From the sequence record NC_135728.1: 64,000 bases of DNA; one strand, 5' to 3'. Below the pieces are notes generated by a model. That model had not been told where the DNA came from and made no database searches. It saw nothing but the letters and a program-made list of their open reading frames with translations. Origin of the DNA: a phage. Below, piece after piece: positions 1-64,000 of this stretch (within the stretch, counting starts at the first letter, position 1; each line of letters starts with the position of its first letter). Made by a program: the position numbers and the translations under genes.

Positions 1-63
1 TGAATTGCAGACTTGTTGAACTTATTACAGTTCTTTGCTACCGGGTTGTTCATTAAGCGCTCC

Positions 64-642
64 TCAGCGTTCATAGTAAATCTTATTTAACATTACCTCA
101 TCTTTTGCAGAAAGAATACCGAAATATGCATCACCGAATCTACCTGCAACAACCTCTGCATGATACATCACTTCGTTAATATCGTCAAGAGTGATAACTG
201 GATGACCGTATCTCTCTGAGTATTGTCTCAGAGTGCGATGTAGAGAGTCATCATCATAGGCAGACTTTTTAATATCGCAAACACGACGAATAGCCTTGAT
301 GTCGAAAAACCCTGTACGATACCAACCAAGAAAAAGGTTTCGTGCAGTGTCAACATCTACATCAATACCATCAAGAACCTTATCTACAAGATAGCTGTCA
401 TCCTTTGGACCTGCTTCCTTAGTGCGAATGTAGTTGCCATCTTTTCCAGGTGACAGCTCCTTCTCATCACCAACCTGCATGCCATCATTTGGCGGTGTTA
501 ACCACTTATCCGGATGCTTACGATCACGAGCGTTAGAATGATTACGCTGGAAACCTGGCTTCCACTTGAAAGTTTTCTCCATCTGTTCTTCATTCTGATA
601 ACGTTTTGCAATCTTTTCACGGTCATCTTTGCGTGGACTCAT
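64..642 (-). CDS. hypothetical protein (192 aa)
   Basis: Track ORF; GAGGAGG Shine-Dalgarno about 6 nt upstream of ATG at 642; no recognisable motif. Confidence 0.5.
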   Translation of the reverse strand: MSPRKDDREKIAKRYQNEEQMEKTFKWKPGFQRNHSNARDRKHPDKWLTPPNDGMQVGDEKELSPGKDGNYIRTKEAGPKDDSYLVDKVLDGIDVDVDTARNLFLGWYRTGFFDIKAIRRVCDIKKSAYDDDSLHRTLRQYSERYGHPVITLDDINEVMYHAEVVAGRFGDAYFGILSAKDEVMLNKIYYER

Positions 643-774
643 AGCTGCCTCCTCTTCAAGTTATAGAAAAACTCACTGTATCGCTTTGTAACGAGCTTTT
701 CTATCAAACTGGTGCGATTGCCTTACTTGGTATAGTTTATATGGCTGTGGAGCGATTTAGGGGCCTCATTGTCC

Positions 775-1010
775 GTTTCCACACATAAACTTTATCCAAA
801 CTCGCGCGGGAATCTCTCAACCGACTCCTTACGGCGCTGGCAAGCTTTCGTCGGTGGTCCACATTAGTGCTCGGCCTTTGGCCTGCGCTATCGCTTCGCT
901 CCCACACATGTTAACAGACCTGCATGTATGCACTTCTGTTATTGTGTGCACTATGGAGGCCCGGCATCTCGCCCCTCGTAGGCGAGTGCCAATGAAGGGC
1001 CGACACTACC
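775..1010. other. GC-rich structured non-coding island (candidate ncRNA or regulatory RNA)
   Basis: About 235 nt with no ORF in any frame, visibly GC-richer than its surroundings; nested complementary segments, e.g. GGCCC..CTCGCC-N7-GGCGAG..GGGCC. Confidence 0.3.
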
Positions 1011-1029
1011 TATAGAAAGTAATAAATTT

Positions 1030-1100
1030 AAAACATGGTACTTAGGATCTAGTATATTCTACATAAGTTAAGTATATGTACTTAGTACCATAAGTACTAG
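1030..1100. repeat. AT-rich dyad-symmetry element
   Basis: GATCTAGTA ... TACTAGATC inverted repeat and GTACTTAG direct repeats in an AT-rich stretch. Confidence 0.4.
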
Positions 1101-1145
1101 ATCTTTTATTTTTTATTATTTAGTTATTTTAGTTATATTCTTTAT

Positions 1146-1228
1146 GTGTCCGTATCACGGACAGTTAGTGTCCGTATCACGGACAGATGTGTCCGCGTGA
1201 CGGACAGTAGTGTCCGTATCACGGACAG
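1146..1228. promoter_or_regulatory. array of four tandem palindromic sites TGTCCG-N5-CGGACA (operator- or centromere-like)
   Basis: Four copies at 21-22 bp spacing; three identical (central TATCA), one with central CGTGA. Confidence 0.6.
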
Positions 1229-1302
1229 TTAATAGTTTCTGTTCCATGGTGAACATAAAACATACAAATCCTTATAGTACAGATATTTAAGTTTTTACTG
1301 GT

Positions 1303-1653
1303 CTAACCAGTTGTTGACATTCGAATAACTTCTTCTGGTGGCAAAACTTTGGAAAATGTGCATCTTTTACCTCTCCCTTGTGTGGATGTTTCAACAACTC
1401 CTGCACATTCTAAAGTTTTAACGCACGCTGCTGCTTTTGTTTTCTTTATCCCAACATCTGCTGCAATTTTCCTTGTGCTTGGTGTGAAGTGTGAATTTCC
1501 TCCAAGCTTATACCAGTTGTGCAGGTAGCAGTATACAATCTTGTCATACAAGTCAAGAACAACAACCTCCCCAGTTGTGTCATTCAAAACTTTTGACATA
1601 GATAGTATTTCAAGGGGGACTTTAAGATATAGCAGCTTATCCCCATCTTTCAT
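1303..1653 (-). CDS. small putative DNA-binding protein (HTH-like segment)
   Basis: 116 aa ORF; segment STRKIAADVGIKKTKAAACVKTLECAGVV resembles a helix-turn-helix; adjacent to the palindrome array. Confidence 0.45.
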   Translation of the reverse strand: MKDGDKLLYLKVPLEILSMSKVLNDTTGEVVVLDLYDKIVYCYLHNWYKLGGNSHFTPSTRKIAADVGIKKTKAAACVKTLECAGVVETSTQGRGKRCTFSKVLPPEEVIRMSTTG

Positions 1654-1700
1654 ATCTCCTGATTCTCCTTGTGTGGCAATTTTCTTTAAAATAGCAGGGA

Positions 1701-2255
1701 TTACTCCCTGCTGTCAATATCAAAACTCATTGCAATACGGTATGCCTCTTCTAATGGTAAGAGTCTCCCCCACACATCCCAACCGACATCAAACTGTCTA
1801 CCAAACAACTGTTGTGTGGTTCCGTGAGCATGACCGAACAGTTGGACTGATCCGTGATGCTTTCTGTTCCACGTTGCAAACTGGTAATGGCTCATACAGA
1901 TCAAATTCTTGTTGTGGCGAAGCTCGTAATAATCTACAACCTCATGACCGAACTCTTTCATAATTCTGACAGTCGTCCTTGTGTCATGGTTGCCACGAAC
2001 AAGAATAATATGTCCGTTCAACATATTTAGAATATCTGGAAGTAAGTTGTTGATATTCTTATCATTAGTGCACGCAATATCTCCCAGGTGGAACACAGTG
2101 TCTGCAGGTGACACAACTGAGTTCCACTCGGTGATGATTCCCGCATTCATACTGTCAAGATTGTGATCATATTGAGATCTGTGTTTTTGACATGAATCAA
2201 ACTCCATGACCCGCTGGTGGAGAAAGTGCGTATCGCTTGTTACAAAGTATTTCAT
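1701..2255 (-). CDS. calcineurin-like metallophosphoesterase
   Basis: Motifs SDTHF (DxH), HLGDIxxxN, GNHD, GHxH; start set at MKYFVTSDTHF with GAGGAA RBS (track ORF runs further upstream into the next gene). Confidence 0.75.
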   Translation of the reverse strand: MKYFVTSDTHFLHQRVMEFDSCQKHRSQYDHNLDSMNAGIITEWNSVVSPADTVFHLGDIACTNDKNINNLLPDILNMLNGHIILVRGNHDTRTTVRIMKEFGHEVVDYYELRHNKNLICMSHYQFATWNRKHHGSVQLFGHAHGTTQQLFGRQFDVGWDVWGRLLPLEEAYRIAMSFDIDSRE

Positions 2256-2262
2256 ACATTCC

Positions 2263-2673
2263 TCATTTAAGTTTAATGCAGTTTTTAAGCTGGCGTTCCA
2301 TACGATCCACAACCTTGTCTGGAACATCATGAATGCTTTTATTACCGTGGCGGTTTTCAACCACGATTACGGTATAACTATACCCATGACTGATTGCCAT
2401 GTCAACATATTCCTGCACATGTTTTTCTTTTGTAAACGTATTACTTACCACGATACGGTCGTATCCCATACACATCATATCTTCTACGTTATCTTTGCAC
2501 CATTTTGCTGCGAGTGTTACTTTACTTGCATCCCAGTTGTAATTGCCGTCATCGTCATACCAAAACATGTCATTCTCAAAATGTGGATACAGACCTTCTA
2601 AAGATAGCGCATTTGCCAGTGTTGATTTGCCAGACCCTGGCAGACCACGCACGATATATAGCATTTTAGACAT
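2263..2673 (-). CDS. P-loop kinase, polynucleotide 5'-kinase-like
   Basis: Walker A GLPGSGKST right after the start, as in T4 Pnk kinase domain; GGAGGA RBS before ATG at 2673. Confidence 0.6.
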   Translation of the reverse strand: MSKMLYIVRGLPGSGKSTLANALSLEGLYPHFENDMFWYDDDGNYNWDASKVTLAAKWCKDNVEDMMCMGYDRIVVSNTFTKEKHVQEYVDMAISHGYSYTVIVVENRHGNKSIHDVPDKVVDRMERQLKNCIKLK

Positions 2674-2701
2674 AGCAATCCTCCGTTTTAATTTTAATGA
2701 T

Positions 2702-2730
2702 AGTATACCTAACTGTTTTGTTAATTTCAA
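2702..2730 (-). promoter_or_regulatory. sigma70-like promoter (TTGAAA-17-TATACT) for the kinase/phosphatase operon
   Basis: Read on minus strand just upstream of the kinase RBS. Confidence 0.45.
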
Positions 2731-2791
2731 GTGTTGACACCAGGTTGTTTGTGTGGCAGGATAGACTGACAAAATGACAAATGAGGAACGT

Positions 2792-3709
2792 ATGATGAAG
2801 TATTTTAATGCAGATGACCTAGTAGACAAAGGTCTTGTAACCAGTCGGTATTATCCAGATCTTGGATTAAAGATCTATAAATATGCCAGAAAAGTATTCT
2901 ACAACAATCTGTGGCATTTGTCTCCGCGTTTACTGGAGTGCCGAGGTATTGTTGTTGGCAATGAGGGGAATGTTGTGGCATGGCCTTTCACAAAAGTATT
3001 CAACTTAGGAGAAAACTCCACCAACCTACCGGACAGTAAACTTGTTACTGCGGTAGAGAAAAAGAACGGATTCCTCGGTGTGGTATCATCTCATAAAGGT
3101 GAACTATTGTTCTCAACAACCGGGTCTCTTGATTCCCCATATTGTAACCTCGCAAAAGAAACCATCAGGGAGCAATGTGGTAATTTAGATCTTATCAAGA
3201 AGGTTATGGGCAATGAAAACATGACATTCATGTTTGAAATTTGCCACCCTTCAGATCCGCATATTGTTCAGGAAGATCATGGCGCATATTTGATAGGTTG
3301 CAGATATAATGATTCTGGAATAATGCTACCAGAAGCAGCTTTAGATGGGATTGCCAAATACCTTGGTGCAAAACGTCCTCACACTGTGCGTGAAATTCCG
3401 TTCAGCTATGCAAAAGAATTAGCTGCAGAAACAAGAGGTGAAGGGTATATGATTCGTAAGCCTTACTACCCTTATGATCTGCAGCTGAAGATCAAGTCTC
3501 CATACTATCTGGCACGGAAGGCAGTAATGAGGGGTAAAGCTTGGAAGATTTGGGATGATGATATCTTTAAACGTGTTGACGAAGAGTTTTACGGTATGGT
3601 AAAATTTATTCGTAGCAACTATACAGAAGATGTGTGGAATTGCTTATTAGAGCAGGAGCGTCGTGAGATACTGGACTACTATTTCCACAACGAGGACTAT
3701 ATGCAATGA
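2792..3709 (+). CDS. ATP-dependent RNA ligase-like nucleotidyltransferase (Rnl1/Trl1-type KxNG motif)
   Basis: Motif I-like EKKNGFLGVV (cf. Trl1 KANG, T4 Rnl1 KEDG); GAGGAA RBS before ATG 2792; divergent from the kinase/phosphatase genes. Confidence 0.55.
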   Translation: MMKYFNADDLVDKGLVTSRYYPDLGLKIYKYARKVFYNNLWHLSPRLLECRGIVVGNEGNVVAWPFTKVFNLGENSTNLPDSKLVTAVEKKNGFLGVVSSHKGELLFSTTGSLDSPYCNLAKETIREQCGNLDLIKKVMGNENMTFMFEICHPSDPHIVQEDHGAYLIGCRYNDSGIMLPEAALDGIAKYLGAKRPHTVREIPFSYAKELAAETRGEGYMIRKPYYPYDLQLKIKSPYYLARKAVMRGKAWKIWDDDIFKRVDEEFYGMVKFIRSNYTEDVWNCLLEQERREILDYYFHNEDYMQ

Positions 3710-4056
3710 AGAAGTGGATTGTGTGGCTTGATGATTTTAGAGATCCGTCAGATTATGGACTCCCAGACGCTCTGTGGCTAAAGAATTCTTCTGAGTTTAT
3801 GGATTTTCTTAATGATAAGAGAAAGCTCTACAGACGCGTATCTGAGTGGTATTTTGACAATGATCTAGGTGAAGTGCTTGAAGGGTACGACTGCTTCTCT
3901 GCGCTAGAGGAGAAATTTGTATTCGGAAAGCCACCACTTATTGACAACGTGATTATTTTCGTGCATACTTCTAATCCATCGGCAGCTCGTAAATTTATGC
4001 TTGCTGCTGACTCATTCAAGAAGTTTGGAATAGAGATCAAACAAAACATCTACTAA
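3706..4056 (+). CDS. hypothetical protein (116 aa)
   Basis: ATGA start/stop overlap with the ligase gene; no recognised motif. Confidence 0.5.
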   Translation: MKKWIVWLDDFRDPSDYGLPDALWLKNSSEFMDFLNDKRKLYRRVSEWYFDNDLGEVLEGYDCFSALEEKFVFGKPPLIDNVIIFVHTSNPSAARKFMLAADSFKKFGIEIKQNIY

Positions 4057-4064
4057 GGACATTT

Positions 4065-4826
4065 ATGCGACGACTGATTATTATCTCCGGTGCTGGTTTG
4101 AGCGCTGAATCTGGTATTCCAACTTTCCGATCTGGTAGCACTGCAATGTGGGAGAATTTCAGCATCGATGAGGTGTGCAACATCCACACCTTTGCCAAGA
4201 ACTACTATAAGGTGCATGACTTTTACAATGCACGTCGTGTAGCTCTGGGCAGTGTTGATCCTAACCTTGCACATCTTCGGATCGCTGAGTGGTATTCCCG
4301 CTGGCCTGGTCGTGTGATCAACCTTACCACCAATGTAGATGATTTGCTGGAGCGTGCTGGTGTAAAACATGAAGATATTTTACATGTCCACGGGTATTTG
4401 CCTGAAATCACCTACGAAGATGCTGAAGGTAACGATGTAATTAAAAATATCGGATACACGGAGGTAGATACAGGCAAGTATACCTGGGTTAAGCCTAATG
4501 TAGTGTTCTTCGGTGAGGTTGCTCCTAAGTATACAGACATGTATGACCTGTTGACATCTCTCACAAGCAATGATATGGTGATCCTGGTAGGTTGTTCTAA
4601 CACAGTTATTAATTTTAACTGGGAATTGTTTCCTGCTACTTGTAAAGGCACAAAACTGCTGATTGTAAACAAGTATGACTCGCAGAGTGCAGATGGAAGT
4701 GGCATTTCACGTAGCGACCTTTATCAATATGAGGATCGCGGGATCCCTGTATGGTTTAACGGTGCTGTTGACGCTTTCTCTGATAAAGCATTTATTGAAA
4801 CTGTAGAAAACTTTATGGAACTTTAA
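4065..4826 (+). CDS. Sir2-family NAD-dependent deacylase / ADP-ribosyltransferase homolog
   Basis: GAGLSAESGIPTFR (sirtuin GAGxSxxxGIPxFR), TTNVDDL, catalytic-His region LHVHGY, VVFFGE; no Zn-ribbon cysteines. Confidence 0.8.
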   Translation: MRRLIIISGAGLSAESGIPTFRSGSTAMWENFSIDEVCNIHTFAKNYYKVHDFYNARRVALGSVDPNLAHLRIAEWYSRWPGRVINLTTNVDDLLERAGVKHEDILHVHGYLPEITYEDAEGNDVIKNIGYTEVDTGKYTWVKPNVVFFGEVAPKYTDMYDLLTSLTSNDMVILVGCSNTVINFNWELFPATCKGTKLLIVNKYDSQSADGSGISRSDLYQYEDRGIPVWFNGAVDAFSDKAFIETVENFMEL

Positions 4827-4839
4827 AAGGAGACCTTTA

Positions 4840-5553
4840 ATGCTGAATACTAAACTGATCGACAACCTGGAAAAACTGTCTCAGCCTGAAAACTACCTTT
4901 GGTCTGCCAACTGGGTGGAAAACTGGAACCGTGTGGCAGCTAAAGTGAAAAAATCATACACACCATTCGAATTACAGCTTAGCTTCATTGAGGAAGAGTT
5001 CAATGAGGTTTTGGAAGAGCTGGAGAAAGGTGATGGTGGAGATCACCTGCTAAAAGAGGCCTGCGATCTTCACGTTGTCACAAGTTATGCCGCTTATCTT
5101 GTTAATGACAATCACGAAAAGTGGTCAAACCTGTTTGATAATCCACGAGGTCTTAAGTTCAAGATCGGTGAGTTCTATGATACACTGATCGCTGCGAAAA
5201 ACACATCCAAGCAAAGAGCGTCAGCTTACCGCTTAGCGGAGTTGTCAACAGCTTTGCTGTTCCAGCTTCGCGGAGATGTGTGTGGGATGATGCGGAAGGT
5301 TCTCAAATCTAATGACAGTAAGTTTGCACGGATCAACCATCTACGGCATTCACACGGTGCCAGTGCAGATATGCCTGCTGAACAACTCATCGAGTTGGAG
5401 ATTAAAGATCTTGAGCGTCGTTTTGGTGGTCGCTACGAAGGTTTCGTTGCTAAAGAGGAGTTCTACAACGGCAATAAAGTTATTATATTCCTTGACAGTA
5501 AAGGTAAGATTATGAAGCCTTCGAGCTTCAAGGATGTAACAGAGTATATTTAA
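4840..5553 (+). CDS. hypothetical protein; weak MazG-like NTP pyrophosphohydrolase resemblance
   Basis: AAGGAG RBS; segment IEEEFNEVLEELEKGDGGDHLLKEACDL resembles the MazG EExxE..D helix; assignment tentative. Confidence 0.5.
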   Translation: MLNTKLIDNLEKLSQPENYLWSANWVENWNRVAAKVKKSYTPFELQLSFIEEEFNEVLEELEKGDGGDHLLKEACDLHVVTSYAAYLVNDNHEKWSNLFDNPRGLKFKIGEFYDTLIAAKNTSKQRASAYRLAELSTALLFQLRGDVCGMMRKVLKSNDSKFARINHLRHSHGASADMPAEQLIELEIKDLERRFGGRYEGFVAKEEFYNGNKVIIFLDSKGKIMKPSSFKDVTEYI

Positions 5554-5559
5554 CAACAT

Positions 5560-5586
5560 AGCCGGGATTACCCGGCTTTACTTATT
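5560..5586 (+). terminator. rho-independent terminator
   Basis: AGCCGGG-ATTA-CCCGGCT hairpin followed by TTTACTTATT. Confidence 0.6.
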
Positions 5587-5615
5587 ATGGAAAGTATGCA
5601 GTGAGGTAGTCAGTT

Positions 5616-5924
5616 ATGTACAAGCATTCCAGAGATCTTGAAAAAGATGCTGTGTTTGGCGACCAGATGAAGGAGCTGATCAAACTTATTGGTAGAATGG
5701 AAGATAAGTTTGACACTAAAATCTACATCGATAGCAAGATCTTCAACCACAAAATATGGACAAATGTGTGTGTTGGGCTACATGGTGATAAAGATATTGT
5801 AAATTTGGTTGTAATAAAGTTCATAGTGTGGCAGAATAGGACTATACGTTATTCCGATCCACACTTACTTGTTTATCCTATAAAAGACCTACTACAGAAG
5901 GAGGACTGCAATGCCGTTATTTAA
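5616..5924 (+). CDS. hypothetical protein
   Basis: Track ORF with GAGGT RBS. Confidence 0.5.
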   Translation: MYKHSRDLEKDAVFGDQMKELIKLIGRMEDKFDTKIYIDSKIFNHKIWTNVCVGLHGDKDIVNLVVIKFIVWQNRTIRYSDPHLLVYPIKDLLQKEDCNAVI

Positions 5925-6180
5925 TCTTGCTAAACCTGTAGAAGCACACCAGTTTGACGGAAGCTCTTCATCAGTATCTGATCTGCAACGGTGGATTGAT
6001 ACTGGTGTGTTTACATCGTCGCCTGTTCGGACCAGAGATATTCGTCGCATGTGTGAGCTTATCGAGCCGTTTGGTAACCTTGTCTTGTACCAGGGAGATT
6101 GGCTAGTTGACTTTATGGGAGACTGGTTGGTAATGAGTAAAGAAGAGATGTTTAAAATTTTTAAGGAAGAGGCCGAGTAA
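5911..6180 (+). CDS. hypothetical protein
   Basis: AGGAGG RBS; stop overlaps the ligase start (TAATG). Confidence 0.5.
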   Translation: MPLFNLAKPVEAHQFDGSSSSVSDLQRWIDTGVFTSSPVRTRDIRRMCELIEPFGNLVLYQGDWLVDFMGDWLVMSKEEMFKIFKEEAE

Positions 6181-7463
6181 TGCATCAAATCAAAACAACA
6201 CTGTACGCACTGAACAAAGATGGCAGCTACCAACAGTGGAAAGTATTCACTGATGGCGAAAAGGTTATCGTAGAGTTTGGCAAGCTTGACGGTAAATTGC
6301 AGTACAAAGAGACGGTATGCACACCTAAGAACGTAGGTCGTGCCAACGAGACTACAGCTGAGCAACAGGCCGAGCTTGAGGCTATCAGCAAGTGGGAAAA
6401 ACAAGTCCGCCTGGGGTATGTTGAAAACATGGAAGATTGCGAGCAGGGTGTTGATCTTTTACCCATGCTGGTGCATGACTACCTGAAGCGTGGCAAGGCA
6501 CTTAAATTACCTTGCTGGATCTTGCGTAAGTTAGATGGTCTTCGTCTGCTTGTTGTTTTCCAAAATGGTGAGCCTAAATTTATTTCCCGTGGTAATAAGT
6601 CCTACCCTATTCAAGGAAAGCTTTTAGAGCAACTTCGTTCTTTCCATTCTACCACTAGGATTAAACAACTTGATGGGGAACTATACATTCATGGTCTTCC
6701 TTTGCAGAAAATAGTGTCTCTTGCTAAACGGTGGCGCACACAGGAAGAGATTCAGGCCGAGATCGATAAAGACTATGAGGCAGATAAAAAACGCCGTCAT
6801 GCAGCAATTAAGGCAGGCTTATCAACATACAAAAACTTCAACAAGGTAGATATTCCTGTCGATGTTGAGCCTGTTCGTGATGATTTGCGTTACGGCGGGT
6901 ACTGTAGCTACGATCTGGAGTATCACATTTTTGATATTCCTAGCGACAAGGTGTGGTGGGATCCAGAAACAGAGTCTGGGCGCTGCAAGGATCTTATGGA
7001 TGCAGAGGATACCGTTACCACTCTGATGCTTGATCATATCAAGGTTGTTGACGCAGAGCTTGCGTACACAGTTGATCATTGCGAAGAATCTGTTGGTATA
7101 TTCATGTCCGAAGGATATGAAGGTACTATCATGCGTAATTTCTGCGGTAAATATGAGTATGGTCAGCGAACATCTGAAGCATTGAAATGGAAAAAGTTCA
7201 ACGACGCAGAGGTGAAAGTTATTGACGTTGAGAAAGATAAGAATGATGAAGGTGTTCTTATCTGTGTTGACAAGGAAGGTGTTGTTGTTAAAATGAAGAT
7301 GAAAGGCACGCACGAGGAGCGTAGCTATGACAGGATGCAGGAAATGATCGGCAAGTTTGTCACCTTCAAATACCAAGCAAGGACAGAAGACAACAACTAC
7401 CAATTCCCTGTCGGTATCTGCGTCCGAAATGTTAACCCAGACACTTGGGAGGTGCTTGAATGA
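6180..7463 (+). CDS. ATP-dependent DNA ligase
   Basis: Motif I RKLDGLR (KxDGxR), motif III-like QLDGELYIHG, EGYEGTIMR. Confidence 0.8.
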   Translation: MHQIKTTLYALNKDGSYQQWKVFTDGEKVIVEFGKLDGKLQYKETVCTPKNVGRANETTAEQQAELEAISKWEKQVRLGYVENMEDCEQGVDLLPMLVHDYLKRGKALKLPCWILRKLDGLRLLVVFQNGEPKFISRGNKSYPIQGKLLEQLRSFHSTTRIKQLDGELYIHGLPLQKIVSLAKRWRTQEEIQAEIDKDYEADKKRRHAAIKAGLSTYKNFNKVDIPVDVEPVRDDLRYGGYCSYDLEYHIFDIPSDKVWWDPETESGRCKDLMDAEDTVTTLMLDHIKVVDAELAYTVDHCEESVGIFMSEGYEGTIMRNFCGKYEYGQRTSEALKWKKFNDAEVKVIDVEKDKNDEGVLICVDKEGVVVKMKMKGTHEERSYDRMQEMIGKFVTFKYQARTEDNNYQFPVGICVRNVNPDTWEVLE

Positions 7464-7586
7464 TGTAGGAAGGTTCAGCAGGTAACGGTAGCCAATTGAA
7501 TGATGGTTTTCAATCGGCACCTACATAACCACACTGTGTAGTGTTGTTGATTGTGTTAGTTATGAGTAAACTGGAGAGTATGAAAA

Positions 7587-8057
7587 ATGAAACTTGATAA
7601 AAATGTTCAACGAAAAGCTTTCTTGGATATGATCGCATATTCGGAAGGCACAGATAATGGTAGGCAACCCACTAAGGATCGGGGATACGATGTCATAGTT
7701 GGTGGCAAGCTGTTTAGCGATTACAGCAAGCATCCAGGTGTGTACGTTAAGCTAAATGCTAAACTTACCTCCTCCGCTGCTGGTCGTTACCAGGTTTTGG
7801 AGAAGTTTGCTAAACACTACATGGAACAGTTAGGATTGCCAGATTTTGGCCCTGCCAGTCAGGACAAGATTGCGTTGCAACTGATCCGTGAGTGCAAGGC
7901 TCTCGCCGACATTGACGAAGGGCGTATCCACGAGGCTATCCATAAATGCCGTTCCCGCTGGGCTTCGTTACCTGGTGCTGGATATGGTCAGCATGAACAG
8001 AAGATCGAGAAGTTGATCGAGGTGTTTAAAAAGGCAGGCGGTGTTGTCCTTGATTGA
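7587..8057 (+). CDS. endolysin, lambda R-type lytic transglycosylase
   Basis: Near-colinear with lambda R: QRKAFLDMIAYSEGTDNGRQ, GYDVIVGG, RYQVL, WASLPGAGYGQ. Confidence 0.9.
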   Translation: MKLDKNVQRKAFLDMIAYSEGTDNGRQPTKDRGYDVIVGGKLFSDYSKHPGVYVKLNAKLTSSAAGRYQVLEKFAKHYMEQLGLPDFGPASQDKIALQLIRECKALADIDEGRIHEAIHKCRSRWASLPGAGYGQHEQKIEKLIEVFKKAGGVVLD

Positions 8058-8060
8058 TCA

Positions 8061-8089
8061 TTGACATAACCACAAGGACGTGGTATTGT
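8061..8089 (+). promoter_or_regulatory. sigma70-like promoter TTGACA-17-TATTGT with palindromic spacer
   Basis: Spacer contains CCACAAGGACGTGG. Confidence 0.45.
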
Positions 8090-8120
8090 TACCTCATAAA
8101 ATGTTTAGGAGGGCTTAACC

Positions 8121-8327
8121 ATGAAAGATTTTCTGTTGGCAATTTTGTTCATGGCAGCATGTCTGGCCTGTGGTGTCGTGTTTGCAGGTGAAACAGCGTA
8201 TCTTGTCGATGTATATCGGGACAATGGTAAACGTATTTGCCTTTATGAGACAAGTCAAGGTGAGCTCTACGAGCTTGTGAAACAAGGCGAGGCTGGATCT
8301 TGTCCTCGCACCCATTTCTTTGAATGA
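8121..8327 (+). CDS. small lipoprotein (possible spanin-like lysis accessory)
   Basis: AGGAGG RBS; N-terminal signal with lipobox-like LACG; directly downstream of the endolysin. Confidence 0.5.
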   Translation: MKDFLLAILFMAACLACGVVFAGETAYLVDVYRDNGKRICLYETSQGELYELVKQGEAGSCPRTHFFE

Positions 8328-8336
8328 GGAGAATAC

Positions 8337-8801
8337 GTGGAAGACGGACGTTTAATGAAGTCTGAACGCAGGCTTATTGTGCAACTGATCCCAGAAACAG
8401 CTTGGTATAATAACCTCCGAAACGCTGTGAAGAAGAGTGAGTGGGATAAGATCCGTAAGAAGTGCTACAGAGAAGCCAACTACACTTGCGAGGTGTGCGG
8501 AGGTAAAGGCAGCAAACATCCAGTGGAGTGTCATGAACTTTACACTTTCGAAGAAGGAGTGATCCGTCTTGTCGGACTGATAGCGTTGTGCCCAGACTGT
8601 CACACATCGGTGCATCCTGGGTTAGCAAATATCCGTGGAAAGTATGCTCAGGCAGTTAATCAGTTGGCTAAGGTGAATAAGATCACCAAGGGTATGGCAG
8701 AGGCGTATTACCGAGACTGCTTTGCAGAGTGGCGTGAGCTTAGTAAAGTTCCAGAATGGAAGACTGACTTTTCGTGGATAGAGGGTTACCTTGATGGCTA
8801 A
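8337..8801 (+). CDS. HNH endonuclease
   Basis: CEVCGG ... HPVECHE ... CPDCH zinc/HNH-type motif; GTG start after GAGGAG. Confidence 0.65.
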   Translation: MEDGRLMKSERRLIVQLIPETAWYNNLRNAVKKSEWDKIRKKCYREANYTCEVCGGKGSKHPVECHELYTFEEGVIRLVGLIALCPDCHTSVHPGLANIRGKYAQAVNQLAKVNKITKGMAEAYYRDCFAEWRELSKVPEWKTDFSWIEGYLDG

Positions 8802-9084
8802 GAAACCTGTAAAAGAGAAATTTGATAAGACAGCTTTTGTATTCGATACACCTTTGGACGATATCATCAGAGGTATGCAAGCCTTGTATCGGAAGTCTGA
8901 ATCTGAGCAGCTGTCGGAATCAGAGCTTTACTGGTTGGGTTGGTGGGAGCTTAATCTACCTAAAGCTGAAAGCTCTGATCTAAAAACCGTTAAAACGTGT
9001 GCCCAAGAAAATGCTGCACTTGGAATTTACCACAAAAGAAAAAGATCAACAAAAAGCTCTCCAAGAAAGACTAAAAAGTCTTGA
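8794..9084 (+). CDS. hypothetical protein, basic C-terminus
   Basis: Track ORF; ATG at 8794 after GAGGG. Confidence 0.45.
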   Translation: MAKKPVKEKFDKTAFVFDTPLDDIIRGMQALYRKSESEQLSESELYWLGWWELNLPKAESSDLKTVKTCAQENAALGIYHKRKRSTKSSPRKTKKS

Positions 9085-9110
9085 CAAATGAGTCTCTGAT
9101 CTGATATTAT
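9081..9110 (+). promoter_or_regulatory. sigma70-like promoter TTGACA-17/18-TATTAT
   Basis: Consensus -35 and near-consensus -10 before gene 9144. Confidence 0.45.
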
Positions 9111-9143
9111 CAGTTAACTATTTATTAACTAGGAGAACTAGGT

Positions 9144-9452
9144 ATGCTTAAAATTTTTATTGTTGAAGATAAAGATATCGTCCAGTTGTATGCAAACGAG
9201 AATCACAAAGGTATGATTCTGAAGAAGGCAAAAAACCTTCATGAAAACACAATTCAACCGGGTGATGTAATTAAGATCTGTGGTTATATGATACCAGACT
9301 CCTTGATGAAAATAACCCACCACTGGGGGTCTAATCCGTTCCTTTTTGAAAAGTATTGGGATGTTGAGTCACTTATTGCAGAGAGTGATGATGCATTTCA
9401 TTACAGCATCCAACCATCTTGCAGAATAACTAACAGGAGGGGCTTTGAGTAG
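9144..9452 (+). CDS. hypothetical protein
   Basis: AGGAGAA RBS. Confidence 0.5.
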   Translation: MLKIFIVEDKDIVQLYANENHKGMILKKAKNLHENTIQPGDVIKICGYMIPDSLMKITHHWGSNPFLFEKYWDVESLIAESDDAFHYSIQPSCRITNRRGFE

Positions 9453-10584
9453 AGAATATCCACTTATTGAATCTGTAGATTGTCTTGCTGATCTTCTCGA
9501 ACCTGACGCTATAGTTTATTATGACTTCGACCAGGTTGCATATCAAGCTGCGGCAAGTTGTGAAAAAAGGACAATTGAGGTAACACACAAAGCCTCCGGA
9601 CGTAAGAAGATGTTTAAAACACGAACAGAGTTCTGGGGGCGGCAGAAAAACACCGTTGGTGGTTGGTTAAAAGCTGAGAATACCAACCGTGAAGCCGCAT
9701 GTAAAAAGGCTGGAAAGGAGTTTATTCCGTGGACACGCGAAGATTTCGATGTCTTGGATATCCAAACCCCTGATCCTGTAGAGAACTGCTTACACACAAT
9801 TAAGTGTAAAGCTAATGCAGTTCTTAACTATCTTGGTATTCCGGAAGAGCGATGTGTCGGGGTGTTGGGAGGCACAGGTAACTTCAGACTAGATCTTCCA
9901 ATGCCGGAAAGATACAAAGCCAACCGTAACAATACTCTTCGACCACTGCTGCTTGGAGATGCAAGACAGTATCTCCAAAAGCAGTATAATGCTCAAGTGA
10001 TCAACGGTATCGAGGCTGACGACTGGTTAGCTATCCAGCAATTTGAAGGTTGGAACCACTACCAAAAAACAGGTAAGTTCAACAAGTTTATTATCTCTAT
10101 TGATAAGGACCAAAGAACACTACCTGGACTTGTGTTCGATCCCATGCGAAACGATAAGGGAGATTTTGTAAGGGAAACCCCTATGCTGATCGATAACGGC
10201 ATGGGAAACATCTTCATGAAGCCTAATGGAGAGGTTGGTGGTTACGGAATGCTGTTCTTCGGATACCAAATGCTGTGTGGTGACTCTGCTGACAACATCA
10301 AGCCGTATCAAGGACTTATCGGTAAGGGTAAGTTCGGGGATGCCTCAGCATTCTACCTGCTGTCTCAGTGCAGCACTCCAAAGGAGATGTGGGTGGCTAT
10401 TATTGATCAGTACAAGAAGTGGTTCCCGAAAGGTGTTGTTAAGTATACTGACTTCAATGGCATTGATCGTAGAATTTCCGTAGGTCAATGGATGAGTATA
10501 ATTTTTGACTGTTTGTATATGAAGCGAACATTCAATGATCAAACAAAACTTGTTAACGTTCTTAGAAATGTTGGAGCAATTTGA
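9445..10584 (+). CDS. 5'-3' exonuclease / flap endonuclease (T5 D15-like)
   Basis: GIEADDWLAI (cf. D15 GVEADD), SIDKDQRTL, MLCGDSADNIKPYQGLIGKGKFGDA helix-3-turn-helix; TTG start after AGGAGGGG. Confidence 0.75.
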   Translation: MSREYPLIESVDCLADLLEPDAIVYYDFDQVAYQAAASCEKRTIEVTHKASGRKKMFKTRTEFWGRQKNTVGGWLKAENTNREAACKKAGKEFIPWTREDFDVLDIQTPDPVENCLHTIKCKANAVLNYLGIPEERCVGVLGGTGNFRLDLPMPERYKANRNNTLRPLLLGDARQYLQKQYNAQVINGIEADDWLAIQQFEGWNHYQKTGKFNKFIISIDKDQRTLPGLVFDPMRNDKGDFVRETPMLIDNGMGNIFMKPNGEVGGYGMLFFGYQMLCGDSADNIKPYQGLIGKGKFGDASAFYLLSQCSTPKEMWVAIIDQYKKWFPKGVVKYTDFNGIDRRISVGQWMSIIFDCLYMKRTFNDQTKLVNVLRNVGAI

Positions 10585-10916
10585 TGACTAAAAATGCTGT
10601 AGATAATGCAATTATGGAAGCTGTTTTTGAGGATGATCATACAACAGGGACACTTAAAACAAAAAACACATTTATTGTTGCCACAGGTATGTGGCGGTTG
10701 TACGAAGATGACACTATTGCATACATCTTGTATACTGATGATTACGCAGATGACCGTGTATGGTCTGCTGTTTTAAAAGAGGATTGTGAGCTGATTGAGG
10801 GCGAGCGGTTATGCATGTTCACCAGTGTGGAAACAGATGTTAAGCTTTGCTCTCTCGTCTTGTTCAAAGATAAGGCTTATGCTCCTGATGAAGGAGAGGA
10901 GGATGAGAGAGCATGA
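10584..10916 (+). CDS. hypothetical acidic protein
   Basis: Track ORF. Confidence 0.5.
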   Translation: MTKNAVDNAIMEAVFEDDHTTGTLKTKNTFIVATGMWRLYEDDTIAYILYTDDYADDRVWSAVLKEDCELIEGERLCMFTSVETDVKLCSLVLFKDKAYAPDEGEEDERA

Positions 10917-11542
10917 GAGAGCGTCTATTATCCATAGACCAGTCGTTGACACACACAGCTTGCGTTGTATGGGACGATGGAAAGCCTGTTCATAAGGTTG
11001 TGTTACGAACTCAAAGCTCATCTGCAAAAGAGAAGAAACCAGGGACGGTTTCTTTTGCAACAGCTGCTGAGCGCATTGACTGGATCTGCAAACAGGTCAG
11101 ATATTATATCCACACGCACGGAGTTGACACCGTGGTTATGGAAGGGCTTTCCTTTGGATCACGCGGTGATGCCACACGTGAGCTGGCTGGGCTGTTTTAC
11201 GGTCTTGAAATTATGCTTTGGGATGCCTTAGCTGATTGTGAAAATGACGGCCTGTTTAAGGTCCACACAGTGACACCAACAACTGCCAAAAAGTTTGCTC
11301 GTAGTCATCTTCCTGAAGAACTTGCTTTTGAGGAGAAGAAAAAGCTTGACAAAAAGACAGGTAAAGAGCATACTGTGAAGAAACCTGTTACAATGGATAA
11401 AAAGTTGATGGTTAAGGCCTGCGAAGTATCTGAACCTGGGTTCCTAGATGGGATCAATTTGGTACAAGGTAAGGCCGATCTCGCAGATGCTTATTGGATA
11501 GGCAGGGCTCATCTGGAGGGATTATCGCAAAGCGTAAAATAA
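10913..11542 (+). CDS. RuvC-like Holliday junction resolvase
   Basis: SIDQSLTHTACVV, VVMEGLSFGSRGD, C-terminal ADLADA; ATGA overlap with upstream gene. Confidence 0.6.
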   Translation: MRERLLSIDQSLTHTACVVWDDGKPVHKVVLRTQSSSAKEKKPGTVSFATAAERIDWICKQVRYYIHTHGVDTVVMEGLSFGSRGDATRELAGLFYGLEIMLWDALADCENDGLFKVHTVTPTTAKKFARSHLPEELAFEEKKKLDKKTGKEHTVKKPVTMDKKLMVKACEVSEPGFLDGINLVQGKADLADAYWIGRAHLEGLSQSVK

Positions 11543-12099
11543 GAAAGAAAGCTGTCAAAGCCCCAGTTCATAACGGGTGGTTAAAAGATTCTAAGGACAT
11601 AGCCAACTTTCGAAAAGAATTGTCAGAGGAGCAGGATGGTCTTGATCCGATCTTGTGCGAGCCACTTCGTAAGCCTTGTTTAGATCATGATCATCTGACT
11701 GGTCGTTGCAGGGGTGTTTTGTCTCAATGCACTAATACCTTTGAGGGATATGTGCTTAAATACTGGATGAAATACTGTAACGAGTATACAGATTGCAGTT
11801 TATCAGAGGCGTTGCGCCGGATGGCTGACTATTTGGAGAAAGACTACAGCGACTTCCCGCTCCACAAAAACTACAGAGATGATATGACAAAGTTCTTGAG
11901 GAGATGCTCTAAAGCTACGATTATTGCACGAGCAGAATCAGATCTAAATCTTGTCATTAATCCGGAGTGCACCAAGCATGAGGCTATTGAGTTCTACATG
12001 CAGGAGTTTATAAAGAAAACTGAGGAGAGAGATTTCTATGGGGATGAAAAAGGTATTCAATCCTTGCGACTCAGTCCTGATCAGGATGAAATACCGTAA
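11494..12099 (+). CDS. endonuclease VII-like HNH nuclease domain protein
   Basis: CLDHDHLTGRCRGVLSQCTN (DHxHxTGxxRGxLxxxCN); only start available in frame is TTG at 11494 with no RBS, 48 nt inside previous gene. Confidence 0.5.
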   Translation: MDRQGSSGGIIAKRKIRKKAVKAPVHNGWLKDSKDIANFRKELSEEQDGLDPILCEPLRKPCLDHDHLTGRCRGVLSQCTNTFEGYVLKYWMKYCNEYTDCSLSEALRRMADYLEKDYSDFPLHKNYRDDMTKFLRRCSKATIIARAESDLNLVINPECTKHEAIEFYMQEFIKKTEERDFYGDEKGIQSLRLSPDQDEIP

Positions 12100-12259
12100 C
12101 TGGAAAGGTGTTGTTGCAGATCGCTGCGTTACTGAGCCTAATTTATGGTTTGGATCTACAGAGTATCATAAAGAAGAGCAGTGGTTGATGCGTGCCTTCG
12201 ATGTAGACAAGGGCGAATATCGTGACTTCGCTTTAAAAGACATTCTTCAGTTTTACTAA
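12038..12259 (+). CDS. hypothetical protein
   Basis: GGAGAGAG RBS; overlaps previous ORF end. Confidence 0.35.
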   Translation: MGMKKVFNPCDSVLIRMKYRNWKGVVADRCVTEPNLWFGSTEYHKEEQWLMRAFDVDKGEYRDFALKDILQFY

Positions 12260-12271
12260 GGAATCTTAACG

Positions 12272-13255
12272 ATGATGACAAAGTTAACTCTTGAGCAAAT
12301 TTTAACACTAAAGCAACAGGGATACACTAATAGACAAATTGCTCGTGAATTTTTAGGCCGTGAGTCACGTGAGAGCTGGATCCGACTACAGCTTAAACGT
12401 GCACAAGAGAATATGTCAGAGATTGTAGGAGAAGCAACGGAGCGCTTCCTTGAAGAACACAAAGGTGCTAAAGTTTGGGTGTATGATACAGAGACATCCC
12501 CAACAAACGGCTGGTTCTTTGGGCACTATAAGACCAACATTCAAACCTGTGGTATTGAAGTTATGCCCTATATGCTAACTTTCGCAGGTAAGTGGTTAGA
12601 CAGCCCTAGTGTGGTTGACTGCGCTCTTCCAGATTACAAAATGTGGGATGAAGATATTCACAATGATCTCGAATTGATTCAGGATTTGTGGTATTATCTG
12701 GATAAATGCGATGTCGCAGTAGCCCACAATTCAGGTTTTGACTGCGGGTGGGCCAACCAACGATTTGCATTTCACGGGTTGCCTCCAACAAGCCCCTACA
12801 AAGAGGTTGACACCCTTAAAATGATCAAGAAGGCATTCCGTTTGAATGCAAACACTTTGGAGTATGCATGCAAATACTTCCAACTGGCCAGACAGAAACT
12901 GATTGATCACACATTTGAAATGTGGATCAAGTGTGTCCATGGCGATCTTGAGGCATTTAAACAGATGCGGGAGTATAATGTTGGTGATATCCTGTCTCTG
13001 GAAGGACTGTATTTGCTGGCTCGCCCGTTTGCTAAGCAGCACCCAAACATGTCATTGTACTACCAGGACGAGGAGCCAAAGGTTCGTTGCCCACGCTGTG
13101 GTGGAGAACACTTTCACGAGGAAGAAGCTTTGGCATATACTCAGCTGAGTGCATTTAAAACATACCGCTGCGAAGGTTGTGGATCTGTTGTTCGTGACCG
13201 TAACAACATCCGTACCAGAGAAGAAATGAAAAACACCCTGATTCAGATAATCTAA
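12272..13255 (+). CDS. DEDDh 3'-5' exonuclease with N-terminal HTH and C-terminal zinc ribbon
   Basis: Exo motifs YDTETS, HNSGFD, YNVGD; CPRCGG...CEGCGS; HTH-like LKQQGYTNRQIAREF. Confidence 0.6.
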   Translation: MMTKLTLEQILTLKQQGYTNRQIAREFLGRESRESWIRLQLKRAQENMSEIVGEATERFLEEHKGAKVWVYDTETSPTNGWFFGHYKTNIQTCGIEVMPYMLTFAGKWLDSPSVVDCALPDYKMWDEDIHNDLELIQDLWYYLDKCDVAVAHNSGFDCGWANQRFAFHGLPPTSPYKEVDTLKMIKKAFRLNANTLEYACKYFQLARQKLIDHTFEMWIKCVHGDLEAFKQMREYNVGDILSLEGLYLLARPFAKQHPNMSLYYQDEEPKVRCPRCGGEHFHEEEALAYTQLSAFKTYRCEGCGSVVRDRNNIRTREEMKNTLIQII

Positions 13256-13263
13256 CAATTATA

Positions 13264-13291
13264 GGGAGGCTTGCGCCTCCCTTTTCCTTTT
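13264..13291 (+). terminator. rho-independent terminator
   Basis: GGGAGGC-TTGC-GCCTCCC followed by TTTTCCTTTT. Confidence 0.6.
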
Positions 13292-13300
13292 GGAGGCACT

Positions 13301-14119
13301 TTGAGCAAGAAAGAGTCCAACGACAAATATTACACAAACCCTGAGTATGCAGAATATCTTGTTGGTAAAGTAAAAGACAAGTATGGGAATTGTGCATACG
13401 TTGAGCCTTCTGCTGGAAGGGGTTCTTTTTCAAAACTATTTTCAAAGATACTGTCGTACGATCTAGTACCAGATCCTGAATTTGAAGGACCAACACAGTG
13501 CATTCAGGCAAACTTCTTGGAGGTGCATCCTAAGGCAGATGTCTTCATAGGTAACCCACCATTTGGCAAGAATTCATCTTTAGCTTGCAAATTCTTTAAC
13601 CATTGTGCATCATTGCTAGAGCTTGGCGGGGCTATAGCCTTCATCTTGCCACGGACATTTGAAAAAATATTTTTTGCAAACAAACTGGACATGTCTATGC
13701 ACCTTGTCTACAGCGAAAGGTGCCCTAAGAACTCGTTTTTACTTAATGGCAAACCTTACGACGTGCCATGTGTTTTCCAAATTTGGGAGAAAAAGGCGTG
13801 CAATAGGGATCCTGTAGAGATTGGAGAGAATAAGTTATTTTCTTTTAGCACTCCGGATGACTACGACTTCTGTGTAAGACGTGTTGGGTATAATGCTGGA
13901 AAAGTATTGGGGGATGATGACCCAAAATCTGAAGAATCGACATATTTCATAAAATCTTTAGTTGACGGTGTTGACAGAGTGTTTGCCGAATGCTATTCTT
14001 CTTTTCAAGAAGAAGCAGGTAAGACTGCTGGAATGAAGAGTATAGGCAAGAAAGAACTACAATACATTTTGGAGACCCGGTATGATCAAAAGCATAGACT
14101 TGACCAAAGAACTTACTGA
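13301..14119 (+). CDS. N6-adenine DNA methyltransferase
   Basis: Motif I-like EPSAGRGSF then motif IV IGNPPFGK; start uncertain (TTG at 13301 after GGAGG; track start lies inside the terminator hairpin). Confidence 0.7.
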   Translation: MSKKESNDKYYTNPEYAEYLVGKVKDKYGNCAYVEPSAGRGSFSKLFSKILSYDLVPDPEFEGPTQCIQANFLEVHPKADVFIGNPPFGKNSSLACKFFNHCASLLELGGAIAFILPRTFEKIFFANKLDMSMHLVYSERCPKNSFLLNGKPYDVPCVFQIWEKKACNRDPVEIGENKLFSFSTPDDYDFCVRRVGYNAGKVLGDDDPKSEESTYFIKSLVDGVDRVFAECYSSFQEEAGKTAGMKSIGKKELQYILETRYDQKHRLDQRTY

Positions 14120-14540
14120 TGCAAAAGCTTTTGGTGAGACAGCGGTACAAAGAGGCCAGGCGATGGGACTGGCACTACCTTTCGTCTTAAAAGAGCACTT
14201 TACAGATTTTCAACTTATCAAAGGTGATAAGGGAATGCTTATCCTGGAGCATAAGTTGAGTAAGAAACGCTACAAAGTTGTTTTTAATTCTAAAGCCCCA
14301 ACAAAACTTGGATTCAGAACTTACAATCTCAACCCATCCTATACTAAGGGTGTTGGAAGGGTAGAACAACAGCATTTCAGTGCTAGAGCTTCTTTAGCCC
14401 CTTTGATGCTAAATTTCTCAGGAGTGGCTTTAGGATACCTTGATAAGAAAAGAGTTCTTCATGTCCGTTTCACAGACTTTGTAACGCTTTTAGCTAACAA
14501 CGAAGTTGATGAAAAGGGACGTGTAAAAACAAACTTCTAA
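14082..14540 (+). CDS. hypothetical protein
   Basis: Track ORF, GGAGAC RBS. Confidence 0.5.
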   Translation: MIKSIDLTKELTDAKAFGETAVQRGQAMGLALPFVLKEHFTDFQLIKGDKGMLILEHKLSKKRYKVVFNSKAPTKLGFRTYNLNPSYTKGVGRVEQQHFSARASLAPLMLNFSGVALGYLDKKRVLHVRFTDFVTLLANNEVDEKGRVKTNF

Positions 14541-14555
14541 TAACGCATAGTATGA

Positions 14556-14759
14556 TTGGAGACCGCAATGACACTAAAGTTAACAATTCCAGACAGCTTT
14601 TCAGAAAACTTTATCCCAGAAATGATGGGTAAGATGCGATCATTGCTTGATCAGATTGAGGAAGCTGTTTGGGAAGACGATGCTGTAGTGGCTAACGAGC
14701 TAGTAGATAAGTGTAAAAGTATTATTGATGCAGTTGAAGAATACTACGGAGGTTTTTGA
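14556..14759 (+). CDS. hypothetical acidic protein
   Basis: Track ORF, GGAGA RBS. Confidence 0.5.
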   Translation: METAMTLKLTIPDSFSENFIPEMMGKMRSLLDQIEEAVWEDDAVVANELVDKCKSIIDAVEEYYGGF

Positions 14760-15373
14760 TGGATATTATTGTTCTTAACGCCCCACCCAGCAGCGGTAAG
14801 GATCACATTGCAGATCTCTTGTTGGAAGCTATTCCTAACTCACACCATCGTGAGGTTAAGGAGATGCTCTTCAGCGTGGCAATTAAGGCAGCTGGTGTAA
14901 CTCCTCAACTCTGGAATGCACTTTATGACCGCCACTACAAAGAAGAGCCTTGCCCTTTCTTAATGATAGACGGCAAGCATGTTTCTCCGCGAGAGTGGAT
15001 GATCCATTGTAGTGAAAATCTGATTAAACCTATCTTTGGTGAAGATGCTTTCGGTAAGGCCGCAGTCACATCCTTGAAGAAAGATTTCCCTAAAGGTAAA
15101 GGGGTTGTTGTTTACTCCGATGGTGGATTTAAAGAGGAGCTGGCGTGCCTTAGTGAGTACGCATACAGCACAGGTGGAGATCTGTTGTTGTTCCGTATTC
15201 ACCGTGTCGGATATGACTGGGGAAATGATTCCAGAACCTATCTAAGTCTGGAAAAGAACGGAATAAAAGGGATTGAGTTCGATGTTGTAAATCCTGAAGG
15301 TGCACCTTGGGAATGTGCATCGGAGATTGTGTGCAAGTATATTGATGCTAAAGAGGCCCAAGAAGAATGTTAA
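14759..15373 (+). CDS. deoxynucleoside monophosphate kinase-like P-loop protein
   Basis: NAPPSSGKDHIADLL (SGKD as in T4 gp1 dNMP kinase). Confidence 0.5.
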   Translation: MDIIVLNAPPSSGKDHIADLLLEAIPNSHHREVKEMLFSVAIKAAGVTPQLWNALYDRHYKEEPCPFLMIDGKHVSPREWMIHCSENLIKPIFGEDAFGKAAVTSLKKDFPKGKGVVVYSDGGFKEELACLSEYAYSTGGDLLLFRIHRVGYDWGNDSRTYLSLEKNGIKGIEFDVVNPEGAPWECASEIVCKYIDAKEAQEEC

Positions 15374-15960
15374 TCGGAATTGATGTAGATTTGACACTGG
15401 TAGATTCAGGAACAGCATGGTGGGAGTGGTTGGAGCGTTTGTATGGTCCAGCCAGTAAGACAGTCGTTAAACCTTCTAATGGGCTGATGTATTACGATCT
15501 GTCAAAGTATTGGCCTGATCGCCCCAAAGAAAACATCATAGGACCTTTTGATTTCTGGAGTGATCCGTTCCTCTACGACTTCCTTAAGCCTGAAGAGGGG
15601 GCTATTGAGGTTATGAAAGATTTGGTGGCTCGCGGTCACAAGCTCGCATTTATCTCGGTATGCAAGAAAGGTCACCTTGCATCTAAATCAAGGTTCTTAA
15701 AGCGTTGGACCAGTGATTTTATGGATCTGGATGATCACACCCAGGGTCACGGCTTCTACGCCACACATTTCAAAGGTAATGTGGCTGTAGATGTTATAAT
15801 TGACGACAGGCATGAATACCTGAACCAATTCGCTTCACGACCTGAAGTTATTAAAATCCTAAAAGACACACCTTATGAGCAATTCGAGGAGTTAAAGGTC
15901 AGTGTTGACTATACCACTAATAGCTGGTATAAAATAGGAAAGTTTTTAGAAGGTATTTGA
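15367..15960 (+). CDS. HAD-superfamily hydrolase, 5'(3')-deoxyribonucleotidase-like
   Basis: N-terminal IGIDVDLTLVD (DxDxT). Confidence 0.55.
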   Translation: MLIGIDVDLTLVDSGTAWWEWLERLYGPASKTVVKPSNGLMYYDLSKYWPDRPKENIIGPFDFWSDPFLYDFLKPEEGAIEVMKDLVARGHKLAFISVCKKGHLASKSRFLKRWTSDFMDLDDHTQGHGFYATHFKGNVAVDVIIDDRHEYLNQFASRPEVIKILKDTPYEQFEELKVSVDYTTNSWYKIGKFLEGI

Positions 15961-15961
15961 A

Positions 15962-16162
15962 ATGGGCAGATGTTCTAAAGGTGGCGATCCTGTAGTCAGA
16001 TACGGTGACTGGCTGGAGGTATATGATCTGGGGGGCAAGCTAGTGTATGCCTCCAGGATCACCCAAGACATGTGCTCTGATATGTTTAACAGATACCTTG
16101 CATTTAAGGCTAACATAAGCCCAGACGAAATTTCCAAAATTAAAACAAGGAGAGCTAAATAA
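15962..16162 (+). CDS. hypothetical protein
   Basis: Track ORF. Confidence 0.45.
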   Translation: MGRCSKGGDPVVRYGDWLEVYDLGGKLVYASRITQDMCSDMFNRYLAFKANISPDEISKIKTRRAK

Positions 16163-17145
16163 TGCTAAAACTGTGCACTGCAAAGATTATTGCTGACAGC
16201 ATTTCCGAGAAAGGTAAGCGTATCACCACTTTTGAGCTAGAGTATCCTCGAATTATTCACTCAGAGCTTATGACGCACCGAGTGTTCAGCCGAAACGCCA
16301 TGTCTTCCCGTGCAGTACCTGTCGGCAAGATGCTGCAACAGATTGTGGAGAACCCTGCAATGCCAGTACGCTTCGGTGTAAATAAGCGGGGGATGGAAGA
16401 TGGTGGAGAACACGATCAAAAGATCCGTGTAGAGTACACTGACATGGAGTTAACTCCTGAAGAGTTTTGGAAAGAAGCTGCAAAAAACGCAGCTTGGCAT
16501 GCAGAGAAGTTCGCCCTTGCTGGTTACCATAAGCAAGTATGTAACCGCTTAGTGGAGCCGTTTCAGCGCATGAAAACAGTTGTAACAAGCACAGAGTGGA
16601 ATAATTTCTTCCATCTCCGTTGCTGGCACGATGCGGACCCTACTATTCAGATGTTGGCTAATTGCATGTGGGAGGCTCTTATGAATAGCACTCCTGAAAT
16701 CCTTAAACCTGGTCAATGGCACACACCATATGTAGAGCACGTTTATTTGGACGGCGAGTTTAACTATGCTGTACGTGACACAGAAGGAAAGCTTTGCATT
16801 CTCGATACTGGAGAAGCTCTGTCTATTAGTGCTAGTTGCTGTGCACAAGTATCTTATCGAAATATTGACAGCACGTTTGAAAAGGCAGACAGTGTGGCTA
16901 AAAAATTGATTGGTGGGGATCGTATTCATGCAAGCCCTTACGAGCACCAAGCAACACCTATGGATCACGATAACGCAATGGAACGTTTAAACTACTATCT
17001 ATCTTCATGTGAAATCACACAAGACAGCTGTGTTTGGCAGGAAGGTGTAACCCATCAAGACCGTGATGGTAAATTCTGGTCTGCCAACTTTTGTGGGTGG
17101 GTTCAGCACAGACAACTGCTTAATAACCACTTCGTGAAAGGTTAA
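16162..17145 (+). CDS. thyX: flavin-dependent thymidylate synthase ThyX
   Basis: ThyX signature region MTHRVFSRNAMSSR (HRxFSxNxxSxR); AAGGAGAG RBS. Confidence 0.8.
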   Translation: MLKLCTAKIIADSISEKGKRITTFELEYPRIIHSELMTHRVFSRNAMSSRAVPVGKMLQQIVENPAMPVRFGVNKRGMEDGGEHDQKIRVEYTDMELTPEEFWKEAAKNAAWHAEKFALAGYHKQVCNRLVEPFQRMKTVVTSTEWNNFFHLRCWHDADPTIQMLANCMWEALMNSTPEILKPGQWHTPYVEHVYLDGEFNYAVRDTEGKLCILDTGEALSISASCCAQVSYRNIDSTFEKADSVAKKLIGGDRIHASPYEHQATPMDHDNAMERLNYYLSSCEITQDSCVWQEGVTHQDRDGKFWSANFCGWVQHRQLLNNHFVKG

Positions 17146-17174
17146 TCCTATCACAGCGATAGGTAACTTTTGTG

Positions 17175-17203
17175 TTGACTAATATTATCAGATAATCTAT
17201 AAT
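17175..17203 (+). promoter_or_regulatory. sigma70-like promoter TTGACT-17-TATAAT
   Basis: Consensus -10 and near-consensus -35. Confidence 0.5.
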
Positions 17204-17243
17204 AATGGCTCACTTTGTTGGTGAGCCAGAAATGGAGACAGAT

Positions 17244-17705
17244 ATGAGTAATGTTATGATTCCTAAAAAGACATTTATTTCAGTTACTTTAGATTTCCTA
17301 TCTACCGTACCTGGGTTTAACGTTCGCACACGAAACGGTCTCCGAGCTGCACTCTTCGCCGTAGGCTTTGATTTAAAAAATATTGATGTTCTCCGTGGAA
17401 AAAACGTTCGATGCAAAAATAAGCCAACCCATTATCGAAAGGCAGATGTGTTTGCTGGTGTCATGCGTGCAGACTTTAGATACCCACAAATGTATAACGG
17501 TGTAGATATTTTAGATGTAGATAAAGCACCTGGTGAGGCAATGCTTGTTCAAGATCTTCCGTATGATATCCCAGTAGAAGATCGTGTTAATGTAAGAAAG
17601 TATACAAAACAATCTGAAAAGGCTGAAGATATTCATATTGTTGATGAACCTTTCAATTTTGAAGATCTGCATCGCCTAGAAAAATTATTCGGTATTGAAA
17701 GCTAA
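17244..17705 (+). CDS. hypothetical protein
   Basis: Start placed at MSNVM after GGAGA (track start 17205 abuts the -10 box). Confidence 0.5.
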   Translation: MSNVMIPKKTFISVTLDFLSTVPGFNVRTRNGLRAALFAVGFDLKNIDVLRGKNVRCKNKPTHYRKADVFAGVMRADFRYPQMYNGVDILDVDKAPGEAMLVQDLPYDIPVEDRVNVRKYTKQSEKAEDIHIVDEPFNFEDLHRLEKLFGIES

Positions 17706-17715
17706 GGTGGTGAAG

Positions 17716-17946
17716 ATGAGTCATAGCTCCAAGTGGAAGGATCTTGGTTTTGCAAGTCGGGCAGAGTATGTTGGTTGGCTTTGGTTCAACGGTCTGACAA
17801 ACGATATTAAAATGTATGATGATGTTTATTATGACGAGTATACAGGTAAAATTATAAATATCTCTGTAGAAGAGGATACCTTTATCCAGCAAGATACTGA
17901 TACCTGCCTTGATAAATACGTTAATGAAGTGGAGGAAGCAAATTGA
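17716..17946 (+). CDS. hypothetical protein
   Basis: ATG after AAGGTGGTGAAG. Confidence 0.45.
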   Translation: MSHSSKWKDLGFASRAEYVGWLWFNGLTNDIKMYDDVYYDEYTGKIINISVEEDTFIQQDTDTCLDKYVNEVEEAN

Positions 17947-20258
17947 TCACCAAGGTAATTAAAAGCAACGGATGTGAAGTGGCATTCGATCCAGAACGTT
18001 TAAATAAGGCAGCTATTTTCGGTGACGACGGTAACGGCAATTGGTCACACATTGCACTGGATGCATACAAACGACTGTATGATGGATGTACGACCAAAGA
18101 AGTTAACCAAGCTATCATAGACTCCTGTGTTAGCCGTAAAGACGAAGCACATTCCCGTATGGCTGGTCGTGTTCTTATTGGTCAGATTTATAAAGAGGCT
18201 TTTGGAGGGTTTACAAAGATCCCTTCATTACCATCATTTTACAATACCATGGTTGAGAAAGGGTATTGGGAGGATATGGGTTATAGCTTTACCGAGCTAA
18301 ATACTTTAGGCGCTGTTATTGACCACAGTAAAGATCTCGGTTACGGCTATGCAGTCCTTAAACAGTTTCGCGACAAATACGGGATCAAGGATACTCTTAA
18401 AGACACCCTGTTTGAATCTCCCCAGATGATGTTTATGGGGATAGCAATGGCTGTCATGAAGAATATGCCGAAAGAACGTCGTATCAACGATGTTGTAAAA
18501 TTATACACTTATCTGTCCGACTTAAAGATCAATGCCCCGACACCGTACTTAAACGGGCTGCGCACAGGTAAGACAGGGTATGCATCTTGTTGTGTAATAA
18601 AAGCTGACGATACAGCAAAATCTATTGGTGTGGCACGTGAAGTTGCGTACACTATGACGGTTAACCAAGCAGGTATCGGCTACTATTTATCATCAAGATC
18701 TGCAGGCGATGGTGTTCGTGGTAACACTATTAAACACATGGGTAAGATTCCATATTATCGAGGTATTGATGCTGGGGTTAAGGAGAACAGACAACAATCA
18801 CGTGGCGGTTCTGCAACAGTATCATTCCTTGCACTGGATCCGCAGATTGATGAGCTAATCCGTTTGAGAAACCCTATGACTGTTGCTTCAAAAAGAATCA
18901 ACACCATGGACTACTCTATAGGTATTAACAGGTCGTTTATCAACCGTGTGGCTAAGAATTTAGATTGGATGCTTGTTTCTTATAAGCACGCGCCTCAACT
19001 GCATGAGGGTATCTTCACCATGTCTATGGAGGAGTTTGATGCAGAGGTTGATCGTATCGCTAAAGATGACAGTATTCCTAAAACATGGATCCGAGCTAGA
19101 GATCTTGCTGTTGAGCTGATCACGCAGCGTACTGAGGTGGGAAGACTGTACGTATACTGGACAGATGAGATGAATAGACATACACCTTTTAAAGATGTGA
19201 TCTATTCAAGTAACCTGTGTGCAGAAATAGCCCTCCCGACAAAAGGCTATTCAGATATGCGTAATATCTTCAAGTACGATGCTGATGATGGCGAGGTTGC
19301 ATTGTGCTTCCTGTCATCTCTTGTAGCTGGAAGGGTTACCCCAGAGGAGTATGAGGATGTTGCATATTACACGGTGCTTATGATTGACAATGTTATGGAA
19401 ATCATGACATATCCGTATGAAAATATGGAGAGCACTGTTAAAAAACGCAGATCCATCGGGGTTGGCCTTACCAACGTTGCACATTTTATTGCCAGCCATA
19501 AGGTTACTTACGGATCTCCTGAAAGTAAACAGCTTGTTCACGATCTTGCAGAACTTCACAGCTACAGCTTGCATAAGGCAAGTTTACGGTTGGCAAAAGA
19601 GCGTGGTGTCTGCGAGTGGATGCATAAAACAAAATATCCAGAAGGTTGGTTACCAATCGACACCTATAACAAAGAGGTCGATAGCGTGGTGAAAGATCCT
19701 TCTCTTAAACAGGATTGGGAAGGGTTACGTAAAGAAATCATTGAAAATGGTGGGCTACGTAATAGCGTTCTTGAAGCATATATGCCTAATGAAAGCTCTT
19801 CGCTGGCAACAAACACCACTAACGGGGTTTATCCTGTCCGTGAGCACATTATCTTTAAAAAATCGCCACAAGGGCAGGTGCTGTTTATCGTTCCTGAATA
19901 CGATGAGCTGAAAGAGTATTACACTTCGGCTTGGGACGTTGATACTAACGACATGATCGATATGTATGCTGTGATTCAAAAATTCACAGGCCAGGCAATC
20001 AGCGCGGATTTATACATAGACTACACCAAGTTGAAAGATGGTAAAATTTCAATGAAGGAGCAGCTAGGGTACCTTATCCGTGCCACTAAATTCGGGATGA
20101 AGACATGGTATTATTTAAACTCCAGGGTTGGTGCTGGTGACTCCTTGGCAGAGGAACTTCATGCCAAGAAACAAGCTGAAGATGAAACCAGAAAGAACTA
20201 TCCTTTGATTGCAGATAGTTCAGTTGAAGATCCGTATTGCGAAAGCTGTGCATTGTAA
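17943..20258 (+). CDS. nrdA: ribonucleotide reductase class I large subunit
   Basis: N-terminus ITKVIKSNGCEVAFDPERL (cf. T4 NrdA), active-site NLCAEIALP, C-terminal CESC; TTG start after GGAGGAAG. Confidence 0.9.
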   Translation: MITKVIKSNGCEVAFDPERLNKAAIFGDDGNGNWSHIALDAYKRLYDGCTTKEVNQAIIDSCVSRKDEAHSRMAGRVLIGQIYKEAFGGFTKIPSLPSFYNTMVEKGYWEDMGYSFTELNTLGAVIDHSKDLGYGYAVLKQFRDKYGIKDTLKDTLFESPQMMFMGIAMAVMKNMPKERRINDVVKLYTYLSDLKINAPTPYLNGLRTGKTGYASCCVIKADDTAKSIGVAREVAYTMTVNQAGIGYYLSSRSAGDGVRGNTIKHMGKIPYYRGIDAGVKENRQQSRGGSATVSFLALDPQIDELIRLRNPMTVASKRINTMDYSIGINRSFINRVAKNLDWMLVSYKHAPQLHEGIFTMSMEEFDAEVDRIAKDDSIPKTWIRARDLAVELITQRTEVGRLYVYWTDEMNRHTPFKDVIYSSNLCAEIALPTKGYSDMRNIFKYDADDGEVALCFLSSLVAGRVTPEEYEDVAYYTVLMIDNVMEIMTYPYENMESTVKKRRSIGVGLTNVAHFIASHKVTYGSPESKQLVHDLAELHSYSLHKASLRLAKERGVCEWMHKTKYPEGWLPIDTYNKEVDSVVKDPSLKQDWEGLRKEIIENGGLRNSVLEAYMPNESSSLATNTTNGVYPVREHIIFKKSPQGQVLFIVPEYDELKEYYTSAWDVDTNDMIDMYAVIQKFTGQAISADLYIDYTKLKDGKISMKEQLGYLIRATKFGMKTWYYLNSRVGAGDSLAEELHAKKQAEDETRKNYPLIADSSVEDPYCESCAL

Positions 20259-20264
20259 TTTTAA

Positions 20265-20281
20265 AGGGGCTTCGGCCCCTG
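20265..20281 (+). terminator. hairpin after nrdA (weak terminator or attenuator)
   Basis: AGGGGC-TTCG-GCCCCT with only a short U tract. Confidence 0.3.
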
Positions 20282-20297
20282 TCTTAGAGGTAGAATA

Positions 20298-21386
20298 ATG
20301 GCTGTATTTAATGCTGAGAACACTGCTCATAAAACTGGTGACTATCCGCTGTTTTTAGGACAGCAAATGGGTATGTACGACTCTATTAACAAAAAATATC
20401 CACAACTGTTCGAACTGTACAAAAAACAAAAAGAACAAGACTGGGCAGAGGATGAAGTGGATTTGTCGCAATCTATTTCAGATTTTGTAACATGCTCCAA
20501 GTCAACTTATGACGTGATGGTGCAGACCTTGATGTGGCAATGGGAGGCTGATAGCGTTGCGGCAAGATCGATCATCTGCCTCTTTTCACCATTCATCACT
20601 AATAGTGAGCTTTTCACTCTATTGATGAAACAGTCAGAGATTGAAGTTCTTCACGCACTAACCTACTCAGAGATTGTTAGACAATGCCTTCCTAATGCTC
20701 GGGAGATTATAGAAGAGATTCAGGAAAACCAGAACGTACTGAGCAGATCTGGAGTTATTGTCAAATACATGCAAGAGCTTGAGGTTATTGGTGCAAAATA
20801 TCGACTGGATCCTTTTAGTGTTGAAGAAGATACTGTGCGGAAATGCATTCTTAGAGCGCTTTTTGCACTTTTAGCTCTAGAAAGTATTGAGTTTATTGCA
20901 AGTTTTGCATGCACTTTCGCAGTAGCTGAACAGGGTATTTTTGTTCAGGTGGCACAGCTTGTTCAAAAAATCATGCTTGACGAAATGCTACATTCGAAAG
21001 GTGATTTTGCCATCATTGATATCCTGCTTAATGATCCAGCATGGGAGAAAAGCTTCCTTGAGATAAAGGGAGAGTTAAAAGAGATTCTTGATGAAGTACG
21101 GACCAAGGAGTACGGTTGGAGTGACTATATTTTCAGCGAAGGAAGAGCGATTATAGGTCTTAACTCACCGTTGCTTAAAGAATGGGTTGACTATAACTGC
21201 TCACCGATTTATGATTACTACGACATCGACAAAGACTTTGTGCCGCCAACAAAGGACCCGCTACCGTTTATGCAGGTGTGGATGAAACCTTCATTGCAAC
21301 AGACGGCTAACCAGGAAATGTCGAACACCGACTACCGAGTCAACACAACTGTTAACGACGCTGAAGAAGAAATTTGGGAGTTTTAA
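20298..21386 (+). CDS. nrdB: ribonucleotide reductase class I small subunit
   Basis: Ferritin-like segment LLALESIEFIASFACTFA; position after nrdA. Confidence 0.85.
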   Translation: MAVFNAENTAHKTGDYPLFLGQQMGMYDSINKKYPQLFELYKKQKEQDWAEDEVDLSQSISDFVTCSKSTYDVMVQTLMWQWEADSVAARSIICLFSPFITNSELFTLLMKQSEIEVLHALTYSEIVRQCLPNAREIIEEIQENQNVLSRSGVIVKYMQELEVIGAKYRLDPFSVEEDTVRKCILRALFALLALESIEFIASFACTFAVAEQGIFVQVAQLVQKIMLDEMLHSKGDFAIIDILLNDPAWEKSFLEIKGELKEILDEVRTKEYGWSDYIFSEGRAIIGLNSPLLKEWVDYNCSPIYDYYDIDKDFVPPTKDPLPFMQVWMKPSLQQTANQEMSNTDYRVNTTVNDAEEEIWEF

Positions 21387-21389
21387 TAT

Positions 21390-21668
21390 ATGAGCTGTGA
21401 AAAATCTTTTTTCTTTATTATTTACGGTAAAGATAACTGCCCACATTGTGTAAGAGCAAAAGAATTTGCAGTCAGTAAAGGTCTGCCTTTTGTATATAAG
21501 ACACTTGGAGAGGGATACACAAAAGAAGAGCTTATTGAGAAGTGTAGTCCAATCGTCCCAAGAACGTTACCGCAGATCTTCTTAGAAAGCGATCTTGATA
21601 GTGTCCATGTAGGTGGTGCCGACGATTTCATCTCTTTTGTTAAGAATGATTTTGGAGAGAAAAAGTGA
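21390..21668 (+). CDS. glutaredoxin-like redoxin (NrdH/NrdC-type)
   Basis: CPHC active site near N-terminus. Confidence 0.7.
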   Translation: MSCEKSFFFIIYGKDNCPHCVRAKEFAVSKGLPFVYKTLGEGYTKEELIEKCSPIVPRTLPQIFLESDLDSVHVGGADDFISFVKNDFGEKK

Positions 21669-23788
21669 AAGTTGTAAAACGGGACGGTAGAGAAGAGGTC
21701 TATAACGGAATTAAGGTGATCAAGGCGGCAGAGTCCGCCTTACTTGAGTCTGGACATACTGAAGAAGAAGCTTACCGGATCGCCTGCGCGGTTAATGAAG
21801 TTGTTGCTAACAATCTACCAACCGACCAGTGCACGATCTCTGTAAAAAATATCCATATCCTTGTTGAAGACGCTCTTATGGATATGGGTTTAAAATGTGC
21901 AGCCAGAGAATACATCCAGTATAGGCAGACAAGAGATAATAACAGAGAGGCAGGTGGAAAACTGCTTGCAGATATTAGTGGCTTCTTGGATCGCACTTGT
22001 GATGAATTTACAAAAGAAAACGCAAATAAGCCTACCAACCATGTACACACTCATCGTGACCTGCTTGCAGGCATCCTTAGCAAACACCTTGCATCAACAC
22101 AGATCCTGCCAGACCGTGTCTCCGAAGAGCACAATAAAGGCTTCATCCATGTGCATGATCTTGATTATTTGATCAGTCCGTTAACAAACTGTTGTTTGGT
22201 AAATTATCCAGATATGCTGGAAAACGGATTCAACATTGGTAACGCCCATGTCAGTAAGCCGAAGTCAATAGGGGTTGCAACAACAATCCTTAGCCAAATC
22301 TCTAGTGCGGTAGCTAGTGCTCAATATGGCGGTCAGACTATGAGCCATATTGATCATTATCTGGCACAGTATGCTGAAGCAACCTATGAGAAGAACCTTA
22401 AATTTTGCCAGGAACATTGGTTGCCAGATGCTGAGACTGTTGCAATGCAAATGACAGATAAAGACGTATTTGACAGCATGCAGACTTTGCTCTATCAAAT
22501 CAATACGTTAACTTCTGTCAACGGGCAAACTCCATTCATTACATTAAGTTTGGGTCTGGACACCTCAGTATTTGGTAGAATGATTACCAAAAACTACTTG
22601 AAAGTCCACAAAATGGGTCTTGGTGAAGAACGTATCACACCTGTGTTCCCTAAAGTGCTGTTCTTCCTAGAAGAGGGTGTCAACATGAACCCTGGAGATC
22701 CTAACTATGATTTGAAACGATTAGCTCTGGAATGCTCTGCAGAGCGGATTTATCCTGACTTTGTTTCTGTTCCACTAAATCGTAAAGTGACAGGCTCGAC
22801 AGATGGCAAAGTAACGAGCATGGGTTGCCGGAGTTTTCTTAGCAAATACAATGACTTGGAAACAGGTGAGGAGAAATACCTCGGCAGATTCAATTTGGGT
22901 GTTGTTAGTCTTAACCTACCAATGATTGCGGCAAAAGCTAAGACGGAAGGTGTTGATTTCTTTGCCGTTCTTGACGAATACCTGGATCTTGCATACGAGG
23001 CTCACCTTGTAAGGGTTAACCGTCTAAAAGGAACAAAGGCAGGGCAGAACCCTATCATGTGGTGTGAAGGTGCTCTTGCTCGCCTGGATCCTGAAGAGAG
23101 TATTGATAAACTCTTCTATGACGGGTACGCTTCCATCAGTATTGGGTATATTGGTGTGTATGAAACCTGTCAGATTTTGGGCAGGGAGGGTGACAAGGCT
23201 TTAGCTCTTGGAATACTTCAGCACATGAGAGATGCTTGCGAGCGATACAAGAAGGAAAGTAGACTAGCGTTTAGCTTGTACGGCACCCCTTCTGAGAGTC
23301 TATGCTATAAAGCTGCAACCTGTCTGGATCGTGAATATCCTGAAGTGTTGAAGCACGAGCATGAATATCTCACCAACAGTTTCCATCAGCCAGTGTGGAT
23401 CAATAGCTCTCCTTTTGATAAGTGGGAATATGAGGAAGGTTTTGCTATGATCTCCTCTGGTGGCAACATCGGGTACGTAGAGACACCAAATCTGAAAAAC
23501 AACTTAGATGCTTTAGAGGCTCTTGTTGACTTCGGGTATAAACACATTATGTATTTTGGTATTAACCAACCTGTGGATAAATGTCTCAAGTGTGGTTTCT
23601 CTGGTGAGTTCAGTGCAACAGCTAAAGGCTTTGTATGCCCAGAGTGTGGAAACCATGAAGAGGGAACGATCAGTGTGATCAGACGTGTATCCGGGTACCT
23701 GTCTAGTCCAAACTCCCGTCCTTACAATAAAGGTAAGCAAGCGGAAGTTATCGAGCGGGTTAAGCACTATGGAAGTTGTAGTTGCTGA
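21665..23788 (+). CDS. nrdD: anaerobic ribonucleoside-triphosphate reductase
   Basis: ATP-cone-like N-terminus, C-terminal zinc ribbon CLKCGF...CPECG and glycyl-radical motif RRVSGYL; GTG start overlapping upstream stop. Confidence 0.9.
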   Translation: MKVVKRDGREEVYNGIKVIKAAESALLESGHTEEEAYRIACAVNEVVANNLPTDQCTISVKNIHILVEDALMDMGLKCAAREYIQYRQTRDNNREAGGKLLADISGFLDRTCDEFTKENANKPTNHVHTHRDLLAGILSKHLASTQILPDRVSEEHNKGFIHVHDLDYLISPLTNCCLVNYPDMLENGFNIGNAHVSKPKSIGVATTILSQISSAVASAQYGGQTMSHIDHYLAQYAEATYEKNLKFCQEHWLPDAETVAMQMTDKDVFDSMQTLLYQINTLTSVNGQTPFITLSLGLDTSVFGRMITKNYLKVHKMGLGEERITPVFPKVLFFLEEGVNMNPGDPNYDLKRLALECSAERIYPDFVSVPLNRKVTGSTDGKVTSMGCRSFLSKYNDLETGEEKYLGRFNLGVVSLNLPMIAAKAKTEGVDFFAVLDEYLDLAYEAHLVRVNRLKGTKAGQNPIMWCEGALARLDPEESIDKLFYDGYASISIGYIGVYETCQILGREGDKALALGILQHMRDACERYKKESRLAFSLYGTPSESLCYKAATCLDREYPEVLKHEHEYLTNSFHQPVWINSSPFDKWEYEEGFAMISSGGNIGYVETPNLKNNLDALEALVDFGYKHIMYFGINQPVDKCLKCGFSGEFSATAKGFVCPECGNHEEGTISVIRRVSGYLSSPNSRPYNKGKQAEVIERVKHYGSCSC

Positions 23789-23791
23789 TAC

Positions 23792-23821
23792 TTGACAAAA
23801 GCCACAAGGATGTGGCATATT
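23792..23821 (+). promoter_or_regulatory. sigma70-like promoter with palindromic spacer
   Basis: TTGACA then CCACAAGGATGTGG in the spacer; weak -10 (CATATT). Confidence 0.35.
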
Positions 23822-23851
23822 ATTGACACACAGTGAGCTAGGAGGTACAGT

Positions 23852-23968
23852 ATGTCTAAAGGTATTTATAAAATTTGCAAGTGTGGTTGTCGTTGCAATC
23901 TTCGTTGGTGCAAGGCACTTGATGATTTTATTTGGCATTGCCCTGAATGCGATGCGGAGTACTTATAA
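23852..23968 (+). CDS. small cysteine-rich (zinc-ribbon-like) protein, 38 aa
   Basis: AGGAGGT RBS; MSKGIYKICKCGCRCNLRWCKALDDFIWHCPECDAEYL; shorter than track threshold. Confidence 0.4.
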   Translation: MSKGIYKICKCGCRCNLRWCKALDDFIWHCPECDAEYL

Positions 23969-24119
23969 GCATAAGGGGTCGAAATGCGGAAATCTATCAA
24001 GAAAATCAAGATAAGATTGTTGGTACTGAAGCGTAAGTATAAAAAGTTATACGGCTTCATTAAATGGACTTTTATAGGTTTATCTTGAATAGAAGCACAC
24101 CACAGAAGAGAGGTTCCTT

Positions 24120-24356
24120 ATGATAGGTGTCTGTGTAAAAGCTAACAGATGGTTTACATTCGGTAAGGATTACGAAATTATCTTTCATTCGGACAGAGCC
24201 ACAACAGTAGAAAGCGATGATGGGTGCTACTGGTTCGTTAGTTACCATGGTGATGGGTATTATAGATCTACTGATTCCAGAGGGGAAGAAGCTGTTTTCT
24301 TAGATAGAGCTTATTGTGGGCCTGAATATCCCTACCTCAAAGAGGATAAGGAATGA
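24120..24356 (+). CDS. hypothetical protein
   Basis: GAGAGG RBS. Confidence 0.5.
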   Translation: MIGVCVKANRWFTFGKDYEIIFHSDRATTVESDDGCYWFVSYHGDGYYRSTDSRGEEAVFLDRAYCGPEYPYLKEDKE

Positions 24357-24826
24357 ATGTTGTTAATATTATAGAGTGTAGCATGGTTGACGGCCCAGGC
24401 ATTAGGACAACGGTGTTCTGTTCTGGTTGCCCACATCACTGTGTCGGTTGCCAAAACAAAAGTGTTTGGTCACCAGCTAAAGGTGAACCGTTAACAAATG
24501 ACACTATTGAGAGTATACTTCACTCTATAGAGCCGAAACATATTACTGGCGTTACATTATGCGGTGGCGAACCTTTAGCGCCTTACAATATCGATGGTAT
24601 GTACTCGATCATTCGCGCTATCCGTGAACGCTTCGGCAACACAAAAACTATCTGGGTGTACACAGGGTATTTGTTTGAAGAGGTTCCCGATCACATTAAA
24701 GATAGTGTCGATTACATTATGGATGGTAAGTACGAAAAAGATAACCCTACCAAAAAAACCTTCAGAGGTAGTGATAACCAAAGAATGTTTAAAAAGGTAG
24801 CAGGCGGTTGGGTTCAGGTTGACTAA
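24353..24826 (+). CDS. nrdG: anaerobic ribonucleotide reductase activating protein (radical SAM)
   Basis: CPHHCVGC (CxxxCxxC) near N-terminus; ATGA overlap with upstream gene. Confidence 0.85.
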   Translation: MNVVNIIECSMVDGPGIRTTVFCSGCPHHCVGCQNKSVWSPAKGEPLTNDTIESILHSIEPKHITGVTLCGGEPLAPYNIDGMYSIIRAIRERFGNTKTIWVYTGYLFEEVPDHIKDSVDYIMDGKYEKDNPTKKTFRGSDNQRMFKKVAGGWVQVD

Positions 24827-24829
24827 TTG

Positions 24830-24859
24830 TTGACAAAGCTTTGTTAAGTTGGTTATAAT
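24830..24859 (+). promoter_or_regulatory. sigma70-like promoter TTGACA-18-TATAAT
   Basis: Consensus hexamers, followed by a GGAGGTG RBS. Confidence 0.6.
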
Positions 24860-24882
24860 TAGGAAAGCAGAGGAGGTGCCAA

Positions 24883-24996
24883 ATGGCTAAAAAAGCCTTG
24901 AAGAAGGCGTACAAAAAAGAAATTGCGCTTGAGCTTAAGAAAAAACACAAGCGTGAAAAGAAACATCATGAGGATGAAGAGGGGGTGCAACAGTGA
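24883..24996 (+). CDS. small lysine-rich protein, 37 aa
   Basis: GGAGGTG RBS; stop overlaps GTG start of next gene (GTGA). Confidence 0.35.
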   Translation: MAKKALKKAYKKEIALELKKKHKREKKHHEDEEGVQQ

Positions 24997-25343
24997 CACA
25001 AGAACGTATCGATTTGGCTAATAAGTTTGTAGATCTCATTTTGCCACGGTTAGTTACTCAACATGCAGACGCTATTTCTACTAATCTTGATGGCTTACGC
25101 CTAATGCTGAATCGCACAGATGACCCTCGTATTCGGGCTGATTTAGAAGCCTCTGCCAACAAACTGGAAAAGTTCTTGCAAGTAGACACGCAAGAAGCCT
25201 TACACAAGATTATGGTGGAAGGTTTCTCTAAAGAATTTACCATTAAAGAGCTTAAGGAGCTGATCCACCAAGAAGAGATGAATATCCGAGTTCAGGCTGT
25301 TGCAAGCAGCATGGAAGCGGCTATTGAAAAACTGTTGCAGTAA
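24993..25343 (+). CDS. hypothetical protein
   Basis: Track ORF, GTG start after GAGGGGG. Confidence 0.5.
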   Translation: MTQERIDLANKFVDLILPRLVTQHADAISTNLDGLRLMLNRTDDPRIRADLEASANKLEKFLQVDTQEALHKIMVEGFSKEFTIKELKELIHQEEMNIRVQAVASSMEAAIEKLLQ

Positions 25344-25381
25344 AAGTACTTGACACATCTCAATCTGAAAGGAGTCCCAAC

Positions 25382-26170
25382 ATGGGTCGAGCTAAAGAAA
25401 CAAAACGCATGCGTGATGAAGCTAGAGAGGCTCGCAAATCTGATCGCCTGCGTAAGGCTGCTGAGAAATTTGCTGACGAACGAGAGCACACAGCTCCAGC
25501 TCTCCGACCAATGAATAAAAAGCAGCAAAAGTATCTTGATTATCTAGGGTCACGTAAGATTATTATTGTAAACGGTGTGTTTGGATCCGGTAAGACATTC
25601 ATGGCATCTGCATATGCAGGTGATCTTCTGCGTAAGAACGAGATTGATAAGATCATTGTTGCACGTCCTTACGTTCAGACAGGAAAGACTTCAGGATTTA
25701 AACCTGGAAATGCAATGCAGAAACTGTGGCCCTATCTTAGAAGCATGATGGACACGATTTGTCGTCGTGTTGGCAAAGGTGCTTTTGCCGCAATGCTGGG
25801 AGACGGTCAGAACAGCCGTATCGAGATTTGTGAGGTTGAAAGCATTCGTGGTCGTAGTTTCGATGAGCGATGCTTTGTCCTGATTGACGAGGCACAGCAA
25901 ACTAACCCTGAAGAAATGTTGTCAATTATCACAAGGATCTCTGATCAGGCCACTCTTGTAATTATGGGAGATAATAGTCAACGTGACATCCCTGGTAAAT
26001 CTGGCCTTGCATGGGTGACAGATTTCTTTACTCGTCATCCAGATCCTGAGGTTGGAATGATCAGCTTTGATAGTCCAGACGATGTCGTTCGTTCCGGGTT
26101 GGGTCGTCAGATTGCACTCAATCTTATTGAGGATCGTGCAAATCATATTTGGACCCCTGTTTCCGAGTAA
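25382..26170 (+). CDS. phoH: PhoH-like ATPase
   Basis: Walker A GVFGSGKTFMA, Walker B LIDEAQQ; AAGGAG RBS. Confidence 0.85.
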   Translation: MGRAKETKRMRDEAREARKSDRLRKAAEKFADEREHTAPALRPMNKKQQKYLDYLGSRKIIIVNGVFGSGKTFMASAYAGDLLRKNEIDKIIVARPYVQTGKTSGFKPGNAMQKLWPYLRSMMDTICRRVGKGAFAAMLGDGQNSRIEICEVESIRGRSFDERCFVLIDEAQQTNPEEMLSIITRISDQATLVIMGDNSQRDIPGKSGLAWVTDFFTRHPDPEVGMISFDSPDDVVRSGLGRQIALNLIEDRANHIWTPVSE

Positions 26171-26214
26171 CACAGAAGGGTGGTTATTCCACCCTTAGAT
26201 ATCTAAAACAGTTG

Positions 26215-26243
26215 TTGACAAATAGGTAAGCTTTAGATATTAT
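26215..26243 (+). promoter_or_regulatory. sigma70-like promoter TTGACA-17-TATTAT
   Basis: Preceded by GGGTGG-TTATT-CCACCC hairpin after phoH. Confidence 0.45.
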
Positions 26244-26268
26244 TATCGGACAAGGAGAAGGAGATAGT

Positions 26269-26580
26269 ATGGCTACAGTACAAGAGAAACTGAATAAAAT
26301 ATACTGCCTGTTTGTCTATAACGGCGAGACAATTCTGGCATATAAAGGATCCAAGAATGTATGGATCAAGGACAGTGGTGGTAATATAATCAACTTAGCG
26401 TTGCTACGTGAGCGCCGACACAGATTCTTTATCGAGTCTCGGATTATTGAAAGCAGCACCTGCTACAGAACAGGCGATAAAGTAATTGTTGACAATGATA
26501 CGTGGTATGTGGTAGACTGGCAATCATTGAGCTGTGATGCTTCTGACAATCGTAAGTATTCTATAGTGATTGCTAAATAA
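26269..26580 (+). CDS. hypothetical protein
   Basis: AAGGAGA RBS. Confidence 0.5.
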   Translation: MATVQEKLNKIYCLFVYNGETILAYKGSKNVWIKDSGGNIINLALLRERRHRFFIESRIIESSTCYRTGDKVIVDNDTWYVVDWQSLSCDASDNRKYSIVIAK

Positions 26581-26639
26581 AGGTAAATGTGAATCAGGTT
26601 TAATAAATAGCTTTCAACTTCCAATATTAAGGATTTCTC

Positions 26640-27689
26640 ATGAATTTAACACCTCGCAGCACCATGGTACACGGCATGAAAGAAAAACAGAACGGTTTCG
26701 AACCTATGAGTAATAAAATGTTTGGTATGCCAGGTGGTATTATGGAAACATACAGCTACCCAACACCAGTTGTTGACCACGTTCTTTATATCGACGATTT
26801 GGAAGACTTACAAGATCATATGTCTCGTCTACAGACGATCCGTATGGCTCAGCCGGAAGAAAGCATTCGGGTGATCATCAATAGCCCTGGGGGTTGCGTG
26901 CACATTGCAATGGCTTATCTGCAGGCATTCCGTGAGTCTCAGGCAAGCGTTGTTGCACATGCTGAAGGGATGTGCTGCTCTGCGGGAACAATCTTATGGC
27001 TGGGTTGCAAAGAGCGCACTGTTGCTCCGGACACAGAGTTTATGTTCCACTACTACCAAGGTGGCACCTATGGTAACGGTGTGAACATGAATACCCAGAT
27101 CAACTACTGGAAGAAACGTTTTGAACGCCTGATCGAAAAATACTACGGTGGGGTGTTAACAGAAGATGAGATCGCATCCATCACAGCTGGCGGTGAAGTG
27201 TGGTTAGATGGAGAAGAGCTGGCATCTAGAACTGGTGCTATCATTCTGGACGATGAAAACATTCAGCGCATTCAGAATGGACAGAAACCGAAAAAGCTTT
27301 TGGCAAAAAGTGATGAAGAAGGTGTGCTAGGCGAAGCAGGCCTGCCAGAGATTCACCAATGCACATCTCTGGACGAGCTGGTTCATGCTGTTGAGTCTGC
27401 AAAAGCAAATGGTATGAAAGATGATGTTCACACTGTGTTCCTGAATCTGCAGATGGAAAGTGGCGAGACAGTCAGGATCGCCCTGGGTGAAATTACTTCA
27501 GAAGATCTGCAGCGATTCTCTGTCGTCGAACTTCAGGATATTCTGTCTCAATTGAAGACTACTCTGAACGGCGGTGAAGAGGTTAAGGTGAAAGACAAGA
27601 CCCGCAAGCGTCTGATGGACAATATCATTAAAACAGCAAAAGAGCTCAATGAAAAAATCCTGGGTTCAGGAATTGTCGAAGAAGCTTAA
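26640..27689 (+). CDS. ClpP-like (S14-type) serine peptidase domain protein with C-terminal extension
   Basis: INSPGGCVHIAMAYLQAF and GMCCSAGTIL resemble the ClpP core and nucleophile region. Confidence 0.5.
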   Translation: MNLTPRSTMVHGMKEKQNGFEPMSNKMFGMPGGIMETYSYPTPVVDHVLYIDDLEDLQDHMSRLQTIRMAQPEESIRVIINSPGGCVHIAMAYLQAFRESQASVVAHAEGMCCSAGTILWLGCKERTVAPDTEFMFHYYQGGTYGNGVNMNTQINYWKKRFERLIEKYYGGVLTEDEIASITAGGEVWLDGEELASRTGAIILDDENIQRIQNGQKPKKLLAKSDEEGVLGEAGLPEIHQCTSLDELVHAVESAKANGMKDDVHTVFLNLQMESGETVRIALGEITSEDLQRFSVVELQDILSQLKTTLNGGEEVKVKDKTRKRLMDNIIKTAKELNEKILGSGIVEEA

Positions 27690-27702
27690 ACATTAATTCT
27701 AA

Positions 27703-27725
27703 AGCCCTCTTCGGAGGGCTTTTAT
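27703..27725 (+). terminator. rho-independent terminator
   Basis: AGCCCTC-TTCG-GAGGGCT followed by TTTT. Confidence 0.7.
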
Positions 27726-27740
27726 GATCTGGAGATTTGC

Positions 27741-28274
27741 ATGACTTGTGCTAGAAAACCTGATGAACAACGTAACGCATACGATGAGTATGTGACACCG
27801 GAGTGGTGTGCAGAAGGGCTGTATGACCTTATTCCGTTCCCAGAGGACTGGACCTACTTAGAGCCTTGCAGGAATAGTGCCTCAGGTGTGTTCTACTCCC
27901 GTATGCCGTTAGGATCTGCATGGGGAGAAATCCAAGAAGGTGTTGACTATCTGAATACAGAATACAACCATGTTGACTGTATTATCACCAACCCACCATA
28001 CAGTCTGGCCCGTGAGTTTGTAGACAAGGCGTTGAAAGATGCTGACGTAGTTATTATGCTTTTGCGTCTTAATTTTCTGGAAAGCAAAGCCAGATTTGAA
28101 TGGTGGCTTGATAATGCACCTACCACTGTGATCACAATATCTAAGCGTCCATCATTTCAATCAAATGGTAGAACTGACGGGCAAGCATATGCATATTTTG
28201 TGTGGGATAAGAAAAACCGTTTAGACTTGCCGCCATTTATGTGGTTGGCACCCCCAGAGGTAGACCTGAAATGA
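27741..28274 (+). CDS. small Dam-like N6-adenine DNA methyltransferase
   Basis: CIITNPPYS (NPPY motif IV) in a 177 aa protein. Confidence 0.65.
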   Translation: MTCARKPDEQRNAYDEYVTPEWCAEGLYDLIPFPEDWTYLEPCRNSASGVFYSRMPLGSAWGEIQEGVDYLNTEYNHVDCIITNPPYSLAREFVDKALKDADVVIMLLRLNFLESKARFEWWLDNAPTTVITISKRPSFQSNGRTDGQAYAYFVWDKKNRLDLPPFMWLAPPEVDLK

Positions 28275-28555
28275 AAATGAGTGCTAAGGACAAATTACAC
28301 CAACTGGCGCTAAAACGTCCTGTAACGCTTCCTGACGAGCTTAACTCTATTTATGATGCGATTGTAGGGGAGATACAAAATAAAGCGTTAGCAGGCTTTC
28401 TGGGATGCGGATTTTCGATAAATCTACCCTCGCATCTCTCAGATTACTTCCCGCATATTGTTGGGGATTTGAGGGCAGGAGGTCTGCAGGTAGATGTTGT
28501 TGGCATCTCTCCAGAGAAAAATAACACGGTTGCCTACTTGACAGTAACTTGGTAG
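28271..28555 (+). CDS. hypothetical protein
   Basis: ATGA overlap with MTase stop; GAGGTAG RBS. Confidence 0.45.
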   Translation: MKMSAKDKLHQLALKRPVTLPDELNSIYDAIVGEIQNKALAGFLGCGFSINLPSHLSDYFPHIVGDLRAGGLQVDVVGISPEKNNTVAYLTVTW

Positions 28556-28589
28556 TTGTGTATTGTTGTTATCAACAAGGGGGTCATTT

Positions 28590-28829
28590 ATGTACAAGTC
28601 ATTTTCAATTTACTCAAGACAGGCGAAACATTACACAGAGATTCTAATCACTCAGAAAAAATCTGTAGAAGGTGAGTGGGAATATCATCATAAAATGTTG
28701 CGTCCAGACTGGGTTTTTGATAGGCTTATTGCTATGATCCCTCTTGGAGAAGTATACCCTCTGACAGGTCATAGGGATGCTTGGGATTTAATTGATTACA
28801 TAGATTCATTTAAGGAGCCTAGTGTATGA
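28590..28829 (+). CDS. hypothetical protein
   Basis: ATG after CAAGGGGG. Confidence 0.45.
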   Translation: MYKSFSIYSRQAKHYTEILITQKKSVEGEWEYHHKMLRPDWVFDRLIAMIPLGEVYPLTGHRDAWDLIDYIDSFKEPSV

Positions 28830-29224
28830 AGATTGAGATCACTAAAGAAGGTAAGAAAGTGTCTGGCGATTATGCAACAGTAATTCGGGATGTAATGTTC
28901 GAAGTAACCCAGACTGGTACGTCTAAGGTTGGTCAAACGGTAAGTGTGCAAGGTAATATTGCCGCAGGTGAAAAGATAATCATCGTGATCAAAGGACAAG
29001 ACCCTGTGGAAGGAACAGTGGGCCGAGGAGGCTACCTGTGTATTTCTGAAGAACCTCGTATGCTGGTTGCTGATAACTCCACAGGTAAAAAGCGGGTATG
29101 TAACACGGACGAGGTGATGATTATCTATCCAGTCAACCCAGATGATCCGGCAACATGGATTGTGGGAAATGAAATCTTCTCTTTAGAAGAGTTATCCTTC
29201 CCAGCTCCGCGCTCTGTTCAGTAA
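28826..29224 (+). CDS. hypothetical protein
   Basis: ATGA overlap; AAGGAG RBS. Confidence 0.5.
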   Translation: MKIEITKEGKKVSGDYATVIRDVMFEVTQTGTSKVGQTVSVQGNIAAGEKIIIVIKGQDPVEGTVGRGGYLCISEEPRMLVADNSTGKKRVCNTDEVMIIYPVNPDDPATWIVGNEIFSLEELSFPAPRSVQ

Positions 29225-29263
29225 TAATTTATCTTACCAGGGACGGTAGAAGTAGGAGGTAGC

Positions 29264-29497
29264 ATGAAAGTTAAATTTCTTACAGATTTAGGGTACCCTT
29301 CCTTGGTTGACTGTGTTGGTAAAATTGTGGAAGCAAAACGGCTATCTGCAAACGAGAATGTTGTCATGGTTAAGGGAAAAGATTTATTAGCTGCAGGTGC
29401 AGAGTCTGGCAGGGTCTCTCCTGACTATACGTATTACCTGTCTTTAAGTAATCTACCAGAACGAGGCGGCAAAGGCCTTGAAGTTGTGGAGGAGTGA
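29264..29497 (+). CDS. small acidic protein, paralog family A
   Basis: MKVKFL... start, acidic VVEE C-terminus; GTAGGAGG RBS. Confidence 0.5.
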   Translation: MKVKFLTDLGYPSLVDCVGKIVEAKRLSANENVVMVKGKDLLAAGAESGRVSPDYTYYLSLSNLPERGGKGLEVVEE

Positions 29498-29502
29498 CAG
29501 GT

Positions 29503-30027
29503 ATGCTTCTGATTAACTGGGAAGACCTCTATGGGGACAAAGACCCTGTTGCGTTTGTTGATCGTAGATGGAGATATACTGAAGAACAACTGGCTGCAAA
29601 AAATTTAACTGCAAAACGCAGAAAGATCATCCAGTGCAAGTATAAATACGCACAGTTTGCTGCAAAAGTGTCTCCCCAAATCGAGAGCTTTGTGCTTAAA
29701 TTGTATGACGAGTACCTCAAATTCAAACTGGATTTTGTACAGGTATACCGTGCACAGATACGCCCAGATACCAGCATTTGTAGATGGAAGGTTGTTTGTG
29801 ACGGTAAAGATTTGCCACTCAGCTTGACAATTGAGCAGCGTTGGGGGTATCATGAGTGCGGTCTGTATGAGACTTGGGATGTCATTGTAGATCCTGCTAA
29901 GTACCTGAACACAGAGGAGCTGGAATATATCAATAAGGTTATTCTCGATATGTTTTTCAGATACACCTGTGAAAACTCTGAGAAAGAACGGGATAATTTT
30001 CTTGACACCATCAGCAACCATCTGTAG
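29503..30027 (+). CDS. hypothetical protein
   Basis: ATG after GGAG (track start is GTG at 29494). Confidence 0.5.
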   Translation: MLLINWEDLYGDKDPVAFVDRRWRYTEEQLAAKNLTAKRRKIIQCKYKYAQFAAKVSPQIESFVLKLYDEYLKFKLDFVQVYRAQIRPDTSICRWKVVCDGKDLPLSLTIEQRWGYHECGLYETWDVIVDPAKYLNTEELEYINKVILDMFFRYTCENSEKERDNFLDTISNHL

Positions 30028-30057
30028 TATACAATTTAACCTACAAAGGGAGGGCTA

Positions 30058-30294
30058 ATGAGTATAAATGTTGTGCTAATAGGTTACCTGGTAATAGCAG
30101 TTATAACAGCGGTATTCTTGACAGGTATATGCATCGTGTCTAGACGAAGGGTGAAGTTTGATGATTTTATCACCATCATCACTGCTGCACCTTTTTGGCC
30201 TATTGTTATCTTCATCGTAATAATGTGCCTAGTTGATTACTACAAGAATATCCGTAAGGAGAAAAAGGAGAGTAGGGATGGAGACCGCGCCTAA
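30058..30294 (+). CDS. small membrane protein (two predicted TM helices)
   Basis: Hydrophobic stretches VVLIGYLVIAVITAVFL and FWPIVIFIVIMCLV; GGGAGGG RBS. Confidence 0.5.
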   Translation: MSINVVLIGYLVIAVITAVFLTGICIVSRRRVKFDDFITIITAAPFWPIVIFIVIMCLVDYYKNIRKEKKESRDGDRA

Positions 30295-30495
30295 AACTGT
30301 TTATACTGTTCTTAAAGAGATTGCGTTCTACGCAGATCTTAGCCAGGCACCTTTATGGGAAAAGAGCATGTATTTAAAATGGTGCGTTAATTTATGGAGA
30401 CCTTCCAGTGTTTCAAGCCATGTTTATTGAGATGCTATCTGGGGTATTGTTACTGGTAGCCATCTTAGGTGGTGCAGTTCTGATGTATAACTATC

Positions 30496-30699
30496 TTGAA
30501 AAAGGAGACAGCAATGGCAAAAAATAAATCTTTAGAGCAGGCTGAAAACCTTCTCCACGAGCTAGTAAAGGAGTGGAAAGTTGAATACTCAGATTTTAAT
30601 GCACGAGAGGGTGAAGATTATTGGCCTACGGAGCGCTCAGAGGGCGAATGGTATCAAGATTTTATAGAGTGGTTATATCAGACGTGTGATGAGGGGTGA
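30496..30699 (+). CDS. hypothetical protein
   Basis: AAGGAGA RBS. Confidence 0.5.
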   Translation: MKKETAMAKNKSLEQAENLLHELVKEWKVEYSDFNAREGEDYWPTERSEGEWYQDFIEWLYQTCDEG

Positions 30700-30701
30700 C
30701 G

Positions 30702-31157
30702 ATGTTTGTTAAATATGTAAAAACGTGCCTCAACAGTCTTGGCAGAGAGCATTGGTACACCTTACTTGAAAAAGGAGAAATTTTAACAAAATCTGGAAAG
30801 ATAACTTTGATACCCTTGGACGATAAAGACCCGTCACTCCTTGTCATAGATGATTACGTTACAGGTGTGTCGTACGAGGTCTCTGTGGAGAGGTTAATAC
30901 GCAGATCTGGAGGTCCTTATGACCGAAGAGAGTATGTTTTCGATTCTGTTACAGAGAAGGAAGATCCGTCTCTAATGTTCAGGATGGTAATCAGAGATAT
31001 GAGGTCATCTATAGACAGGATCGTAAAGGACATTAAGGAGCCTTTTAGGGTAAAAGTTAAGAAGTTTTTTGATTCTAAGATTAACATACTTGCCGTTGTG
31101 CTAGGCGTAATTCAACTTCTGTTAATTTTGCACTATCTTGAACTGTTGTTTAAGTAG
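30702..31157 (+). CDS. hypothetical protein with C-terminal TM helix
   Basis: C-terminal ILAVVLGVIQLLLILHYL. Confidence 0.5.
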   Translation: MFVKYVKTCLNSLGREHWYTLLEKGEILTKSGKITLIPLDDKDPSLLVIDDYVTGVSYEVSVERLIRRSGGPYDRREYVFDSVTEKEDPSLMFRMVIRDMRSSIDRIVKDIKEPFRVKVKKFFDSKINILAVVLGVIQLLLILHYLELLFK

Positions 31158-31217
31158 TGTGCAATAAGGCACAAAGGATGTGCCATAACTAAATAAACTA
31201 AGAAAGAGGTAGAGAGA

Positions 31218-31565
31218 ATGCCAAAGATTAAATCGATATTAATGTGGGTAGCTGTTGTGGCTTTTGTAGGATACTGGACTTGGGAAACTGAATTAAAAGA
31301 TATCGGATATACCAGTCTTGAGAACAAGGCGTGCATTGGCATAACCGATGCATTCAGGCAAAATGCTATGGATCACGAATGTGTCGATGCAGACATAGAT
31401 GAGAAACTGTCTAAGGACAAAGACTTCTACCACGGGTATGCTTTGCTTGATAGTGGAGACACTGTAGAGTTCTGGTCGTGGTTCCGTAAAGATGGAACAA
31501 TAAAAACAGCAGTAAAGATCTCTAACAAAGAGTTAATGCTGTTGCAGCAGAAGGAGGCTCAATGA
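31218..31565 (+). CDS. hypothetical protein with N-terminal TM/signal segment
   Basis: AGAGGTAGAGAGA RBS; N-terminal ILMWVAVVAFVGYW. Confidence 0.5.
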   Translation: MPKIKSILMWVAVVAFVGYWTWETELKDIGYTSLENKACIGITDAFRQNAMDHECVDADIDEKLSKDKDFYHGYALLDSGDTVEFWSWFRKDGTIKTAVKISNKELMLLQQKEAQ

Positions 31566-31849
31566 TCTGGATATCCTATGCTGATGGCACCATGCTGTAT
31601 ACTGCAGGTACCAGATATGAGGTTCAGGAGAACGATAAAAAATTTATCGTAAGAACATTTGACAAGGACGACAACCTTTTGCTAGAATTAACTTACAAGG
31701 TTGGGGATGTATCTAGCATCCAGTTGGATTGCGGTCATAAAGATAACCCACTCAAGAAACCTGGGGTAGGTAAAGCTTCAGAAAAACGCCTGTCTCGTAT
31801 TGCAGAAAGCGTTTCTGCACAAAAATCTAAGAAGGGGACTAGAAAATGA
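31562..31849 (+). CDS. hypothetical protein
   Basis: ATGA overlap; AGGAGG RBS. Confidence 0.5.
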   Translation: MIWISYADGTMLYTAGTRYEVQENDKKFIVRTFDKDDNLLLELTYKVGDVSSIQLDCGHKDNPLKKPGVGKASEKRLSRIAESVSAQKSKKGTRK

Positions 31850-32040
31850 AAAACTTACGTTTTAACACTTATTACTACAACACATTGAATGATTTGTATT
31901 ATATTGTTCGAAGTAAAAGTCCTGAAACAGTCCTATTCTGCCGCGAACCTTTCAAAGGGGAGGAAGTAGAGTCTGAGATGAATGTTAGCCATATTACCTC
32001 TTTGTTGCTCTCAGGTGCAATGGAAGAAGCAATATTCTAA
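31846..32040 (+). CDS. hypothetical protein
   Basis: ATGA overlap. Confidence 0.45.
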   Translation: MKNLRFNTYYYNTLNDLYYIVRSKSPETVLFCREPFKGEEVESEMNVSHITSLLLSGAMEEAIF

Positions 32041-32059
32041 ACCAGGCGGGAGGGTTTTT

Positions 32060-32245
32060 ATGAAGCACTATTGTCTGTCTGGTAGAATGGGTGCAGATTG
32101 TGATTGGGTTTTCTTAAAACTTGTCAGTATTCGAGAGTTCATCCCAGAGGAAGAGCAAGAAAGTGAGCTGATGTCATGGATCAACCATTACGGTAACACT
32201 TTTCGGCATGTTAAGGTGGAAGAGTTGCCAAGCGAGGCTGATTGA
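32060..32245 (+). CDS. hypothetical protein
   Basis: ATG after GGGAGGG. Confidence 0.4.
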   Translation: MKHYCLSGRMGADCDWVFLKLVSIREFIPEEEQESELMSWINHYGNTFRHVKVEELPSEAD

Positions 32246-32247
32246 CT

Positions 32248-32337
32248 ATGATTGCATCAATATTAACGTTTATGGGCGGCGTGGCATTCGGATTCATTGT
32301 TTGCCTGTTTATAGTGATTATGTCTATGCGAGGCTGA
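32248..32337 (+). CDS. hydrophobic micro-protein, 29 aa
   Basis: MIASILTFMGGVAFGFIVCLFIVIMSMRG; packed between two genes. Confidence 0.35.
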   Translation: MIASILTFMGGVAFGFIVCLFIVIMSMRG

Positions 32338-32340
32338 ATT

Positions 32341-32637
32341 ATGAAACTTTTTGAGTGGTTTAAAAAGTTTAAATATAAAGCTGTAGCCATCGTGCCATGG
32401 TCCATTCAATGGGTGGACGATGAGGGATTACCAATTCCAGGTGATAAAGACACGGGATACTGGATCATGCTTGAAAACGGGTTTGGAAAGCGAAAATATA
32501 CGTGCACAAACTCTACTCGATCTGCACTTAATAGAGTGCCTGGTTACAAACTTATGGTTGTGTGGAAAATGTCAGGGGTGCCTCCAGCTAATGCTCAATT
32601 TCTTACTGACAATCCAACCACGGTGGAGGGAGATTGA
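32341..32637 (+). CDS. hypothetical protein
   Basis: Track ORF. Confidence 0.5.
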   Translation: MKLFEWFKKFKYKAVAIVPWSIQWVDDEGLPIPGDKDTGYWIMLENGFGKRKYTCTNSTRSALNRVPGYKLMVVWKMSGVPPANAQFLTDNPTTVEGD

Positions 32638-32639
32638 TA

Positions 32640-32921
32640 ATGAAAAAGATTAACAGTGGTGAAGTTGAGTTTAAACTTGTCGGGAAAGGCACTTACTGGG
32701 AAGTTCGTCAAAAGGTATATTTGTTCGGTCTTATTCCCTATTGGTCTAAATTCTACTGGGGAGCTAACGAGTTGGGAAGATACGCCACCAAATCAATGGC
32801 ACTTATTGGTATAGCAGAGTACATTGCAGCCAGAGATAGGGTTGGAGACACTTATTACTATACTGCGGACGATATTCGTAACAGTGTTTACGTCCCACAA
32901 CCACCTGATGGGGACCGTTGA
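32640..32921 (+). CDS. hypothetical protein
   Basis: ATG after GGAGGGAG. Confidence 0.5.
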   Translation: MKKINSGEVEFKLVGKGTYWEVRQKVYLFGLIPYWSKFYWGANELGRYATKSMALIGIAEYIAARDRVGDTYYYTADDIRNSVYVPQPPDGDR

Positions 32922-33145
32922 TGAAAGTTAAAGTTTTAGATTCAAGCTTCTATATTGGTCAGGAGCCTTTAGTAGGGAAAGTGTTTACTGCTGTCCCTAA
33001 CGAAGATTATCCTGACCTTTTAAAAATAAAAGGTGCAGATCTTATTGCCGCTGGTGCATCTCAGGACTGCTTTGACAGTCAGTGGACCTACAACTTTGCC
33101 CTAGGTGAGGATGTAGAGGTAGTGGAGGACGATCATGAAGGTTAA
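32921..33145 (+). CDS. small acidic protein, paralog family A (cassette 1)
   Basis: MKVKVLDSSFYIGQ...LIAAGA...VEVVED. Confidence 0.55.
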   Translation: MKVKVLDSSFYIGQEPLVGKVFTAVPNEDYPDLLKIKGADLIAAGASQDCFDSQWTYNFALGEDVEVVEDDHEG

Positions 33146-33389
33146 AATTCTTGATTCTAACGTCTACTTGGGACAATCCTTCCTGAAGGGAAAGGTCGTT
33201 CCTGCGGTATACTTTGAAGGGTTGCCGTGGGATGATCCTGTGCGGCAACATCACAGTTATGTAGGCCACAACGTGGTGTTTATCTTGGGATCAGACCTGA
33301 TCACCGCTGGTGCACCTGAATATTATTTCGGGGAAGAGTCCTATTATGCCTTTGGGGTAGGGTCAGATGCGGATATTGTAGAGCTGTGA
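33135..33389 (+). CDS. small acidic protein, paralog family A (cassette 1)
   Basis: MKVKILDSNVYLGQ...LITAGA... Confidence 0.55.
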   Translation: MKVKILDSNVYLGQSFLKGKVVPAVYFEGLPWDDPVRQHHSYVGHNVVFILGSDLITAGAPEYYFGEESYYAFGVGSDADIVEL

Positions 33390-33401
33390 TGGGTAACCGT
33401 T

Positions 33402-33800
33402 GTGAAAAATAAACTGTTTAAAGTTACAATGAAAATTCGCGGAGCTTGGAGCGTAAAGCAAGGGCGTATTCCGGAATTTGAGAAAGACTTCTACGTAGTC
33501 TCCACCTCGGAGGAGGCTGCATGCTGGCAGGCTGGCTATGCCTATGCAAGAACCTGGTACGAAGGATACCAGACCGGGGGATATGACGGAGAAATTATCA
33601 GCAGAGGTGTGGAAGAAATTAATGTGTTGACAAGTGAAAAAGTTTTTGTTATAGTGCATCCAGATTCCAGAGTGAAGCATTACTGGAACGCCAGAACAAA
33701 AACTTGGACACCGTTTGCAGATTCTGCTACGCCACTTTTAAACCAGAAAGCTCTTGACTCTGCCCCAAGTTATGGGATTGTTGAAGAAAAGCTAAACTGA
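33402..33800 (+). CDS. hypothetical protein, paralog family B (cassette 1)
   Basis: Shares LFKV..., HPDS..YW..TWTP.. with 35607-36002; GTG start. Confidence 0.55.
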   Translation: MKNKLFKVTMKIRGAWSVKQGRIPEFEKDFYVVSTSEEAACWQAGYAYARTWYEGYQTGGYDGEIISRGVEEINVLTSEKVFVIVHPDSRVKHYWNARTKTWTPFADSATPLLNQKALDSAPSYGIVEEKLN

Positions 33801-33817
33801 AACAGTGAGGTACTAAC

Positions 33818-34108
33818 ATGATGGATTTAGTTCTGGACACGGATAACACCGGAGAGTTTAAAAAGGATGGTGTAACAAGCGTTGACCAATCCTTCCCTGC
33901 CAAGATTGACTCAAAATGGACCTACAAGTTCGATGGAGAGATCTTCGCAAATGATGAGAAGGTTGTAGATGCTGCAGCCATTTTGAACGCTCTAGGGTAC
34001 GACCCTGTGAATTCTTTGATCAAGGATCCTGTTGAGTTTGCAGAGTATGTTCGAAAAATGGCAGATCTTGCTGTGGATATTTTAAAAACTATCGACGACA
34101 AGCTGTAA
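33818..34108 (+). CDS. hypothetical protein
   Basis: GTGAGGT RBS. Confidence 0.5.
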   Translation: MMDLVLDTDNTGEFKKDGVTSVDQSFPAKIDSKWTYKFDGEIFANDEKVVDAAAILNALGYDPVNSLIKDPVEFAEYVRKMADLAVDILKTIDDKL

Positions 34109-34114
34109 AAACTG

Positions 34115-34143
34115 TTGACACAACGCTTCAGATTTAGTATCAT
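34115..34143 (+). promoter_or_regulatory. sigma70-like promoter TTGACA-17-TATCAT
   Basis: Directly upstream of the HPF homolog. Confidence 0.5.
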
Positions 34144-34190
34144 TGTTTTCAAAGAGGGTTTGGTTCCCTCTTCTTTAAAAGGAACACGTT

Positions 34191-34508
34191 ATGCAAATTG
34201 AAATCACTGGCAACGTAGAAATCACTGAAGGTATGGTGTCTTTCATTTCCCACAAAATGTCTAAGCTGGAGCGTTTGCACCCATCTGCCAACTATGCACG
34301 TGTGAGTGTAAAAGTTGAAAATGATCACCAGGAAGTTATGGCGTTCATTTTTGACAATTCTGGAAAAGAAGTTATTGCCAAGGCTAAAGGCAGTGATGCT
34401 TACGAGGCAACTGACCGTATGGTAGATGTTGCAGCACGTCAGCTGGCTAAATGCGGTGGAAAGAAAGGTAAGGGGAAAGGCAAAGTAAAGATTGACTTTG
34501 GAGAATGA
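34191..34508 (+). CDS. hpf: ribosome hibernation promoting factor / RaiA-family homolog
   Basis: Colinear with E. coli HPF: MQIEITGNVEITEGM...KLE...VKVE...GSDAYEATD...ARQLAK, plus a basic KGKGKGK tail. Confidence 0.85.
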   Translation: MQIEITGNVEITEGMVSFISHKMSKLERLHPSANYARVSVKVENDHQEVMAFIFDNSGKEVIAKAKGSDAYEATDRMVDVAARQLAKCGGKKGKGKGKVKIDFGE

Positions 34509-34517
34509 GGTGCTACA

Positions 34518-34619
34518 ATGGGTGTGATTAAGAAATTAGTCCCAAATGTAGAGATTGCATGCTTTGAAATTATGTTTGCAATCGCAGTTGTAGTTAATGT
34601 GTTAGGTTACGGCTATTAA
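34518..34619 (+). CDS. hydrophobic micro-protein, 33 aa
   Basis: GAGGTG RBS; MGVIKKLVPNVEIACFEIMFAIAVVVNVLGYGY. Confidence 0.35.
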   Translation: MGVIKKLVPNVEIACFEIMFAIAVVVNVLGYGY

Positions 34620-34645
34620 TATCAAATAATTGAGGAGACCTCTAA

Positions 34646-34915
34646 ATGAAAATTAAATTATTCAAAACCGAGCTGGCAGACAAAAACTGTGGACTGGTTG
34701 AAGGCATGATTGTCGAAGCACAACCAGTTGACTATATGAAGGTGGTTCGTGATGCCCTGGGTGAAGGTTTTGATCTGATGGAGCCAGCTCTGCGAGAAGA
34801 TGTTATCGAGATGGCTAAAAAGCACACACCTGAAGGCATGGTGGTGTTTGTTGCACCGGGTAACGGAGAAGAGTTGATTGTAACTCCTGATGTGTATGAG
34901 ATTGTAGAGGAATAA
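34646..34915 (+). CDS. small acidic protein, paralog family A
   Basis: MKIKLFK... start, EIVEE end; GAGGAGA RBS. Confidence 0.5.
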   Translation: MKIKLFKTELADKNCGLVEGMIVEAQPVDYMKVVRDALGEGFDLMEPALREDVIEMAKKHTPEGMVVFVAPGNGEELIVTPDVYEIVEE

Positions 34916-35006
34916 TCCTGCTTGGATTAGCAGGCTTCCTCGATAAGGAAGGTTTGTAATTATTTGTGGGAAAGGAATCCCAATCTCTTACCAGAGGTGA
35001 TACTAT

Positions 35007-35270
35007 ATGATTGTTTATTTTAAAACTTCAGGTGGATACCCTGATTCTCAAAGCTTGATCGGAAAAACGTGCACAGCATACTCACCTCTTGATGAGGAGG
35101 TAGGCGATATTCTACGAAATATGTATCGGATTGATCCTCAAGAAGCTTTTGATCAAAATCTTGTATTTGTCAAGGGCTCAGACATGAAGTCTTTGGGAGC
35201 ATTCCCTGAAGCAGATGATGATGCCGTTTATTCGTTCATGACTCCTTTTGAAGCTATGGTTATTGGGTGA
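35007..35270 (+). CDS. small acidic protein, paralog family A (cassette 2)
   Basis: GAGGTGA RBS. Confidence 0.5.
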   Translation: MIVYFKTSGGYPDSQSLIGKTCTAYSPLDEEVGDILRNMYRIDPQEAFDQNLVFVKGSDMKSLGAFPEADDDAVYSFMTPFEAMVIG

Positions 35271-35275
35271 TAATA

Positions 35276-35607
35276 TGAAAGTACGCTTTATTGGTGAAAC
35301 AATTCCTGTGCATCTCCGGTCGCCTGAGGATTCTGCAGATCTTGCATCTCAAAAGGCGAGAGGCTATGATAAGAAAGTAATCTCAACCGATGTAGTGCTT
35401 GAGGCTACTAGTCTACCTGACCCCGCTGCATTCTTTAATCATTATGGATACTATTTCAGCAATCTGATGAATATCGGTGAGCTTGTGTTTATTAGTGGTG
35501 GAGAAATTGTTAGCAAGCTTGGCGGCGATCCGGATGTCTTTCATGAAACCTGTCCTTTTGCATTTGTGGTGGGTTCAGATGTGGAAGTTATTGAGGAGGT
35601 GCGGTAA
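35276..35607 (+). CDS. small acidic protein, paralog family A (cassette 2)
   Basis: MKVRFIG... start, VEVIEE end. Confidence 0.5.
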
Positions 35608-36002
35608 TGGTAAGCCTATACCGTGTTGAGTATAGCTCAGATACTGTATACAACGTAAGAAGCAAAGATCGCAGCGACAGAGTGCAAGAAATGTATGTTC
35701 TTGCCGACAGTCCGTTATCTGCAGCGTTCAAGGCAGGGGCTCTTGCATCTCGTTGGAAATTTGAAGGCGGATCTTTCTATGAAGAAACCCTTGAAGATTC
35801 TGTTGTTATTTCTTCTGTAGAGGTTTCAGATGACTACGAAGGGAAAAAGTTCGTAATGCGGCACCCACACAGTAACATTGCGTACTACTGGGATGTTCTG
35901 AACAACGAGTGGACCCCAGATCTTCAGAAGGCTACTGTGCTAACACCGTTTTTGGCAGATAAGTTCCCACCAGAAGGTAATTTATCCGCACTGTTTCAGT
36001 AA
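35607..36002 (+). CDS. hypothetical protein, paralog family B (cassette 2)
   Basis: LYRV..., HPHS..YW..EWTP.. shared with 33402-33800. Confidence 0.55.
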   Translation: MVSLYRVEYSSDTVYNVRSKDRSDRVQEMYVLADSPLSAAFKAGALASRWKFEGGSFYEETLEDSVVISSVEVSDDYEGKKFVMRHPHSNIAYYWDVLNNEWTPDLQKATVLTPFLADKFPPEGNLSALFQ

Positions 36003-36020
36003 TTTTCTTGCACACAGGTG

Positions 36021-36050
36021 TTGACAACACCAACCCTGTGTGAAATAATA
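36021..36050 (+). promoter_or_regulatory. sigma70-like promoter TTGACA-17-AATAAT
   Basis: Consensus -35, moderate -10. Confidence 0.35.
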
Positions 36051-36081
36051 CCTTCATCTTAACAAGACAGGAGACTGATTG

Positions 36082-36339
36082 ATGAAGATTAAATTGAAAA
36101 ACCTTGAAACGGCAGAGATTCAGGACGGTGTAGATTTCCGTTCTAAAGATGGTGACATCTTAGAGGTAAATCTTCCAACCTACGAGCTGATTAAAGGTTT
36201 TGGCAACGTTCAGGAAGAGGATATTCCAGAAATTCTTATGATGTTGATTCTTGACGGAACTGTGTTTGTAGGTGAAGGTGAGAACGCTATTGCAATCCCA
36301 GGCCATTTTTATGAAGTAGTTGACGAAGAGGTGCTGTAA
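36082..36339 (+). CDS. small acidic protein, paralog family A
   Basis: MKIKLKN... start, VVDEEVL end. Confidence 0.5.
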   Translation: MKIKLKNLETAEIQDGVDFRSKDGDILEVNLPTYELIKGFGNVQEEDIPEILMMLILDGTVFVGEGENAIAIPGHFYEVVDEEVL

Positions 36340-36690
36340 ATGAAAGTAGAAATTACTGGTTTTGATGTTAGTGTGGTTCCGGAAGATATTTTAGCTAACT
36401 TACCGGAAGGTTTTGGTAACGGTGTTGTGGTGGATGCTGTTCCTCCTACCAAAGACATTCTGCTGCAGTATGGTGTAGCAGAGGAAGATGTCGATAAAGT
36501 TCTTACAATGATGGCAATCGATCGTGTTGTCGTTGTTAAAGGTCTCGATAATTTTGAGAGTGATCCTCTGATTATTCGCGGAGATGACTACAAAATCATC
36601 GATAATGAAGGCCAAGAGTTCTATGAGCCTTGTGCAGAAGATATTCTTAACTTATTACTGGAAGCAGGCACCGAAGAGGAGGACGAATAA
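36340..36690 (+). CDS. small acidic protein
   Basis: MKVEITG... start, EEEDE end. Confidence 0.5.
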   Translation: MKVEITGFDVSVVPEDILANLPEGFGNGVVVDAVPPTKDILLQYGVAEEDVDKVLTMMAIDRVVVVKGLDNFESDPLIIRGDDYKIIDNEGQEFYEPCAEDILNLLLEAGTEEEDE

Positions 36691-37019
36691 TGAAGATTGA
36701 CCCGTTACTGAAGGCTCGTGCAGAAAAAGCGTACACCATTAAGTTGACCAACTTGGTTCCTACTTGTCATCCGGATGTAGGTTGGCCAGAAGGTTTGGTG
36801 GAGGGAACTGTAACAGCTGCATACCTTCCTAACATCAAATACCTCATGGAAATCTTGGAGCTGGATGAGGAAACGGCAGAAGAGTTCCAGTTGGACATGA
36901 AACAAAGTGGGACTCTGGTTATTCACGGGTGGTACAATACTAAAGATGCAGAAGATCCTCTGGTAACTTCTAATCTGGCATATGAAATCTTAGGACCTTT
37001 GAACCTGGAGGAAGACTAA
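36690..37019 (+). CDS. small acidic protein
   Basis: TAATG overlap with the upstream gene. Confidence 0.5.
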   Translation: MKIDPLLKARAEKAYTIKLTNLVPTCHPDVGWPEGLVEGTVTAAYLPNIKYLMEILELDEETAEEFQLDMKQSGTLVIHGWYNTKDAEDPLVTSNLAYEILGPLNLEED

Positions 37020-37306
37020 TGAAAGATCTGGTTAAGATTAAGATTAAAGATACCAATGGAGAACTCAGCCATTTTGGAATTAATGATGGTGACGAGCTGA
37101 TCGCACACCTGCCTACCAAGGAGGTTGTAAGCAAAGCAGTTGCCGGAGAAGAAGCTGCAATGCAGGCTGCAGGTGTGGATGAAAACTATGTAGCTATGTG
37201 CATGTGCCGAGATCAGGTTGTTCTGTATAAAGCGTATCGACCAAACGGAGCCACGGAGTGGCTTGTATTCCGACCCGAAGGATATGAAATCTTAGAGGCA
37301 CTGTGA
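37019..37306 (+). CDS. small acidic protein
   Basis: TAATG overlap; MKDLVKIKIKD... Confidence 0.5.
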   Translation: MKDLVKIKIKDTNGELSHFGINDGDELIAHLPTKEVVSKAVAGEEAAMQAAGVDENYVAMCMCRDQVVLYKAYRPNGATEWLVFRPEGYEILEAL

Positions 37307-37395
37307 TAAATCTTGCCAAGGTTGCAACGGCACTGTTAATTATTTGCTGGTCAGTAACCTTAACACTGTGTCTTGTATTTCAGTGAGGTGCTTGT

Positions 37396-37659
37396 ATGAA
37401 CATCCTGATGTGGGTTATAGCAGTGGCGTTTGTTGCATGTTTTTGCTGCTGGGTTGCGGTGAGGATTTCTGTAGCTACCCTTCGGAAGTTGGGGTTCTCA
37501 GAATGGGATATTAATATCCTTTCTTTTCGCAATGAAACAATCTCAGCCGCCCTGCTTTGTAAGAAATTCAAGTGGGAACCTTGTGAGGTCATGAACTATC
37601 TAAGAACAGGTGATATTCCTGAAAGATTTAAAAAAGTTCTTGACGGCAAGGATAAATGA
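37396..37659 (+). CDS. small membrane protein (N-terminal TM helix)
   Basis: MNILMWVIAVAFVACFCCWVAV; GAGGTG RBS. Confidence 0.5.
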   Translation: MNILMWVIAVAFVACFCCWVAVRISVATLRKLGFSEWDINILSFRNETISAALLCKKFKWEPCEVMNYLRTGDIPERFKKVLDGKDK

Positions 37660-37687
37660 CAGTATAGTGACTAACAAGAGGTGAGGA

Positions 37688-37828
37688 GTGACTGATTTTA
37701 CTGAAGCTTTAATGATGGCCTTGTCTGTTTTAGCGCTATCGGTGTGTTTTGGGGCGTTATTCACATCTCTGGTTAAAGTTTTACATACAGTATTATTACC
37801 CAAGGAGCGCAGTAATGACGAAGATTGA
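37688..37828 (+). CDS. small membrane protein, 46 aa
   Basis: GTG after AAGAGGTGAGGA; TM-like ALSVLALSVCFGALFTSLV; overlaps next gene start. Confidence 0.4.
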   Translation: MTDFTEALMMALSVLALSVCFGALFTSLVKVLHTVLLPKERSNDED

Positions 37829-38066
37829 CTTGAATGCTGGCGACCATGTTGTTGTCAAATGCATCGGAGATTATCTTGGATTCACAATCGGCAATACTTA
37901 TGAGGCGGTAGTGGCGAAGGTTTATCATGATAAAGTCCTCAGTCTTGTATTTGACTGCGATGATGATGGGGATGACCGATACGTCTGTGAGGTGCTGGCA
38001 CGAGACGATAGTGAAGACCAGAAATTCCTGGTTATTGAACTGAACGGTATTTTTGTAGAACGTTAA
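37815..38066 (+). CDS. hypothetical acidic protein
   Basis: ATG after AAGGAG (track start is further upstream). Confidence 0.5.
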   Translation: MTKIDLNAGDHVVVKCIGDYLGFTIGNTYEAVVAKVYHDKVLSLVFDCDDDGDDRYVCEVLARDDSEDQKFLVIELNGIFVER

Positions 38067-38094
38067 TTTAAAACAACATAAGGAGACTCTTACT

Positions 38095-38400
38095 ATGGCT
38101 AAATCTAAAGTTGAACTGTTCACCTCTCTTCCTTCTGACACTGCAGAACGTGATCGCCTTCGCAAAACAATCGAAGAACTGGTGGAACTCCAGCTTCAGA
38201 TTAAAGATCTGAAAGATGCCATCAAGGATATCATTCTTGTTGAGAAGCAGGATCATCTGTATTCTCCTAAATTCATCAAATCTTTGGTGGCTACAGAGTT
38301 TGATATCCGCTACGAAGCTGAAAAACGTCGCGCTAAGATTGAAGAAGAGGTTGAGCACATGTCTGAGGCAGACATTCTGTTCAAACGCTCTGTAGAATAA
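38095..38400 (+). CDS. hypothetical protein (coiled-coil-like)
   Basis: AAGGAGA RBS. Confidence 0.5.
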   Translation: MAKSKVELFTSLPSDTAERDRLRKTIEELVELQLQIKDLKDAIKDIILVEKQDHLYSPKFIKSLVATEFDIRYEAEKRRAKIEEEVEHMSEADILFKRSVE

Positions 38401-38406
38401 TATGGC

Positions 38407-38436
38407 AGAGGGGCTACGGCCCCTCTTTCACTATTT
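38407..38436 (+). terminator. rho-independent terminator
   Basis: AGAGGGGC-TACG-GCCCCTCT followed by TTCACTATTT. Confidence 0.65.
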
Positions 38437-38452
38437 GCAAAAGGAACCAGCT

Positions 38453-38779
38453 ATGAGAATGCCAATCACTGTGAAAGAGCTAAATGAACGTGATGCAGGT
38501 GGTCTATGGCCTGCACGAAAAATCCGCTGCGTCTATATGAAAGAGAATCTTGAACATCTTGATCAACAGATCAAGGTCGGTGATATTTTCGAGGTCTTCT
38601 ACTCCAATCGTCGCAACTGGGAAACCATTCAGCCTTCTGGTTTTGTTCTTGCCAAACTTGACACTGGAGAAGTGATTATCCCTGGGTTGGATATTGTCTT
38701 CGAAATTATCCAGGAGTGGGATCCAGATAAGATTAGATACGAAGAATTATTCGGTAAAGGTATTATCAAACCTGTGTGA
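38453..38779 (+). CDS. hypothetical protein
   Basis: Start placed after the terminator hairpin (MRMPITV...). Confidence 0.45.
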   Translation: MRMPITVKELNERDAGGLWPARKIRCVYMKENLEHLDQQIKVGDIFEVFYSNRRNWETIQPSGFVLAKLDTGEVIIPGLDIVFEIIQEWDPDKIRYEELFGKGIIKPV

Positions 38780-38787
38780 GGTGGATT

Positions 38788-39087
38788 ATGTCTACAAAGG
38801 CGGCTAAATACTCCTATATGCCATCAACCTCTGCAGAGGTAGACTTTAGTTTCGATGTATTTCCACTGTTTGAGGTGGTTCTGGCATACCCTACAATACT
38901 ATCTACTCCTGAATCACTTGTGCCTGTTAAGTTGCAGAACGCTATGCATTCCATGCACTACAACAATAAATGTAGGCACAGATGGTGTCAGGACGAGGAA
39001 AAAGATTTGGATAGTTTGAGGGATTTTGACAGTCACCTTTTGACACCTTTCAGCTACTCCAACCTTGATAAGCCCTCATGGGTATAG
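38788..39087 (+). CDS. hypothetical protein
   Basis: ATG after GAGGTGGA. Confidence 0.45.
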   Translation: MSTKAAKYSYMPSTSAEVDFSFDVFPLFEVVLAYPTILSTPESLVPVKLQNAMHSMHYNNKCRHRWCQDEEKDLDSLRDFDSHLLTPFSYSNLDKPSWV

Positions 39088-39111
39088 CAAAATATCAAAT
39101 TTAAGACACCT

Positions 39112-39141
39112 AGGACGCTCTGTGGCGTCCTTTTCTTTATC
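39112..39141 (+). terminator. rho-independent terminator
   Basis: AGGACGC-TCTGTG-GCGTCCT followed by TTTTCTTTATC. Confidence 0.6.
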
Positions 39142-39300
39142 TGGTGCACGATTGCATACCTTGGGTAGTTAATCTCATTACAGAGCGTTTAAGAGCTTCC
39201 TACAAACAACTCCATATTTCGAGCGTAGCGAGAACGCACGTCCGTTTTGACCCAAATCACCATACGCTCGGATTTTAACCAAACCCTCGCGGCGTTTCTG

Positions 39301-39329
39301 TTGACACATTGCCGCTCCAGTGATAGTAT
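39301..39329 (+). promoter_or_regulatory. sigma70-like promoter TTGACA-17-TAGTAT
   Basis: Consensus -35, good -10. Confidence 0.5.
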
Positions 39330-39354
39330 CCACACATAGTCTGGAGAATATGGA

Positions 39355-39660
39355 GTGCACAATGAAAACATTGTCCGAAGTTTTGGTGGTGATCCTGATG
39401 ATCATTACGTCCATAGCGGCTGTTGCCGGAATACTCACGGGTGGAACATGATAAACACACATGCATCTGAAGAGACATCCAAAGGAGTGACTATATGTCC
39501 CTTGACTGAGCCAGTGCAAGAGGAAAACTTCGATTCTGAAGATTCTCCATCTTTGCTCCAGGTAGATCCTGAGGCTGATGACCTAACGTGGGAAGACATC
39601 GTAGATATCTGGTTCTCTATTATGCCTGAGCACGAAGAGTTCAGGGGTGGTAGACTATGA
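39355..39660 (+). CDS. hypothetical acidic protein (start uncertain: GTG 39355 or ATG 39448)
   Basis: GGAGAA RBS before GTG; alternative ATG 39448 overlaps the stop of the micro-ORF below. Confidence 0.4.
   Translation: MHNENIVRSFGGDPDDHYVHSGCCRNTHGWNMINTHASEETSKGVTICPLTEPVQEENFDSEDSPSLLQVDPEADDLTWEDIVDIWFSIMPEHEEFRGGRL
39362..39451 (+). CDS. alternative hydrophobic micro-ORF, 29 aa
   Basis: GGAGTG RBS; MKTLSEVLVVILMIITSIAAVAGILTGGT; mutually exclusive with the GTG-39355 reading. Confidence 0.3.
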   Translation: MKTLSEVLVVILMIITSIAAVAGILTGGT

Positions 39661-39781
39661 AGCACCGAGCCCACACAGGTTCCTCATGCTAAAGCATGGC
39701 CTGAAGAGGCAAACGTGTATAATTCCAGCGTATTGGGACGTATAAAACCCAGTTCACACTCTCATTTCCAGAGGAGATTTC

Positions 39782-39997
39782 ATGAAGATAGAAATATTTG
39801 GTGGGGCTGACAACACTCGTGGCCTGATTTACCTTGAATTCGATGAATCATACCTGCCAGAGGTGTTAAATATGGACTCTGTTGCTGAGGCTTTGGGAGT
39901 AAGTCCTAAAGATCTCCACTCTGGTGCTGAGATTGATGGTTGGGAGGAGACCATGAACATCGATTTCAGTGAAGTAGGGGATGAACCACTGGACTGA
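39782..39997 (+). CDS. small acidic protein
   Basis: GAGGAG RBS; last rightward gene before the non-coding hub. Confidence 0.5.
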   Translation: MKIEIFGGADNTRGLIYLEFDESYLPEVLNMDSVAEALGVSPKDLHSGAEIDGWEETMNIDFSEVGDEPLD

Positions 39998-40346
39998 CAC
40001 ACAATTAGTTGCCCGGCTAAAGTGCTGGGAGCACCCATAACACATCTTTCAACTAAATTTCCTACCACCACAATCACTTACCTCCCACACATGACTGTTT
40101 GCTTGTTTAGTGAGCAGTCATGCCTTGACATTCTTGCCTATCCTGATAAAATTAAGTTCTTCTCTTTTCTTTTACCGAGTAATTCGGGTTTTCTGTTCTC
40201 TTCGGTTTGAAGGGGTATGGAGATACACCTGAGTGAACAGGGTGAACAACCGAACCATTGGCTATGGCATTAGCATGGCGAAGCGGACGGGTGACGAAAG
40301 AGGGGCCGGAGGACACCAGTCACTGCCATATGATATATGGGTGATA

Positions 40347-40865
40347 ACCTGAAGAGTCTGAATAAGTGTTTAAGTACCAGTCAGAGGAAAAGGTGAATGG
40401 TAGCCGAAGGGGGAGGGGGGTTACCTGCTTCTGTAAACATGCATCTGAAATACTACTTTAGATAACCTGAACCTGCCTTTCTGACAAATATTCCCTATTA
40501 AACTTGAATTATTTATAGAAAATACCACAACACCACTTAAGTCTTTGATTTTACACACAAATCTTACAGATATTAAACCTCTCTATTTAACATACCTGTA
40601 ACATATACTATACTCCACCTGTCTGATCAATTTCCCCAACTACATCCCCATATTTTCCCTGTCTGTACTACCCCTGCCCCGCCGGGAGTCCCGTCATATC
40701 TGGCTTTCCAGCAAATATCACACCCACAAATATCATCACCTGAAGAGGGTTTCATCCCATAATACATGCCTTACCTGAAGAGCGCTTCATATACCCCGTA
40801 AATTTTTTAATTGACCCCCTCCCCGCCGCCGGAGGGGTTGGCTTTTCCCACACAAACCTGAAGAG
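40347..40865. repeat. dispersed direct repeats of ACCTGAAGAG (4 copies)
   Basis: Copies at about 40347, 40738, 40773, 40856; ACCTGAAC variant at about 40463. Confidence 0.5.
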
Positions 40866-41425
40866 TCAGCCAGAAATATCTGAACAGCCAGTTATACCAC
40901 GATTTTGTGCTTGTCCTACAGGAGTGCTTCCCTGTCAGGAGCCGGTAGCGACTGGAGTGCTGCCAGGCGGACGAAATGGGAATACTTCTCATTCTTATAA
41001 CAATTCTCAAATATCGAGGCAGTGAGGCAAATTAATAGGTGAGGCCGTTCACACAGTGGCACAACATTTGCAACCTATCTTGTGGGATTGAATGAGAATA
41101 CCTATCATTGTGAGAACTGTTATCATTACGGGCAATTTAACATAATACCCATTATGCGCACCACTGGCGATACATACAGGGATTTATAACATGAGTTACT
41201 GTTTACGTATATAACAATTATATTTCTTACTATTTGTGTGGGATATAGTTAGCAGCCGATAGATTAGATATTGACCTGCAGACTTCCAACCGTCTAGACG
41301 TCTAAACGCCCACACAACAAGGTTTATACATACATTACTGAATGTAAACAGGGCCGCAAAAATGCTACCATACAAGATTGTAAATTTTTCATGCAGCACT
41401 TGACAAAGAGGAGAAAAACTTGTCT

Positions 41426-41505
41426 GACACTTTAGACACAATAGTGACATAATATGACACCTTTGACACACTGGACACATTAAACATAATTGACATGCCT
41501 GACTG
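41426..41505. repeat. iteron-like array of GACA(C/T) repeats phased every 9-11 bp
   Basis: Eight copies: GACAC, GACACA, GACAT, GACAC, GACACA, GACACA, GACAT, GACT. Confidence 0.6.
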
Positions 41506-41540
41506 TTTACATAGCTAACTATTTACTAAAAAATGATAAG

Positions 41541-41852
41541 CCATGCCATTCGTTTGCATGATAAAGATTAGCAAGTTAATAATCTTTCGCTGGCTATGCC
41601 AGGTGACCTTTGGTCACCCCTTCGGGTGTTTCTATGACATAATATAAAAGCAGGGCAACTATTAGCAGATCATAGTTGCCTTGCTTGTTAACACCCTTGA
41701 GACGAAGGCTTTGCCTGAGTTTATGTCATGATTAACTAAATACAAGGCAACTATGATCTGATTAATAGTTTGCAGACAAACTATCACGGGGGTGATGGTT
41801 ACTGCTTTTATATTATGTCGCGACTCCGTCGCGCCATGCCATTCGTTTGCAT
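41541..41852. repeat. nested repeat complex: 19-bp direct repeat, 18-bp inverted repeat and internal palindromes
   Basis: CCATGCCATTCGTTTGCAT at 41541 and 41834; GACATAATATAAAAGCAG (41636) inverted at 41802; GGTGACC-TTT-GGTCACC; GGCAACTAT-N9-ATAGTTGCC. Confidence 0.6.
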
Positions 41853-42477
41853 AGTTGCCTTATTGTTACGAATAAAACAATTGCATTGTTAATGATTTCT
41901 TATCTTTCTCTTAGTCATCTAATGATTCCAGTCAGTCTAGTAATGTACAGTAAACATTAGACGACTAAAGATTTCCCTGTTTATGATAACTCACCGTGAT
42001 AATTTCAGGCTGTTTACTAAAAATGTTGACACCTAAGCTGATTTATGTTATGCAGTTTACACGAATAATTATTTTATGCAGGTATTGACTATTCCGTTAT
42101 TCTATGGTTGGAATAAATACTTAGCAGACTATAGAATGGTGAGCGTACGTAAATTCTGAGATCTGGCGGCTATAGTTATACTCGATTTTTCACGTAGAAC
42201 ACGCTTTTGTGAGTGTGTAAGTGTATGACTTATAAAGATTTTTAGTTGTTGACAAGATATTGAAGATGTGCATCAGGTTAAATTTTGTGCAATAGCGGCA
42301 TTACGTGCAATTCTGAGAGAGAAAACGGGTAAAAATGGCCCTGCTACCACAAGATGAAAGATTATGCAATAGTTATTTTTATATGTATATTTGTACAGTA
42401 GGGTTAATTGCTGGCTTGTTGATTATTCCACTTGCCAGGTGGGGCCGTTTGTGGTAGGAGAAATACAGACAAAAAGA

Positions 42478-42508
42478 AAGGGGCCTTTTAAAGCCCCTGA
42501 TAGTTTAG
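42478..42508 (-). terminator. rho-independent terminator of the leftward block
   Basis: On minus strand GGGGC-loop-GCCCC followed by TTTCTTTTT, just past gene 42517-42936. Confidence 0.6.
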
Positions 42509-42516
42509 TTAAGAAA

Positions 42517-42936
42517 TTATAATGATTCGTATATTTCAAAAATCCGATTTGCCAGGTCGTTACGGTAGCGGAATTTTTCCTCACGTTTGATCATCAGATC
42601 TTTAAAGCCATATTCTTTAAGCACTTCATTAACTTTATGGCGGCATACCTTCATATTATCTTGTGCGTCACCAATAAACTTGTTGCTATGGTGCATGGCT
42701 TTAATTTCTTCTTCCAGGACCAGGGCAACTATGCGGACCGGATCAAGCTGATAGGCGGTAACATCAATGCGGCATTGTAAACGGCTTTTTACGTCTGCCA
42801 CCGGATATACTGCAACCTCTTCCCCGTCAACATTGACAATAATTAGTTTACCATCGATTTCGAATCCTTTCGCCGCCGGACCGTGACAAAAAGCGTTATC
42901 AAAGCTATATGCCGGATTATTAGATTTAATGTTCAT
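42517..42936 (-). CDS. hypothetical protein
   Basis: Track ORF; AGAGGT RBS. Confidence 0.5.
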   Translation of the reverse strand: MNIKSNNPAYSFDNAFCHGPAAKGFEIDGKLIIVNVDGEEVAVYPVADVKSRLQCRIDVTAYQLDPVRIVALVLEEEIKAMHHSNKFIGDAQDNMKVCRHKVNEVLKEYGFKDLMIKREEKFRYRNDLANRIFEIYESL

Positions 42937-43081
42937 GGTGTTTTTACCTCTTAGTTAATTTTCTTACAACTTCCCTTCAAAAAAGAATATAGCAAAACTG
43001 CCGATCCTTGTCAACCAAGGATAGCATAATTTTTATGTGATCAAGGGGCTTTATTGCCCCCTGATCGTGCAACTTGTTGTA

Positions 43082-43345
43082 TTATTTGTTACTCATCCAG
43101 TTTTCCCAGGCTGCCTGATAATCTGCCTCACTGCGGCGGATCTCTTCTTGCTCTTCAAGTCGGATCTCTTCTTCCAGGTACCCCAAGATATCGGCTTTCT
43201 TGGTCTGGCGTAACATCCAATCATCTTTTTTACGGGTAAAGATCTTATATGCTTTCTCGCAAACCTCTTTTTTGCTACCTTTTTGGACTTCAAGAACTTT
43301 GTAGGCCATGTACTGAACTAGTTTAAGCTGATCAAGACGTTTCAT
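43082..43345 (-). CDS. hypothetical protein
   Basis: Leader CCACACAAAGAGGTAAAC before ATG. Confidence 0.5.
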   Translation of the reverse strand: MKRLDQLKLVQYMAYKVLEVQKGSKKEVCEKAYKIFTRKKDDWMLRQTKKADILGYLEEEIRLEEQEEIRRSEADYQAAWENWMSNK

Positions 43346-43405
43346 GATGTTTACCTCTTTGTGTGGTTCTGATTAGTGGGCCTCCCGGCCCGTGTCATTA
43401 TCTTA

Positions 43406-43678
43406 TTACTTACGGCGGCAGAATTCAAGCGTTTTTAATTGATAATCTTCCTCAGCCTGGAGTACAACCGCCTCGATCATTTCGTTGGCATTGTTGAAGC
43501 CATACCCTTTAGCGAACTCGTCCGCACCACCTTCGTGATCATGTTCTGCGTTCATCGCTTCCACAAAATGGAATTCCAAATTGTTGAGGTAGGGGCTTGA
43601 TGTGCCGTCTTCTTTTTCGATGAGATCCCAAATAGCATTAAAACGTGATTCGACTTCTTGATTAATCCAGCTTGACAT
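43406..43678 (-). CDS. hypothetical acidic protein
   Basis: AGAGGAAAACAC before ATG. Confidence 0.5.
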   Translation of the reverse strand: MSSWINQEVESRFNAIWDLIEKEDGTSSPYLNNLEFHFVEAMNAEHDHEGGADEFAKGYGFNNANEMIEAVVLQAEEDYQLKTLEFCRRK

Positions 43679-43896
43679 AGTGTTTTCCTCTCTTCTGGTT
43701 GTTGTGTGGGCACCTTTGCCCCTTCAAGATAAATGTTACCCCACCCCCTGGCAGATGTCAACGGTTTTTATAGTTCTTATATGACAGGCAGGCCTGGTGA
43801 TTGTCTCCCCCTGTTCCCAAGTGCCGCCCGTTTAATAAGAATAGCAAAAGGGGCCGAACAAGTCAACCCCAAAATCAGTACCAAAACACTTTTTAT

Positions 43897-44208
43897 TTAT
43901 ACGGTCCGGTCATTGGCCTTTGTCCAGGACCTGGCGATCCGTTTCCCAGTCACCTGGAACGGAGACTGCATTGTGTGTAGTGAATCCAGCGTAAGGGAGG
44001 ACCGTTTACGGCGTATCTTCAGGATCGCCAATGTATTGTCCATCTCACGGCCAGGTCCTGGGCGGTATGGTGTGCCTCCAGCGTTAAGGTTGATGATCTC
44101 ATGTATTGAGATCCGGCGTTGTTTTGCTTCCGCATCTTTGAAGATAGCCAGTGGAGGCGCTATGCGTTGCCGATACCAATCTAAAACGGTTGGCGTAATA
44201 GCGATCAT
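43897..44208 (-). CDS. hypothetical protein
   Basis: AGGGGGTAAAAT before ATG. Confidence 0.5.
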   Translation of the reverse strand: MIAITPTVLDWYRQRIAPPLAIFKDAEAKQRRISIHEIINLNAGGTPYRPGPGREMDNTLAILKIRRKRSSLTLDSLHTMQSPFQVTGKRIARSWTKANDRTV

Positions 44209-44396
44209 ATTTTACCCCCTATGTAGTCCGGTCGGTTTTTCTCTGTCATGCGTTTAAGCAATTCTTGCATATGGCCTATAGCTTGTAGCGTGTCTTCTTC
44301 CAGGCTTGAATCTACATAATCAGGATCGTCTATCACCTTTTTATGATTATGATAACGCAGTACCGCCAATACCTTTCTAACTTGTTCAGTATTCAT
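44205..44396 (-). CDS. hypothetical protein
   Basis: ATGA-coupled to downstream gene. Confidence 0.45.
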   Translation of the reverse strand: MNTEQVRKVLAVLRYHNHKKVIDDPDYVDSSLEEDTLQAIGHMQELLKRMTEKNRPDYIGGKI

Positions 44397-44412
44397 TTTA
44401 CATCGCCCTTAC

Positions 44413-44703
44413 TTATTGTTGGCGGTTTACGTAAGCTTTACCGTTTACCGTCATCGGCAAATCTTCCAGGCCTGGATCTTCCTTAAGGTCGCGAGCAAGT
44501 TCACCGCACCGGATACCCTCGAATCCGTAGTACTCTGTTGTACCGTCATTAAAAGTTTTAGTGGCAAGGCATAAGCGATAAGTAACCCCGATTCGATTGA
44601 CGGCATGAATATCCGTTAGATTAACCTCTTTTGCCAGCTCATTAGCCATTGCAGGCGCACTAAGTCCAACAACCAGGGCAACCACTGCGATCATCTTTTT
44701 CAT
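44413..44703 (-). CDS. secreted / periplasmic small protein
   Basis: Signal-peptide-like MKKMIAVVALVVGLSAPAMA; AGAGGA RBS. Confidence 0.55.
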   Translation of the reverse strand: MKKMIAVVALVVGLSAPAMANELAKEVNLTDIHAVNRIGVTYRLCLATKTFNDGTTEYYGFEGIRCGELARDLKEDPGLEDLPMTVNGKAYVNRQQ

Positions 44704-44794
44704 TGTGTCTATCCTCTTTCTGCTACGTTTAAGGCGGCGGTAACCGCCTGTTTATGATTTGTTGGTTAATTTTCGGGTATCGGTATAAATTAAA

Positions 44795-45010
44795 CTATGC
44801 TGTACGCTCAACTATAACAACGGTTTGGGGGATCTCCCCTTCCACCACTAGTAAGGCCTTTTTCTGCGTGATAGATATCTTTACCCGTTGCAGCGTGGCG
44901 GTGAAGTCTTTCATTTCGTCACGCGGTGTTTTAGTGCAGTACCAGATCTCAGGCTTGCCGATCTGTAAGTTGCGTAAAAATTCTGTTTTGCCCGTTTTGT
45001 TAGTGATCAT
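44795..45010 (-). CDS. hypothetical protein
   Basis: GGTGAGG RBS. Confidence 0.45.
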   Translation of the reverse strand: MITNKTGKTEFLRNLQIGKPEIWYCTKTPRDEMKDFTATLQRVKISITQKKALLVVEGEIPQTVVIVERTA

Positions 45011-45019
45011 TTGCCAACC

Positions 45020-45124
45020 TCACCCGATACCGTTGGAAGACAAGATCATATTAGACATGGTTGCAATCAGGCCAATACCCAGGGCAATAATCAAGATCAC
45101 TGCATCGATTAATTTCTGTTTCAT
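45020..45124 (-). CDS. hydrophobic micro-protein, 34 aa
   Basis: MKQKLIDAVILIIALGIGLIATMSNMILSSNGIG; fits between flanking genes. Confidence 0.35.
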   Translation of the reverse strand: MKQKLIDAVILIIALGIGLIATMSNMILSSNGIG

Positions 45125-45201
45125 GGTGTTTATTCTCTTCTGTTAGTAACCTTATTCATGGGGCCGCTACCACAGCCCCAGGGTAAGGCGGCTATGTGCT
45201 T

Positions 45202-45447
45202 TTAGTGTTTCATTCCAACCATCGCGGCACGGATCGCCGTAGTGCTGTACTTGAAGCCGTCCGGGGTCTTATCTTGTCCGGTTAGCTCCAGAAAAAGCAT
45301 CATATCCCGCGCCGCATCATTACGATTAGCATTAGCGTTAATAAAGCCTTGGGCCAACCGGTACAATGACTCATCGTTATTAATCCAAAGGCTTACATTC
45401 CAATGAGTTTTGTTTTTGTAACCGTTATAACCTTTATTGCTTTTCAT
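45202..45447 (-). CDS. hypothetical protein
   Basis: AAGAAGAGGTAAAC leader. Confidence 0.5.
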   Translation of the reverse strand: MKSNKGYNGYKNKTHWNVSLWINNDESLYRLAQGFINANANRNDAARDMMLFLELTGQDKTPDGFKYSTTAIRAAMVGMKH

Positions 45448-45539
45448 GGTGTTTACCTCTTCTTTGTTCCGGGGTGGCGGATCATTCTACCACCTTATGT
45501 ATTATGCTTTGTTAGATGGTTGTTTGTTGTCAAACTATT

Positions 45540-45719
45540 TTAACGATAATCATCGTACGCTTTATTAACCTGGCGAATATAACATTCAAAAGCTAGATCA
45601 ATAGATTCATATTCACGGATATACTCACCATAGGAAACCACATACATTTCTATAGCTTCCTCATATGCGAGGAGAATAGAATCTAAGCCTACGATCTCGG
45701 TCTTTGCAATAATAGCCAT
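45540..45719 (-). CDS. hypothetical protein, 59 aa
   Basis: AAAGAGGATAAAAATC before ATG; just under track threshold. Confidence 0.4.
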   Translation of the reverse strand: MAIIAKTEIVGLDSILLAYEEAIEMYVVSYGEYIREYESIDLAFECYIRQVNKAYDDYR

Positions 45720-45794
45720 GATTTTTATCCTCTTTGTGGTTGGTGGGGCTTGTTGCTCCCTTTGATTTATATATTACAGTTTTATATGGTCATG

Positions 45795-46028
45795 TCAACT
45801 ATTTTCAAAAAATTTTTCTGCTGTGATATTCTTCCCGGTAGGGTTCGCTACTTTCAAAATTCTATCATGCACCGGACGCCCGAAAGAATAAGATCCGTAT
45901 ACAGTAAACCAATAATCACCGTCAGGCTGTACTATTACCGCCGCATATGGTACGCCTTTTTCGTTTTTGCTGACAAAATAGATCACATTGCCATTAATAG
46001 CCTCAGCGCGTTTAATTTGTTCCATCAT
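45795..46028 (-). CDS. hypothetical protein
   Basis: AGAGAGGTAAAT leader. Confidence 0.5.
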   Translation of the reverse strand: MMEQIKRAEAINGNVIYFVSKNEKGVPYAAVIVQPDGDYWFTVYGSYSFGRPVHDRILKVANPTGKNITAEKFFENS

Positions 46029-46082
46029 GATGATTTACCTCTCTTTATTTTCATAATTGGGGCCTTTTCGGCCCCGCCAGGT

Positions 46083-46367
46083 TTATTTATTGATAGCGTG
46101 CAGCGGGAAAGCTACGCCAGGTTGATAAATAACCTTTACAACCTCATCAGGACAAAAGAAGTTGCAGAACTCACCGCAGTAGGCCTCATCCTCTTTCAAC
46201 TCTTCATTAACATACTCAAAAAAGTAGTCGATGCTTGGATAATCCTGGCCGGGATTATAGTCAACCATCGTTAATAATAACTCTTGATCATTCCGTAGGA
46301 TATGCATACCCGCTTTTAAGTATTTTGCTTCCATTTCTACTACATCGCCAGCGGTAACAATAGCCAT
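46083..46367 (-). CDS. hypothetical acidic protein
   Basis: TAGGAG RBS. Confidence 0.5.
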   Translation of the reverse strand: MAIVTAGDVVEMEAKYLKAGMHILRNDQELLLTMVDYNPGQDYPSIDYFFEYVNEELKEDEAYCGEFCNFFCPDEVVKVIYQPGVAFPLHAINK

Positions 46368-46500
46368 GATTTTAACTCCTATCTATCTGGTCAATGATTG
46401 GGGGCCTCCCCCCTCGACAACTCTTATTATCCATATTGTCGGGAATGATGCAAGTACTTCTTTAAAAATTTTTTAAGCGCCTTAGGGCCGTTGTAACGTC

Positions 46501-46531
46501 AAAACAATAAAGGCTATGCGATTGCATAGCC
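46501..46531 (-). terminator. rho-independent terminator
   Basis: On minus strand GGCTATGC-AATC-GCATAGCC followed by TTTATTGTTTT. Confidence 0.5.
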
Positions 46532-46569
46532 TGCTAGTGTTTAGGTCGCTGTAGGCCCTGCCTGGGGCC

Positions 46570-46920
46570 TTATTTTGCATTCTTGCCTGTATTGCCGCCA
46601 CGGTACCAGCGTTTGCGGTGAAAATGGTAATAATCCCCCTCGGCATTAAACATCAGATGATTTTCAATAACCAGCTTACGAAGGTGGGCCGGATCTTGTT
46701 CCATTCTTGCCAGATTCCGGCGGCTGTTACGTAAACGGATAAATTCCATATTCAGGCCGTTGATTGCAGCATGGATGTTAAAGTAACCACCTTTGAGACG
46801 TTCACGCATGGCGTTAAGCTCAACACAATATACAGATTTCTCACAAATCAAGGTATTAGCTAGGGCGCGGACCTGGGCAAGGGGGTTAAGCTCATTAAGG
46901 TAATATAATTTAACTTTCAT
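46570..46920 (-). CDS. hypothetical protein
   Basis: AGGTGA RBS. Confidence 0.5.
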   Translation of the reverse strand: MKVKLYYLNELNPLAQVRALANTLICEKSVYCVELNAMRERLKGGYFNIHAAINGLNMEFIRLRNSRRNLARMEQDPAHLRKLVIENHLMFNAEGDYYHFHRKRWYRGGNTGKNAK

Positions 46921-46937
46921 AAAATCACCTGTTGAAA

Positions 46938-47246
46938 TTAGTTTGAGAAAACATCGTTCACAATAGCGATCACAATGCCGCTCACCTTGTCACGGTCAAC
47001 AATGCACAAATCACCATAGATCATGTGGTAGTCTGGATGATCTTTCACAGAATAGTCAATAAGTGTTTTCTTGTCATCCAGCTTCGTAACTTCCATTCTC
47101 ATAACGATATGAGAATCATCAAAGGCATTATTCCGAAAAGTCATAGCCTGACCGCCAGGGCACCCAGTGATCTCCACTTCCACACCATCTACGATCTGAC
47201 CATCAAAGAAATAAAGATTATTAGCCTGGATAAACATGTCTATCAC
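46938..47246 (-). CDS. hypothetical protein
   Basis: AAGGAG RBS. Confidence 0.5.
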   Translation of the reverse strand: MIDMFIQANNLYFFDGQIVDGVEVEITGCPGGQAMTFRNNAFDDSHIVMRMEVTKLDDKKTLIDYSVKDHPDYHMIYGDLCIVDRDKVSGIVIAIVNDVFSN

Positions 47247-47281
47247 TCCTTGTTAACTGCGTGGTATTTTAACAGGGTTTA

Positions 47282-47311
47282 AATTTACTTTATTGATGGC
47301 CCTGGAGTCAA
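47282..47311 (-). promoter_or_regulatory. conserved promoter-hairpin element, copy 1 (TTGACT-18-TAAATT)
   Basis: One of three near-identical 48-bp elements; hairpin GATGGCC/GGCCATC spans the -35 and spacer. Confidence 0.5.
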
Positions 47312-47330
47312 GGCCATCTAAAAATAAATT

Positions 47331-47531
47331 TTACAGGCCTACAATCTCTTTGATTCGTTTAACCGCTGCCTCAGCGCCTTGGGGGTAAAAATTATGGTAA
47401 CCAATCACGCGAGTGATACTAATCGCCGTTTGATGATCTTCATAGTCGCCCTTGAAGATTTCTTGACCGTCAATCAGCACGGCAATTTTTTCTTCTTTTT
47501 TGAAGTTAATAACGCGGATATTGTTGCTCAT
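47331..47531 (-). CDS. hypothetical protein
   Basis: AAGGAGA RBS. Confidence 0.5.
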   Translation of the reverse strand: MSNNIRVINFKKEEKIAVLIDGQEIFKGDYEDHQTAISITRVIGYHNFYPQGAEAAVKRIKEIVGL

Positions 47532-47632
47532 TTTGTTTCTCCTTTCTGGTTTTTGTGGTGGTGGGGATTAGCTCCCCCCGTTGATTGTTATTATCCACAT
47601 TCCGGACCGGATTGCAACACCCCGGAAGAAAA

Positions 47633-47647
47633 TTTTTTTTTTTTTTT
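47633..47647. repeat. T15 homopolymer tract (A15 on the coding strand)
   Basis: Fifteen consecutive T; flanked by DnaA-box-like TTATCCACA at about 47589 and hairpin GGCCCCC-ATGATC-GGGGGCC. Confidence 0.8.
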
Positions 47648-47678
47648 AAAGATAGGCCCCCATGATCGGGGGCCGTTA

Positions 47679-47798
47679 TCAGTTACTTACAGCGATAAAA
47701 TACATCCCTACGCCTAACAATATTTCAAGGGCGATGATCTCAAGCCATACCATAGCACGGCGCGCCTTATCGGTGCGGGGCTTATCCTTGGTTGTCAT
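47679..47798 (-). CDS. small membrane protein, 39 aa
   Basis: GGAGGGAAGGGGGAG RBS; MTTKDKPRTDKARRAMVWLEIIALEILLGVGMYFIAVSN. Confidence 0.35.
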   Translation of the reverse strand: MTTKDKPRTDKARRAMVWLEIIALEILLGVGMYFIAVSN

Positions 47799-47818
47799 CG
47801 TCTCCCCCTTCCCTCCTG

Positions 47819-48040
47819 TTAGCAGTTACGTGGTTTGCAATGGCCCCCAGGAGTATTATCACCACGCACATTGCAAGAAAAATTATCTCTGTCGTTGTTC
47901 GATCCATTGTTATAAAATTCCTCAAGATCAGGCCTGAAAATAAAGCGTTCGTTATTGAATCCGTCACGCCAGGCGGCTGGCTTCAAATCTTCACTAAAGG
48001 GATTAATTAACGTGGCATTATTTAAACGGTTGGCCCACAT
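47819..48040 (-). CDS. hypothetical protein (alternative to track ORF 47782-47967)
   Basis: ATG after AGAGGAA (MWANRL...); overlaps a competing frame. Confidence 0.35.
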   Translation of the reverse strand: MWANRLNNATLINPFSEDLKPAAWRDGFNNERFIFRPDLEEFYNNGSNNDRDNFSCNVRGDNTPGGHCKPRNC

Positions 48041-48389
48041 ATTTTCTATTCCTCTCAAATAGGCGATCCGCCTCAGTTAAACATATCTCATGGGCTTGAT
48101 CTCTGGTTTTAGCCTCATCAAAAACCTGTTGTGCCAGGCTGCAGCGTAGGGAGACTGGAAGATCGCTATAATAGGCGTTGACAAACGTTTGAGCGTCGTA
48201 CAGGTCTGAAAATACTTTACCCTTTCTATTATTCCCCTTGTCAACAATTGCAAGGATAACCAATACAATAGTTGCGACTACCCCCAGGAAAATAGATATA
48301 ATAAACCATAAAAAGGCGGATCTTCCCATCTTGCCAGCGATCCAGGCGTTAAACAAGGCAACCAATACAGCCAAAATAATAAATTCCAT
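48018..48389 (-). CDS. membrane protein (two TM helices)
   Basis: Start MEFIILAVLVALF after AGAGGT; second TM FLWFIISIFLGVVATIVLVILAIV. Confidence 0.5.
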   Translation of the reverse strand: MEFIILAVLVALFNAWIAGKMGRSAFLWFIISIFLGVVATIVLVILAIVDKGNNRKGKVFSDLYDAQTFVNAYYSDLPVSLRCSLAQQVFDEAKTRDQAHEICLTEADRLFERNRKYVGQPFK

Positions 48390-48453
48390 TCTATGTACCT
48401 CTTTTACAGTTCTGATTAACAATAAGGCGGCAAATATGCCGCCTGTTACCTGA

Positions 48454-48834
48454 TTAAAAATTATCGCCGTAAATCTTTCCGCTTTCTACCCATACCACCA
48501 CGCGAGGCATACTATCCCACACGTCTTGTTTTAGATTGAGCGCGTGCAATTCTTCGGTGGTGCTCATACCGGGCACGGGCTGATTGTATACTGCAAAACG
48601 ACCGCCTGCATAATCATAGGCCAGGGTTAAATCACACTGGATCATCTTTTTGATCATGGCATTAAGCATGGCGTTAGCCGCATATTGATCACGTTTTAAA
48701 GGCAACTCTTTGATTAGTTTGCGATAGTTTTCGATATGGTCGCACACTGTTTCACGTGGAAGATCTTTCATATCCTCGCGAAAGGTAACCAGGTTAAACA
48801 TAACGGTGTCAATGGCTTTAGTGGTGCTTTTCAT
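48454..48834 (-). CDS. hypothetical protein
   Basis: Leader CCACACAAAACAAAGAGGAAAAC. Confidence 0.5.
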   Translation of the reverse strand: MKSTTKAIDTVMFNLVTFREDMKDLPRETVCDHIENYRKLIKELPLKRDQYAANAMLNAMIKKMIQCDLTLAYDYAGGRFAVYNQPVPGMSTTEELHALNLKQDVWDSMPRVVVWVESGKIYGDNF

Positions 48835-48922
48835 GATGTTTTCCTCTTTGTTTTGTGTGGGGCAAACGTCTTGCCCCTTGAGTTTTAATATAGCAGGTTT
48901 TTAGGTTATTGCAACACTTTAT

Positions 48923-49546
48923 TTATGAAAAAGTCATCTCGCCATATTCATCCACATCAAACCGCCAATCATTGGCCTCGATAAGGCCGATCAGGTTTTC
49001 GGTAGTAAATTGTTCAAGATAAGCTTGCTCCAGGTCTACGTAAACCTTGCGGGATAGCTCCCGTACCGTCTCGGTGATCAGCTCTTCCAGCTCTTCAACT
49101 TTGTCCTCTTGCTTGGTGGTCAGGTCTAGCCAATTAGTATCGATGCACCCTCCTATTGTGTTTTCGTGGTGATAATGGCTAAACGGGATACGTTCAACAC
49201 TGGCTGATAGTTCGCCATCGTGCATTGTGCCGAACAAGTGACGAATTGATCGGAACTTGGTCAGGGCCTTTACTTTACGCAAGAATTTTTCTAAATCCAC
49301 GTTTTCCGCACTGATTGACGCGCCGTCACCCTGGCACCAAAAGCCTGACCAATGTACTTCGGTATCTTCAAGGCCATACTCTGGAAAAACATATTCTTTA
49401 TAGTATTCAATTACACTTTCTGCAAAAAAGTTATCCCCGCTGTGTTCTTCTCTTTCGCGTACCATTTCAATGGCTTTTTCTTTTTGTTCGTCGGTCAGCA
49501 CGTCGAAAGATAAATTGTAACCTGTGGTAATGTTAACGGTGGTCAT
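48923..49546 (-). CDS. hypothetical acidic protein (207 aa)
   Basis: CAGGAGAAAATAT leader; no confident motif. Confidence 0.5.
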   Translation of the reverse strand: MTTVNITTGYNLSFDVLTDEQKEKAIEMVREREEHSGDNFFAESVIEYYKEYVFPEYGLEDTEVHWSGFWCQGDGASISAENVDLEKFLRKVKALTKFRSIRHLFGTMHDGELSASVERIPFSHYHHENTIGGCIDTNWLDLTTKQEDKVEELEELITETVRELSRKVYVDLEQAYLEQFTTENLIGLIEANDWRFDVDEYGEMTFS

Positions 49547-49621
49547 GATATTTTCTCCTGTTTTCTTTGTTAGTGGCGGGAAGTTTTCCCGCCTATGTTT
49601 TTTAATTATACTTATTGAGAT

Positions 49622-49882
49622 TTACTTGTCAACACTATTTTTTAAATTATTGTGGCGCAAAATGTTTAAAATCTTCTCAACGTCATCAACACGGCGGCAA
49701 TTTTTAAACGCTACCAATTGCCCCATGATTTTAATCACTGGGCGGCCTTGCCAGTGCCCCTGAAGAAAGCGCGCCTTGACTTTATCGGTGGAACTATCAC
49801 GCCACCAAATAGCCTTGTTGTTGCAGTAGTAAAAATTATTCAGGATAACATCAACTTTATCAAAATTTTTTAATTTACGCAT
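49622..49882 (-). CDS. hypothetical protein
   Basis: AAAGGAGTAAACGCC leader. Confidence 0.5.
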   Translation of the reverse strand: MRKLKNFDKVDVILNNFYYCNNKAIWWRDSSTDKVKARFLQGHWQGRPVIKIMGQLVAFKNCRRVDDVEKILNILRHNNLKNSVDK

Positions 49883-49914
49883 GGCGTTTACTCCTTTCTC
49901 TCTTTGATGTGGTT

Positions 49915-49942
49915 AGTATAGCTAACCTGTTGACGATGTCAA
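49915..49942 (-). promoter_or_regulatory. sigma70-like promoter TTGACA-16-TATACT
   Basis: Read on minus strand upstream of gene 49622-49882. Confidence 0.5.
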
Positions 49943-50063
49943 TGATATTTTTAACGCCACAAAACGGCCCTGGGCGATGTTTTCAGGTTAAAGGGGGCGA
50001 TTGCATAGGTGGGGGGCCTTTTTGGCACTTATAGGGCCAACCAGGGGCGCTATTCGTAGGGTA

Positions 50064-50093
50064 GAAATAAAAAGCCCCGCACGATGGCGGGGC
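50064..50093 (-). terminator. rho-independent terminator
   Basis: On minus strand GCCCCGC-CATCGT-GCGGGGC followed by TTTTTATTTC. Confidence 0.65.
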
Positions 50094-50101
50094 GTTGGTT
50101 G

Positions 50102-50299
50102 TTAGTTGCCTTTGTGGCGGTATCGTTCCGCCTGCCGTTCACGTTCCAAAAGGAGGCCCGGCAATTTACGATCATAATGATTTCGCCAGATCTTCCCAAA
50201 TCTTTTTGGCTTATTCAGTTTATTGTTACGCTGGCGGCGTTCCGGCAGCTCTTCGGAATCATGAGATCGCTTTACAATTTTCTCAAAATTAATCTTCAT
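50102..50299 (-). CDS. small basic (Arg/Lys-rich) protein
   Basis: Start MKINFEK after GGGGGGAATAT; overlaps upstream gene end. Confidence 0.4.
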   Translation of the reverse strand: MKINFEKIVKRSHDSEELPERRQRNNKLNKPKRFGKIWRNHYDRKLPGLLLERERQAERYRHKGN

Positions 50300-50642
50300 A
50301 TATTCCCCCCTTGCTAACTTCAATATTGGCCTGAATAGCCCGGATACGGCGCTTTATAACTTCCTGATCTGTGTGATCGTATCCCCAAAAGTCCACAATT
50401 TTTGCGCCCCCTGCCTCCAAGCGGTATAGTGTTTCCTGCATCTTGTAAGCCGGGATCGGTCGCGGTGTTACTTGGTCACCTTCTTTATTTTTATACTTTA
50501 TAATATAATCTTCGTTATCGTTGAATGTCCAAAATGGATATTCTGCAAGGGCGGTACTTCCTCTTTCCTTTTTATCCTGGATCTTGTTTACAATTAAAGC
50601 CGTAGCAATAGCGCCAATAATAAAACTAGCCCCGCTGATCAT
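50289..50642 (-). CDS. membrane-anchored protein (N-terminal TM helix)
   Basis: MISGASFIIGAIATALIV; AAAGGAGAAAGTA leader. Confidence 0.5.
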   Translation of the reverse strand: MISGASFIIGAIATALIVNKIQDKKERGSTALAEYPFWTFNDNEDYIIKYKNKEGDQVTPRPIPAYKMQETLYRLEAGGAKIVDFWGYDHTDQEVIKRRIRAIQANIEVSKGGIYED

Positions 50643-50716
50643 GTACTTTCTCCTTTCAAGGTGTTAATAAATTATCTTTATAGATGGCCCTGCAGCCAGG
50701 ACCACCGAAAAAATAA

Positions 50717-50962
50717 CTATTTCACAATGCCTACAAAACAGATCCCGCCTTCACCTATATAAGCAATATCGGTCACTTTGTAGTTGGTCAAGATCTGTTT
50801 ATTTAGATCATTAATAAAATCGGTCATTGCGTTGGTGTAGTTGTCTTCCGTATCTAAGGCATAATCCCAGGTGTAAACCTTTTTACGTCCGAAGCCTTTT
50901 ACCATGATACGGGCGCTTTTGGTGTTGGTAGGGGCATAATATTTGGTGATTAGTGCTGCCAT
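50717..50962 (-). CDS. hypothetical protein
   Basis: ATAGGAG RBS. Confidence 0.5.
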   Translation of the reverse strand: MAALITKYYAPTNTKSARIMVKGFGRKKVYTWDYALDTEDNYTNAMTDFINDLNKQILTNYKVTDIAYIGEGGICFVGIVK

Positions 50963-51004
50963 GGTTTTAACTCCTATGCATTAGTTCAGTGTTAACAGTA
51001 TAAA

Positions 51005-51034
51005 GTTTACTTTATTGATGGCCCTGGTGTCAAG
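51005..51034 (-). promoter_or_regulatory. conserved promoter-hairpin element, copy 2 (TTGACA-18-TAAACT)
   Basis: Near-identical to copies 1 and 3. Confidence 0.5.
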
Positions 51035-51051
51035 GCCATCTAAAAATAAAC

Positions 51052-51393
51052 TTACTCGTTTTCTTCCAGCTCCGCAAGCTCTTCTTTTGCTTCTTCCAAC
51101 TCTGTCTGCAATTCCTGATATTCTTCATCGTCCTCAATATCCAGGCTGTCGATGTAGTCGCTAAATCCGCAGCGGTAAGCGATAGGATCTAGCTCCTTGA
51201 GGATACGCGACGGAAGAAAAGAAATGTTTCCGATCATAATTTCGCCGTAGATCTCGTCCAACCATTCATCATAGTTTTCGTCGTACTTGTCCTCGTCGAT
51301 TTCAAAGTTATCGATCTTATTCTCAAGGTCTGCGATCTGTTTTTTCAGGGCAGCGATCTGAATAGCTTTTTCTGCGGCGGTCATAGTAGTCAT
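51052..51393 (-). CDS. acidic coiled-coil protein
   Basis: AAAGGAGAAAAACACC leader. Confidence 0.5.
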   Translation of the reverse strand: MTTMTAAEKAIQIAALKKQIADLENKIDNFEIDEDKYDENYDEWLDEIYGEIMIGNISFLPSRILKELDPIAYRCGFSDYIDSLDIEDDEEYQELQTELEEAKEELAELEENE

Positions 51394-51472
51394 GGTGTTT
51401 TTCTCCTTTTGTGTGTTCTGGGAAGTTTTCCCGTTTATGTGTTTAGTATACTGATCTAAGTTAGCTTGTCAA

Positions 51473-51592
51473 TTAAAAGTTTAAGAAAAATTTTGCGACA
51501 CTGTTGGCGCTACCCATCAACATTTGCGCCAGGATGTAACCAATGATGCAAACGATAATAGTTACCTTTGTGTGCTGGCGTGTAGTACTCAT
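51473..51592 (-). CDS. small membrane protein, 39 aa
   Basis: AGGGGG RBS; MSTTRQHTKVTIIVCIIGYILAQMLMGSANSVAKFFLNF. Confidence 0.35.
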   Translation of the reverse strand: MSTTRQHTKVTIIVCIIGYILAQMLMGSANSVAKFFLNF

Positions 51593-51624
51593 CTTCAAGC
51601 CCCCTTTTTAGCTTAACTGGGATT

Positions 51625-51654
51625 AGTTTACTTTATTGATGGCCCTGGTGTCAA
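51625..51654 (-). promoter_or_regulatory. conserved promoter-hairpin element, copy 3 (TTGACA-18-TAAACT)
   Basis: Near-identical to copies 1 and 2. Confidence 0.5.
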
Positions 51655-51672
51655 GGCCATCTAAAAATAAAC

Positions 51673-52068
51673 TTAGTAAGTTTTCAGTACTTTCCCGTCC
51701 AGTCTGTCAAGCTGGATCTCGATAGCTGCAGAAAACCTATTATAAACCACATCGCCCATGGAGTCCAGCCAATCTATGACGTTATACACCTGCTCTTTAT
51801 TCTTGCAAGTCCGGATCCGTTTCATTACGTAAGACGGATCAATATTAGTGCTCTCGTTGTTGTGGTCATGCGCCTGGCCTGCTGCATTAGTTATAGATTT
51901 TACAACCACCTGAAAGGGCTTTAAGGTGCCTTTTGCGTTCATCTCACGCGCTTTTGCGGCGCGGTTGTTATATGTTACACAACGGCGGCAAATGTTGACC
52001 AAATGCATATCAATAATTTTTTCATCGTTTGCCAGTTCGTTCATGATGCGGCGTACGTTCTTATTCAT
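51673..52068 (-). CDS. hypothetical protein
   Basis: AACACAAAGGAAAAAGATC leader preceded by GGCGGGAA-ACAT-TCCCGCC hairpin. Confidence 0.5.
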   Translation of the reverse strand: MNKNVRRIMNELANDEKIIDMHLVNICRRCVTYNNRAAKAREMNAKGTLKPFQVVVKSITNAAGQAHDHNNESTNIDPSYVMKRIRTCKNKEQVYNVIDWLDSMGDVVYNRFSAAIEIQLDRLDGKVLKTY

Positions 52069-52150
52069 GATCTTTTTCCTTTGTGTTGGCGGGAAACATT
52101 CCCGCCTTTTGTGCCTAGTTTACTTGAATTTTGCAGCGTGTCAATGATTT

Positions 52151-52549
52151 TTATTCGTGGGCGCATGTTACAATGTGCTTTTTATAGCCTAGATGATCAG
52201 CAAGTGCCGACAAAAACTCTTCTTCATAGATCCAGCCGTTGGCAGTGATCCCCATAGCATTTAATGCGCTCTCAAGTGCTGCGTTAGCTTTATCATAACC
52301 GTATCCGCTGGCCTTGCCGCCAGTATAACCGTACTTATTGTTCTTGCTGTCGTGCATCCAAAAGACGCAATAATGAGTATTACCGCTGGAGGCGGCATAA
52401 TACCGGATCTCAGCTACTTCGTGCAAATTATTGTCATCGTCCAGGCCCACCAGATTATAAGCCTTATAAAATCCACGATCACGGCGGCAGTTCTTGACAT
52501 CAGAAAAAGAAAAGTCCGCATTATCAAAATTAAAGGTGGTGGTTTTCAT
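52151..52549 (-). CDS. hypothetical protein
   Basis: AAGAGGATAAAATC leader. Confidence 0.5.
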   Translation of the reverse strand: MKTTTFNFDNADFSFSDVKNCRRDRGFYKAYNLVGLDDDNNLHEVAEIRYYAASSGNTHYCVFWMHDSKNNKYGYTGGKASGYGYDKANAALESALNAMGITANGWIYEEEFLSALADHLGYKKHIVTCAHE

Positions 52550-52613
52550 GATTTTATCCTCTTAGTGTCTTTTGTGCTTTTAGTGTATTTGGTGTCGTAC
52601 TATATGTCAATAC

Positions 52614-52811
52614 TTATTTTTTATTAAACCAGTGGTTGATCTGGCCTTTTGTCAGGGCGCAACGATTAAGCTGTTGCCGGGTATAGCTCTGACCACGACG
52701 GAATTTATAAAGGCCTTGCCCGTTGTTGATGGTTACATCCACCCGGCAAATCACTTGATCCGTGACCACCTGGCGAGTGTTGCGACGTACTTTGATTCCG
52801 TAGGCGTTCAT
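52614..52811 (-). CDS. hypothetical protein
   Basis: AAAGAGGATAAAAAATC leader. Confidence 0.5.
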   Translation of the reverse strand: MNAYGIKVRRNTRQVVTDQVICRVDVTINNGQGLYKFRRGQSYTRQQLNRCALTKGQINHWFNKK

Positions 52812-52899
52812 GATTTTTTATCCTCTTTGTTAATTAGTGCGGTGTTGTTCACCTTGCGATAATAAGAATAACAAGAACTGCCCGAGCTGTCAACCATTA

Positions 52900-53860
52900 T
52901 GTAAAATTATTTTTTGGGTAGAATTCTCCAGCCGCCACCCCTGCCAGGTTTGCAAGCTTTCACTCTCCCACCTGGTCAGTTAGGTCCTGCTAGGGCTGGC
53001 CCCGCCAGGTTGCAGCAGTTGACGCACTATGTTAGAAAAATTTTTTGAAAAGTGTTGACAACGGCCCCACCAGGTGGCACAATATACATATCGAAAGGAC
53101 GGCAGGCACCGGTGACGGGGGAGACAACCACCGGGGATGGGCGCTGCATAAAATGAGAACGGTTATCATTATCATTTAAAAATTTATGCAAAAAGTCCTT
53201 GCTTTCTTTGTCCTGTGTGATACTATAATAACAAGCCGGGGCAGCAGGGGCCGGGAGACAATCACCGGGCCTGCCCGTTATTCTGCAAACGAGAATGATT
53301 ATCATTCAAAATTCTAAATGAGAACTCCTCGCATTTAATAAATTTAATTAGCATGCTAATTACCATCCGTAACAATTTCCTATAAAACAGTATCCACTAA
53401 AATATTCCCATATAGAAATTTTAAAAATCCATTTCTGAAAACGAAAAATCGATTTCGTCCCCAAAAATTTCAGGTCGAGAGCCGGAACGATTTCCAGAAA
53501 ATCCGATTCAGAAAACGAAAAACAGATCGAGTACTGAGAAATTTATCGAGAAAAATTTTCAGAAAATTCAATCTTTGAAATGAAAAACAGATCGAGTACC
53601 TGGAAAGCTGCACCGCAACTTCAAGATAGTGGTTAGATTGTTACCATAGAAGGTCAAGGGTAAGTGGAGGGAGTTATAGTAGAAGGATGTGAGTATGTGC
53701 AGGAAATCTGTAATGGTGGTCTGGAATATGGTGCAAACGATAGGATGGGTGATTCAGCTTGTCGCGCCCACTCTGAAAAAATCCATTTTAGTTTTCGATC
53801 CATTTTCTGATTTTCTAAGGATTTTAAAATATCCAGCCCGGTGAAATATCAAAAGGAGGA
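52900..53860. repeat. about 1 kb ORF-poor region with several direct-repeat families
   Basis: CC..CCAGGT-type motifs; two related 80-nt units containing GGGAGACAA(C/T)CACCGGG and GAGAA(C/T)G(G/A)TTATCATT; three GAAAACGAAAAACAGATCGAGTAC-type repeats about 70 bp apart; AAATCCATTTTAG repeats. Confidence 0.55.
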
Positions 53861-53882
53861 AATCCATTTTAGAAATCCTCCT
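53846..53882 (-). terminator. probable rho-independent terminator
   Basis: On minus strand GGAGGA-loop-TCCTCC followed by TTTTGATATTTC, just past gene 53913-54242. Confidence 0.45.
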
Positions 53883-53912
53883 TACACTTGATATGCCAGG
53901 AATTTTCAAGTA

Positions 53913-54242
53913 TCAGCTGTCTTTGTTTTTAGGTTTGTACATGCGCAGAGGTATGGTCTTTGTAACATTCCATTTCCTCAACCCTTCCCAGCTCCAGTTG
54001 TGGGCGTGATACCCGGTTATGCATGCACTGCTGGCGTGATCATAGGCATAAGAGAACGCTATGCGTAACAGGTGGGGCCAGTCTCTCCACGGCTGTGGTC
54101 CGTAAGCCTTTCTCCAACACCGACATAAACTAAATGTCTCAAGAATAGGCAGGATAACAAATCCATACACCACCACCAAGATGATCAGCGCAATGATTGT
54201 CAGGAATACATACCCTGCAGTTGAAATGATGATCTCTGTCAT
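53913..54242 (-). CDS. membrane protein
   Basis: N-terminal TM IISTAGYVFLTIIALIILVVVYGFVILPIL; ATGA-coupled. Confidence 0.5.
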   Translation of the reverse strand: MTEIIISTAGYVFLTIIALIILVVVYGFVILPILETFSLCRCWRKAYGPQPWRDWPHLLRIAFSYAYDHASSACITGYHAHNWSWEGLRKWNVTKTIPLRMYKPKNKDS

Positions 54243-54433
54243 TTGTCATCCCCTTTACGAATATAGATGTGTGAGCCTGCCTGTATATAAATTTCTCGAC
54301 CATCTTCTGCAAAGATGTGGAATACACGGTCACCTTCGTATTCAACACGAGATATCTTCATAACGGTCTTCCCACCAGGAATGCGGATCTCATCCCCCAC
54401 AGCAATGTTCCATGCAGATTTAAGCTTAAACAT
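54239..54433 (-). CDS. hypothetical protein
   Basis: ATG after AGGAGGG (track start is a GTG 6 nt upstream). Confidence 0.45.
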   Translation of the reverse strand: MFKLKSAWNIAVGDEIRIPGGKTVMKISRVEYEGDRVFHIFAEDGREIYIQAGSHIYIRKGDDK

Positions 54434-54671
54434 CGACACCCTCCTTTGGGAACTTGAACTCTGGCATAGCCATATACGCTACAACAGGGTTGTGATCAAA
54501 GTAGAACTGACCATTAATTATCCCAGTTTTTTGCACATAGTCACCAGATCCTGCAAGAACAACCTCGCAAGCTCCGAAATCTACATTGCCATCCTCATCA
54601 GCCATGGCTACGATATACTTTCCAAGAGGCATGTTTTTAACGCCGTCTACAAATGTCCACTCTGTGTTCAT
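54426..54671 (-). CDS. hypothetical protein
   Basis: Track ORF. Confidence 0.5.
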   Translation of the reverse strand: MNTEWTFVDGVKNMPLGKYIVAMADEDGNVDFGACEVVLAGSGDYVQKTGIINGQFYFDHNPVVAYMAMPEFKFPKEGVDV

Positions 54672-54680
54672 ACTTTACCC

Positions 54681-55013
54681 TTAAGGTAGCCAGTAAACAA
54701 TCTCGCCTTTCAGCTTCATGTCGTTTCCAACATAAATTTGCCAGCCATCCATTTTAGCAACTGTAGGCCCAAAGTCATCCGCACCCCTTACCTCTTTCCA
54801 GGCTCCGTAGTCAGGTTGCCAGATATAGAATCCACCTTCTTTGTCCCATGCTCCGTACACTACGTTCAACAGGTTTCCCATTGCAACAATGGTGGGCCGT
54901 GGGAATAATACATCTACAGATGCGCCACAATTTCGAGTATCTTTTAAGTTGCAATCCCAAAAGATGTCTGCCAGTGTGGCGGCGATAGCTTTACGTCTTT
55001 CTAGTGTTACCAT
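54681..55013 (-). CDS. hypothetical protein
   Basis: Track ORF. Confidence 0.5.
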   Translation of the reverse strand: MVTLERRKAIAATLADIFWDCNLKDTRNCGASVDVLFPRPTIVAMGNLLNVVYGAWDKEGGFYIWQPDYGAWKEVRGADDFGPTVAKMDGWQIYVGNDMKLKGEIVYWLP

Positions 55014-55022
55014 ATATCATAC

Positions 55023-55214
55023 TCACTTGTTGTTAATAAGTTCTAAAACTTTCTGTCTTACTTTGTCAAGGTCTGTTGATTCAAAAACTGTGCGATATCC
55101 CCAACTTTGCCCATAGGAGTGACTGCAATCACCGTAGCACCATTGCTCAATTTGATAGTATTCAAGGAACGGGTGCTGTCTAACTATGATACCATCCCGG
55201 TTAAAAATTACCAT
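55023..55214 (-). CDS. hypothetical protein
   Basis: AAAGAGAGCG leader. Confidence 0.5.
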   Translation of the reverse strand: MVIFNRDGIIVRQHPFLEYYQIEQWCYGDCSHSYGQSWGYRTVFESTDLDKVRQKVLELINNK

Positions 55215-55277
55215 AATACATCGCTCTCTTTTAGTTTATGCGTATACTATACACTGCAGTTTTCAGATGTCAACCTC

Positions 55278-55472
55278 TTATAGATTGCTCCAGTACAATC
55301 GGCATTTACATTTTGGGCAATGAGGTTCTTTTATGTAATAACCATCAGTCTTTGGAACACTTTTTGGTGCAGTTTTAAGATTGTACCGAGTAAAACACCG
55401 GAAGCAGGTTACCTCTCCGACTTGTTGATCGTTGATCCACTCACCAGAGTAAAGCTCTTTCTTGTTTCTCAT
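55278..55472 (-). CDS. small zinc-ribbon-like protein
   Basis: CFRCF...CPKCKC; ATG after GGGAGAGAA; ATGA-coupled to upstream ORF. Confidence 0.45.
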   Translation of the reverse strand: MRNKKELYSGEWINDQQVGEVTCFRCFTRYNLKTAPKSVPKTDGYYIKEPHCPKCKCRLYWSNL

Positions 55473-55669
55473 AATTCTCTCCCTAATCCTCTGCAATCTT
55501 CTACCAGAATCTCCAGCCAGAAAGCACAAGGGAACACTTTAAGGATTGAATCTTTACTCGGTTCGGAAGTTCTTTTTCCGTAGGGCAGGTAGAAATACCC
55601 TCCTGCAGATTCGAACACGGCCCCTTCGGTCGTATCTATCACAGCCAGAATTAAGATTTTAGTCTCCAT
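55469..55669 (-). CDS. hypothetical protein
   Basis: GAGAGGGAG RBS. Confidence 0.45.
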   Translation of the reverse strand: METKILILAVIDTTEGAVFESAGGYFYLPYGKRTSEPSKDSILKVFPCAFWLEILVEDCRGLGREL

Positions 55670-55722
55670 AGTGCTCCCTCTCTCAATCGTTGTGGTGACT
55701 ATACCATCTCAAAAGTCAGCTG

Positions 55723-56181
55723 TCAACACTCTTTGTATTCCACCACGATAATATCTATATCAAAAGTGGCAAGGTTAATAACGTCCTCTACATGCTCCCA
55801 CTTCAAACCGCCTATGCCGCACCCGATTTTGGGGATGTAGAATGGTAAAGTCGATCCACTGAATACCTCATTGACCAGCTCAAAGCCTTTCAGGATTGAG
55901 AAATATTCAGCATTAGGCCCTGGGTAGAACTGAGTATACAGATTGATTCCGTAGACAATACCTCTCGGAGATGAGTGCTCCCATCGGGAGAACGCACCCA
56001 GTTTACTTAGGCAACCGTGTCTGGTCTCTTTGTCGGCTGACAATGCTTGAGGAAACTCACGGGCAATCTGTTTTGCTATGCCCTTACCCATCGTGTGGAA
56101 GCAGTTACAACCGTGGATCAGGTGACCAGCACCGCTCTTAAAAAGGGAGATTAAATCTCCCTCTACAGTATCAATAATCAC
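55723..56181 (-). CDS. macro-domain (ADP-ribose binding / processing) protein
   Basis: GDLISLFKSGAGHLIHGCNCFHTMGKGIAKQIAREFP and later IGCGIGGL match macro-domain landmarks; start uncertain (GTG 56181 or ATG 56220). Confidence 0.7.
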   Translation of the reverse strand: MIIDTVEGDLISLFKSGAGHLIHGCNCFHTMGKGIAKQIAREFPQALSADKETRHGCLSKLGAFSRWEHSSPRGIVYGINLYTQFYPGPNAEYFSILKGFELVNEVFSGSTLPFYIPKIGCGIGGLKWEHVEDVINLATFDIDIIVVEYKEC

Positions 56182-56596
56182 GGTATGCCAGCTCCTCTTC
56201 CGCAATTTCAAAAAACTCATCCCAACCTTGTGGCATATTTGAGTTGCCGAAGTGGCTTTCATAGTAAAGGTTCTCACCACTTGGAAGATAGAAATCTGTT
56301 ACCTCGTAGAATCCACAATCGTCGCACTCGCCTTCTTCAAACTTGGCCTCAACCTTAATACCGAGGAAGGTGAAAAGTTTATGTATATCTTCAGTTTCGA
56401 ACTCCCAGTGAATGTTGTTTTCCGCATCGGTGTAGAACTGGATCAGCAGACCATTGTCCAGTTTACCAAAATACTCTGTGAAGTAACTCCCTTCCCAGAA
56501 ATCTTTATGACAAATAATATCCATGCGCTTACCCATAATAATGGTGTGAGCGTTTTGGGCATCGTCATGAATCAGTTTTGGCATTTCATAGATCAT
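56171..56596 (-). CDS. hypothetical protein
   Basis: GGAGAA RBS. Confidence 0.5.
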   Translation of the reverse strand: MIYEMPKLIHDDAQNAHTIIMGKRMDIICHKDFWEGSYFTEYFGKLDNGLLIQFYTDAENNIHWEFETEDIHKLFTFLGIKVEAKFEEGECDDCGFYEVTDFYLPSGENLYYESHFGNSNMPQGWDEFFEIAEEELAYRDY

Positions 56597-56664
56597 CTTA
56601 GTTCTCCGGGTTCAACAGGTGGTGGTGCTACAGGAAGATCATAAAACATAGCTATCACAGTCTC

Positions 56665-56862
56665 TTACACAGGAATTGCTTCAAACAGGCCGTTATCTAT
56701 ACCGTCCTTCAGATAGAGATTATATTCTATGTCGGTATCTGTATAAAAGGCAGCATCCAGCATTCTATCTGTGAGTCCATCCATTGGGTGGAGAAACCAC
56801 CACCCACGCCAGTCAAAGTAACAGCCTGGTGCATCTTCTCTTACACGGATTCGATAAATCAT
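56665..56862 (-). CDS. hypothetical protein
   Basis: AGGAGG RBS. Confidence 0.45.
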   Translation of the reverse strand: MIYRIRVREDAPGCYFDWRGWWFLHPMDGLTDRMLDAAFYTDTDIEYNLYLKDGIDNGLFEAIPV

Positions 56863-56957
56863 GGGCAGTGGCCTCCTGTTAGTTATACATCCCAGTTTTC
56901 TTCGTTCATCACGTCCTCCAGTCTATGAAGTTATAATTGCACACCTTTCAACCTGTG

Positions 56958-57374
56958 TCAACAGAAAACTTCAACAAACTCTTCCACAGTTTTAATGTCG
57001 TGGGAAAAAGGTTTACGGCTATAACGGGCAATAGCACTATCAACCACCGCCCGGTACTCCAAATCTTCAGAATATTTCATGAAGCATTGCAGTGTTTCTG
57101 GACAGATAGCTAGATAGCTCCACCACCCTTCATCAGATTGATAGTCAAAGCCCATGCTCTCCAACCATGAAGCATATACTCCAGCACCCTCAAGCCAGTG
57201 GGTATTTTCATCCAGAAACTTGTTAACAGACATGTGAGCTTCTAAGCACTTGTCCAGCTCTTTTCCGTTAACCAGCCACGCACTGACTGTGGCACATCCA
57301 AGGTCTACAGATTGAGTTGACAGGTTGTATTGGTCATAGTTCTCAGGTTTAACAATGATATCTTCTAATGTCAT
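56958..57374 (-). CDS. hypothetical acidic protein
   Basis: AAGGAGA RBS. Confidence 0.5.
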   Translation of the reverse strand: MTLEDIIVKPENYDQYNLSTQSVDLGCATVSAWLVNGKELDKCLEAHMSVNKFLDENTHWLEGAGVYASWLESMGFDYQSDEGWWSYLAICPETLQCFMKYSEDLEYRAVVDSAIARYSRKPFSHDIKTVEEFVEVFC

Positions 57375-57436
57375 TTTTCAGATCTCCTTATACAAAAATG
57401 CCCCACCCTTTCGGGCAGGGCTATGTTAACTAGATG

Positions 57437-58663
57437 TTAGAAGGGGATGTCATCATCAAAGGCGTACTGTGCTGGATTCTGATCCATCGGGTCGTCTTCC
57501 CCATCATTTACAGGAGGAGCGTCTACAGTGTTTTGCTGTGGAGCTGCTTCCTGTTTGGCAGCCTGAGGTTCTTGATGGTCAGTTGACCCAGCACCGTTCT
57601 TGATCCAATCGTACAACGGCTCAGCCAGATTAGTCAACACATCTTTTGCTTCTGCAGTAATTGCCGCTGCAAAATCATCAACTTTCGTTTTCTTGTCAAT
57701 ACGGCGACAAGCGTTCAACACCGCATTACCGACACTGGCACCTACTTCATCTTCAGTTCGGTTGGTGGCTTGAGCATACTCTTTCTTAAGCTCAATGGTG
57801 ACTACGTGCAGTGCTTTAGCCACACCTAGTGGGTCGTCTACCTTAAACCCGCGATCCAGGATGATTTGCAACGCATTGATGCTATGCCCAGTCTCCACAC
57901 CAATAGGGTCGTAAGAGGATTTACGCTTGCCACCAGAGCCTTGAGTGCCGTTCTCTGCCTTAGGTGGGTAGGCTTTGAAACCACTGATAATGTTTCCGGT
58001 GTCTTTGTCAACAATGGCTGCAACACGACCACCTACCACCAGGTCTTTAAGCTGCTCATCAGTGACAACCATAGCACCTTCGCCAATCTTGTGGTCATTA
58101 ACAGTAACCACGTTGCCAACAATCTGAGCCACATCGCCATAGATGCGTAAAACGTCCTGATTGGCATTCTGCTGAGGTTTCTGCTTCTGACCTTGTGATT
58201 GTGCACCTTGTTGCTGTTTTTGCTGCTGAGTCGCTGCTGGAGCCTCTCCTGCACCCAGCTTAACCATCTTAGCCAGTGAGCCTTTGTAGTAGGTCTTACC
58301 GTTATGCTCGTTTGCCTTCAAAGGAATATTTACGATCCATCCTGTCGTTACGGTTTCCCACTTGTCATCAATCTTAACAGAGACAGAGTCTTGATGACCC
58401 GGTTTAAGCAGCTTATCACCCATGCTGATCCAGACTTCTTCACCACCTTGAAGCAGGTTATCAGAGGAATCCAGTTCAGAAATCAGTAAAGAGATGGTGT
58501 GGCTGGACTCAATTTTCTTACCTTGCCACACGGTGGTTTTAATACCTGTTGCAGGATCAGCCCCTTTAATAGGTTTGATGCTAACACGTTTGATCATACC
58601 GTGAGCCAGTAAAACAGTTTCACGCGGATTCATCGGGTTAGCAAATTGTTGAATAACGCTCAT
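57437..58663 (-). CDS. multi-domain protein with SSB-type acidic C-terminal tip (putative ssDNA-binding protein)
   Basis: C-terminus ...AFDDDIPF is the same hexapeptide as the E. coli SSB tip; Gln-rich low-complexity linker QQQKQQQGAQSQGQKQKPQQ; AAGGAGA RBS. Confidence 0.55.
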   Translation of the reverse strand: MSVIQQFANPMNPRETVLLAHGMIKRVSIKPIKGADPATGIKTTVWQGKKIESSHTISLLISELDSSDNLLQGGEEVWISMGDKLLKPGHQDSVSVKIDDKWETVTTGWIVNIPLKANEHNGKTYYKGSLAKMVKLGAGEAPAATQQQKQQQGAQSQGQKQKPQQNANQDVLRIYGDVAQIVGNVVTVNDHKIGEGAMVVTDEQLKDLVVGGRVAAIVDKDTGNIISGFKAYPPKAENGTQGSGGKRKSSYDPIGVETGHSINALQIILDRGFKVDDPLGVAKALHVVTIELKKEYAQATNRTEDEVGASVGNAVLNACRRIDKKTKVDDFAAAITAEAKDVLTNLAEPLYDWIKNGAGSTDHQEPQAAKQEAAPQQNTVDAPPVNDGEDDPMDQNPAQYAFDDDIPF

Positions 58664-59028
58664 TATTTATCTCCTTGTTCTTCGTTAGTGTTTGCCGTGT
58701 GTGCAAACCCTGCTTGAATTAATTTGTCCTGAACTTGAGCCAATAGGCCCATTGCAAAACTTGTGGTCCCAGAGAGGGCCATTAGCATATCTCGTTGTTG
58801 AGCTACCCAACCTAAGGCATAGTCCAAACGACGATATTTTTCTTCTTCGCGCAGAGCCTGAAATAATTGTTCAGCCTCCGGTTGTTGTGTGAGCTCCTGA
58901 AGTCTTCCCATGAAAGAAGAAAGCACTAGCAAAAGAGACACTTGATCTTTACTTAACCCTAAGAAAAATTCTTGAGGTTGTTCTTGCTCGTTCATCGCAA
59001 CCGACTCTTGATCGTTCATTTGTTCCAT
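58663..59028 (-). CDS. hypothetical protein
   Basis: GGAGA RBS; overlaps downstream start by 1 nt. Confidence 0.5.
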   Translation of the reverse strand: MEQMNDQESVAMNEQEQPQEFFLGLSKDQVSLLLVLSSFMGRLQELTQQPEAEQLFQALREEEKYRRLDYALGWVAQQRDMLMALSGTTSFAMGLLAQVQDKLIQAGFAHTANTNEEQGDK

Positions 59029-59111
59029 TATGGAATCTCCGATTTTATTTGAACAACATAGAAGGAGACACTATTTTAGCATCCCCTTCTGTAAATTACA
59101 ATATGTATTTG

Positions 59112-59357
59112 TTAGCCAATCACTTCAAAAGTTCCCCAATTCCCGTCCAGCAGGCAGGTGATCGGATCCCCATCGTCGTCAAAGATTTCAAAGTTCTCAG
59201 CATCCAGGATGTGGCCCTCGAACACAATACTTTCGTCGCCACCACCAGAAATAACAGCGTATTCCTTACCTTGAGTCAAGTTTTGACATCCTTTGCCACC
59301 AAAACCTACTTCAACACAACGTACTTTCTGTCCTGCGCGAGCAACTGCTTCAGTCAT
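59112..59357 (-). CDS. hypothetical protein
   Basis: AGGAGA RBS. Confidence 0.5.
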   Translation of the reverse strand: MTEAVARAGQKVRCVEVGFGGKGCQNLTQGKEYAVISGGGDESIVFEGHILDAENFEIFDDDGDPITCLLDGNWGTFEVIG

Positions 59358-59374
59358 CTTAAGGTCTCCTGATA

Positions 59375-59677
59375 TTAATCGTCAAGTTCAAAATAGATTT
59401 TAACAGCTTCATCAAAGATTGGAATCTCGATGTTGTTGATAAGCTGCCAAACTACCATATCTTTACCTGGGTCTGGGAGAATGTCAACCTTTCTCCATGC
59501 GCTGTATACCCAGTTCGGACCGCCTTCTGCACTAACTGGCAGATTTTCACCAGCTTCTTGTAGATACTTATACAGCAAAAGATATTCTGGATACTCTAGA
59601 ACACTGTCCTCTGTGGTATATAGCAGTTCACGGTATACTTTTAAGAACCCTGCTGGGGTGATGTTTTCAGTCTTCAT
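59375..59677 (-). CDS. hypothetical protein
   Basis: Start MKTENIT after AGGAGAAG (track start 59695 has a weak RBS). Confidence 0.45.
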   Translation of the reverse strand: MKTENITPAGFLKVYRELLYTTEDSVLEYPEYLLLYKYLQEAGENLPVSAEGGPNWVYSAWRKVDILPDPGKDMVVWQLINNIEIPIFDEAVKIYFELDD

Positions 59678-60056
59678 TTGCTGCTTCTCCTGCATTCATC
59701 AGATCTGCCATAGCGTCGCCCACGAAGAGAACAACCCCATCGTTCACCGCGTCAGCATCATCTTTGTTGACGTTGCTGAATTTAGGACACACAGCAATAA
59801 TCATATAGACACCGTTACCCATCTGAACTGTCCGTGTGGTGCACATCATGGCTGTATTTGTACCTTCTTTGAAGGCGAAGCCTTGAAGACGCTCCTCTAG
59901 AGTGTTACCGGTAGATTTCAGAAGCGCCAGCTCGTCCAAGGCATAGATGATATCTCCGGAAGTTAGTGTTGCCTTGCCATCAGATACCATAATCACTCCA
60001 TCAGCACCATCAAGCTTAGAGGCTTCAAAGATATTGATATCCCAAATATTTTTCAT
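59667..60056 (-). CDS. hypothetical protein
   Basis: ATG after GAGGAAG. Confidence 0.5.
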   Translation of the reverse strand: MKNIWDINIFEASKLDGADGVIMVSDGKATLTSGDIIYALDELALLKSTGNTLEERLQGFAFKEGTNTAMMCTTRTVQMGNGVYMIIAVCPKFSNVNKDDADAVNDGVVLFVGDAMADLMNAGEAANED

Positions 60057-60328
60057 CACGCTTCCTCATCATCTAAGTAATCATCAAGAGAGGTGAAGAT
60101 TTCACCGAAGTATTCTAAGATTTCTAGCTCACGTGTGGTGCAGCAAACATAATCGCCTTGGTCGTCCTTAATAGTGGCCTCTTTACCCAGAATATCTACT
60201 TCAAGTTCATCGTTCAACAGGACGGCCCCTGTGTAAACTTTGTCGGCTGTGCAGTCCCGAAAAGCAGAGTCTTTCTCCAGATAGTCTGGCTTAACCTTGG
60301 CTTTAATTCGTTGATATTGTTTGGTCAT
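60056..60328 (-). CDS. small acidic protein, paralog of 60392-60646
   Basis: Start MTKQYQ after AAAGGGGA; shares KP.Y...D.AF.DCT with the neighbour. Confidence 0.5.
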   Translation of the reverse strand: MTKQYQRIKAKVKPDYLEKDSAFRDCTADKVYTGAVLLNDELEVDILGKEATIKDDQGDYVCCTTRELEILEYFGEIFTSLDDYLDDEEA

Positions 60329-60359
60329 TGCTGTGGTCCCCTTTCGTTTTGATAGGGCC

Positions 60360-60388
60360 ATTATATTAGGCCCTATCACTGTTGTCAA
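60360..60388 (-). promoter_or_regulatory. sigma70-like promoter TTGACA-17-TATAAT with hairpin in spacer
   Basis: Read on minus strand; ATAGGGCC/GGCCCTAT palindrome overlaps the spacer. Confidence 0.4.
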
Positions 60389-60391
60389 GTA

Positions 60392-60646
60392 TTAATGTTC
60401 AGGTTTTACAAAAACTACCTCATTAACAGTGCACCAGACAGAGTCTCCTTCATCATCTTTAAAGGTAAGGCACTGTGCTGAGTTTTCCAGCTCATCAATC
60501 TCTTCTTGTGATAAAGGGGCCCCTTCTTCCAGAAGGGCTTTTACCAGAGGGTTCTCACAAAACTCTGCTTCATAGATTGCACCGATTGTGCAATCTTTAA
60601 AAGCTCGGTCATTTGCAACGCATTCTGGCTTCAAAGTAATTTTCAT
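60392..60646 (-). CDS. small acidic protein, paralog of 60056-60328
   Basis: AAGGAGA RBS. Confidence 0.5.
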   Translation of the reverse strand: MKITLKPECVANDRAFKDCTIGAIYEAEFCENPLVKALLEEGAPLSQEEIDELENSAQCLTFKDDEGDSVWCTVNEVVFVKPEH

Positions 60647-60722
60647 CTTGGCAGTCTCCTTAGTTATTTAAAAATCAACGCTTTGTTTGTGTGAAGCATC
60701 TTATATCTAATCTTACTTCTTG

Positions 60723-61094
60723 TCAATGGCTATTTTCAATCAGCCACACAGGGTCTAGGTAAATTTGTTGGCGTGTTGCCCAATGACAAACTTCATTGTA
60801 CATCTGAATCTCTTTGTCCGTCAGTTCACGAATAGGCTCATCTATGCCCTCATTTTTGTGGTAATCCCAGTCGGCATCGATTTCCCACAACCATGACTTG
60901 TTGTCACCACGCTTACGCACACAAAAGTCACCTGGACGGCCTGCCAATGCATTTAAGAACTCGTTCTCCGCTCGCTCCTGAAGAATACTAAGGAGCAAAA
61001 CGTTGGAGCATGACCGTAAAATATGCTTCAGCTCACAATCATCAATCTCAACTTCAATACGTTGTTTGACTGTGTGGGTACCTTTTACTAACAT
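60723..61094 (-). CDS. hypothetical protein
   Basis: Start MLVKGTH after AGAGGAGGTAGG. Confidence 0.5.
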   Translation of the reverse strand: MLVKGTHTVKQRIEVEIDDCELKHILRSCSNVLLLSILQERAENEFLNALAGRPGDFCVRKRGDNKSWLWEIDADWDYHKNEGIDEPIRELTDKEIQMYNEVCHWATRQQIYLDPVWLIENSH

Positions 61095-61104
61095 CCTACC
61101 TCCT

Positions 61105-61299
61105 CTAAACGAACTCTGCAAGAGTTGTGTTGTTCACTGCACCGCAGTAAATGGAGTATCCCAGCCCATTAGAGTGCAGAAACCACGGCGTGCCGAAATT
61201 ATCTTTCACGTAGACATCGCCGTTGTTTGTAAAGGGCCAATATTCTTCACCAAGGGTAAAATACCTATTCATACCTTCAGCAAGATACTTTACTTTCAT
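61105..61299 (-). CDS. hypothetical protein
   Basis: ATGA-coupled; GAAGAGGACC leader. Confidence 0.45.
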   Translation of the reverse strand: MKVKYLAEGMNRYFTLGEEYWPFTNNGDVYVKDNFGTPWFLHSNGLGYSIYCGAVNNTTLAEFV

Positions 61300-61523
61300 A
61301 GGTCCTCTTCAACAACTACAAACTTGGCAAGCAAAGTGGTTCCGTAGATATGATACTCACCGTTTGCGAGGTGAGAGATATACCAGGCAACCCCTTCCTC
61401 GTCTTTAATCATTTTGTTTGCACGAGCTTTATCGTAATAAACCTCGTAGGTCTTTCCTTCTTTAAAGAATGACAGGTCTGTCATCTTTTCTTCTACAAAG
61501 GTAGCTTTAACCAAAGTCGTCAT
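61296..61523 (-). CDS. hypothetical protein
   Basis: AAGGAGA RBS. Confidence 0.45.
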   Translation of the reverse strand: MTTLVKATFVEEKMTDLSFFKEGKTYEVYYDKARANKMIKDEEGVAWYISHLANGEYHIYGTTLLAKFVVVEEDL

Positions 61524-61804
61524 TGATCGGTCTCCTTCTTGTTAAGTCTGAATACTGCAATAATAGTATTCCCAAGGTGCAGTGTCAAGTCATTTCCAAG
61601 GTACCACAGCATCCCACGGTCATCTTTAATGAAAGGGTAACAATCTGGTGCCTTCCAGACATTGTACACTTTCCCAACCTGAAAGAAATCAGGCCCTGTT
61701 GGTATTTTGGTGCCAGGCCACACTTGAGATACCTGAACACACTCCACCTGCATAATAACAGGAATGGTCATGGATGTAAATGTTTTTGTTGGCTCTACTA
61801 CCAT
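61520..61804 (-). CDS. hypothetical protein
   Basis: Start MVVEPTK after AAGAGGAGA (track start 61894 would overlap the polymerase exon). Confidence 0.45.
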   Translation of the reverse strand: MVVEPTKTFTSMTIPVIMQVECVQVSQVWPGTKIPTGPDFFQVGKVYNVWKAPDCYPFIKDDRGMLWYLGNDLTLHLGNTIIAVFRLNKKETDQ

Positions 61805-61853
61805 AAAAGTCTCCTCTTTGCTCAACAGCACCTCCCTGTGCTGATAGTTTACA

Positions 61854-62207
61854 TTAGTGACAATCCCCCCAGTTACGACCACACAAGTATTCACCTGTGA
61901 TCTGGAACGGGACTCCCATCATTTTAGAAGCTTGCCAGAAGCAATGCACCACCATTTCACCCACAGGGCTCCAGATAAGTTCAAGCTTTCCGTCATCGTT
62001 CAGGATAGGATCGTACACCGTGTTTCCGTCTCTGTCAACCACTTCGTTTCCGTCCTCATCCTTGCGTGCCTTTTTGTACTTATGACCGTCGAACACATGA
62101 AGTTTGGCTTCCTGCTCTGCCTTAAATGCCTCCAGTTGCTCAATTGTGTCGAAGGTGTACACAGTCTTATACTTAGGCGTGTCAGGCACTTGAAGTTGGT
62201 ACTCATC
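61854..62207 (-). CDS. DNA polymerase family A, C-terminal exon (exon 2)
   Basis: Begins DEYQLQV, completing motif C (H|DE) with exon 1; ends GRNWGDCH like the Pol I C-terminus (GENWDQAH); same frame as exon 1. Confidence 0.7.
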   Translation of the reverse strand, partial: DEYQLQVPDTPKYKTVYTFDTIEQLEAFKAEQEAKLHVFDGHKYKKARKDEDGNEVVDRDGNTVYDPILNDDGKLELIWSPVGEMVVHCFWQASKMMGVPFQITGEYLCGRNWGDCH

Positions 62208-62483
62208 CAATAGTTCAGGTAGGTCGTTAAGCTACCCCGCACCATTACGTGCATAGCCATACGTTTTCACGTAGGATCGGACCATCTCATATTCCTATGA
62301 TAAGCAACCACAGGAATCCTCCCATTTCGACCGCACTTGCTGGTCTACTTCCTTTCGGAATGGCCTCTGAGCGTTCGCTCTTTTGAGCGCTTCGTTGCGG
62401 ATTACCTTGCCATAAGGTTTAGGCTTCCCGCAGTTAAAGAGGTTATTCGACATAGATTACTCTATGAAGCCACAATGTTATTT
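62208..62483 (-). ncRNA. putative group I self-splicing intron (276 nt) in the DNA polymerase gene
   Basis: Interrupts the ORF between the H and D codons of motif C; exon ends in U, intron ends in G; GUGG guide 11 nt into intron can pair with exon CCAU; P-like CUGCGGGAAG, Q-like AAUCCGCAAC, P7 strands GACCA / UGGUC. Confidence 0.65.
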
Positions 62484-64000
62484 ATGGTAATAAATAATAC
62501 GACGAACACCTTCATCGTACCACCCACGCTTCACCATTTGGTGGTGCATGAGTATCCCAACTAAGTCACACAGCGATGCACCACCATTTTGTTGGTATGC
62601 ATTAAGTAAAGAGTGTTTAGATCTGGTCCAGATAGCATGACCATCGAAAGAGTAGATAAACTTCTTACCTGTTGCTTCCCAGAATTTCTCCAGATCCTCT
62701 TTGCGCCCCTTAAGACCGGGGTTGGCATCCCAAAGTGCATCTATTACCCTTTGCCCCAACTCTGGAGAGATGTCCAACATATCTGCAACTTTATCTTTTT
62801 GTGCCCCGTACATAACACCATACGTGATAGGTTTACCGTCGTTACGGGACACCTCTCTGCCTGCTACTTTTGTATATGCCTCGGCATTGTTTTGGTGTGC
62901 GTCTCCGTTACTTACAACATCATAATACAGGCCGTTGTCGAACTCAAAGGCACCCCAAGCCCCGATAAGCTGCTCTAAGTTGGACCCGTCAATACCGATC
63001 TGAAAGTATCCGGGAGGAACACCCCATAGACTACGCATCTCTTTACCCATAACCACTTTAGGAGATGGTTTAGGCATGTTTGCACAAATACTGTGTTTCT
63101 GTCTGGAAGTGTTTGTTAGCCCAGAACTTTTAGCAGGAAGCTTATGGTCAATCTTCAAACGTGGGTGATTAAGAAGACCAGTATCAACCTTATCCTCCTT
63201 GATTGGGTCAAGGACCGATCTGCGGTTTCGCAATGATAACCACAAGACGATATCTTTAGCCATCTCTCCGTTCAATTTTTCAAGATTCGGACACAGGTGT
63301 CCAAACGTATCTTTCAGTTGCGGAGAAGTAATAAGTGCCCTGGCTTTTCTACGTATTTTCCCGAACACTTCCTTTTTAATCCTTTCGGAGTTAGGAAAGC
63401 TTCGGAACTTGTGCACGGTTGTCTGGAACTTAGCATCAGTTTTGTTCCAGAAGTTGATAATTAGGTCACAATACTCTGACTCTAAAAGCTCGTCCATATA
63501 AGCATATACTCGTGCATCAACATCTGCATCAGGTAGAGCTTTCTTCTTGCTGTCTTTAGTTACATCCTTAGTTCTCCACATTGTCGGGAGCCAGCCAGCG
63601 CTGATCAGATACCGCTTAATGTCGTCCTGATTGCTGATTTTCATAGGTATCTTGCAGTCCGGCATTCGCTTCTGCTGTAGATCACTTATTGCCTGATCCA
63701 TCAGCTCTTTAGGCAAAGGGTGTGGTGTGGAAGTTCCCTTAATATAGCCTCTCAAGAAATCAGCCATCTTATCGGGGTCTTTGCAGCCCATCTCTTCACA
63801 CCATTTTATCCCCATCTTGCTGACATCCCCTGTAGAGGTAAATGCTCTCTTAGGCGGGGCTTTGAACTCTAAAGCGCTCATGTCTACAGGATAGCCAAGC
63901 TTATCTTTTAACCATTTCCAACCATTATTAGAGATTGTCCCGTCTTGGTTAAACGGCTTTTCAGGGAACTTGGGCCGCTGAGACATTGACAGCTCTTTTA
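62484..64000 (-). CDS. DNA polymerase family A, exon 1 (partial; N-terminus may lie beyond the window)
   Basis: Motif B-like KPITYGVMYGAQ; ends ...VRRIIYYH (cf. Pol I RMIMQVH-DE); reading frame stays open upstream of the track start at 63986. Confidence 0.8.

Follow-up and report, generated by a model that had tools for sequence, protein, structure and literature searches.

The locus raises the question of what near-identical elements, recurring between the small leftward genes of a phage, are there for, and whether they act as DNA or as RNA. The sequence analysed was NC_135728.1, taken as a 64-kb window (the whole stretch of DNA under study). It comes from a Vequintavirus, an rV5-like E. coli phage, and is 98.5% identical to phage Murica. 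The repeats are read here on the minus strand, which is the sense strand of the genes. The first-pass annotation had reported three near-identical elements, and these are real: a 26-nt core, TTGATGGCCCTGGWGTCAAGGCCATC, has exactly three exact matches (plus-strand positions 47293-47318, 51015-51040 and 51636-51661), one in each of the elements now called A, B and C, and none was found by chance in 100 shuffles. Extension of the core gave a full repeat unit of 51 nt, over which copies B and C do not differ at all (100% identity) and copy A is 92% identical to the reference copy. A fourth, diverged copy (D, 71% identity) had been overlooked. Searches of the 64-kb window with nhmmer and with a covariance model run with its filters off found no copies beyond these four; a weak match at 62600-62672 was rejected as a further copy because it is inside a coding sequence. 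The copies, their parts and the cassettes between them are as follows.

51625-51675, minus strand: copy C, with the stop codon TAA of a 131-aa gene (51673-51675) at its start
51664-51673 and 51625-51634, minus strand: 5' and 3' arms of the lower stem of copy C
51652-51661 and 51638-51647, minus strand: arms of the upper stem of copy C, with the tetraloop ACAC at 51648-51651 and the internal-loop AAU at 51635-51637
51649-51654 and 51625-51630, minus strand: promoter-like hexamers of copy C, -35 TTGACA and -10 TAAACT
51055-51624, minus strand: cassette C-B, holding a 39-aa membrane-peptide ORF, a promoter with a 5'-UTR hairpin and a 113-aa coiled-coil ORFan
51445-51472, minus strand: strong promoter in cassette C-B, TTGACA-16-TATACT, with its own 5'-UTR hairpin
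51004-51054, minus strand: copy B, a 20-bp interrupted hairpin, with the stop codon TAA of the 113-aa gene at 51052-51054
51028-51033 and 51004-51009, minus strand: promoter-like hexamers of copy B, -35 TTGACA and -10 TAAACT
50721-51003, minus strand: cassette B-D, holding an 81-aa ORFan (50717-50962) whose stop codon is inside copy D
50670-50720, minus strand: copy D, with the stop codon TAG of the 81-aa gene at 50717-50719 and the same predicted structure as the other copies; upper stem GGUGGUCCUG/CAGGGCCAUC, loop GCUG; CTGGCT at the -35 position and a -10-like GATAAT 17 nt downstream
47282-47332, minus strand: copy A, its 5' end overlapped by the stop codon TAA of a 66-aa gene (47331-47333); hairpin as in the other copies, with loop ACUC and the internal loop at about 47292-47294; -35 TTGACT and -10 TAAATT

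Each copy lies inside an operon, after the promoter-proximal gene. Each is followed by a small minus-strand gene, as had been noted earlier for three of them. None of the four coincides with the canonical promoters or the U-tract terminators of the region. All nine flanking proteins (9/9) fell into PHROGs of unknown function, and the only Pfam match above cut-off among them was T7 gp1.1-like. ORFs on the plus strand whose start lies within an element (MMAL(E/V)SRPSKNK..., 47293-47388 and 51015-51164) were rejected as by-products of the repeat, antisense to conserved genes. No Rfam family was matched by the elements, and an IMG/VR scan with CAGGGCCATCNATAAAG returned two vequintavirus contigs only, plus chance matches.

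In the fold predicted for the sense strand of each copy, an AU-rich lower stem of 10 bp leads through a 2x3 internal loop to an upper stem of 10 bp, which is capped by a tetraloop. The same 20-bp structure was obtained for all four copies, with predicted folding energies of -22 to -24 kcal/mol and z-scores of -4.7 to -7.7, and the four copies were among the most stable local folds of the minus strand across 42-64 kb. Because several of the pairs are G.U, the opposite strand folds much worse (-24.3 on the sense strand vs -16.4 kcal/mol on the opposite strand for copy B, and -22.1 vs -8.1 kcal/mol for copy D). The palindrome GATGGCC/GGCCATC described in the first-pass annotation is present; it is only the core of this longer imperfect hairpin, which extends across the whole 51 nt.

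Covariation was analysed in a set of 33 distinct copies derived from the window, eight related phage records and two IMG/VR contigs. In this set 96.7% of the cells expected to pair did so, compared with 37-55% when the 3' partners were slid. Both-sided compensatory changes were found at four pairs, all of them in the lower stem, and five upper-stem pairs varied through wobble only; the observed covariation score was reached in none of 500 shuffles. Within the window, a lower-stem pair is A-U in copy A where it is G-C in copies B and C, which is a compensatory change, and the left arm of copy D (GGTGGTCCTG vs GATGGCCTTG) carries three changes, all of them pair-preserving. Most of the compensatory cells reflect the differences between A and B/C and between D and the rest; since the copies are homogenised and the phages closely related, the covariation represents few independent events. 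Copy D and one of the IMG/VR copies (L012:2829) have kept the hairpin and lost the promoter geometry. Taken together with the covariation, this favours RNA structure over a DNA operator.

The same observations bear on the earlier suggestion that the palindrome is a common operator, that is, a double-stranded DNA site through which a dimeric phage or host repressor would co-regulate the downstream genes. A 7-bp perfect inverted repeat, GATGGCC-N10-GGCCATC, does overlap the promoter-like hexamers in three copies. Nevertheless, we consider such an operator highly improbable, and the suggestion found no support. The 20-pair symmetry is strand-specific, needing G.U pairs that form on the sense strand only, and the changes between copies preserve RNA pairing, not half-site identity: copy D breaks one half-site at 2/7 positions with its RNA pairing intact. 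Moreover, the half-site centres are 17 bp apart, which is not one or two helical turns, the cassettes in other phages (Seuratvirus, Nonagvirus) have hairpins of the same architecture with unrelated stem sequence, and a far more operator-like array, of four tandem TGTCCG-N5-CGGACA units, is present elsewhere in the window.

The elements had also been described as promoter-hairpin elements driving the leftward genes. As far as the hexamers are concerned this is a fair description: sigma70-like hexamers with an 18-nt spacer are present on the minus strand as stated, and TTGACW-18-TAAAYT is found in three of the four copies, matching the consensus at 10/12 positions in C, 10/12 in B and 9/12 in A. 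What weakens the description is that, with an 18-nt spacer, agreement at 9-10/12 positions is frequent in this sequence; the scan found 46 matches of at least 9/12 where 26.7 were expected. Nor is the promoter geometry conserved across homologous copies. The -35 of copy D agrees at 3/6 positions only and reads CTGGCT in all phages examined, and L012:2829 has TTGATA with a 20-nt (or 15-nt) spacer. Judged by these sequences, a sigma-70 promoter may be present in the element.

That the elements are primarily sigma-70 promoters for the downstream small genes, with the hairpin being secondary, is a stronger claim, and one that we regard as unlikely even though several features speak for it. The -35 (TTGACA/TTGACT) equals or nearly equals the consensus, the -10 includes the key bases A2 and T6, the sequence upstream is an AT-rich, UP-like tract, and the next start codon is at a suitable distance (45-60 nt). 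TAAACT is also used by P194, another predicted rV5 promoter, and in the four-base loop the A and C that form part of the -35 are the same in 23/24 A-C-type copies, whereas the other two loop bases vary. There is also a precedent in the promoter-early stem-loops (PeSLs) of the T4-like phages RB49, phi1, PST and nt-1 (PMC2839356, Arbiol et al. 2010; PMC4122927, Comeau et al. 2014), since PeSL units with the stem-loop over the -35 are active promoters in RB49 and phi1 (PMC2839356). Against this, an 18-nt spacer and a -10 with four of six matches are weak in comparison with the neighbouring promoters, which match at 11-12/12 positions with 16-17-nt spacers, and matches as good as those of the elements are only about 1.7-fold enriched over shuffles. 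All -10 and upstream bases are also part of the lower stem and change there in a compensatory way, so their conservation can be explained without a promoter; retention of the hairpin without the promoter geometry in copy D and L012:2829 points in the same direction. No promoter is annotated at these places in the rV5 paper or in any fetched record: in Table S4 of that paper, which has 33 predicted rV5 promoters, the elements appear among neither the promoters nor the terminators. A literature search found no usable Vequintavirus transcriptome.

In the Murica record (KT001917) copies A and D are annotated as 'terminator', and the other two copies are unlabelled. The hairpin could thus be an attenuator or terminator that insulates neighbouring cassettes, as has been proposed for the PeSL stem-loops, which lowered the expression of a downstream reporter (PMC2839356), an effect attributed by the authors to transcription termination, not to processing (PMC2839356). 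With its 10-bp upper stem, six pairs of which are G-C, the element resembles intrinsic terminators in being a stable GC-rich hairpin directly behind a stop codon. It differs from them in lacking a U-tract on both strands, whether behind the upper stem (the next bases are AAUAAAGUAAA) or behind the complete hairpin; its T-rich run is 5' of the stem. A terminator scan called none of the four copies (0/4) and did call the genuine U-tract terminators of the region, and the ARNold/MFOLD listing for rV5 is without these elements. Furthermore, there is no strong promoter match (at least 10/12) between element and start codon for the genes after A and D; efficient termination would therefore silence them. 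Despite the annotation of two copies in Murica, termination appears to us a rather improbable function.

The early region of phage T7 contains the RNase III processing sites R0.3, R0.5, R1, R1.1 and R1.3. Like these sites, the elements lie between cistrons and start at the upstream stop codon or directly beside it; both are built of a lower stem, an asymmetric internal loop, an upper stem of 9-10 bp that contains G.U pairs, and a small loop. In R0.5, too, the upstream stop codon is inside the lower stem, and minor E. coli promoters are annotated in or next to the R0.5 and R1 intergenic regions (1514 and 3113). The elements differ from the T7 sites by the absence of detectable sequence homology and by a lower stem that is almost pure A-U. 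The upper-stem arms resemble the T7 R1 arms in swapped order; this was not taken as homology because much of the resemblance follows from the palindromic GGCC core.

Substrates of E. coli RNase III are described as double-stranded over about two helical turns, with an internal loop in the middle that restricts cutting to one strand; UA/UG is the optimal distal box, G-C or C-G is inhibitory at position 2 of the proximal box, and the minimal substrate has 11 bp from the cut to the tetraloop (PMC1540722). The shape of such a substrate (10 + 10 bp, 2x3 internal loop) is predicted for all four copies, the 10-bp upper stem being at the lower limit of length. In copies A-C, upper-stem pairs 8 and 9 are U.G and then U-A, under one closing pair and the tetraloop, and T7 R1.1, when folded here, has U.G/U-A pairs at the equivalent place; the mapping of the boxes onto R1.1 was inferred from the text of the paper and the T7 sequence, not from a figure. 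At the second upper-stem pair counted from the internal loop, which corresponds to position 2 of the proximal box, copies A-C have A-U and copy D has G.U, neither being the inhibitory G-C. Copy D departs from the R1.1 pattern at this pair and also at the distal-box position, where it has C-G and U-A, not U.G. In copy B the RNase III-type cut is predicted near AAU, at 51014-51016.

The copies are in direct orientation and nearly identical over about 50 bp, and are thus substrates for homologous recombination. Precise hybrid copies, with the intervening cassette deleted, were found in four phage genomes. In ime, ECP26 and the IMG/VR contig L011 the hybrid is C-left/B-right and cassette C-B is deleted, and 241Ecol014PP has a B-left/D-right hybrid with precise deletion of cassette B-D; in magaca the C-B deletion was seen by a single-piece BLAST match only. 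The cassettes are present in 114 (C-B) and 116 (B-D) of about 120 records. Taking into account that the C-B deletion occurs on two different flank alleles, about 87% identical, it must have arisen at least twice. Variants common to copies within one genome were also observed (TTTTCAG in copies B and C of Wec196, and the loop ACTT in copies A and B of rV5). As read from the genome sequences, recombination between copies is what deleted the genes between them in related phages.

The elements share several features with the PeSL cassettes. In both, an upstream stop codon is followed by an AT-rich tract and sigma-70-like -35 and -10 hexamers, in an intergenic position before an RBS and start codon; the stem-loop contains G-T pairs and, in one PeSL subclass, lies over the -35; the units are repeated in an ORFan-rich, plastic early region, and recombination between copies explains insertions and deletions among close relatives. 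The differences are that the host phage is a Vequintavirus and not a T4-like myovirus, that there are 4 copies in 4.4 kb, whereas PeSLs are dense in the hyperplastic regions of RB49 and phi1, and that an interrupted 20-bp helix covers the whole promoter including the -10, in place of a short G-run/C-run hairpin. In addition, for PeSLs there are measurements of promoter activity, terminator activity and mini-circle formation (PMC2839356; PMC4122927), and the present elements are known from their sequence and predicted fold. The elements are an ordinary example of a phage regulatory cassette of known type and not a repressor operator.

We propose, with about an even chance of being right, that the element is an intercistronic RNA processing and 3'-protection module of early operons, possibly also a weak promoter, and a substrate for recombination. 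The repeats, the strand-specific covarying structure, the absent U-tract and the recombinants are seen in the sequences; RNase III cleavage and any promoter activity are inferred. The early operons would be transcribed by host RNA polymerase, with the upstream promoter reading through the element, and the 51 nt from the stop codon onward would then fold into a two-turn hairpin with a GC-rich upper stem. By analogy with the T7 early intergenic sites, the hairpin may direct RNase III-type processing and protect 3' ends: cleavage at the internal loop would release the downstream cistron, and the upstream message would keep the upper stem as a cap at its end. The hexamers, present in three of the four copies, may provide an additional weak promoter inside the operon, resulting in a PeSL-type composite, and recombination would homogenise the copies and delete or shuffle the ORFan cassettes between them.

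Hairpins near relatives of the 81-aa gene also speak for this proposal. In the Seuratvirus Skure its homologue is flanked by hairpins of the same architecture with unrelated stems (covariance-model matches in Skure were weak, E = 0.025 and 0.23); a T7-like Klebsiella phage has a similar hairpin upstream of the homologue, and Nonagvirus JenP1 has one located one gene downstream of it. A wider reading is that the elements could be the joints of an integrase-free gene-cassette system extending beyond the T4-like phages. Cassettes would excise as mini-circles by recombination between the joints and pass between unrelated coliphage families, the 81-aa gene having flanking hairpins in Vequintavirus as well as in Seuratvirus, and the hairpin would secure the processing and expression of a newly inserted cassette. 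This we offer as speculation, and probably not the correct account.

The analysis corrects a database annotation that gives two of the copies the label 'terminator' and leaves the other two without one. If the RNase III prediction is true, the element would be a compact, portable module for processing and insulation. The four joints are of use to phage engineering as sites at which cassettes have been lost without evident loss of viability, since the carriers of the deletions are isolated and propagated phages. Vequintavirus, whose members are used in phage therapy and biocontrol, thereby obtains a testable model for the punctuation of its early ORFan operons, and the PeSL idea, that regulatory joints double as recombination sites, reaches beyond the T4-like phages, with natural recombinants as the evidence.

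Three near-identical copies of a promoter-hairpin element, reported in the first-pass annotation upstream of leftward small genes, were borne out: a 26-nt core has exactly three occurrences, against 0 expected by chance, and the hexamers, the spacer and the palindrome are present as described. A fourth, diverged copy was found by repeat search, nhmmer and a covariance model. The covariance-model search of the 64-kb window detected no copy beyond these four:

47282-47332, minus strand: copy A, 51-nt unit
50670-50720, minus strand: copy D, diverged, 71% identity
51004-51054, minus strand: copy B, 51-nt unit, identical to C
51625-51675, minus strand: copy C, 51-nt unit, identical to B

On the minus strand each copy opens at the upstream gene's stop codon (TAA in A-C, TAG in D), and the distance between the end of the repeat and the following start codon is 32-46 nt. 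Every copy is located within an operon, 3' of the promoter-proximal gene. Directly downstream of copy C (51473-51595) lies a conserved gene for a hydrophobic peptide of 39-40 aa (phrog_16391), which is annotated as gp188 in rV5 and is unannotated in Murica. Copies B and D head an operon that includes a gene (50102-50299) whose 65-aa product matches the Pfam family Phage_1_1 (T7 gp1.1) at 42.4 bits (cut-off 21); in T7, gene 1.1 is just 3' of the early RNase III site R1.1.

Over the 6-kb stretch around the repeats, identity is 98.5% with Escherichia phage Murica and 90-97% with about 120 other records of Vequintavirus (rV5-like phages). The repeat region, in which all genes are small ORFans on the minus strand, is the early arm transcribed by the host polymerase; it is rich in near-consensus TTGACA-N16/17-TATAAT promoters and has several hairpin-plus-U-tract terminators (scan; rV5 Table S4). 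Seventeen GenBank records named 'Campylobacter phage' (MG0656xx, e.g. L023), at least one of which is flagged UNVERIFIED, share 95-97% identity with E. coli vequintaviruses over the region; probably their host labels are wrong or the samples were contaminated. Elsewhere in the window, AT-rich non-coding DNA at 1146-1231 contains four head-to-tail units of 21-22 nt (GTGTCCGTATCACGGACAGTTA), each a palindrome TGTCCG-N5-CGGACA, and this array, as predicted from sequence, looks like genuine protein-binding operator sites. Direct repeats (three of 57 nt, 53411-53606) and a long hairpin (53845-53900) lie in a stretch of about 1 kb (~52900-53900) without a convincing ORF. This stretch, a candidate for an origin or a regulatory region, probably corresponds to the box marked 'non-coding' on the rV5 map.

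All four copies have the same RNAfold prediction, in which two 10-bp stems, the lower one rich in A-U, are separated by a UA/AAU internal loop and capped by a tetraloop. Pairing in the lower stem starts at the final base of the stop codon; in copy A the stop codon is one base further upstream, and RNAfold adds one stem pair, taking in that base. The -35 hexamer extends from the uppermost part of the upper stem into the loop, of which it covers half; the -10 hexamer forms the terminal part of the lower stem's 3' arm, where it pairs with the AT-rich upstream tract. Fold energies were -22.0 to -24.3 kcal/mol on the sense strand (z-scores -4.7 to -7.7) and -8.1 to -16.4 kcal/mol on the complementary strand, which folds more weakly because several of the pairs are G.U. 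The four hairpins rank among the most stable local minus-strand folds in the 42-64 kb interval.

The window, eight related phage records and two IMG/VR contigs together yielded 44 copies, 33 of them distinct, for an alignment. Standard pairs fill 96.7% of the cells of the 20-pair structure; shifting the 3' partners by 1-3 columns as a control lowered this value to 37-55%. Two-sided changes were found at four lower-stem pairs (G-C to A-U; U-A to C-G; U-A to A-U or G-U; A-U to U-A), and five upper-stem pairs vary, through wobble only. None of 500 column shuffles reached the observed paired fraction or covariation score. The number of independent events is small, given the homogenisation among copies and the close kinship of the phages. 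Relative to B, copy D has three changes in the upper stem, each of which preserves pairing on the sense strand alone, and two in the loop; CTGGCT takes the place of TTGACA, and the hairpin is kept. The hairpin is also kept in the metagenomic copy L012:2829, in which a 5-nt loop and one additional base in the 3' internal loop lead to TTGATA and a 20-nt spacer. The pair-preserving changes and the retention of the hairpin in these two copies indicate that the selected feature is the hairpin as coding-sense RNA. The earlier suggestion that the palindrome is a common repressor operator is rejected, since a double-stranded operator fails to explain strand-specific pairing and compensatory changes; the underlying observation is confirmed and extended.

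The hexamers would be good enough for a weak promoter. Units of the promoter-early stem-loop (PeSL) cassettes of T4-like phages that have the stem-loop over the -35 are active promoters (PMC2839356), and in T7 minor E. coli promoters are annotated in or adjoining two of its folded early intergenic regions. However, hexamer matches of like quality are only mildly enriched in the region, the promoter geometry has been lost in two lineages of the element, and pairing constrains every promoter base too, and we consider it unlikely that the promoter is the main function. For an added promoter function beside the hairpin the chances appear roughly balanced. A second composite family (49566-49602, 51408-51444 and 52088-52106) consists of a strong TTGACA-N16-TATAAT/TATACT promoter followed immediately by a conserved 5'-UTR hairpin (GGCGGGAAAACTTCCCGCC type), and corresponds to the PeSL subclass having the stem-loop 3' of the -10.

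The copies have also recombined with each other. In ime, ECP26 and the IMG/VR contig L011 a single element links the C left flank to the B right flank and the 621-bp cassette is absent; magaca gives the same single-piece match. In 241Ecol014PP one element consists of the B left flank and stem joined to the D right flank, with the crossover inside ATAAAG and the 81-aa gene removed. Of the ~120 records, 114 carry the C-B cassette and 116 the B-D cassette. The C-B deletion arose at least twice, as it is found on two left-flank gene alleles (ime with Alma, 99.3%; ECP26 with rV5 and Wec196, ~97%; ~87% between the two groups), and private variants common to several copies of one genome indicate gene conversion between copies. 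The 131-aa gene upstream of copy C (51673-52068; homologues L021-L027) has two alleles, ~87% identical, among vequintaviruses otherwise 95-99% similar, which points to mosaic exchange in the region.

The closest described kind of element is the PeSL cassette (PMC2839356, PMC4122927), with which the repeats share the composite layout, the association with ORFans and insertions and deletions through recombination. In contrast to PeSLs, the host phage is not T4-like, and whereas PeSL activities were measured, the elements described here are known from sequence. The rV5 genome paper does not describe the element.

Homologues of the 81-aa gene (50717-50962), 30-45% identical, occur in Seuratvirus, Nonagvirus, Pseudomonas myoviruses and T7-like Klebsiella phages. 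In Seuratvirus Skure the homologue lies between two hairpins that share the architecture but have unrelated upper-stem sequence and no TTGACA; these were the top two covariance-model matches in 29 kb, although weak (E = 0.025 and 0.23). Nonagvirus JenP1 has a similar hairpin one gene 3' of the homologue, and in a T7-like Klebsiella phage another such hairpin, in the early region, immediately precedes the homologue.

The Murica record labels copies A and D 'terminator'. Neither our terminator scan of the region nor the ARNold/MFOLD search in the rV5 paper called the hairpin, and a U-tract after the stem is absent on both strands. By mechanism, the nearest resemblance is to the T7 early RNase III sites. 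The shape of the hairpin agrees with that described for substrates of E. coli RNase III, namely some two helical turns and an internal loop by which cleavage is confined to one strand; after the cut, a 3' hairpin that gives protection remains (PMC1540722). When folded, the T7 early intergenic regions showed G.U pairs in an upper stem of 9-10 bp, separated by an internal loop from a lower stem that contains or adjoins a stop codon. In the fold of R1.1, upper-stem pairs 8 and 9, beneath the closing pair and the tetraloop, are U.G and U-A, as in copies A-C but not in copy D, which lacks the U.G. The distal box is reported to be optimal as UA/UG, and G-C at position 2 of the proximal box to be inhibitory (PMC1540722); the pair that we infer to correspond to this position is A-U. 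Because copy D lacks the U.G and the box mapping is indirect, we give an even chance or slightly less to our preferred reading, in which the hairpin is an RNase III processing site. Its position inside the operon, after the promoter-proximal gene, is where such a site would help.

Follow-up and report, generated by a model that had tools for sequence, protein, structure and literature searches.

What is a run of 15 T residues doing in the gap between two small phage genes, and does its length matter to either of them? The run occupies positions 47633–47647 (plus strand) of the window, the whole stretch of 64,000 nucleotides that was analysed, just where the initial annotation had placed it, and is the only A or T run of more than seven residues in those 64 kb (about 0.0004 expected from base composition). 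The window is from a Vequintavirus (an rV5-like myophage of E. coli), and matches to the region come from 121 phage records, nearly all of which are Vequintavirus. Every gene around the tract is carried by the minus strand (these are small genes of early type), so the locus must be read on the minus strand, where the tract is an A15 homopolymer followed by a run of four T residues (T4, 47629–47632). The two together are referred to here as the AnTm block, the A-run being its hypervariable, promoter-distal half and the T-run its promoter-proximal half. The reading that we prefer, and consider reasonably probable as a whole, is that of an ordinary terminator–promoter junction in the Vequintavirus early-gene array, made up of a terminator, the AnTm block and a promoter, with near-neutral slippage in the block and a nonamer that resembles a DnaA box by chance.

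Genome setting and length polymorphism of the tract

The 1.4 kb around the tract is 99.9% identical to phage Murica, but over long aligned blocks the identity is only about 92–97%, so the window represents a different, mosaic member of Vequintavirus and not Murica itself. Over the roughly 4 kb from 45928 to 50010, just three differences separate the window from Murica (one of them being the A15 of the window against A14), whereas neighbouring stretches (e.g. 50–51 kb and 53–61 kb) show 10–130 differences per kb, a mosaicism in the aligned genomes that suggests recent recombination between Vequintavirus lineages. The indels relative to Murica in the block around 45928–50016 fall mostly in homopolymer runs, and at 50011–50016 the window has G6 and Murica G5, about 60 nt from a terminator-like hairpin (50074–50093). 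Five neighbouring proteins were searched against PHROG, and matched only families without an assigned function.

Two further features of the setting may be mentioned. A few entries labelled 'Campylobacter phage' are found among the matches to the region: these 17 records (GenBank MG065xxx, e.g. L015 = MG065690), isolated on C. jejuni, are Vequintavirus genomes 87–97% identical to the window region, two of those that were fetched are marked UNVERIFIED, and the host label looks doubtful. At about 40400–43000, the genes switch from the plus strand, on the left, to the minus strand, on the right; GC content goes down to about 0.37, GC skew is briefly positive and divergence from Murica is strong, the counterpart there being about 2.5 kb with one small annotated CDS and isolated terminators. 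This interval may be the 'non-coding' box of the rV5 genome map.

The initial annotation had regarded the tract as slippage-prone and expected its length to vary between genomes, an invariant length being what would tell against it. A comparison was made across 28 genomes (the window, 23 GenBank phage records, three IMG/VR contigs and one metagenome contig). In IMG/VR, neither the hairpin sequence nor the 66-aa protein discussed below retrieved more than two or three relatives, so the survey rests on GenBank records; the metagenome scan gave a single contig, with the tract A7T5. Far from being invariant, the A-run proved to range from A2 to A15, the individual lengths being 2, 3 (five genomes), 5 (four), 6 (five), 7, 8 (two), 9, 10 (two), 12 (two), 14 (four) and 15, the longest of which is that of the window; the adjoining T-run spans T2 to T8 in the same genomes. 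Among 14 genomes with near-identical flanks there are eight A-run lengths, from 6 to 15, whereas the clades with short runs (A3, A5–6) are stable in length; replication slippage is expected to depend on tract length in this way. The length recorded for a homopolymer in a deposited assembly may be wrong by one base, but differences of 5–12 bases are not artefact. We conclude that the tract is a hypermutable homopolymer of an ordinary kind in an intergenic region. The slippage hotspot would be the A-half of the block, which in one lineage would have grown from about A5–6 to the A15 of the window.

The hairpin and the gene that it follows

Seven nucleotides past the T run on the plus strand comes GGCCCCC/ATGATC/GGGGGCC, at 47655–47674. 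The initial annotation had located this 'perfect GC hairpin' correctly, but had missed that the upstream gene has in it a predicted intrinsic terminator, published as t181 of rV5. The gene in question (47679–47798, minus strand) encodes a 39-aa single-pass membrane protein, the translation of which, MTTKDKPRTDKARRAMVWLEIIALEILLGVGMYFIAVSN, is a full-length match to phrog_13629 (E = 1.6e-31). It is homologous to Murica gp166 and to rV5 ORF181, a membrane protein with one transmembrane domain according to the rV5 supplement (Kropinski et al., 2013, Virol J 10:76), and is annotated in both of those records. Its TGA stop is separated by only 4 nt from the start of the stem-loop, which on the transcribed strand reads GGCCCCC GAUCAU GGGGGCC (47655–47674, minus strand) and is followed by the U-rich tail UAUCUUU (47648–47654, minus strand), or UAUCUUUU or UAACUUUU(U) in relatives.

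The element was found by a terminator scan, in which the tail (five U in seven) passes the rule for a U-rich tract. The stem has seven G-C pairs (eight pairs if a G-U is counted), and folds as RNA with an energy of -18.7 kcal/mol, which is non-random (z = -3.55, with none of 200 shuffles as stable). Across the 28 genomes 99.5% of the cells in the stem are paired, and the loop varies (GATCAT, GATCCC or GATTAT). No compensatory double changes were found among the 28 genomes, either in this stem or in that of the 5'-UTR hairpin described below, so the structural support for both is that of conservation. In Table S4 of the rV5 paper the hairpin is listed as a predicted rho-independent terminator, t181 (GGCCCCCGATCATGGGGGCC TATCTTTT, -16.7 kcal/mol; Kropinski et al., 2013, Virol J 10:76), and a terminator is annotated at the equivalent place in the records of Murica, HdK5 and EdH4. 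This is the same element as in the window: the hairpin GGCCCCCGATCATGGGGGCC is identical and stands with its TATCTTT(T) tail in the same place after the ORF181 homologue, but the rV5 tail is one T longer and is followed by A10 in place of A15. We therefore regard the GC hairpin and UAUCUUU as the predicted intrinsic terminator of the 39-aa gene, the transcript of which would end here. Termination may be partial, since the tail is imperfect.

The stem is itself subject to homopolymer indels in relatives, to judge from changes to its arms: the 5' arm has C6 in place of C5, leaving an unpaired base, in nomine, slur16, JeffSchatz, nomo, HdK5 and SKEL01000041, and the stem is shortened in V18, Phage203, I29, FFH2, Aya and JEP1. 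Two other interpretations of the hairpin were tried and rejected. It does not have the form of a bidirectional terminator, as on the plus strand the stem is followed by GUUAUCAG, with no U-tract, and the T15 run precedes it; and a search of Rfam at permissive thresholds gave only sub-threshold matches (isrD, across the terminator, which scored 21 bits where the gathering score is 37), which were treated as chance.

A predicted promoter and the AnTm block upstream of it

On the other side of the block, the initial annotation had proposed a minus-strand promoter consisting of TTGCAA and, 17 nt on, TAATAA. The first of these is borne out as a -35 hexamer (47612–47617, minus strand), but TAATAA is 18 nt from it, not 17, and a better -10 hexamer is provided by GATAAT (47590–47595, minus strand), 16 nt after TTGCAA. 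Together the two hexamers match the consensus at 9/12 positions, and the -10 has its A2 and T6. The agreement is moderate, and matches of this quality are common (27 in 8 kb, compared with 17.7 in shuffles). Neither hexamer varies in any of the 28 genomes, whereas only 8 of the 17 columns in the spacer between them are invariant, and the spacing is 16 nt in 27 of the 28 (17 nt in HdK5). Directly 3' of GATAAT comes AACAATCAAC, and hardly any variation occurs in the first 10 nt beyond this hexamer. The 11-nt GC-rich linker CTTCCGGGGTG (47618–47628, minus strand), between the AnTm block and TTGCAA, ends in TG, a dinucleotide that by our own count stands immediately before the -35 hexamer of 8 of the 26 promoters of rV5 Table S4. 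An extended -10 was looked for and rejected, there being no TG at -15/-14 relative to GATAAT.

The position of the -10 hexamer predicts a transcription start around 47582–47584, and a short stem-loop, GGGG(GG)A GCUAA UCCCC (47563–47579, minus strand), starts some 3–4 nt later. Its arms are conserved and its loop is variable, with 99.3% of the cells in the stem paired across the 28 genomes. Hairpins at the 5' terminus protect E. coli mRNAs from decay, and the 5'-UTR hairpin may likewise stabilise the transcript that it opens. Hexamers, spacing and hairpin make up, in the aligned genomes, the footprint expected of a promoter of the sigma-70 type, and we would predict a moderate host-type promoter, TTGCAA-N16-GATAAT, starting 11 nt past the A15T4 block. 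A second, minor homopolymer polymorphism of the intergenic region concerns the G-run in the 5' arm of the hairpin (47574–47579; C6 on the plus strand, G6 on the coding one): the window shares G6 with Murica, 25 other relatives have G4, and phiWec193 has GGTGG.

Beyond the hairpin is a Shine–Dalgarno sequence, AAGGAG (47539–47544, minus strand), which carries a ribosome-binding site annotation in Murica and lies in a stretch with 15 of 18 columns invariant. It leads into a gene for a 66-aa protein of unknown function (47331–47531, minus strand; a homologue of rV5 ORF179 and Murica gp165), which is a full-length match to phrog_12347 (E = 1.6e-49) and is annotated in all annotated relatives. Transcription from the promoter would reach this gene first, and the transcript would encode the 66-aa protein and the products of the genes that follow it. 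Some records also annotate a CDS of 41–50 aa over the spacer between the two genes (about 47506–47640, minus strand), namely rV5 ORF180, Gotham F10B_0186 and APECc02_053. The open frames there change in frame and length between genomes because of homopolymer indels, so these spacer CDSs are probably spurious.

TTGCAA-N16-GATAAT appears neither in the promoter list of rV5 Table S4 nor in the PhagePromoter annotation of Gotham. The former was derived with MEME at a threshold of 10/12 (Kropinski et al., 2013, Virol J 10:76), and a match of 9/12 accounts for the absence of the site from both. Neither a Vequintavirus transcriptome nor a paper on this tract was found in the searchable literature.

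How might the AnTm block relate to this promoter? The initial annotation had suggested that the A-tract could act as an UP-like element. As quoted elsewhere, the UP-element consensus of Estrem et al. (1998, 1999) reads -59 NNAAAWWTWTTTTNNAAAANNN -38, with the T-tract of its distal part ending at -47, so that 11 nt separate this final T from a -35 hexamer occupying -35 to -30. The 3' end of the T-run is exactly 11 nt upstream of TTGCAA in 27 of the 28 genomes (12 nt in one), and the 11-mer of the window at -57 to -47, AAAAAAATTTT, matches the distal-subsite consensus AAAWWTWTTTT at 10/11 positions, a score of at least 10 being reached at 0.05% of background positions. That part of the suggestion which concerns the register of the A/T block with the distal subsite thus stands, but a proximal subsite (an A-tract at -44 to -41) was looked for and is absent, CTTCCGGGGTG scoring 0 there; and the distal subsite by itself is reported as the weaker half.

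An internal control was provided by scoring the distal pattern at offsets of 0–30 nt upstream of the 67 strong promoter-like sites (at least 10/12) in the window. Matches of at least 8/11 pile up only at gaps of 8–11 nt, with 11 of the 67 sites at a gap of 10 (p = 1e-8) and 8 of the 67 at a gap of 11, against 0–3 at gaps of 0–6 and 12–30 and four at a gap of 7. This gap-specific enrichment over the background gaps controls for general AT-richness, and it follows that AnTm blocks in this register are a general feature of the host-type promoters of the phage. An example is provided by P174, a published rV5 promoter, which is preceded by A5T6 in the same register; this block shows a 4-nt homopolymer indel between the window (T6) and Murica (T10). 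An UP-like reading of the block at 47629–47647 is accordingly plausible from the sequence; its location in the position of a distal UP subsite (-57 to -47) makes it probable that it offers an upstream contact to the alpha-CTD of RNA polymerase. We draw attention also to two duplicated modules: AGAAAAATTTTTTGAAAA-nn(n)-TTGACA occurs nearly unchanged on opposite strands at 45798–45829 (minus strand; this is rV5 P174) and 53031–53060 (plus strand), and AGTTTATTTTTAGATGGCC-TTGACA has two minus-strand copies, at 51654 and 51033.

Might there, then, be no promoter here at all? The flanking genes could be co-transcribed with partial termination between them, the hexamers being kept by some other constraint (e.g. 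RNA processing or a protein-binding site) and the A/T tract being unconstrained spacer beyond the terminator. A 9/12 site is weak by consensus and was missed by two published or deposited promoter predictions, the imperfect UAUCUUU makes read-through likely, and in a read-through RNA A15-U4 would be a single-stranded AU-rich segment. Yet the pattern of conservation is promoter-shaped, with two invariant hexamers at a fixed spacing of 16 nt and a variable spacer between them; TG precedes the -35 hexamer as in other rV5 promoters; the UP-like block is in the register seen at the strong promoters of the phage; and a hairpin follows a few nucleotides past the predicted start. We consider the co-transcription model, as a whole, unlikely.

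Tract length, the DnaA-like nonamer and comparison with known systems

If the promoter is real, does the length of the tract influence it? Slippage in the tract might alter promoter output, such that variants of the phage would express the 66-aa gene block at different levels, as in a rheostat or contingency locus. A homopolymer with marked length polymorphism among near-identical genomes (A2 to A15 across the 28) does stand upstream of a conserved promoter, changes between T2 and T8 do alter the sequence within -57 to -47, and there is precedent for A/T tracts near the -35 hexamer working as rheostats through alpha-CTD and UP-like contacts: in H. pylori sabA, the length of a T-tract changes the phasing of UP-like A-boxes with respect to the core promoter (Aberg et al., 2014, PLoS Pathog 10:e1004234). 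However, the sabA tract separates the core promoter from its A-boxes, and in the phage the repeat was found neither between the core promoter and an upstream contact nor within the spacer. Past the tract there is only the terminator hairpin and a stop codon, hence nothing to be brought into or out of phase. The block keeps its promoter-proximal edge 11 nt from the -35 hexamer, the A-tract is 15 nt from that hexamer and not adjacent to it, and the stability of the short-tract clades (A3, A5–6) is what length-dependent neutral slippage predicts. The geometry speaks against a tuning of the promoter by tract length, and we hold such a rheostat to be quite improbable.

The bolder form of the idea is that a strictly lytic phage has a contingency-type homopolymer, slippage in the A-tract and T-run of which yields subpopulations differing in expression of the early-gene block; this we judge to be very improbable. 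If true, it would give a phage its own equivalent of the sabA rheostat, perhaps adjusted to different hosts, and would bring an unusual contingency-locus logic to a virulent phage. In the terminator–promoter junction that we prefer, expansion of the tract would add A residues beyond about -57 and move the terminator away, leaving the promoter-proximal edge where it is; from this geometry, differences in tract length are probably near-neutral. Changes in the T-run alter the sequence at -57 to -47 and may have a modest effect on promoter strength.

The initial annotation had further remarked on a consensus DnaA box about 40 bp from the tract. The nonamer TTATCCACA (47591–47599, plus strand) is indeed there, and matches the consensus at all nine positions, but as a DnaA box it is coincidental. 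It overlaps the -10 hexamer and spacer of the opposite strand, being the reverse complement of TGTGGATAA, that is, of the last bases of the spacer and most of the -10 hexamer, and we regard it as a chance by-product of the -10 region. The window contains two exact matches to the nonamer where 0.84 are expected, a count of two or more being reached by 19 of 100 shuffles (the relaxed pattern TTWTNCACA has ten matches in the window). The nonamer is exact in 17 of the 28 genomes; the other 11 carry TATGGATAA (= TTATCCATA), a sequence outside even the relaxed consensus, while neither promoter hexamer varies. There is no cluster of boxes around this single one, and no inflection of GC skew near 47.6 kb, cumulative skew falling monotonically through the site; on these grounds an origin was rejected. 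That the box might be real, whether marking an origin together with the nearby AT-rich tract or allowing host DnaA to repress the promoter that it overlaps, is scarcely credible in spite of the perfect match, and is already largely refuted by its chance frequency, its solitary and unconserved occurrence, the absence of a skew inflection and the unlikeness of a homopolymer to an array of 13-mer DUE repeats.

The terminator had been published already; the promoter and its UP-like block are newly annotated here, and both are of a familiar type. What is gained is a conserved, previously unannotated candidate early promoter with an UP-like AnTm block in rV5-like phages, several of which are candidates for therapy or biocontrol. 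The length of the tract will differ between isolates and between sequencing platforms, and such differences should not be taken for meaningful variation without checking.

Finally, we consider how the locus compares with systems that are better known. With an oriC-type origin it shares one exact TTATCCACA nonamer next to AT-rich DNA, but it has no cluster of boxes, no DUE repeats and no skew switch, and the box is not conserved. It is like H. pylori sabA in having an intergenic A/T homopolymer, about 9–18 nt long and upstream of a -35 hexamer, that varies between isolates through slipped-strand mispairing; but the sabA tract adjoins the -35 hexamer, whereas the phage tract is 15 nt away, with its proximal edge fixed and a terminator beyond it. 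The resemblance to the distal subsite of an E. coli UP element extends to the order of the two runs (A-run, then T-run), the gap of 11 nt between the last T and the -35 hexamer, and a match of 10/11. The phage differs in having the GC-rich CTTCCGGGGTG in place of the AAAA of the proximal subsite, and in an A-run that reaches 8 nt beyond the E. coli UP-element consensus.

Follow-up and report, generated by a model that had tools for sequence, protein, structure and literature searches.

Boxes for the ferric uptake regulator Fur are textbook bacterial operators, and the prophage cargo gene stx1 carries one. They are also found on the prophage cargo genes sitABCD of lambdoid phages (PMC6969025). 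In the literature searched we found nothing specific on Fur boxes in lytic phages, and no description of conserved non-coding Fur boxes across strictly lytic coliphages. With sitABCD and stx1 the locus described here would share the use of a host iron regulator by a phage genome; there, however, the box belongs to the cargo operon's own promoter in a temperate phage, whereas here it lies in the conserved non-coding DNA of an early block in a virulent phage. Other phage elements invite comparison as well. The primary replication origin of T7 has tandem promoters (1.1A/1.1B) followed by an AT-rich stretch, and nut boxB of lambda and P22 and put of HK022 are promoter-proximal cis-acting RNA elements. 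In the left terminal repeat of T5, untranslated repeat regions with paired DnaA boxes have been tied to two-step DNA injection (Davison, bioRxiv 10.1101/866236).

We analysed a 64,000-nt stretch of Vequintavirus (rV5-like) DNA (NC_135728.1, hereafter the window), in which a gene-free stretch of ~1.1 kb (52812–53912), flanked by small hypothetical genes, is, judged from its sequence, a conserved control region of an rV5-like E. coli phage. A sequence-only reading had listed four repeat families here, all of which are present, well above chance and conserved. It had also held that the region is not a spacer, and had let that view hinge in part on conservation in related phages; such conservation was found, and it is stronger than that of the flanking genes. 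By alignment, blastn and local BLAST, the repeats and the module described below are more conserved than the neighbouring genes, and the module, consisting of promoter, GC-rich element and Fur box, is the sole part of the region detected by BLAST in other Vequintavirinae genera and in Stephanstirmvirinae. The region was rightly called not CRISPR-like: its repeats are imperfect, 57 nt long and separated by interspaces that are themselves partly repeated, and a CRISPR or tandem array was rejected, a tandem repeat finder reporting just two trivial arrays. No tRNA or tmRNA genes were found in the window, and Rfam searches at gathering and E-value thresholds returned nothing credible, only noise, in the region or in four related loci. 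Elsewhere in the window, Rfam identified a group I intron.

The two related 80-nt units of the sequence-only reading proved to be true paralogues, a tandem duplication of one module in which a plus-strand sigma-70 promoter with an extended -10 is followed by a ~55-nt GC-rich transcribed element and a near-consensus Fur box. That each unit has its own promoter supports the suggestion of a multi-site regulatory locus. Promoter P1 (TTGACA-17-CACAAT with TG, 53055..53083, plus strand) opposes the surrounding genes, scores 10/12 in the promoter scan with an extended -10, and is kept in the aligned Vequintavirus relatives, the divergent contig IMG156 (L156) having a different TTGACA promoter there. 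P2 (TTGCTT-16-TACTAT, preceded by TGa, 53199..53226, plus strand) was read from the sequence and scores 8/12, below the scan threshold; it is the orthologue of a promoter conserved in all genera sampled, and is identical in IMG156. Nine sequences share its conserved CTTG and TGnTAYTAT columns, and promoters of this type stand at a fixed distance from the GC-rich element in genera sampled from both subfamilies. Series of plus-strand promoters also occur in GAP31, ESCO5 and CR8. On the plus-strand side of P1 and P2 there are no downstream genes and no canonical terminator.

The GC-rich element carries an invariant GAGACAAYCACCG core, and GGGAGACAAYCACCGGG recurs at 53119–53135 and 53253–53269; the 18-mer GAAAAACAGATCGAGTAC is present in two exact copies (0.07 expected), and GAGACAANCACCG with up to one mismatch occurs three times in the window (0.23 expected). 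Copy 1 (53090..53148, plus strand, repeat family D3; core GAGACAACCACCG at 53121–53133) gives a partial covariance-model match at 53111–53136 and folds at -20.1 kcal/mol (z = -2.3). Copy 2 (53230..53286, plus strand; core GAGACAATCACCG at 53255–53267) scores 65.7 bits with covariance model R1, and is the one that BLAST finds in distant genera, at 75–88% identity by blastn and collinear by local BLAST. A third paralogue, with a TTGACT-17-TATTCT (TG) promoter and the GC-rich element, lies at 43776..43866 on the minus strand (R1, 55.3 bits); it is co-directional with the genes, lacks a Fur box and is conserved in other genera. As neither this copy nor unit 2 of IMG156 has a Fur box, element and box are separable. 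Their pairing recurs in CR9 and SSBI34, where the counterpart of the 43.8-kb copy is followed by a box. The element resembles nut boxB and put in placing a short, invariant-loop stem-loop just after early promoters in several copies per genome, but differs in that its two plus-strand copies have no genes or terminators downstream, its loop is 10–17 nt rather than a pentaloop, and its fold is without statistical support. A leaderless peptide starting at the element's ACATGG was rejected by eye, the ATG being ATA in several genera and indels breaking the frame, and CsrA-type GGA loops and anti-Shine-Dalgarno mimicry were likewise dropped because they are not conserved. The upstream 'RNA A' element of GAP31 and ESCO5 showed no homology to the window by local BLAST.

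The most informative point had been overlooked by the sequence-only reading: by sequence identity, the GAGAAYGRTTATCATT box shared by the two units is a near-consensus Fur operator. The sequence AAAYGAGAAYGRTTATCATT is found at 53151–53183 and 53287–53319, 136 bp apart. Fur box 1 (53152..53176, unstranded, like the other boxes) consists of two 19-mers overlapping at a 6-bp offset (AATGAGAACGGTTATCATT and AACGGTTATCATTATCATT), with two and three mismatches to AATGAKAATNATTMTCATT, the published consensus, whose core is common to the Fur boxes of the literature. Fur box 2 (AACGAGAATGATTATCATT, 53288–53306) has a single mismatch, and exactly 29 bp after it comes a degenerate box (53317–53335) to which box 2 of GAP31 aligns. 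The window holds five Fur-type 19-mers with at most three mismatches (0.29 expected), all in ORF-free DNA, and its near-consensus boxes occupy two separate ORF-free loci. Mismatches to the 19-bp palindromic consensus number 1–3 in the window and 0–2 in relatives; phage 4MG has AATGATAATGATTATCATT. In other genera of Vequintavirinae and in Stephanstirmvirinae the boxes come in arrays of one to five, with a spacing that is mostly 29 bp, some genera having a single box. Compared with bacterial operators (19-bp GATAATGATAATCATTATC, or AATGAgAATcATTctCATT in the 9-1-9 form), the phage boxes agree at 16–19 of 19 positions and keep the palindromic 9-1-9 layout, and their overlapping and tandem arrangement is that of natural Fur site clusters. 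A conserved G at position 6 (GAGAAT, not GATAAT) departs from the E. coli consensus.

An exact 21-mer of the box occurs in 68 bacterial genome stretches, where it fronts iron-uptake and fur genes. Eight of ten sampled flanking proteins belong to iron uptake or the FUR family (a TonB-dependent receptor, FecCD, two siderophore-type binding proteins, a solute-binding protein and three FUR regulators); a CobW-family metal chaperone brings the metal-related proteins, Peripla_BP_2 among them, to nine, and the last had no match. Because its cyanobacterial neighbours look zinc-related, the box is better described as of the FUR family than as strictly Fur. A 22/23 match lies in the yhhY–yhhX intergenic region of E. 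coli. In IMG/VR, 37 of 132 exact boxes lie 0–19 nt after a sigma-70 -10 hexamer, and 22 of these 37 follow promoters matching the consensus at 10–12 of 12 positions, which indicates that Fur boxes on phage promoters are common. Scanning a metagenome, and IMG/VR with a second pattern, added few new homologues among what were mostly chance matches. In other IMG/VR phages the box lies 9–13 nt past consensus -10 hexamers. The window boxes, at +55 to +85 from the P1 and P2 starts, overlap neither the -35/-10 elements nor the start sites of these promoters; a minus-strand TTGAAT-18-CAGAAT across box 2 is weak (8/12) and was unflagged by the promoter scan. Unlike bacterial operators, then, the phage boxes belong to a strictly lytic phage, stand ~55–85 nt past a promoter and regulate no recognisable gene, are 17–40 bp upstream of the next promoter-like site, and form arrays of fixed 29-bp period in relatives. 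In T5-like genomes the same 20-mer box is present in the untranslated repeat regions, beside a GC hairpin and then AATTCTC; our locus, in contrast, has no DnaA boxes and no sequence homology to those regions (Davison, bioRxiv 10.1101/866236) beyond the box. Such near-perfect sites suggest that a strictly lytic phage may read the iron state of its host.

Downstream of the module lie three phased repeats of ~57 nt (53411..53606, plus strand, family D1), each with an A/T tract, AAAATCCNATT, GAAAACGAAAAAC and AGATCGAGTAC, at 53411–53467, 53485–53541 and 53550–53606; their spacing is 74 and 65 bp and they are near-invariant within Vequintavirus. Three copies at 63–78-bp spacing are also found in GAP31, CR8, Hena1 and Mydo, so that all five Vequintavirinae genera compared share the repeat number and a similar spacing, each with a core sequence of its own.

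Our preferred reading, to which we give a probability of about 0.4, is that the region may be a non-coding module, gated by Fur, from which transcription runs counter to the genes and into a repeat array that binds protein and is possibly an origin. The region would then act in cis as the non-coding control region of the early-gene block. Host RNA polymerase would start at the tandem sigma-70 promoters P1 and P2, against the surrounding leftward genes, each transcript would open with the conserved ~55-nt GC-rich element, and ~55–85 nt past the start transcription would meet one or more Fur operators. We infer that iron-loaded Fur binds these operators and serves as a gate or roadblock, such that only short structured RNAs would be made when iron is present, and low iron would allow read-through into the three phased ~70-bp repeats and their AT-rich DNA. 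This repeat array would be the binding platform of a protein, probably phage-encoded, and may be a replication origin, in which case read-through would activate it, much as the primary origin of T7 relies on tandem promoters and AT-rich DNA. The roadblock role is conjectural, since the boxes lie far downstream (+55 to +85), whereas classical Fur repression has them over the -35/-10 elements.

The same boxes could instead be decoys: as the phage DNA replicates, its 4–5 strong boxes per genome would titrate Fur away and so derepress iron uptake by the host, possibly to the benefit of the phage's iron-dependent ribonucleotide reductase, and would play no part in phage transcription. The Fur titration assay rests on derepression of the Fur regulon by multicopy Fur boxes, and the near-consensus boxes at two ORF-free loci, the arrays of up to five boxes in relatives and the boxes of the T5-like untranslated repeat regions all fit this account. 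Fur is abundant, however, at thousands of molecules per cell, set against few boxes per genome and a single box in some genera; moreover, decoys could lie anywhere, yet the first box stands at an exact distance from the promoter-element module and the 29-bp spacing holds across genera. We regard titration as quite improbable. Small RNA genes were one of two possibilities raised by the sequence-only reading, and promoters and a conserved transcribed element do exist, but a canonical terminator, an Rfam match and significant covariation do not. On this account the Fur-box likeness would be secondary, and each unit would encode a trans-acting RNA of ~85 nt, with a 5' stem-loop displaying the invariant GAGACAAYCACC loop and a weak terminator (CAUUCUG paired with the left half of the box) ending in a U-rich tail, acting on host or phage targets or by protein sequestration. 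Every copy has its own promoter at a fixed distance, and the three paralogues keep one orientation relative to the promoter but not to the genome. Pairing of the 5' closing helix holds in 81% of cells (31–55% in slid controls), its pairs exchange between AU, GC and GU, and many are G-U pairs possible on the plus strand alone; the terminator-like helix is paired in 84% (32–63% in controls), and the sense strand folds better than the antisense. That helix is only an AU-rich 8–9-bp stem with a U-rich tail, flagged as terminator-like in ESCO5 and unflagged in the window; there is no G+C-rich terminator, and unit 1 and the 43.8-kb copy lack even the helix. The two proposed helices share a strand and are mutually exclusive. 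RNAalifold gave no consensus hairpin on the MAFFT alignment, and the covariance analysis that had been proposed as a check showed covariation not above shuffles (183/500; model-fitted alignment of 31 distinct sequences). Fold z-scores are modest (-1.0 to -2.3), and the invariant loop has no complementary target in the window beyond chance. RNA secondary structure of the units is thus suggestive, not significant, and the literature searched held nothing specific on small RNAs of Vequintavirus; we consider small RNA genes fairly unlikely. The small genes annotated here in rV5 (ORF197–199), Murica, FFH2 and WalterGehring would make the region ordinary coding DNA, which is hardly credible. Minus-strand ORFs of 92, 47 and 51 aa do exist and are annotated in several records, so the earlier statement that there is no convincing ORF stands as to the non-coding nature of the DNA, not as to the presence of reading frames. 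The 92-aa ORF (53027–53305; annotated in rV5, Murica, FFH2 and others) spans both module copies, however, and the module of other genera has no such ORF; its frame is rearranged in IMG156, and GAP31 has no equivalent. Its 'NDNDN' stretch is the Fur box read in frame, Murica annotates no RBS for it but does so for most neighbouring genes, and annotators differ in the ORFs called and in their strands. We rejected the annotated ORFs across the units as genes because the frame is lost in IMG156 and absent in other genera.

A further alternative keeps the repeats and demotes the Fur boxes: the region would itself be a replication origin or packaging-recognition site, the repeats being iterons for a phage protein, the promoters serving only transcriptional activation and the boxes being incidental or architectural. 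Direct repeats by AT-rich DNA, as in iteron origins, are present as the three phased units, each with an A/T tract; their number and spacing are kept in five genera with genus-specific cores, as iterons vary with their initiators, and the conservation is extreme for non-coding DNA. The T7 primary origin offers a parallel: there, too, a pair of tandem promoters in the early region is directed into AT-rich DNA, and the T7-type primase-helicase and family A polymerase of this phage are both encoded by rV5 (PMC3606486). Unlike at T7, the promoters here are of the host sigma-70 type and oppose the genes, and the Fur boxes and three long phased repeats have no T7 counterpart. Also against an origin, 52812–53912 contains no DnaA boxes, IHF consensus or GATC enrichment, by which we rejected a DnaA-dependent origin; there is no skew change marking a switch in strand composition, GC skew being uninformative here and following transcription only (see also PMC3606486); the 63–78-bp unit spacing is unlike known iteron arrays of ~20 bp; and no initiator or terminase gene is adjacent. 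A second, larger ORF-free region at 40.0–42.5 kb, with about eight GACAY repeats of 9–11-bp period, is an equally good origin candidate, and we found nothing specific on the rV5 origin in the literature searched. An origin or packaging site as the region's primary identity is in our view unlikely.

Extending Fur gating beyond this phage is doubtful, but would imply that virulent phages of several unrelated lineages (rV5-like Vequintavirinae, phAPEC8/phi92-like Stephanstirmvirinae, T5-like phages and many uncultivated phages) build Fur operators into conserved early non-coding control regions, either so that host iron gates lytic development through early transcription, origin firing or both, or so that the Fur regulon of the host is reprogrammed by phage DNA; the module would then represent a type of phage regulatory cassette not recognised before. 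If Fur binds, early transcription or replication in these broad-host-range phages would be tied to the iron of the host. Phages of this kind are widely used in therapy and biocontrol cocktails, and as the gut and infected tissue are iron-limited, iron gating, if true, would bear on phage efficacy in vivo. The finding also offers a new handle on the long-unexplained T5 repeat regions, sets right several 'hypothetical protein' annotations found in over 100 Vequintavirus records, and provides two candidate sites for the replication origin of rV5-like phages.

On the left, the region ends in the next gene's promoter together with what appears to be a deletion scar. The sigma-70 promoter of the leftward gene 52614–52811 (TTGACA-17-TATTCT with TG before the -10, 52865..52893, minus strand) scores 10/12 in the scan and is invariant in Vequintavirus relatives. 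Beside it are GC-rich, CCWGG-containing repeats (GCCCCNCCAGGTT, 52930..53015, unstranded, families D7 and D12), with CCCYGCCAGGTT at 52939–52950 and 53000–53011, an inverted copy at 52968–52980 and a fourth in the P1 spacer (~53063–53077). CCWGG is enriched ~3-fold, and the motif also fills the spacers of P1 and of other promoters in these phages. The repeats flank an indel: most relatives carry a further 177 nt with a 59-aa minus-strand ORF (FFH2 sequence), which is missing from the window and Murica, alignment placing the deletion junction at 52949/52950. These repeats may be a promoter-spacer relic or a recombination scar.

Between the module and the phased repeats, a 16-nt palindrome read from the sequence (AATTAGCATGCTAATT, 53346..53361, unstranded) lies in AT-rich DNA and is conserved, its one change in IMG156 being such as would give a G-U pair on the plus strand. 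Beyond the repeats, a purine-rich variable spacer (53607..53770, unstranded) shows less conservation in the Vequintavirus alignment than any other part of the region; it is followed by a block conserved even in IMG156 (53773..53830, unstranded; inverted repeats I7, I15 and I16), which contains AAATCCATTTT motifs (six, 1.25 expected) together with part of the repeat unit in inverted orientation. Across the region, the motif AAATCCATTT(T/C) occurs at 53424, 53778 and 53859. On the right, it ends simply in the terminator of leftward gene 53913–54242, which lies upstream; this is a Rho-independent structure read from the sequence (AAGGAGGA/TCCTCCTT, 53853..53883, minus strand, with its T-run on that strand). 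The terminator noted earlier at this position is real, as the pairing of its stem (53853–53860 with 53876–53883) is kept through compensatory changes in three relatives, YP6, slur12 and IMG156.

A megablast search with 52612-54242 matched 121 phage records, 112 of which span 80% or more of the query, with identities of ~84–99.9%; nearly all are Vequintavirus (rV5-like) phages of E. coli, and the region sits within a long leftward block of small early genes. All repeat families that the sequence-only reading had placed in the region were recovered at their positions: CCCYGCCAGGTT at 52939 and 53000, with more copies in direct and inverted orientation; GGGAGACAAYCACCGGG at 53119 and 53253; AAAYGAGAAYGRTTATCATT at 53151 and 53287; three 57-nt repeats at 53411, 53485 and 53550 (spacing 74 and 65 bp); and AAATCCATTT at 53424, 53778 and 53859. 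Their numbers are not due to chance, with three copies of the 13-mer core in the window against 0.23 expected, two exact copies of an 18-mer of the long repeat against 0.07, and five copies of the 19-mer box against 0.29. The terminator proposed for gene 53913-54242 was likewise confirmed: a hairpin spans 53853-53883, with a T-run after it on the minus strand, and compensatory changes preserve pairing of its stem in YP6, slur12 and a divergent metagenomic relative. Minus-strand ORFs are annotated in the region by several records (for example rV5 ORF197-199 and Murica gp179-180), the longest of which (92 aa, 53027-53305, minus strand) covers both copies of the duplicated unit. These ORFs were rejected as genes, since the 92-aa frame is rearranged in the divergent metagenomic relative IMG156, no counterpart was found in Seunavirus GAP31, and annotators differ on the strand and extent of ORFs here; nor is a ribosome-binding site annotated for the 92-aa ORF in Murica. 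We therefore regard the region as non-coding. GenBank records named 'Campylobacter phage' A147, A135 and others (MG0656xx) are 94–99.9% identical to E. coli rV5-like phages here, and others of that series match phAPEC8-like phages; their host labels appear doubtful.

Each of the two units is built of three parts: a plus-strand sigma-70 promoter, a GC-rich transcribed element of ~55 nt, and an AT-rich box. The promoters, P1 (53055-53083; TTGACA-17-CACAAT with TG) and P2 (53199-53226; TTGCTT-16-TACTAT with TG), are both oriented opposite to all neighbouring genes. Within Vequintavirus, 53040-53600 is almost invariant and is conserved above the flanking genes, and 53607-53770 is variable. Outside the genus, sensitive blastn detected only 53251-53347 of the whole region, that is, unit 2 from its core through the second box, at 75–88% identity in Seunavirus, Certrevirus, Mydovirus, Henunavirus, Phapecoctavirus and Justusliebigvirus. 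Aligned loci share one order, running from an A/T-rich TTTGTAAAG repeat through CTTG, a variable spacer and TGnTAYTAT to a start near ACAT, the GC-rich element with GAGACAAWCACCG, TGCCCGYYATTCTGC and the box; by local BLAST, element, boxes and long repeats are collinear between the window and GAP31 or CR8. In GAP31, ESCO5 and their relatives an additional plus-strand promoter lies upstream of the module (loci L007 1280-1410 and L010 1280-1400), is preceded by the small plus-strand ORF GAP31_044, and drives a conserved element of ~100 nt, AGAAGAGRAARCGCCACCCCACGGCGWAAAGGCGGGGCTAAC...GGAAGGTKGATCGCCGGTAG; neither this element nor an ORF of that type was detectable in the window.

The box common to the units has the sequences AATGAGAAC-G-GTTATCATT and AACGAGAAT-G-ATTATCATT in the window; relatives have AATGAGAATGATTATCATT or AATGAGAATGATTCTCATT, and phage 4MG has AATGATAATGATTATCATT. 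Text searches with these strings retrieved papers on Fur, the host iron regulator, in which Fur boxes are given as TGAGAATGATTCTCA for iron transporters of Enterococcus faecalis, as the consensus AATGAgAATcATTctCATT for Xanthomonas, and as GAgAATGATTATCA for one box of Listeria fhuC. As an independent test, the exact 21-mer was sought in one genome per bacterial species, which yielded 68 stretches, in Proteobacteria, Cyanobacteria, Firmicutes and further groups. Ten ORFs starting beside it were sampled, and eight encode iron-uptake or FUR-family proteins (one TonB-dependent receptor, one FecCD permease, two siderophore-type binding proteins, one solute-binding protein and three FUR-family regulators); another encodes a CobW-family metal chaperone and the last is without a match. 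The nearest copy in E. coli (22/23) lies between yhhY and yhhX, which are members of the Fur regulon. All five box matches in the window fall in ORF-free DNA, three of them in the region. We conclude that the box is, by its sequence, a FUR-family operator.

A degenerate fourth box begins at 53317, exactly 29 bp past box 2 (that of unit 2), and boxes in relatives form arrays with the same start-to-start spacing. Their number ranges from one in Hena1 and GE_vB_MG through two in Seunavirus and Mydovirus, three in Justusliebigvirus FKP3 (spacing 34 bp), three plus one more at +38 in Certrevirus and four in Phapecoctavirus to ~5, irregularly spaced, in one metagenomic phage. The exact 20-mer box occurs in >120 IMG/VR contigs, where 37 of 132 occurrences lie 0–19 nt past a sigma-70 -10 hexamer; in 22 of these 37 the box is 9–13 nt past the -10 of a promoter matching 10–12 of 12 consensus positions, the classical operator position. 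Such pairs in uncultivated phages look like Fur-repressed phage promoters. Perfect or near-perfect TTGACA-17/18-TATAAT followed 9–13 nt on by the box is seen in many uncultivated contigs (L014, L015, L037, L051, L092, L096, L120 and other loci), and the link between promoter and box is often CGGCGCC. The box adjoins clusters of TTATCCACA DnaA boxes in L049, L101 and L033. Several copies are also present in T5-like genomes, where they fall in the untranslated repeat regions of the left terminal repeat: one adjoins a GC hairpin plus AATTCTC, and others make up an array of AAATGAGAATCATTCCACTTCTT repeats. This site occupies 6100-7400 in contig L053, equivalent to DT57C/DT571-2 genome positions 6700-8000, and is present in other T5-like contigs too; a T5 preprint (bioRxiv 10.1101/866236) details these repeat regions and their DnaA boxes and does not mention Fur.

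The long repeats were compared in five Vequintavirinae genera, and exactly three units were found in all five, spaced 67/76 in GAP31, 63/78 in CR8, 69/76 in Hena1, 67/74 in Mydo and 74/65 in the window. Each unit comprises an A5-6T6 tract, a GAAAAAATACGAT-like part and a terminal core that is genus-specific (GATCGAGAACC, GATCGAGACCC, AGATCGAGTAC or CTCAAGTCCCC); Phapecoctavirus has another repeat set at the same place. Fixed number and phasing with a co-varying core are as would be expected for the binding sites of a lineage-specific protein. No further copies of these motifs are present in the rest of the window, and they thus do not represent a dispersed promoter class.

We favour, with a probability of about 0.4, a reading of this conserved set of features as a Fur-gated, counter-directional, non-coding transcription module, each functional step being a proposal. 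P1 and P2 would be fired by host polymerase, whose travel would be limited by Fur bound just downstream; read-through would reach the triple-repeat array, which may serve as a protein platform and candidate origin. The T7 origin consists of tandem promoters plus AT-rich DNA, and the arrangement here would resemble it in both respects; rV5 encodes a T7-type primase-helicase (PMC3606486). Against the Fur-gated module, the boxes lie downstream of the start, at +55 to +85, and do not overlie the promoter, and element and box are separable. That the boxes act instead as a Fur decoy seems quite improbable.

Separability is seen at a third copy of the element, on the minus strand at 43866-43776, which has its own promoter, is co-directional with the genes and is without a Fur box; downstream of it come a further promoter (rV5 P168) and a gene whose start is at 43677. 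This copy is conserved in Phapecoctavirus, Justusliebigvirus and Certrevirus, and in CR9 and SSBI34 a Fur box lies ~45 nt after its counterpart, so the element-box association recurs. A covariance model of 23 sequences found exactly the known copies in the window and no others. In single-sequence folds a 5' closing helix pairs AUAGCGGG with CCCGCUAU, an inner CCGG/CCGG stem displays an invariant loop, and the element folds better as the sense than as the antisense strand. In 81% of cells the closing helix pairs, versus 31–55% when it is slid, with AU/GC/GU exchange at two pairs and numerous G-U pairs; a second, terminator-like helix, of CAUUCUG with the left half of the box, has one strand in common with it. 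RNAalifold gave no consensus hairpin for the element, and covariation in a larger, model-fitted alignment did not exceed that of shuffles. The evidence for an RNA structure is thus mixed, so that either RNA or DNA could be the form in which the element acts, and we regard it as rather unlikely that the units encode trans-acting small RNAs. It is unlikely, too, that the region functions as an origin or pac site with Fur playing an incidental part: it is without any origin hallmark, with no DnaA boxes, IHF sites or GATC clusters found in it, which also weighs against the Fur-gated module, as does another candidate region, at 40.0-42.5 kb. The latter corresponds to the ORF163-ORF164 gap of 2.6 kb that the rV5 genome paper (PMC3606486) shows as its 'non-coding' box, and differs from 52812-53912. 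This 2.5-kb ORF-free stretch (40000-42500), at the convergence of rightward and leftward transcription, holds Fur-type boxes at 40975-40993 and 41091-41109, four ACCTGAAGAG repeats (about 40347, 40738, 40773 and 40857), ~8 GACAY repeats of period 9–11 bp (about 41420-41500) and two copies of the 20-mer GCCATGCCATTCGTTTGCAT (about 41540 and 41833), and is an alternative candidate origin or packaging site. Several of these explanations are compatible with the Fur-gated module, i.e. not mutually exclusive.

Fur boxes are already known on prophage cargo genes (PMC6969025). Open-access papers and preprints yielded neither a report of Fur operators in the conserved non-coding DNA of Vequintavirinae, Stephanstirmvirinae or T5-like phages nor one of the promoter-element-box cassette. 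The finding amounts to an operator for a host regulator within a control region of a phage; the novel case would be a widespread iron-gating of lytic development.

At the left end of the region, gene 52614-52811 has a leftward promoter at 52893-52865. The CCAGGT motifs repeat a GC-rich sequence which, in these phages, also makes up the spacer of P1 and those of other promoters. In most relatives, two CCAGGTT copies enclose a further 177 bases that include a 59-aa minus-strand ORF (L002 3286-3462); this segment is lost in the window and in Murica (junction 52949/52950). Elsewhere in the window, a group I catalytic intron lies on the minus strand at 62258-62493 (Rfam RF00028, 64.7 bits, E = 4e-14).
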